This document shows positions 1 through 14,810 of a DNA stretch of 14,810 bases, piece by piece. The translations under genes were made by a program, and so were the position numbers. This stretch comes from Candidatus Heimdallarchaeota archaeon. GTDB taxonomy: Archaea; Asgardarchaeota; Heimdallarchaeia; Heimdallarchaeales; Heimdallarchaeaceae. The stretch spans positions 1 to 14,810 of the forward strand of contig JAEOSZ010000134.1 of NCBI GenBank assembly GCA_016840095.1, given 5' to 3'. Numbering within the stretch: position 1 is the first letter of the stretch; each line of letters opens with the position of its first letter. A model generated the notes under the pieces. That model saw only the letters and a program-made list of their open reading frames with translations. It had not been told where the DNA came from and did no database searches.

Positions 1-283
1 CAATTGCTCCTATGTTTCGGTAGAGCAGTATTAAAAGTATTAAACCTATAATTGTCTCTGCTGCAGCCATTGCTATAATGAACAATGTTGCTACTAATCC
101 TGTTTGATCAAACGGTGCGTTTGACATCGAGAACACGACTAGATTGAGCATTGCAGCATTTAATATCAATTCAGTACCGATTAGAATTCTAATCATACTT
201 CTTCTAGTAAAAATACCATAGAGTCCTATGGCTACAATAATGATTGATAGATATAGAGTCCAGTCAACTGGTAGCATTGCCAT
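1..283 (-). CDS. nuoK: NADH-quinone oxidoreductase (complex I-like) subunit K / 4L, runs off the window's left edge
   Basis: Not in the ORF track. Manual translation from ATG at 283: MAMLPVDWTLYLSIIIVAIGLYGIFTRRSMIRILIGTELILNAAMLNLVVFS...LFIIAMAAAETIIGLILLILLYRNIGAI. Three hydrophobic helices with the NuoK motifs GLYGIFTRR, ELILNA and AAAE..IGL. The ATG overlaps the nuoJ stop (TAATG). Confidence 0.93.
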   Translation of the reverse strand, partial: MAMLPVDWTLYLSIIIVAIGLYGIFTRRSMIRILIGTELILNAAMLNLVVFSMSNAPFDQTGLVATLFIIAMAAAETIIGLILLILLYRNIGAI

Positions 284-852
284 TAGTTAACTACCTCCTG
301 CACTTCTTCCTTAGGCTCTTCAGTTTTTTTCTTTCTTTCTCTCATCAGTGCAACTCCACCAATTAGAGCTGTTGCAAGAAGTAAACCTATTCCTAAGAAT
401 ACAATTTCATATTGTTCAATCATGAATTTGTAAATATTGAAATGATCTCCACTTGAATATGGGTAGTCTGATAAGACTGGTCCATTCCAATTGTAGAGAG
501 ATATCAACACAATCATAATTGCTGCGATTACAAGTACCAGAAAGATACTTGCTAACCTTGTTTTTACTGTAGATCTTGATATTTGTTCCTCACCAGTAGT
601 CTGTCTTCGTGTTAGCATCACTGCGAACAGTACGATAACAGATACGGCTCCCGCATATACAGCCAGTTGAAACATCGCAACATAACCTGCATTGAATAAA
701 AGAAACATTCCTCCGATTGCTATTGTAAAAATATCAAAAAAGAATATAGCAACGACCACTTCCTTAGATTCCAACGCCAAAATAGCACTTGCGACTATTA
801 AAACTGCCATAATGATCCAGTCAATAAGATAGATATTTACCATAATCATCAC
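283..852 (-). CDS. nuoJ: NADH-quinone oxidoreductase (complex I-like) subunit J / 6; probable start ATG at 843
   Basis: Five TM segments, NuoJ signature LFNAGYVAMFQLAVYAGAVSVIVLFAVML and C-terminal LLLATALIGGVAL; translationally coupled to nuoK. Confidence 0.92.
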   Translation of the reverse strand: MMIMVNIYLIDWIIMAVLIVASAILALESKEVVVAIFFFDIFTIAIGGMFLLFNAGYVAMFQLAVYAGAVSVIVLFAVMLTRRQTTGEEQISRSTVKTRLASIFLVLVIAAIMIVLISLYNWNGPVLSDYPYSSGDHFNIYKFMIEQYEIVFLGIGLLLATALIGGVALMRERKKKTEEPKEEVQEVVN

Positions 853-910
853 TTATTTGTCTCACAGACGTCTCTATGAGCTAATGGTTATTGTGCCAGT
901 GGTTTTTTGT

Positions 911-930
911 TGTTTTAAAAATATTTTCCT
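911..930 (-). promoter_or_regulatory. Putative archaeal BRE/TATA promoter for nuoJK
   Basis: Minus strand reads AGGAAAATATTTTTAAAACA (purine-rich run then TTTTAAA) about 70 nt upstream of ATG 843. Motif match only, in AT-rich DNA. Confidence 0.35.
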
Positions 931-1124
931 CTTTTGAAAACGGCTTAGAAGCCATTTTTGGGGGGCCTAACTCCACTCTATTCGATTATTGACGGTTATG
1001 ACACTACTTTGCAAAACCGATAGTTATTCGTGAATAATTGTTTGTATCGATGATATGAGATACTTATTAGCACAATCTTATAAAAATGAAAACATATTTA
1101 TAAAAAATTTTTGAATTTAGTCAA

Positions 1125-1133
1125 TTTTATATA
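1125..1133 (+). promoter_or_regulatory. Putative TATA box for the GDPD gene
   Basis: TTTTATATA ending about 28 nt before ATG 1162, a spacing that fits a leaderless or short-leader archaeal transcript. Confidence 0.45.
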
Positions 1134-1146
1134 GGTATGAGAGAAG

Positions 1147-2682
1147 ATGTATTTGGTAAACATGGAAGATCATTTACATGGAAAGAAATGGATATTATTA
1201 TTTTCTCTTGTCTTCTTAGCTGATTTATTTCTAGAAGCACTTTTCTTCTTTCTAAAACCATTGCGAGTTGAATTTAATGATCAACTTGCTGGAATGATTG
1301 GATTTCACACTAATTTCTTTCTTCTTATTATGCTTCTCTTCTTAATTCCACTTGTTTATTCTGGATTTTTCATTATCAAGTATGCTTCAAAAATTAAGAA
1401 GGAACATGAAATTAAACCATCTCTTGCTAATAAAATTATAATTACGCTACTATTTATTGTTATAGTGGCTTTATTAATTGCATTAGTTATCGCATTTGGA
1501 GATAATGCAGTAATTATTCTATATGTGTTGGAATATTATCTTCCTTTCATCTTGATGGTATTGATAATTTCGTCTTTGTTACTACTCTATGCATTCACAG
1601 ATGAGCTTCTTGTTCTACTTAAGAAACCAACAGCAAAGACATTTTATTCGCAACTTAAGAGATACATACCTTTAGTTGGAACTTTCCTATTTTTCTCTTG
1701 GTTACTGATCATGCCTTTGGTTTTCCAACCAGTTTATGTTTTGAGAGGAGAACTGCCACCTAAACCATTGATTATTGCACACAGGGGAGGTGCTAGATAT
1801 GCACCTGAGAATACTATTGCAGCTGCGATGTATGTTAATCAAATTGACGCTGCTGGTTGGGAATTTGATGTTCAAATAAGTAATGATGGAATACCTTTTC
1901 TCATGCATGATGGAACATTAGAAAGAACAACAAACGTTTCTGAAGAATTTCCAGCAAGAGCTGAAGACCCAGCAAGTTCATTTAACATCTCAGATTTGAA
2001 GCAATTGAATGCGGGTGAATGGTTTTTAGAAAGAGATCCGTACAAATTAATAGCAAAAGGTGAAGTTCCATCTAATCTAATGACTGTTTATCGAAATGCC
2101 TCTATTCCTACTTTGGAAGAAGCTATGATTTATTCTAAAGCTGCAGGTTTGCTAGTAGATGTTGATTTCAAACCTCCTCCTGATACTCATCCATTTTATG
2201 ATCAATATTTCAATATCTGTCTAAGTGTGTTAATTGCTGCTGATTATGCAAATAATACTTGGGTAACTTCTTACAATCGTGAATGGTTAAATTTGACTCA
2301 ATCTCTAGCTCCAACAATGACCACAGCACTTTCTTTACGTTTCCCTGATAAGATATCAGTAGAAGAATTTCAAGCCACAGGTTATGATATGCTGAATTCT
2401 CCACACGAAAGAGCCAATAAGCTTCTAAGGGATTATAATGAGAATAATGTTACAATAAATGTATGGACAGTCAACATGGCTTCCAGATTTCAGCAGCTTT
2501 GGGCTTTAGGCGTTTCATCTGTAACTACTGATGAACCTATAGTCTATCTCAGGATAGAAGATCCTGTACTAATAATTACTCAGAGAACATATGTTACCGT
2601 TTGGGTTGTTAGTTATCTGCTTGCAATTGCTGTGGTTCTTTTTGTTAAGAAATATAGTATGGAAAAGAAAAAAATGCGTTAA
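1147..2682 (+). CDS. Six-transmembrane glycerophosphodiester phosphodiesterase, GDE2/GDE3/GDE6-like architecture; start may be ATG 1162
   Basis: GDPD catalytic motifs IIAHRGG, APENT, WEFDV, PFLMHDGTLERTTN, IPTLEE, VWTVN, GVSSVTTD. Five N-terminal TM helices and one C-terminal TM helix followed by a basic tail (KKYSMEKKKMR). Confidence 0.92.
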   Translation: MYLVNMEDHLHGKKWILLFSLVFLADLFLEALFFFLKPLRVEFNDQLAGMIGFHTNFFLLIMLLFLIPLVYSGFFIIKYASKIKKEHEIKPSLANKIIITLLFIVIVALLIALVIAFGDNAVIILYVLEYYLPFILMVLIISSLLLLYAFTDELLVLLKKPTAKTFYSQLKRYIPLVGTFLFFSWLLIMPLVFQPVYVLRGELPPKPLIIAHRGGARYAPENTIAAAMYVNQIDAAGWEFDVQISNDGIPFLMHDGTLERTTNVSEEFPARAEDPASSFNISDLKQLNAGEWFLERDPYKLIAKGEVPSNLMTVYRNASIPTLEEAMIYSKAAGLLVDVDFKPPPDTHPFYDQYFNICLSVLIAADYANNTWVTSYNREWLNLTQSLAPTMTTALSLRFPDKISVEEFQATGYDMLNSPHERANKLLRDYNENNVTINVWTVNMASRFQQLWALGVSSVTTDEPIVYLRIEDPVLIITQRTYVTVWVVSYLLAIAVVLFVKKYSMEKKKMR

Positions 2683-2782
2683 AAAGAATTTTCGTTCTTA
2701 AATCACTGAAAAAGATTTAAAATCAACAGCTGGATTTTAGAGTTATCAATTATATTAACTGTCAAAGGAGTTTTGATTAAAT

Positions 2783-4255
2783 TTGGCAACAAATGATGAG
2801 TCTGATATAAAATTTCTGGATGAGAGATTACCACTGAAATCAAAATTTGCATATGGTTTTACAAATGCAGCTAATGGAATGCTAAGCGGTTTAGCTATTA
2901 GTGGAGCTTTAACTCTTTTCTATAATGTAAAACTTGGTTTAAGTGAAGAGCTAATTGCGATTGTTTGGATAGTATTTGCTGTATGGAATGCATTGAATGA
3001 TCCTTTATTTGGAATACTCCAAGAAAGAACTAACACAAGGATAGGAAGAAGAATACCATATCTTCGATTTGGAGCACCGATTTATGTATTAACGTTTATC
3101 ATATGTTGGTATCCATTTATGGGTAATTCTCAAATGGCATTATTTTGGAATATGCTTTTAGTTCTATTCCTCGTTGATTCACTCTATACAATGATAGGGT
3201 TGATAACATATACACTTCCTGCAGAAATGACTTTAACACAAGAAGGAAGATCTAACCTATCTGTTTTCTCTATTTATCTTGGAGCAATAGGTTTAATCGT
3301 AGCAATGATTATCCCTCTTATACTCTTAGATGATACTCCAGGTGTTATACACCCTTTCTTTAAACCAGCAATGATTATTGTGGGGGTTGTAGCAGGAAGT
3401 ATAATGTTTGCTGCAAGTTTCTTTTTAGTAGAAAATGAATATGCAAGAACAGAAGAACCCTTAGGATTCTTTAAATCTATTGTTGAAACTTTTAAGAATA
3501 GAGAATTTGTTATCTTTGAGGCTAGTAATTTCTTCTACATTTTAGCTTATACAACACTTACTGGTTCTATCTACTATTTTGTTCCTTATGTTTTGGGGTA
3601 TTCAGGTTTTATGGCATCAGTACCACTGGTTCTGGTTTTTGCAATGATTTTCGGTTTCTCTGCACTAGCGAATCACTTCGTGAAAAAATATGGACTTAAG
3701 AAAGTATATATCGTTGGATTAATTGCTTCAAGTGTAATCTTCTTGCTACTTTTAGCGGTAGGTAGGTTTGAAATTCCTTCCCTTATAGTCCTAGCAGTTC
3801 TAGGTATGGGTTTTGCACCGGTTGCATTAATCAATGGTCCACTAATGAGTGATGTTATTGATAATGATGAACTTCTTACTGGAAAGCGTAGAGAAACAAC
3901 CTATGCAGGTATGAATGCGTTGGTTACTAAACCTTCAATCTCTATTGCTAATGCAATCTTTCTAGCTATAATCAGTGCTTTTGGTTTTGATAATGAAATT
4001 GCTACTCAAACTCCTCAAGCACAATTTGGTATAATCTTAGGATTTACTCTAGTTCCAGCCATATGTTTGATACTAGCTGCAATTGCTTTAAAATGGTATA
4101 AGTTAGATGGTCCTGAATGGTTTGAGAAGAAGAAAGAACTAAATGCTATTCATCTTCAAAAAGAAAAAGCATACATTGCTCAACTTCAAAAAGAAGGTAA
4201 AATATCAGCTACATATCAGAAACTGTACAAAGATGAAACGGATTTAACAAAGTAG
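2783..4255 (+). CDS. MFS transporter, glycoside-pentoside-hexuronide (MelB/GPH, MFS_2) family
   Basis: About 12 TM helices; motifs WNALNDPLFG...TRIGRRIPY and SDVIDNDELLTGKRRETTYAG. TTG start preceded by AAGGAG at 2765-2770. Confidence 0.9.
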   Translation: MATNDESDIKFLDERLPLKSKFAYGFTNAANGMLSGLAISGALTLFYNVKLGLSEELIAIVWIVFAVWNALNDPLFGILQERTNTRIGRRIPYLRFGAPIYVLTFIICWYPFMGNSQMALFWNMLLVLFLVDSLYTMIGLITYTLPAEMTLTQEGRSNLSVFSIYLGAIGLIVAMIIPLILLDDTPGVIHPFFKPAMIIVGVVAGSIMFAASFFLVENEYARTEEPLGFFKSIVETFKNREFVIFEASNFFYILAYTTLTGSIYYFVPYVLGYSGFMASVPLVLVFAMIFGFSALANHFVKKYGLKKVYIVGLIASSVIFLLLLAVGRFEIPSLIVLAVLGMGFAPVALINGPLMSDVIDNDELLTGKRRETTYAGMNALVTKPSISIANAIFLAIISAFGFDNEIATQTPQAQFGIILGFTLVPAICLILAAIALKWYKLDGPEWFEKKKELNAIHLQKEKAYIAQLQKEGKISATYQKLYKDETDLTK

Positions 4256-4263
4256 AAAAGAGT

Positions 4264-5385
4264 TTAAGCAAATTCAAACATTTCTGTTTCTGCTTTTTGG
4301 AGCTCTAATTTGAAGGTTGTACCCTTCGAATAATCTCCTTTTATCGTATTTTCTATCCACACTTGACCACTGTATCTTTCTATGAGAGTCTGGATGATAA
4401 AAAGACCTAATCCTGATCCTGAACCTCTTTTACGAAATTCACCATATCTTTCAAAAATCTTCTTTCTCTTTTCCGGTAGAATTCCTGATCCAAAATCTGA
4501 AATGGAGATAACTATTTTATTCCCAGGTTTTTCTTCTGTTTTGATATCTATTCTGACAATTTTACTTGGAGTGTTTTTAACAGAATTTGTAAGAATATTG
4601 AATATGAGTTGTTCAAATAACATATCTGCAAAGATATTGTGTTTTGGATTAACTCTTTCATTATCAATTAGGATTTCTTTTAGTGGGAACATATCTTCAA
4701 GATTTACAATACACTTGTGGATGCTGCTAAGAACATTGACTGATCTTAGTTCATAAGTAAATTCAATATCTTTTTTCATAAGTACAGAAATATCGTCAAG
4801 AAGAGCATCTGTTTTTGCTAAGGAAGCTTTTGCTTTTCCGATAGATTCTTTCAATTGCTCTATAGTAACATCTTCATTCTCTAAAGATTGAGAGACACAG
4901 CTCCATAAAACAGAAATGTAATTTCTAAGGTCATGAGTGAGAATATCTAGAAGAAGTGTTTTTTCTTTCATACTTTCTTCTTTCTCTCTTCGAGCTTCAA
5001 CTCTTTCTGCAATCTCTCTTCCACTTGTAAGAATATAGAACTCTCCTGCTATTTCAACAAGGCTTGAGCTGAATTCTACAGGTAGTATTTCACCATTCTT
5101 ACTTACTATTTCCATTTCATAAGTAAGAAAACCCTCTCGGATTATTGTTTCAATAAAAGCATAGGTTTGTTCAAATAAATGAGGAGCAATGATGTCTTTG
5201 GGAGAGCTGTTTAGTATCTCTTCTTGTGAGAATCCTGTCCATTTAGCTGTTGCAGGATTTGCATATACAAAATTGGTGATATCTTTATTCTCATCTAGTT
5301 TGAAAACAGTAATACTGTCGTTAGACATTTCAAAAAAGACTCTATAAATGTCTTCGAATTTCTCGTATTCTGTTTTCTCGTTCAT
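4264..5385 (-). CDS. Cytoplasmic PAS-domain sensor histidine kinase (PAS-HisKA-HATPase)
   Basis: PAS (FVYANPATAKWTGFSQEEIL...SKNGEILPVEFS), H-box LTHDLRN, N-box NILTNSVK, G1 DFGSGI, F-box IFERY, G2 GSGLGLFI. No TM segment. Confidence 0.93.
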   Translation of the reverse strand: MNEKTEYEKFEDIYRVFFEMSNDSITVFKLDENKDITNFVYANPATAKWTGFSQEEILNSSPKDIIAPHLFEQTYAFIETIIREGFLTYEMEIVSKNGEILPVEFSSSLVEIAGEFYILTSGREIAERVEARREKEESMKEKTLLLDILTHDLRNYISVLWSCVSQSLENEDVTIEQLKESIGKAKASLAKTDALLDDISVLMKKDIEFTYELRSVNVLSSIHKCIVNLEDMFPLKEILIDNERVNPKHNIFADMLFEQLIFNILTNSVKNTPSKIVRIDIKTEEKPGNKIVISISDFGSGILPEKRKKIFERYGEFRKRGSGSGLGLFIIQTLIERYSGQVWIENTIKGDYSKGTTFKLELQKAETEMFEFA

Positions 5386-5465
5386 TGAACTGCCCTTCTC
5401 AATAGATATTACATATAGTTGAATAAAAATATTCTATTCTATCCAATCAGTATTGTTATATGAAT

Positions 5466-7025
5466 TTAAATCTCTTTTGTTTTCAAGTACTGTGCTAAAT
5501 CTATAGGTTCATTGTTAATCTTGATTTGAACACTATCTCTCTCAAGGTATATCTCGTAGATGTTTTTATTATGTGGTAATTCTCCAATACATCTGAATCT
5601 AATCTTAATATGTTCTGCCAAATTCTTGATATCAAACACGGTCATAAGTCTCTTACTTTTATGTTTGAAGTGTATTTCTGGATCTAAGCCAAGAACTGTG
5701 CTATCATCAAAAATGTTGTCGATGTTTAAAACACCATCTTTCAAACTTAAATCAGTTTTACAGAATTCATTAACAAATTGCCTATACTGATTTGCTCTTG
5801 ATATTCTAGAAAATTCCTCAATTTCATCAAAAAGTACAAGAAGTTCTGAATAATTCAAGAAATCTCTGATTTGATACCCATCACTTGTATGATCTGCCAT
5901 AGCTTGGAGTATTTTCATTTTAGAATTTATTGCTGAAATATTGAGATTATCTAATTCTATGCTTTCAGGTCTACTGTAAGTTATAGGAAGATTGGAAAAA
6001 GATTTGAGCGTCTTCATTAGTAAGTATGCACTCATAATCCCATGAGTATAATTTTCAAAATCATTTGAATATCTTAGGATTGCAGACATATCTTTCTCCA
6101 TTGATCCTTGTATTGTGTACATCCTTCGCATGATATCAGCTTGTTTCTCGGTTAAATTGTTTAGATTTTTTCGAATATCTAAAAACTCTTCTTCAGTTGG
6201 TTCTTCGAGATTGAAAAGGTAAGATGTGAATCTATTCATCTTATCTATTAAATCTTGAACATCCTTTCTCTCATCAAAAGAGAAATCTTCGATGTCTAGA
6301 TTGAAACTGATATTTAGTGAAAGGATTTCAAGAAGATTCTCTATGTAGAACTGTTGAACATTCTCAAAGTGAAAATCAAATTCTCCAAACTTTGTGATTG
6401 AGAAAAAGGGAAGAACTTGACGAATTGATTTATTGATTTTTGCAATCTTTTTTAGAGGATAACCAAGATCATGAGTGAGTGCAATGACACATCTTACAGA
6501 ATCTTCATTCTTCAATATTTCAGCAACTCTTGCTAATAGAAATGTTAATTCTCCAAAAATTTCTGGAACTTCCAGAGCTCCATAGTATTCATATAGAAAG
6601 GCAGCCCCTTTGAGGTGTCTATTTACATTCTGAAAAAGAAGTTCAAATTCAGACTGATGATGAAGATACTCTCCTAAGAAGTAGACCCACAAGCAATGGA
6701 GAGTATGATCTCGATAAAATGAATCAGATGCAAAGATTAATTCTTCAAATCTAACAAACTCTTCAAAATACTTAAACAATACATCATATCCTTGTTTGTC
6801 AGGATCAATGAATTCCATTGATGCTTCAAAAAGTATTTTCCATAGATCTTTTGCTACTTGAATTTTATCATGGATTTCTTCACTTTTTTGAAGTAGTGAA
6901 ATTAACTCCTTGATCGTCTTCTTAGCTTCTTCCTTACCTATTAGAAACCTAATATTGTCTTTATCAAGTAATTCTATATAGAAATCCATTACTACTTTCT
7001 CGTTAATCAGAGTCATTGAAATCAC
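5466..7025 (-). CDS. HD-superfamily metal-dependent phosphohydrolase, function unknown; probable start ATG 7016
   Basis: Ordered HD-fold ligands YRDHTLH, LTHDLGYP, THGIMSA, ADH and FDEIEE. A GTGAT RBS-like motif precedes ATG 7016. Confidence 0.75.
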   Translation of the reverse strand: MISMTLINEKVVMDFYIELLDKDNIRFLIGKEEAKKTIKELISLLQKSEEIHDKIQVAKDLWKILFEASMEFIDPDKQGYDVLFKYFEEFVRFEELIFASDSFYRDHTLHCLWVYFLGEYLHHQSEFELLFQNVNRHLKGAAFLYEYYGALEVPEIFGELTFLLARVAEILKNEDSVRCVIALTHDLGYPLKKIAKINKSIRQVLPFFSITKFGEFDFHFENVQQFYIENLLEILSLNISFNLDIEDFSFDERKDVQDLIDKMNRFTSYLFNLEEPTEEEFLDIRKNLNNLTEKQADIMRRMYTIQGSMEKDMSAILRYSNDFENYTHGIMSAYLLMKTLKSFSNLPITYSRPESIELDNLNISAINSKMKILQAMADHTSDGYQIRDFLNYSELLVLFDEIEEFSRISRANQYRQFVNEFCKTDLSLKDGVLNIDNIFDDSTVLGLDPEIHFKHKSKRLMTVFDIKNLAEHIKIRFRCIGELPHNKNIYEIYLERDSVQIKINNEPIDLAQYLKTKEI

Positions 7026-7115
7026 TTTTGCTTCATTAAAATATCTCTTCTAATTTAATAATATATTGGCAAATAGCTTAAATATATCTAGAAAAGTGTT
7101 ATTTGTAGATTATAT

Positions 7116-7832
7116 TTGGTTTCTAAAATGATTTCAGAGCTCATTACATCAGAAGAAATACATAATTGTCTGAAAACAAGAGATGCTGCTCTTTCAGGAA
7201 TTGCTGATACTAGTTTACTAAAGAAGACTTTTGGATTAACTAAAAAAGAATTAAAGAAATATCCTAGAGCTATTTCTATAGGTGTCAAGCTTCCTGACGA
7301 GATTATAGATAGAATCAAAGAAGGACCTACACTTGAATATGCACGATTATATAGAGATGCAAATGCCAAACTTGATTATTTAGCTGAATTTCTTAGTGAA
7401 AGACTAAAAGAAAAGGGTTTTCTAGCATTGCGAATTCCTGCTTCTTTGAGATATGATGAAAAAGAACTAGCTGCAATATTTCCTCATAAAACAGCTGCAA
7501 TCTTAAGTGGTTTAGGTTGGATTGGGAAGAGTGCATTACTCATATCTCATGAACTGGGACCAAGAGTAAGATTTAGTACCGTTCTTACAAATGCTCCTTT
7601 AGACACAGACGAACCTCAAATGACTAGCGAATGCAACAGTTGTATGATTTGTGTAAAGGCATGTCCAGCACAAGCAATCAAAGGAATAAACTGGACTTTT
7701 GGAGATAAAAGAGAAAAAATCTTTGATGCTTACAAGTGTAAAGCTTATCTAGATATTCAGAAGAAGAGAGTGGGAGAAACTATCTGTGGTATATGTGTCA
7801 GCGTTTGTCCATATGGAAAAAAAAAGAACTAG
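7116..7832 (+). CDS. QueG (epoxyqueuosine reductase)-like / reductive-dehalogenase-fold cobamide 2x[4Fe-4S] protein; start TTG 7116 or ATG 7128
   Basis: HKTAAILSGLGWIGKSALLI...GPRVRFSTVLT motif, CNSCMICVKACP, and C...CGICVSVCP. Its stop overlaps the convergent TPR gene stop (CTAG, 7829-7832). Confidence 0.85.
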   Translation: MVSKMISELITSEEIHNCLKTRDAALSGIADTSLLKKTFGLTKKELKKYPRAISIGVKLPDEIIDRIKEGPTLEYARLYRDANAKLDYLAEFLSERLKEKGFLALRIPASLRYDEKELAAIFPHKTAAILSGLGWIGKSALLISHELGPRVRFSTVLTNAPLDTDEPQMTSECNSCMICVKACPAQAIKGINWTFGDKREKIFDAYKCKAYLDIQKKRVGETICGICVSVCPYGKKKN

Positions 7833-9817
7833 ATTTTTATTGACATAAGTTTCATAGAAAACTCAGATTCTTGTGTTCTTTCTGTGGTCGTTCCAACTTT
7901 CTTAATACCATTTACTCTAGAATTTATATTCAGTATATTCATCTTTCTACTAAAATCTAGTTGATCATCAACATTTCTTATTTGGTTGAGATCTTCATTT
8001 ATTTTACTTCTTTCTTTCTTAATTATGTTAGAAATTCTATCCAAACCCTTCTCTTTTGCTATTTTTTCTGCTTTATCAAGAAGTTGTTTCGATTTATCTG
8101 CATCTAATTCAAGAAGTGCTAATTTTGACTGAAGTAGCAAACTTTCTGATATTAGTAGAAATGATTGATTAGAACTAGCTAAAGATAATAAATCTAGTAC
8201 ATATCCTTTAATCTGTGCAAGGATTTCTTTATCATTTGTCTTAGATAACTGTTTAAATTTAAGTTCAGCTAGAGTTGTTAAAACTCTAATTTGTCCTTCA
8301 TAATCTAGCTTATCTTTTAGCAATCTTTCAAGAATGATTTCTGCTTTTAGCAAATCCTTATCATTATCTCTTCCTTTCAGAATTATTGCTTCACAAAAAT
8401 CATAACTCTTGTTTAAATCTTTATCATTTGATTCAGCTTTTATATATTCTAGCTCCTCAAGTTTCTCTTCTGCTTCTTCCAATTCCTCATTTTCTACTAA
8501 AATATAGATAAGATTTGCTAAAATATATCCCTTCCACATTAGACTCTCAGTCTCAGATACAATCTCATAGCTTCTTTTAGCGTACTCTAAAGCTTCTTCT
8601 TTCTTGCCCATTTGCAAAAGAACTAAACTGATATCCCGTAGAATAAAAAGTATGTGCATCTTTGATTGTCTATTTTCATGAAAAGCTAATTCCTCTTCAT
8701 AAATTTCCTTAGCCTTTTTCAGATTTCCTTTAAGTAAATAAACTCTGGCCATAGGTCCTAAGATATTCCACCAGTATTCATATTTGTTTTCAGTTAAAAA
8801 TACATAAGCCTTGTGAATATATTTTTCAGCCTCAATTAGATCTCCTTTCACTAAATGAAGATCACCAATGTTCATGTAGAGAAAAGAAAGTTCTACTTCA
8901 GCATTAATATGTTTATAGTATTCTAAACCTTTTTTCATGCTTTCAAGAGCTTTATCAGTTTCACCTATATAGCTATAGTACTGTCCCATAGAGATTTCAT
9001 GTGCAGATTCTCTTCCTTTCAAATCCAGCTTATCCCACAGTTCCTTTCTCTTCAATAAATATTCAAGCATCTTGGTTTGTTGACCTAATGCTTGATATAT
9101 CCCATAATAGTAACCATAGAAATGTGCTTTTGCAAAATCATTTCCAAATCTATCTATAAGTTCAATAGCCTTATCTACCATTTGATTTGAATCTTCAATT
9201 TTTCCTTCATTTCTAAAGAAAAGAAAAAGAGCATTATAGCAACCAAATTCAACCATTAAAGGATCATCGGATTGTTCCTTAGATTCTAAAGCTATTCTAA
9301 AATGTTCTCTAGCTTCTTCAATATAGTTTTCAGCAATTGCTGCTCCACTAAAAGAATGCATGTGTGAAAAGTAACCTGAAAACATTTGATAGATTCCTTC
9401 TTTCATTTTTGCTAATTCTGGATCACTTTTCTTGATTTCTTCGTATACATTTTTCATTTCATTAAAGATACTTTCAAGTCTTTCATTTTCTGCAGTTACA
9501 AAAATGGAGAAGAATTCTAATGATAAGTATTCAAAGCTCAATTCAAGATTGTTTAGTTTAGGAATCTCTGTAGACAAATAATCCATTTTTTCCAACCATT
9601 TATCTGCATATTCCCTATCAGGAAAGATTATTTGATAACGCCACTGAACAATCATGAAATATGTATTACATAGAAGAAGTTCAATTCTGATTCTTTCTTC
9701 ATGTGTTAGTTCTTCTTTTTCTAGCATGTCTTCTAAAATTTCAACACTTTCGAAATACTTTCCTCTGTCCATATCATCCTTGATTTGTTGCAGTTTTGAG
9801 ACAATAGAATCTGTCAA
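7829..9817 (-). CDS. Large tetratricopeptide-repeat (TPR) protein
   Basis: Repeated helical units such as MGQYYSYIGETDKALESMKKGL, IGDLHLVKGDLIEAEKYIHKA, MARVYLLKGNLKKAKEIYEEEL and ISLVLLQMGKKEEALEYAKRS. TTG start with AGGTG RBS upstream. Confidence 0.88.
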   Translation of the reverse strand: MTDSIVSKLQQIKDDMDRGKYFESVEILEDMLEKEELTHEERIRIELLLCNTYFMIVQWRYQIIFPDREYADKWLEKMDYLSTEIPKLNNLELSFEYLSLEFFSIFVTAENERLESIFNEMKNVYEEIKKSDPELAKMKEGIYQMFSGYFSHMHSFSGAAIAENYIEEAREHFRIALESKEQSDDPLMVEFGCYNALFLFFRNEGKIEDSNQMVDKAIELIDRFGNDFAKAHFYGYYYGIYQALGQQTKMLEYLLKRKELWDKLDLKGRESAHEISMGQYYSYIGETDKALESMKKGLEYYKHINAEVELSFLYMNIGDLHLVKGDLIEAEKYIHKAYVFLTENKYEYWWNILGPMARVYLLKGNLKKAKEIYEEELAFHENRQSKMHILFILRDISLVLLQMGKKEEALEYAKRSYEIVSETESLMWKGYILANLIYILVENEELEEAEEKLEELEYIKAESNDKDLNKSYDFCEAIILKGRDNDKDLLKAEIILERLLKDKLDYEGQIRVLTTLAELKFKQLSKTNDKEILAQIKGYVLDLLSLASSNQSFLLISESLLLQSKLALLELDADKSKQLLDKAEKIAKEKGLDRISNIIKKERSKINEDLNQIRNVDDQLDFSRKMNILNINSRVNGIKKVGTTTERTQESEFSMKLMSIKI

Positions 9818-9921
9818 AGATTACACCTATCTAATAAAAAATGATAGTTTTACTAGATTATAACTGTTTTTGGTAAAATGAAGGATATAGTTAAAGTGAT
9901 TAGCTCAATGATTTTGCATAC

Positions 9922-9930
9922 ATATATATA
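9922..9930 (+). promoter_or_regulatory. Putative TATA box for the flavoprotein pair
   Basis: ATATATATA ending about 22 nt before ATG 9953. Confidence 0.35.
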
Positions 9931-9952
9931 CGAAAATCAAAAAATATTGTTC

Positions 9953-10531
9953 ATGGATTATTTGATTTTGAATGGAATGCATGAAAGTGATTCCTTTATT
10001 CAAGAAATTAATGATACAATAATAGAACAACTCACTAACCAGAGTCTTCAAGGTGAATCACTAACTCTATTCGAAAAGGATATCAAACCTTGTTTAGGTT
10101 GTTTCAAATGTTGGGTTGAAACTCCGGGAATTTGTGTAATAAATGATTATGGTCATGAATCAGCTAAGAAGATGATTCAATCTGATTACATGGTTTATTT
10201 GACTCCAATTAGATATGGAGGATATTCAGTTGAATTGAAAAAAGCTCTTGATAGATCATTACCTCTTCTTTCTCCTTTCTTTAGAATTTTTCATGAAGAG
10301 ATTCATCATGAACAAAGATATGACAAATATCCTAACATGATAGTTTATGGAATTCTTGATGAACCAAATAAAGAACAAGAAGAGATTTTTACAGATTTAA
10401 CCAAAAGAAATTCTCTGAATAACTTCGCGGAAAAATATTCCTGTCAGATAATTTACAAAAATGATGACAAACAAACGATTCTTGAAAAAATCCAAAATGG
10501 TTTAGAGATTGTAGGTGATAAAAATGTCTAA
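9953..10531 (+). CDS. Iron-sulfur flavoprotein (Isf) / NADPH-dependent FMN reductase family flavodoxin-fold protein; ORF track starts at 9878
   Basis: IKPCLGCFKCWVETPGICVIND four-Cys motif and TPIRYGGYS..LKKALDR. The flavodoxin first strand (MDYLILNG) begins at ATG 9953. Confidence 0.85.
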   Translation: MDYLILNGMHESDSFIQEINDTIIEQLTNQSLQGESLTLFEKDIKPCLGCFKCWVETPGICVINDYGHESAKKMIQSDYMVYLTPIRYGGYSVELKKALDRSLPLLSPFFRIFHEEIHHEQRYDKYPNMIVYGILDEPNKEQEEIFTDLTKRNSLNNFAEKYSCQIIYKNDDKQTILEKIQNGLEIVGDKNV

Positions 10532-11249
10532 GCAAGTTACTTTTCTAATGTGTAGTCCAAGAGGAGATAATAGTGCATCTCACTCATTAGGAAGTTATGT
10601 AGCAGAGCAATTCAAAGAAAAAGAGTATCAAGTGGATCACATCCCTGTCTATAAGACTTTGAGGAAACAGGATTTAGTTGATGAGATGATAGCATCAATA
10701 GACAGAAGCGATATAATACTTCTATCAACACCATTGTATATTGACTGTGCACCTGCGAATACAATCAGAATGATGGACATTATAACTGAAACTGTTCACA
10801 CTGGAAAAATCACCAAAAAGAAGAGACTTCTGTTTGCAATTGTTTGTGCAGGATTTCTGGAATACTATCACAATTTGCTTGCTCTTAGAATCTATGAACA
10901 GTTTGCTAAAACAAACAGTTTCACTTGGGCTGGAGGTTTACCTATAGGAGCTGCTGGAAATTATACATTGTATGGAATTACAGAACTTATAGAGAAGATA
11001 GAACCACTGCCTAAAGAAGATATAAGACATAAAATCTATGCAGAGCCAGCAAGAGCTCTTGTAGAAGTTATCAAGAATTCAGTTGAATATCTATCCCAAG
11101 GAAAAGCCGTCCCTAAAAAGGAACTAGAGAAACTGGAAGTTGTTTCAATGCCTTTAGAAATGTATGTTGAAGGTGGAAACAAAAACTGGATAGATTGGGC
11201 AGAGAGAATCAACACTGCTGACAAACTGAGAGATAAACCATATGAATAG
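10524..11249 (+). CDS. Flavodoxin-fold NAD(P)H-dependent oxidoreductase without the Fe-S Cys motif; ORF track starts at 10515
   Basis: CSPRGDNSAS FMN-phosphate loop, STPLYID and CAGFLE. GGTGA RBS at 10514-10518; ATG overlaps the upstream gene end by 8 nt. Confidence 0.85.
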   Translation: MSKQVTFLMCSPRGDNSASHSLGSYVAEQFKEKEYQVDHIPVYKTLRKQDLVDEMIASIDRSDIILLSTPLYIDCAPANTIRMMDIITETVHTGKITKKKRLLFAIVCAGFLEYYHNLLALRIYEQFAKTNSFTWAGGLPIGAAGNYTLYGITELIEKIEPLPKEDIRHKIYAEPARALVEVIKNSVEYLSQGKAVPKKELEKLEVVSMPLEMYVEGGNKNWIDWAERINTADKLRDKPYE

Positions 11250-11303
11250 TTTGTTGCTCTTTATCACATAAATTTATCAATGTTTTAGTTGAGTTGATTA
11301 CCT

Positions 11304-12245
11304 ATGTCTAGTGTGAAAACAAAAGTTGATGAATCTTCAGTAAAAGAGCTTCTGAATAAAAAGTACAATTCTCCGATAACAGATTTCAAGTTCATTAAAG
11401 GAGGACAATTTTCTCAACCTTTTTCGTATAAAGTTGAGGGAAAAAACTATGTGATTCGTTTTAGACGAGACATTGAGTCATTTCAAAAAGAAGAAGCAAT
11501 TTACGATAAACTTTCTCTAGAAGATCCTTCAATACCTCTACCTAAGCTACATGAAATTGGAACATTTGAGAATTCAGAAGATAAAAATCTGTACTATTCA
11601 ATAAATGATAAGTGTGAAGGGAAAATAGGATATACTCTTCCTCTTGGTGTCATTAAAGGATTAAGAACATCTCTAATAGAATATTTATACAAGATAAATC
11701 AGATTGATATCACTGAAACAAAGAATTTTGGTGATTGGCTTAAATTTAATGAAGCATCGCATTCTTCTTGGAGAGAGTTCTTAGTTGAATATACTCAAAC
11801 AAAATTGGATTATTTGCTAAATTACTTCAAAGATAATGCTGAAGAAATAAAATATGTAGAAACACTAGGAGAGAGAATAAGAGAATTATTTGAATATTGT
11901 CCTGAAGAGAAATATCTAATTCATGGAGATTATGGACTGCATAATGTAATTGCTACAGAAGAAGGTGAAATTACAGGTATTCTAGATTGGGAACTATCGA
12001 AATTTGGAGATTTTGTTTATGATGTTTCTTGGCTAGATTATTGGGGTAAATATGACAACCAGACCTACAAAGAAAATTATCTGGAATATTATGAAACACA
12101 GAAAGGGGAAACAATAGTGAATTATTCAGAGAGAACCCTCTGCTATATTCTTTGTGTAAGTCTGCATATGGCTTGGTTTTATTGCTTATCTGGACAAATT
12201 GATGGATATTATAGTGGAAAGAAACACCTTGAACAATTTTCCTAG
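11304..12245 (+). CDS. Aminoglycoside phosphotransferase / choline kinase (APH) family small-molecule kinase
   Basis: IKGGQFS loop, YVIRF, IPLPK, Brenner motif LIHGDYGLHNVI, and GILDWELSKFGDFVYD. Confidence 0.9.
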   Translation: MSSVKTKVDESSVKELLNKKYNSPITDFKFIKGGQFSQPFSYKVEGKNYVIRFRRDIESFQKEEAIYDKLSLEDPSIPLPKLHEIGTFENSEDKNLYYSINDKCEGKIGYTLPLGVIKGLRTSLIEYLYKINQIDITETKNFGDWLKFNEASHSSWREFLVEYTQTKLDYLLNYFKDNAEEIKYVETLGERIRELFEYCPEEKYLIHGDYGLHNVIATEEGEITGILDWELSKFGDFVYDVSWLDYWGKYDNQTYKENYLEYYETQKGETIVNYSERTLCYILCVSLHMAWFYCLSGQIDGYYSGKKHLEQFS

Positions 12246-12287
12246 GATAATTTTATATTGCTGATTTGATTATTCTACCAATATTAG

Positions 12288-13007
12288 GTGGTATTATTGA
12301 CAAAAGTTACTGTAATCATTGGTAGTCCTAAAATGGAGAAAGGCAATACTAGTTTTGTTTTAGCACCATTTATTAAAGGAATGGAAGAAGCAGGTGCTTC
12401 AGTAGAATTAATTTTTGCAAAGAAATTAAAAATCCGTCCTTGCATTGGTTGCTTTAAGTGTTGGAGAGAAACAATTGGAGAATGTTTTCAACAAGATGAT
12501 ATGGAAGAACTTCTTACTAAACTTAGAGAAACTAATATCCTTGTTATTGCGACTCCTACCTATGCTCCTCTTCCTGGAGAATTGCAGAATATTCTAAATA
12601 GACTGGTTCCTCTAGTTGAACCCATACTAGAATTTAGAGAAGGGAGAACAAGAGCTAAACCTCATGATGAAGTGAAAATTACCAAAATTATTGGTTTCAT
12701 TGTTGGAGCATGGTGGGAATTAGCCAATCTAGATGCAGTCGCTAAAATTGTTGAAGAATTAACTGAACTTTTTTCATTAGAATTAACTGATGCAGTTCGT
12801 CGACCTCATGCAAGCTTACTAAGACATGAAACTAATTTGAATAAATCTATTCTTCAGAGATTGGAAAAAGCTGGTTATGAATTTATTACTGAAAGAAAAA
12901 TAGACAAGAGTGATCTCGAGTTTATCAGACAACCTCTTGCGAAACAGGAGGATTATCTGGCTCGTGGTACTCAAAATTATCTGAAGAGGAAGGCAGAACA
13001 CAAGTAG
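12288..13007 (+). CDS. Iron-sulfur flavoprotein (Isf) / flavodoxin family protein; probable start TTG 12297
   Basis: IIGSPKMEKGNT, IRPCIGCFKCWRETIGECFQQDDM and ATPTY. AGGTGG RBS precedes TTG 12297. Confidence 0.88.
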   Translation: MVLLTKVTVIIGSPKMEKGNTSFVLAPFIKGMEEAGASVELIFAKKLKIRPCIGCFKCWRETIGECFQQDDMEELLTKLRETNILVIATPTYAPLPGELQNILNRLVPLVEPILEFREGRTRAKPHDEVKITKIIGFIVGAWWELANLDAVAKIVEELTELFSLELTDAVRRPHASLLRHETNLNKSILQRLEKAGYEFITERKIDKSDLEFIRQPLAKQEDYLARGTQNYLKRKAEHK

Positions 13008-13032
13008 TAACTATCTTTGTGATAAGGTTAAG

Positions 13033-13122
13033 ATGTATGTTGAAGGTGGAAACAATAACTGGATTACTTAGGCTGAGAAAATAGAAACTGTTGATAAATT
13101 AAGAGATTAACCTTATGAATAA
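13033..13122 (+). pseudogene. Orphan remnant of the last 30 codons of a homolog of the 10524-11249 flavodoxin-fold gene
   Basis: Ungapped match to 11160-11249, 73/90 nt by hand count with the first 23 nt identical. Translates MYVEGGNNNWIT*AEKIETVDKLRD*PYE* versus MYVEGGNKNWIDWAERINTADKLRDKPYE*. Confidence 0.92.
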
Positions 13123-13216
13123 TTGACTATCTCATAGCTACTAATCCTTTAGTTTTTTCATAAATTGAGACCAACTCTTTAATATCATGAATTTATGGAG
13201 TAATAGGTTAAAACTA

Positions 13217-14122
13217 ATGAATCAGAATTACAGTGATCCCGAACGAATACCCTCTGGGATTGAAGGTTTGGATATTCTCTTAAGAGGAGGTATAATAAAA
13301 AATTCAGTCAATACATATGTAGGCTGTAGTGGATCTGGAAAAACTATTGCTGCTTTGGCTTTCCTTTATGAAGGTCTTCTCAAAGGAGATCATACATTGT
13401 TTTTATCATTTAAAGAAACTCCATCTAAAATGATAAAGGAAGCTAAATCTATAGGACTTGACATCTCAGAGCTATCAACTGATCCTGAAGATTTGATACA
13501 CTTAGTTGAAAATGAAAAAATCGTTGAATTTATGACAAATATACTTCCAGCTTTAGCACAAAAGCTGAAACACAGAAATATAAAACACACAAGAATCATA
13601 TTGGATTCTTTGGATGGTGTTCTGTGGGAATTCCCCTCAGAAAAGGAGCAGAGAAAGGTTTTAACGAAGATATATCTCCATCTAAGTTCACTTGGTACAG
13701 TAGTTCAAACAGTCGAGGAAACAGATGCTAGAATCCCTATTTATCTTTCGGATAATGTCATTCGTTTTCAAAATAAGATTCAAGGTGAACAAAAAAACCA
13801 AAGATTGTGTAGTATTCTGAAATCGAGAGGAACGAATCATATTGAAGGTGAATTTCAACTAGAACTAAAATCTGAATCTGGGATGATAATTAATGTTGAA
13901 GAAGATGAAGAATTACTCTTTGATAATAAAGAGAAATTTTACTCAGATCTCATGAAAAAAATCAAAAAATTATCGAAGAGTAAAGATCCTAAGAAAAGAG
14001 TAATTGCTCAAATAGCTAAAAATCTATTAGGCGATCGAGAAACATTGAAAGATAGAAGTAAGACTGAATTGGACATGGTAGAACTTATAACAGACAAAAG
14101 GATTTTAGAATCGGATAGTTGA
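13217..14122 (+). CDS. Single-domain KaiC/RAD55/GvpD-type RecA-superfamily ATPase with a charged C-terminal extension; ORF track starts at 13187
   Basis: RIPSGIEGLDILLRGG, Walker A GCSGSGKT, SFKET, Walker B IILDSL, TVEE, YLSDNVIRF and ILKSRGTNH. Confidence 0.9.
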   Translation: MNQNYSDPERIPSGIEGLDILLRGGIIKNSVNTYVGCSGSGKTIAALAFLYEGLLKGDHTLFLSFKETPSKMIKEAKSIGLDISELSTDPEDLIHLVENEKIVEFMTNILPALAQKLKHRNIKHTRIILDSLDGVLWEFPSEKEQRKVLTKIYLHLSSLGTVVQTVEETDARIPIYLSDNVIRFQNKIQGEQKNQRLCSILKSRGTNHIEGEFQLELKSESGMIINVEEDEELLFDNKEKFYSDLMKKIKKLSKSKDPKKRVIAQIAKNLLGDRETLKDRSKTELDMVELITDKRILESDS

Positions 14123-14152
14123 CTAAATAGGTTGCATAGCCATCACGTTCTG

Positions 14153-14198
14153 GTGGAAAGAGACATCTTGAACAATTCTCCTAGGATACGCTTATATT
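14153..14198 (+). repeat. Diverged direct repeat of the APH gene 3' end and downstream TATA-like region (copy of 12214-12259)
   Basis: gtggaaagagacatcttgaacaattctcctaggata versus gtggaaagaaacaccttgaacaattttcctaggata is 33/36 identical, then a shared ttatatt (40/46 overall). Encodes GKRHLEQFS* versus GKKHLEQFS*. Confidence 0.88.
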
Positions 14199-14251
14199 TG
14201 CGTTTCTTTGTTTAATTGTACTAGTTGACAAAACAAAAACGAGTGATTCCT

Positions 14252-14810
14252 ATGTCAAGGAGCTTCAATCAAAGATATTCTCTGAGTAATTCGCAAGTAG
14301 AACAGATTTGTTCTCAATTCTTAAACAAGTTCCAGATTATTGAGTCAGAACCTATGGTTGAAGGTCTAAGTGCATACTTATTGAAAGTTACCGTAAGAAA
14401 ACCTGAACAACTGAAATTCGTTATTCGTGTTTTTGATCAAAAAGATAAAAGATTTCTGAAAAGTGAAATAGGTATTATTAAACATGCAACAAAGAATAAT
14501 ATTTTTCCAGTACCCAAAGTTCTATTCATTGATGATACTGAAGAAATAGTACCTGAGCATTACTATTGTTATGAATATCTTGATGGTGAAACTTTAGCAA
14601 ATGGAGTAAATTCTCTTACCTATGCTCAGAAAGTCAAACTCTATACAGAGCTAGGAAGCATTATTGGTAAAATGCATCTTGAAGAGTATTCAGGTCATGG
14701 ATATTTCCTCTATAATGATGGGAAAGTTATGTTCAAAGAGTTTGAACAAAATGATAGAAAATATGGTGGTTTGTACTATGGCATGTTAGATGATTTCAAA
14801 TGGGCTATAA
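14252..14810 (+). CDS. Second APH/choline kinase family phosphotransferase, N-terminal part, runs off the window's right edge
   Basis: Not in the ORF track. Open frame from ATG 14252 (GAGTGA RBS at 14241-14246): MSRSFNQRY...EGLSAYLLKV...KFVIRVF...SEIGII...FPVPKVLFID...YEYLDGETL...ELGSIIGKMH, an APH N-lobe pattern. The catalytic HGD motif would lie beyond the window. Confidence 0.82.
   Translation, partial: MSRSFNQRYSLSNSQVEQICSQFLNKFQIIESEPMVEGLSAYLLKVTVRKPEQLKFVIRVFDQKDKRFLKSEIGIIKHATKNNIFPVPKVLFIDDTEEIVPEHYYCYEYLDGETLANGVNSLTYAQKVKLYTELGSIIGKMHLEEYSGHGYFLYNDGKVMFKEFEQNDRKYGGLYYGMLDDFKWAI

Follow-up and report, generated by a model that had tools for sequence, protein, structure and literature searches.

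A probable membrane-integral glycerophosphodiesterase of the GDE2/GDE3/GDE6 type in a Heimdallarchaeial Asgard archaeon

The open reading frame at positions 1147-2682 of the forward strand, in a window of 14,810 nucleotides (the whole stretch of DNA that was analysed), encodes a protein of 511 amino acids from a Heimdallarchaeial Asgard archaeon. With a probability of roughly 0.6, the protein is a metal-dependent, membrane-integral glycerophosphodiester phosphodiesterase belonging to the GDE2/GDE3/GDE6 (GDPD5/GDPD2/GDPD4) family. The whole polypeptide, including its transmembrane (TM) bundle, is homologous to the eukaryotic enzymes; it is full-length and, to judge from its residues, apparently catalytically competent. 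GDE2, GDE3 and GDE6 have been described as animal enzymes, with functions in the differentiation of neurons and osteoblasts and in the release of GPI-anchored proteins; as ecto-glycerophosphodiesterases, they act on GPI anchors, GroPIns or lyso-PI. In a literature search we found no paper connecting Asgard or other archaea with GDE2/3/6, with GDPD5 or with 'glycerophosphodiester phosphodiesterase', and no phylogeny of the GDE2/3/6 family that includes bacteria.

Membrane topology and catalytic site

As the earlier note on this DNA had stated, five TM helices precede the GDPD domain, and a sixth helix and a basic tail follow it (Table 1). The position of the domain between TM5 and TM6 is seen both in the hydropathy profile, which peaks at residues 16-34, 59-77, 97-115, 132-150 and 174-192 and, near the C terminus, at 482-500, and in the AF2 model (pLDDT 92.3, pTM 0.88), whose helices span residues 13-35, 57-86, 93-130, 132-159, 166-192 and 479-510, with a short helix carrying the EFN motif in the first outer loop. 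The in-frame ATG at 1162 (M6) matches the N termini of relatives better and may therefore be the true start.

Table 1. Features of the six-TM glycerophosphodiesterase gene and its downstream neighbour (positions in the window).
Feature	Position	Strand	Remarks
CDS, six-TM GDE2/3/6-type glycerophosphodiesterase	1147..2682	+	511 aa; possible alternative start ATG 1162
TM1	1183..1251	+	residues 13-35; begins with family-conserved W15
Short helix of outer loop	1255..1299	+	residues 37-51; E42-F43-N44 = EFN of bat GDPD5 in alignment
TM2	1315..1404	+	helix 57-86; followed by K-rich cytoplasmic loop 78-96
TM3	1423..1536	+	helix 93-130; hydrophobic core 97-115
TM4	1540..1623	+	helix 132-159, core 132-150; followed by basic cytoplasmic loop 159-172
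TM5	1642..1722	+	helix 166-192; P190 (its end) and P195 nearly invariant
LPPKP linker and extracytoplasmic GDPD TIM barrel	1753..2571	+	residues 203-475
Catalytic H212/R213	1780-1785	+	
Metal ligand E239	1861-1863	+	
Metal ligand D241	1867-1869	+	
Second His, H254	1906-1908	+	
Metal ligand D340	2164-2166	+	
TM6	2581..2646	+	residues 479-500; preceded by conserved P473 and Y482..W486 lead-in
Short basic cytoplasmic tail	2647..2679	+	KKYSMEKKKMR
GPH/MFS_2 transporter	2783..4255	+	co-directional; 100 bp downstream of GDE gene

Lysine and arginine residues are distributed very unevenly over the two sides of the membrane, with 2 in the N terminus, 6 in loop 2 (residues 78-96), 5 in loop 4 (159-172) and 6 in the tail, a total of 19, versus 2 in loop 1 (36-56) and 0 in loop 3 (118-131), a total of 2. 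By the positive-inside rule, this distribution predicts that both termini lie inside and the GDPD domain outside. The predicted ectodomain contains six N-X-S/T sequons where 2.5 are expected (shuffle p 0.03), and the three soluble GDPDs of the same genome carry one or two each. Charge distribution and sequon enrichment thus agree with the proposal that the catalytic domain faces outside.

The bundle itself is loosely conserved, P190 and P195 alone being nearly invariant across the three clades described below. When the TM region was modelled by itself, pLDDT was 86 and TM3 and TM4 merged into one helix. The best structural match of the bundle (Z 10.7, to designed helical bundles) is within the noise level for helical proteins, and no fold relative can therefore be named. 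Structure searches with the full model (Foldseek, VIA) returned soluble GDPD barrels only, and neither sequence nor structure searches found a solved structure of any six-TM member.

The catalytic domain is the sole Pfam domain of the protein (GDPD, residues 212-464, E 5e-26) and superposes on the GDPD of T. tengcongensis (2pz0) with Z 29.0 and an rmsd of 2.4 A over 240 residues; the value for B. subtilis GlpQ (5t91) is Z 27.7. Across Asgard, Anaerolineae and vertebrate members, H212-R213, E239/D241 and H254-D255 are invariant and D340 is nearly so, which upholds the earlier description of an intact metal-binding ExD motif and of two catalytic histidines. The catalytic site maps to H17, R18, E44, D46, H59 and E119 of 2pz0, such that the third metal ligand is Asp in the archaeal protein and Glu in the soluble enzyme. 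In bat GDPD5, the residue aligned with H212 is H233; mutation of His233 inactivates GDE2, and the equivalent residue in GDE3 is H229 (PMC5576486).

Homology to the animal enzymes and separation from other GDPDs

In the published description of the animal subfamily, the GDPD domain lies between the fifth and the sixth of six TM helices (PMC5576486), and the archaeal protein has the same layout, with a predicted ectodomain. By BLASTP, residues 15-509 align end to end with residues 36-513 of skate GDPD5 (26% identity, E 9e-55), and bat GDPD5 is 30% identical over residues 15-295. Matches to vertebrate GDPD5/2/4 have E values of 1e-46 to 1e-29, with query coverage of up to 97-98%, and those to GDE1 have E values of 1e-10 or weaker.

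With the TM region (residues 1-200) as a single query sequence, phmmer retrieved Asgard-type members only and no vertebrate match, so that a profile-profile comparison was needed. In hhalign, the TM region alone matched that of vertebrate GDE2/3/6 over 179 colinear columns (Prob 94.8, E 5e-8), or with E 3.8e-7 when the last 20 columns were removed, whereas the controls (reversed, column-shuffled and PF10110) gave E 0.28-0.81. The earlier note had named a TM region without homology to GDE2/3/6 as a result that would speak against its reading; this comparison and the full-length BLASTP alignment show the opposite.

The likeness extends to short motifs, comprising LPPKP before HRG, EFN in loop 1, RTTNV..FP..AS, LNAG.WF, HP(F/Y), LRDY, W..GV.SVT and the Y..W that leads into TM6. 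Several of these had been named in the earlier note (EFN, TTNV..FP..PAS, LNAG.WFL and LRDY) and are matched in the computed alignments with GDPD5. The catalytic His, Arg and metal ligands are identical, the TM bundle is homologous, and the proteins fall into one maximum-likelihood (ML) clade. Full-length homology, a shared clade and the same predicted topology support the reading of the protein as a counterpart of the six-TM GDE2/3/6 enzymes. It differs from the animal proteins in its cytoplasmic tails of about 14 and 11 amino acids, where the latter have long regulated termini, in being without their Cys-rich N-terminal segment, and in the lipids of its host, which are presumably archaeal. 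It forms a sister or cousin lineage to animal GDE2/3/6 and is not nested among the animal paralogues.

Other families share parts of this architecture. Soluble and secreted GDPDs of the GlpQ/UgpQ type have the same TIM barrel and catalytic residues (phmmer E 1e-13 to 1e-14), but they are without the TM bundle and the subfamily motifs and branch outside the six-TM clade. The bacterial PF10110 (GPDPase_memb) proteins also combine a multi-pass membrane region with a GDPD domain, but all of their TM helices precede the GDPD domain, their catalytic domains branch far off, and their membrane domain is unrelated to the archaeal TM region (hhalign E 0.28, Prob 0.2). A PF10110-type identity is ruled out by this comparison and by the Pfam assignment, which gives GDPD only. 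The concern that the protein might nest in this widespread bacterial group is likewise settled by the tree, which places it in the six-TM clade.

Host, distribution and phylogeny

The nearest relatives, at 74-75% identity, come from Heimdallarchaeota/Heimdallarchaeaceae MAGs, and the source genome has the same genus code as Heimdallarchaeota YT1_029 (matching contig coordinates). The MAG contains no archaeal SSU rRNA, and the host was therefore assigned from the names of homologues and from these coordinate matches. A mis-binned bacterial or eukaryotic contig, or a recent transfer that is uninformative on Asgard biology, nevertheless had to be considered. The MAG is 89% complete with an estimated contamination of 7.8%, the gene is patchily distributed within the phylum, and a sister-like clade occurs in Anaerolineae, which share anoxic sediment habitats with Asgard archaea. 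Against such an origin, the GC content of the contig (32.3%) agrees with that of the genome (33.2 +/- 1.0%), in tetranucleotide distance it does not stand out from the other contigs, and contigs of three other samples have the identical gene order. Moreover, homologues are present in 63 Asgard genomes, single-contig ones included, and the Asgard sequences form a deep, diverse clade of their own. An artefact or foreign gene is therefore largely refuted and extremely improbable, and the earlier assignment of the contig to an archaeon, probably of the Asgard group, is retained.

In Asgard archaea, the six-TM GDE gene is accessory, not core. It was found in 63 of 400 genomes, in 21 of 85 genera and in 13 of the 24 genomes of its own genus, and among the carriers are two genomes assembled as one contig each, of 4.3 and 6.0 Mb. 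A restriction to Asgard archaea among prokaryotes is ruled out by full-length members in at least 14 Anaerolineae/Chloroflexota species genomes, a survey based on a single peptide pattern and possibly incomplete; one 'Nanopelagicaceae' record proved, by its coordinates, to be an Asgard genome. The family is rare in Anaerolineae, since among 301 sampled genomes of the class the only full-length match was the seed genome itself. The Anaerolineae proteins (e.g., loci L014-L027) have the same architecture and belong to the same family, with 28-36% identity to the archaeal protein, but they are longer (about 490-680 aa) and carry 0-2 sequons, versus 1-9 in Asgard members. They are unnamed in the literature; JGI labels some of them 'glycerophosphoinositol inositolphosphodiesterase'. 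The eukaryotic branch is wider than animals and comprises Metazoa, Chromosphaera (Ichthyosporea), the Archamoebae Pelomyxa and Mastigamoeba, one EukProt transcriptome, and uncultured protists represented by metagenomic contigs with eukaryote-like neighbours.

The phylogeny proposed as a check on the original reading places the protein with eukaryotic GDE2/3/6. The six-TM family is monophyletic, with aLRT/UFBoot 95.9/97 under LG+F+G4 (90 sequences) and aLRT 100 under LG+C20+F+G4 PMSF (49 sequences), and its three branches are the Asgard archaea, a restricted set of Anaerolineae and the eukaryotes. In the best ML trees, the eukaryotes group with the Anaerolineae proteins, and the Asgard clade lies farther off (92.9/97 with 90 sequences; aLRT 94 with 49 sequences and C20). 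The constraint that joins eukaryotes and Asgard archaea is only 8.3 lnL units worse and is not rejected (p-AU 0.157). Compositional differences are strong, and 49 of 90 rows fail the composition test. That the eukaryotic GDE2/3/6 enzymes stem from an Asgard gene, with the Anaerolineae copies as a lateral offshoot and the archaeal enzyme acting on inositol-phospholipids or GPI-like glycolipids of the Asgard envelope, is on present evidence an unlikely scenario. If Asgard descent were true, cell-surface cleavage of lipid headgroups or lipid anchors would be older than eukaryotes.

Proposed function and significance

In the predicted topology, a bundle of six helices, five before the catalytic domain and one after it, carries the GDPD TIM barrel on the outside of the membrane, and both short termini are cytoplasmic. 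We propose that the conserved bundle sets the active site at the bilayer surface. With an intact site, consisting of the acid-base pair His212/His254, Arg213 and the metal ligands E239/D241/D340, the enzyme would, as its eukaryotic relatives do, cleave a phosphodiester at the cell surface, in a lipid headgroup that is embedded in the membrane or close to it. The candidate substrate is a lysophospholipid, an inositol-phospholipid or a glycolipid resembling GPI, or else a glycerophospho-alcohol that has been freed from lipids of these kinds. The genome contains two myo-inositol-1-phosphate synthase genes, which plausibly provide for substrate supply. In this genus, the products may enter the cell via the adjacent GPH/MFSD2A-like transporter.

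Several points weigh against this proposal. The backbone of archaeal lipids is sn-glycerol-1-phosphate, whereas the GDPDs that have been characterised cleave sn-glycero-3-phosphodiesters, and the loosely conserved bundle is also compatible with mere anchoring. The coupling to the transporter is weak as well. The best PDB match of the transporter is the lysophosphatidylcholine symporter MFSD2A (E 9.5e-22; MelB, 8e-10), but its adjacency to the GDE gene is confined to relatives of about 75% identity and lost at 51-54% identity, and the transporter is far commoner in Asgard archaea than the GDE gene. A general GDE-MFS_2 operon is thereby ruled out, and the transporter is a possible, unproven functional partner.

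The transporter gene directly downstream would also suit a nutrient scavenger that hydrolyses soluble glycerophosphodiesters (GroPCho, GroPEtn, GroPIns, GroPGro) outside the cell in the manner of GlpQ, yielding phosphate, glycerol phosphate or alcohols, with the bundle as an anchor only. Such a role is possible but rather unlikely. It agrees with the tight superposition of the catalytic domain on soluble GDPDs, with the nearest relatives outside the six-TM family, which are GDPDs of about 275-330 aa, either secreted proteins or lipoproteins, and with an Anaerolineae locus (L018) where the gene lies among YdjC, MFS_2, SulP and PfkB genes of uptake and catabolism; GDE2 and GDE3, too, hydrolyse soluble GroPCho and GroPIns. 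However, one TM helix or a lipobox suffices as an anchor, and the outgroup uses exactly that, whereas the colinear five-plus-one bundle with W15, EFN, P190, P195 and Y482..W486 is kept in Archaea, Bacteria and Eukarya, which argues for a role beyond anchoring. In addition, the genome already encodes three soluble GDPDs.

Release of surface proteins from a GPI-like inositol-phospholipid anchor, as by animal GDE2 and GDE3, is a further alternative and appears improbable. It draws on the homology to enzymes that cleave GPI anchors (PMC5576486) and on genomic context: besides the inositol-phosphate synthase genes, the genome holds four PIG-L-family genes and one weak Peptidase_C13-like ORF, and NosD/beta-helix genes, which would encode surface-type proteins, flank the gene in relatives of 51-54% identity. 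Yet the Peptidase_C13 match is weak, extending over 76 profile positions with 40.8 bits, and deacetylases of the PIG-L family take part in many pathways. The family also occurs in Anaerolineae, and GPI-anchor synthesis is not known from bacteria.

The protein bears on several fields. The prokaryotic orthologues are compact (about 505 aa), without regulatory tails and confidently modelled, and they would be convenient for structural and mechanistic work, in particular on the way in which lipid substrates are presented by the TM bundle. With regard to eukaryogenesis, the family represents one more membrane-lipid enzyme common to Asgard archaea and eukaryotes; its distribution over three clades, and a tree in which two placements of the eukaryotes are compatible with the data, also show why similarity alone does not make such a protein Asgard-derived. 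For Asgard cell biology, the predicted activity suggests that enzymes remodel the outer leaflet of the membrane or lipids bound to the surface.

Topology and kinship with the animal six-TM enzymes

Hydropathy of the GDE protein reveals five hydrophobic segments N-terminal of residue 200 and one at 482-500. The AlphaFold2 model, computed from the family alignment of 37 sequences, is confident (mean pLDDT 92.3, pTM 0.88) and places helices at residues 13-35, 57-86, 93-130, 132-159 and 166-192, followed by a beta/alpha barrel (about 205-475) and a C-terminal helix at 479-510. The Pfam GDPD match covers residues 212-464 (E 5e-26), and the barrel superposes on the soluble T. tengcongensis GDPD (2pz0) over 240 residues (Z 29.0, rmsd 2.4 A). 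Lysines and arginines are concentrated at the N terminus (2), in the loops 78-96 (6) and 159-172 (5) and in the tail KKYSMEKKKMR (6), with 2 and 0 in the remaining two short loops; under the positive-inside rule this predicts cytoplasmic termini and an outward-lying GDPD domain. Hydropathy, the structural model and these counts thus agree in predicting what the earlier note had described, an outward-facing domain between five TM helices and a sixth with a basic tail.

Six N-X-S/T sequons fall in the GDPD domain, where shuffled sequences would give 2.5 (p ~0.03); the genome's three soluble GDPDs have 1-2 each. Across the family, Asgard members carry 1-9 and vertebrate members 4-9, those of Anaerolineae only 0-2; this pattern hints that in the first two lineages, whose surface proteins are N-glycosylated, the domain is exposed and possibly carries glycans. 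As for the start of the protein, an alternative in-frame ATG at 1162 gives a 506-aa product whose N terminus aligns with relatives starting M-x-x-x-KKGKKW. Together with the TATA-like TTTTATATA ahead of the ORF, this fit suggests that the shorter form may be the true product.

Searching 5.8 billion proteins for homologues turned up about 50 relatives that match at full length and measure roughly 500 aa, the named ones from MAGs of Heimdallarchaeota, Helarchaeota, Promethearchaeia and Thorarchaeota. Proteins of Anaerolineales and unnamed metagenomic proteins ranked next, ahead of vertebrate GDPD5, GDPD2 and GDPD4 (E 1e-46 to 1e-29, query coverage up to 97-98%); GDE1 (E 1e-10 or weaker) and generic GDPDs (E 1e-19 or weaker) matched far more weakly. 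In BLASTP, residues 15-509 align with residues 36-513 of skate GDPD5 (26% identity, E 9e-55) and residues 15-295 with bat GDPD5 (30% identity). The subfamily segments that the earlier note had likened to GDE2 recur in these computed alignments: EFN of the first outer loop, LPPKP..IAHRG (LGPKP..IGHRG in GDPD5), TTNVSEEFPARAEDPAS (TTNVEEQFPELARRPAS), LNAGEWFLE (LNAGQWFLK), LRDY, NVWTVN (NLYTVN), LWALGVSSVTTD (LWCAGVPSVTSD) and the P...Y..W lead into TM6.

The membrane region was compared on its own, using profiles of the N-terminal 200-odd residues of 36 Asgard-type and 8 vertebrate sequences. In hhalign, 179 columns of the two line up colinearly (Prob 94.8, E 5e-8), and the match persists when the 20 columns adjoining the catalytic domain are removed (E 3.8e-7), whereas reversed and column-shuffled profiles and the PF10110-type membrane domain gave E values of 0.28-0.81. 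Given these clean controls, the profile comparison indicates that the six-TM architecture is homologous to that of GDE2/3/6 rather than convergent, as the earlier note had proposed. By the same comparison, the membrane domain of PF10110-type bacterial GDPDs is unrelated. The archaeal protein carries every sequence and architecture hallmark of the GDE2/3/6 subfamily; unlike the animal proteins, it has very short tails and no Cys-rich N-terminal segment. Structure database searches found no solved structure of any six-TM GDE, and a structure search with the TM bundle folded alone gave no convincing fold relative. Annotation pipelines label these proteins generic GDPDs, JGI a few of them GDE3-like, and no paper in the literature searched connects the GDE2/3/6 family with prokaryotes, Asgard archaea included.

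Catalytic site, candidate substrates and the neighbouring transporter

The active-site residues H17, R18, E44, D46, H59 and E119 of 2pz0 align with H212, R213, E239, D241, H254 and D340 of the GDE protein. Among 37 Asgard, Anaerolineae and vertebrate members, H212, R213, E239, D241, H254 and D255 are invariant, including the metal-binding ExD and both histidines previously noted as intact, and D340 is nearly so; in some relatives HRC replaces HRG, with His-Arg retained. The counterpart of H212 in the alignment with bat GDPD5 is His233, and mutation of the active-site His233 in GDE2 or His229 in GDE3 abolishes activity (PMC5576486). Judged by this conservation, the enzyme looks active.

The metal-dependent GDPD site is intact and, in the predicted topology, is presented to the exterior by a conserved platform of six helices. 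If it works as GDE2/3/6 do, the enzyme would cleave a phosphodiester in a lipid headgroup that is bound to the membrane or close to it. It might instead scavenge soluble diesters, the six-helix bundle serving as an anchor; this is less likely, since one helix or a lipobox is all that anchoring would need. For cleavage of lipid headgroups, several substrates come into question. GDE2/3/6 also act on lyso-PI, GroPIns and GroPCho, and inositol lipids are plausible here because the MAG encodes two myo-inositol-1-phosphate synthases (tandem genes, G000:C30:734-2129), so that inositol phosphate can be made. GPI anchors are cleaved by GDE2/3/6 (PMC5576486); in this host, GPI anchoring is at best weakly suggested by PIG-L-family genes and a C13-like match. 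The latter concerns a 555-aa ORF (G000:C122:641-868), which matches Peptidase_C13 (legumain/GPI8-type) weakly, at 40.8 bits.

The best PDB match of the MFS_2 transporter encoded downstream is the lysophosphatidylcholine symporter MFSD2A (7oix; E 9.5e-22, vs 8e-10 for MelB). Among the relatives, those at about 75% identity alone keep the two genes adjacent; in Heimdall-type relatives at 54% (L089) and 51% (L090) the GDE gene is flanked by NosD/Beta_helix repeat genes instead, and three Anaerolineae loci have MFS_2 homologues no more than a few kb from it. The transporter is itself conserved at 55-62% identity in nearly all Asgard classes (Heimdall, Odin, Hermod, Sif, Thor, Promethearchaeota and Hodarchaeales MAGs). 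Together these observations weaken the case for a functional coupling, which is possible but tenuous; the transporter may be an MFSD2-like carrier of lipids or sugars with an Asgard-wide range.

Host and locus

The contig is archaeal, as had been assumed: the nearest proteins (74-75% identity) come from 'Candidatus Heimdallarchaeota' and 'Heimdallarchaeaceae' MAGs. Matched by contig coordinates, the genome behind a further named locus, Heimdallarchaeota YT1_029, has the genus code of the window's genome, and those behind Hel_GB_B and an 'uncultured archaeon' belong to its phylum. GC content (32.3%, vs 33.2 +/- 1.0% for the 3.44-Mb MAG) and tetranucleotide make-up are consistent with the MAG, in which no SSU rRNA was found. 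The order GDE, MFS_2, PAS histidine kinase, 519-528-aa protein, ferredoxin-domain protein and FMN reductase is conserved and was found again on contigs of three other samples.

Features of the contig around the GDE gene
Feature	Position	Strand	Remarks
NuoK-like and NuoJ (Oxidored_q3) subunit genes	2-852	-	complex I-type module at contig start, divergent from GDE gene
TATA-like TTTTATATA	1125-1133		ahead of GDE ORF
GDE CDS	1147-2682	+	third ORF, 511 residues
GPH/MFS_2 transporter	2783-4255	+	co-directional, 100 bp downstream of GDE gene
519-aa ORF	5466-7025	-	no Pfam or NCBIfam match; place beside PAS histidine kinase kept in relatives (528-546 aa in loci L086-L088)
FMN_red/flavodoxin-like paralogues (three)	9878-10531, 10515-11249, 12288-13007	+
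APH-family kinase	11304-12245		+ strand, interleaved among FMN_red paralogues
KaiC-family ATPase	13187-14122		after FMN_red paralogues
Second kinase-like ORF			beyond KaiC-family ATPase, runs off contig end

Distribution and phylogeny of the six-TM family

Surveyed with the family profile (E <= 1e-50), 63 of 400 Asgard genomes and 21 of 85 genera contain the family, including 13 of 24 genomes of the window's genus and none of six from other genera of its family; in Asgard archaea the gene is accessory and patchy. Two single-contig Asgard genomes have members (G142:C1:3229735-3231186, ~4.3 Mb; G137:C1:4295694-4296827, ~6.0 Mb). A MAG named 'Candidatus Nanopelagicaceae bacterium' (DATKTW010000045.1, G255:C45, locus L012) bears two tandem six-TM genes; contig coordinates identify it as a genome of the Asgard phylum, so the public name is probably wrong.

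Full-length bacterial members were found only in Anaerolineae/Chloroflexota (about 14 species genomes), and an even sample of 301 Anaerolineae genomes contained one, in the seed genome itself. Another 26 of the 301 encode GDPD-only proteins (~275-330 aa, some with lipobox-like signals) with 41-51% identity to the outgroup sequences used for rooting. Such proteins (L099-L108; genomes G443, G609 and others) are the nearest outgroup of the six-TM family and share with it the motif RTTNV..(F/Y)PDR.

Eukaryotic members extend beyond vertebrates to Priapulus, Owenia, Anneissia and two more animals ('GDPD5-like'), and also to the ichthyosporean Chromosphaera perkinsii, the Archamoebae Pelomyxa schiedti and Mastigamoeba balamuthi, and one EukProt transcriptome; a metagenomic contig with RRM-domain neighbours looks eukaryotic. 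Mastigamoeba (EP00727) has at least four paralogues (P0125, P0177, P0221, P0248); three members lie within ~70 kb of one scaffold (g12335, g12355, g12357), and two are far longer, at 886 and 1122 aa, and probably represent fusions or merged gene models. For the family of which the earlier note described a counterpart, 'animal' is therefore too narrow a label.

In a tree of 90 sequences and 502 columns (IQ-TREE, LG+F+G4, rooted on ten soluble GDPDs; aLRT/UFBoot) and one of 49 sequences (LG+C20+F+G4 PMSF; aLRT), the six-TM family, GDE2/3/6 included, forms one clade (95.9/97 and 100), in line with the proposed kinship. Within it, Anaerolineae (100/100; 100) and eukaryotes (98.5/99; 96) group together (92.9/97; 94) beside an Asgard clade (84.7/65; 85), to which several unnamed sequences belong by tree position only. 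Both topologies are identical, and FastTree on the catalytic domain concurs; the Asgard genomes are rich in AT, many rows do not pass the composition test and several protists have long branches. When eukaryotes are constrained to group with Asgard archaea, the log-likelihood falls by 8.3 units, and the AU test does not reject the constraint (p-AU 0.157). On balance, the trees tilt somewhat away from GDE2/3/6 having descended simply from Asgard archaea to eukaryotes.

The six-TM GDE family is thus an ambiguous case for eukaryogenesis. The putative Asgard-wide MFSD2-like transporter is worth a study of its own, and the GDE protein offers a tractable prokaryotic model for a structurally unsolved enzyme family.
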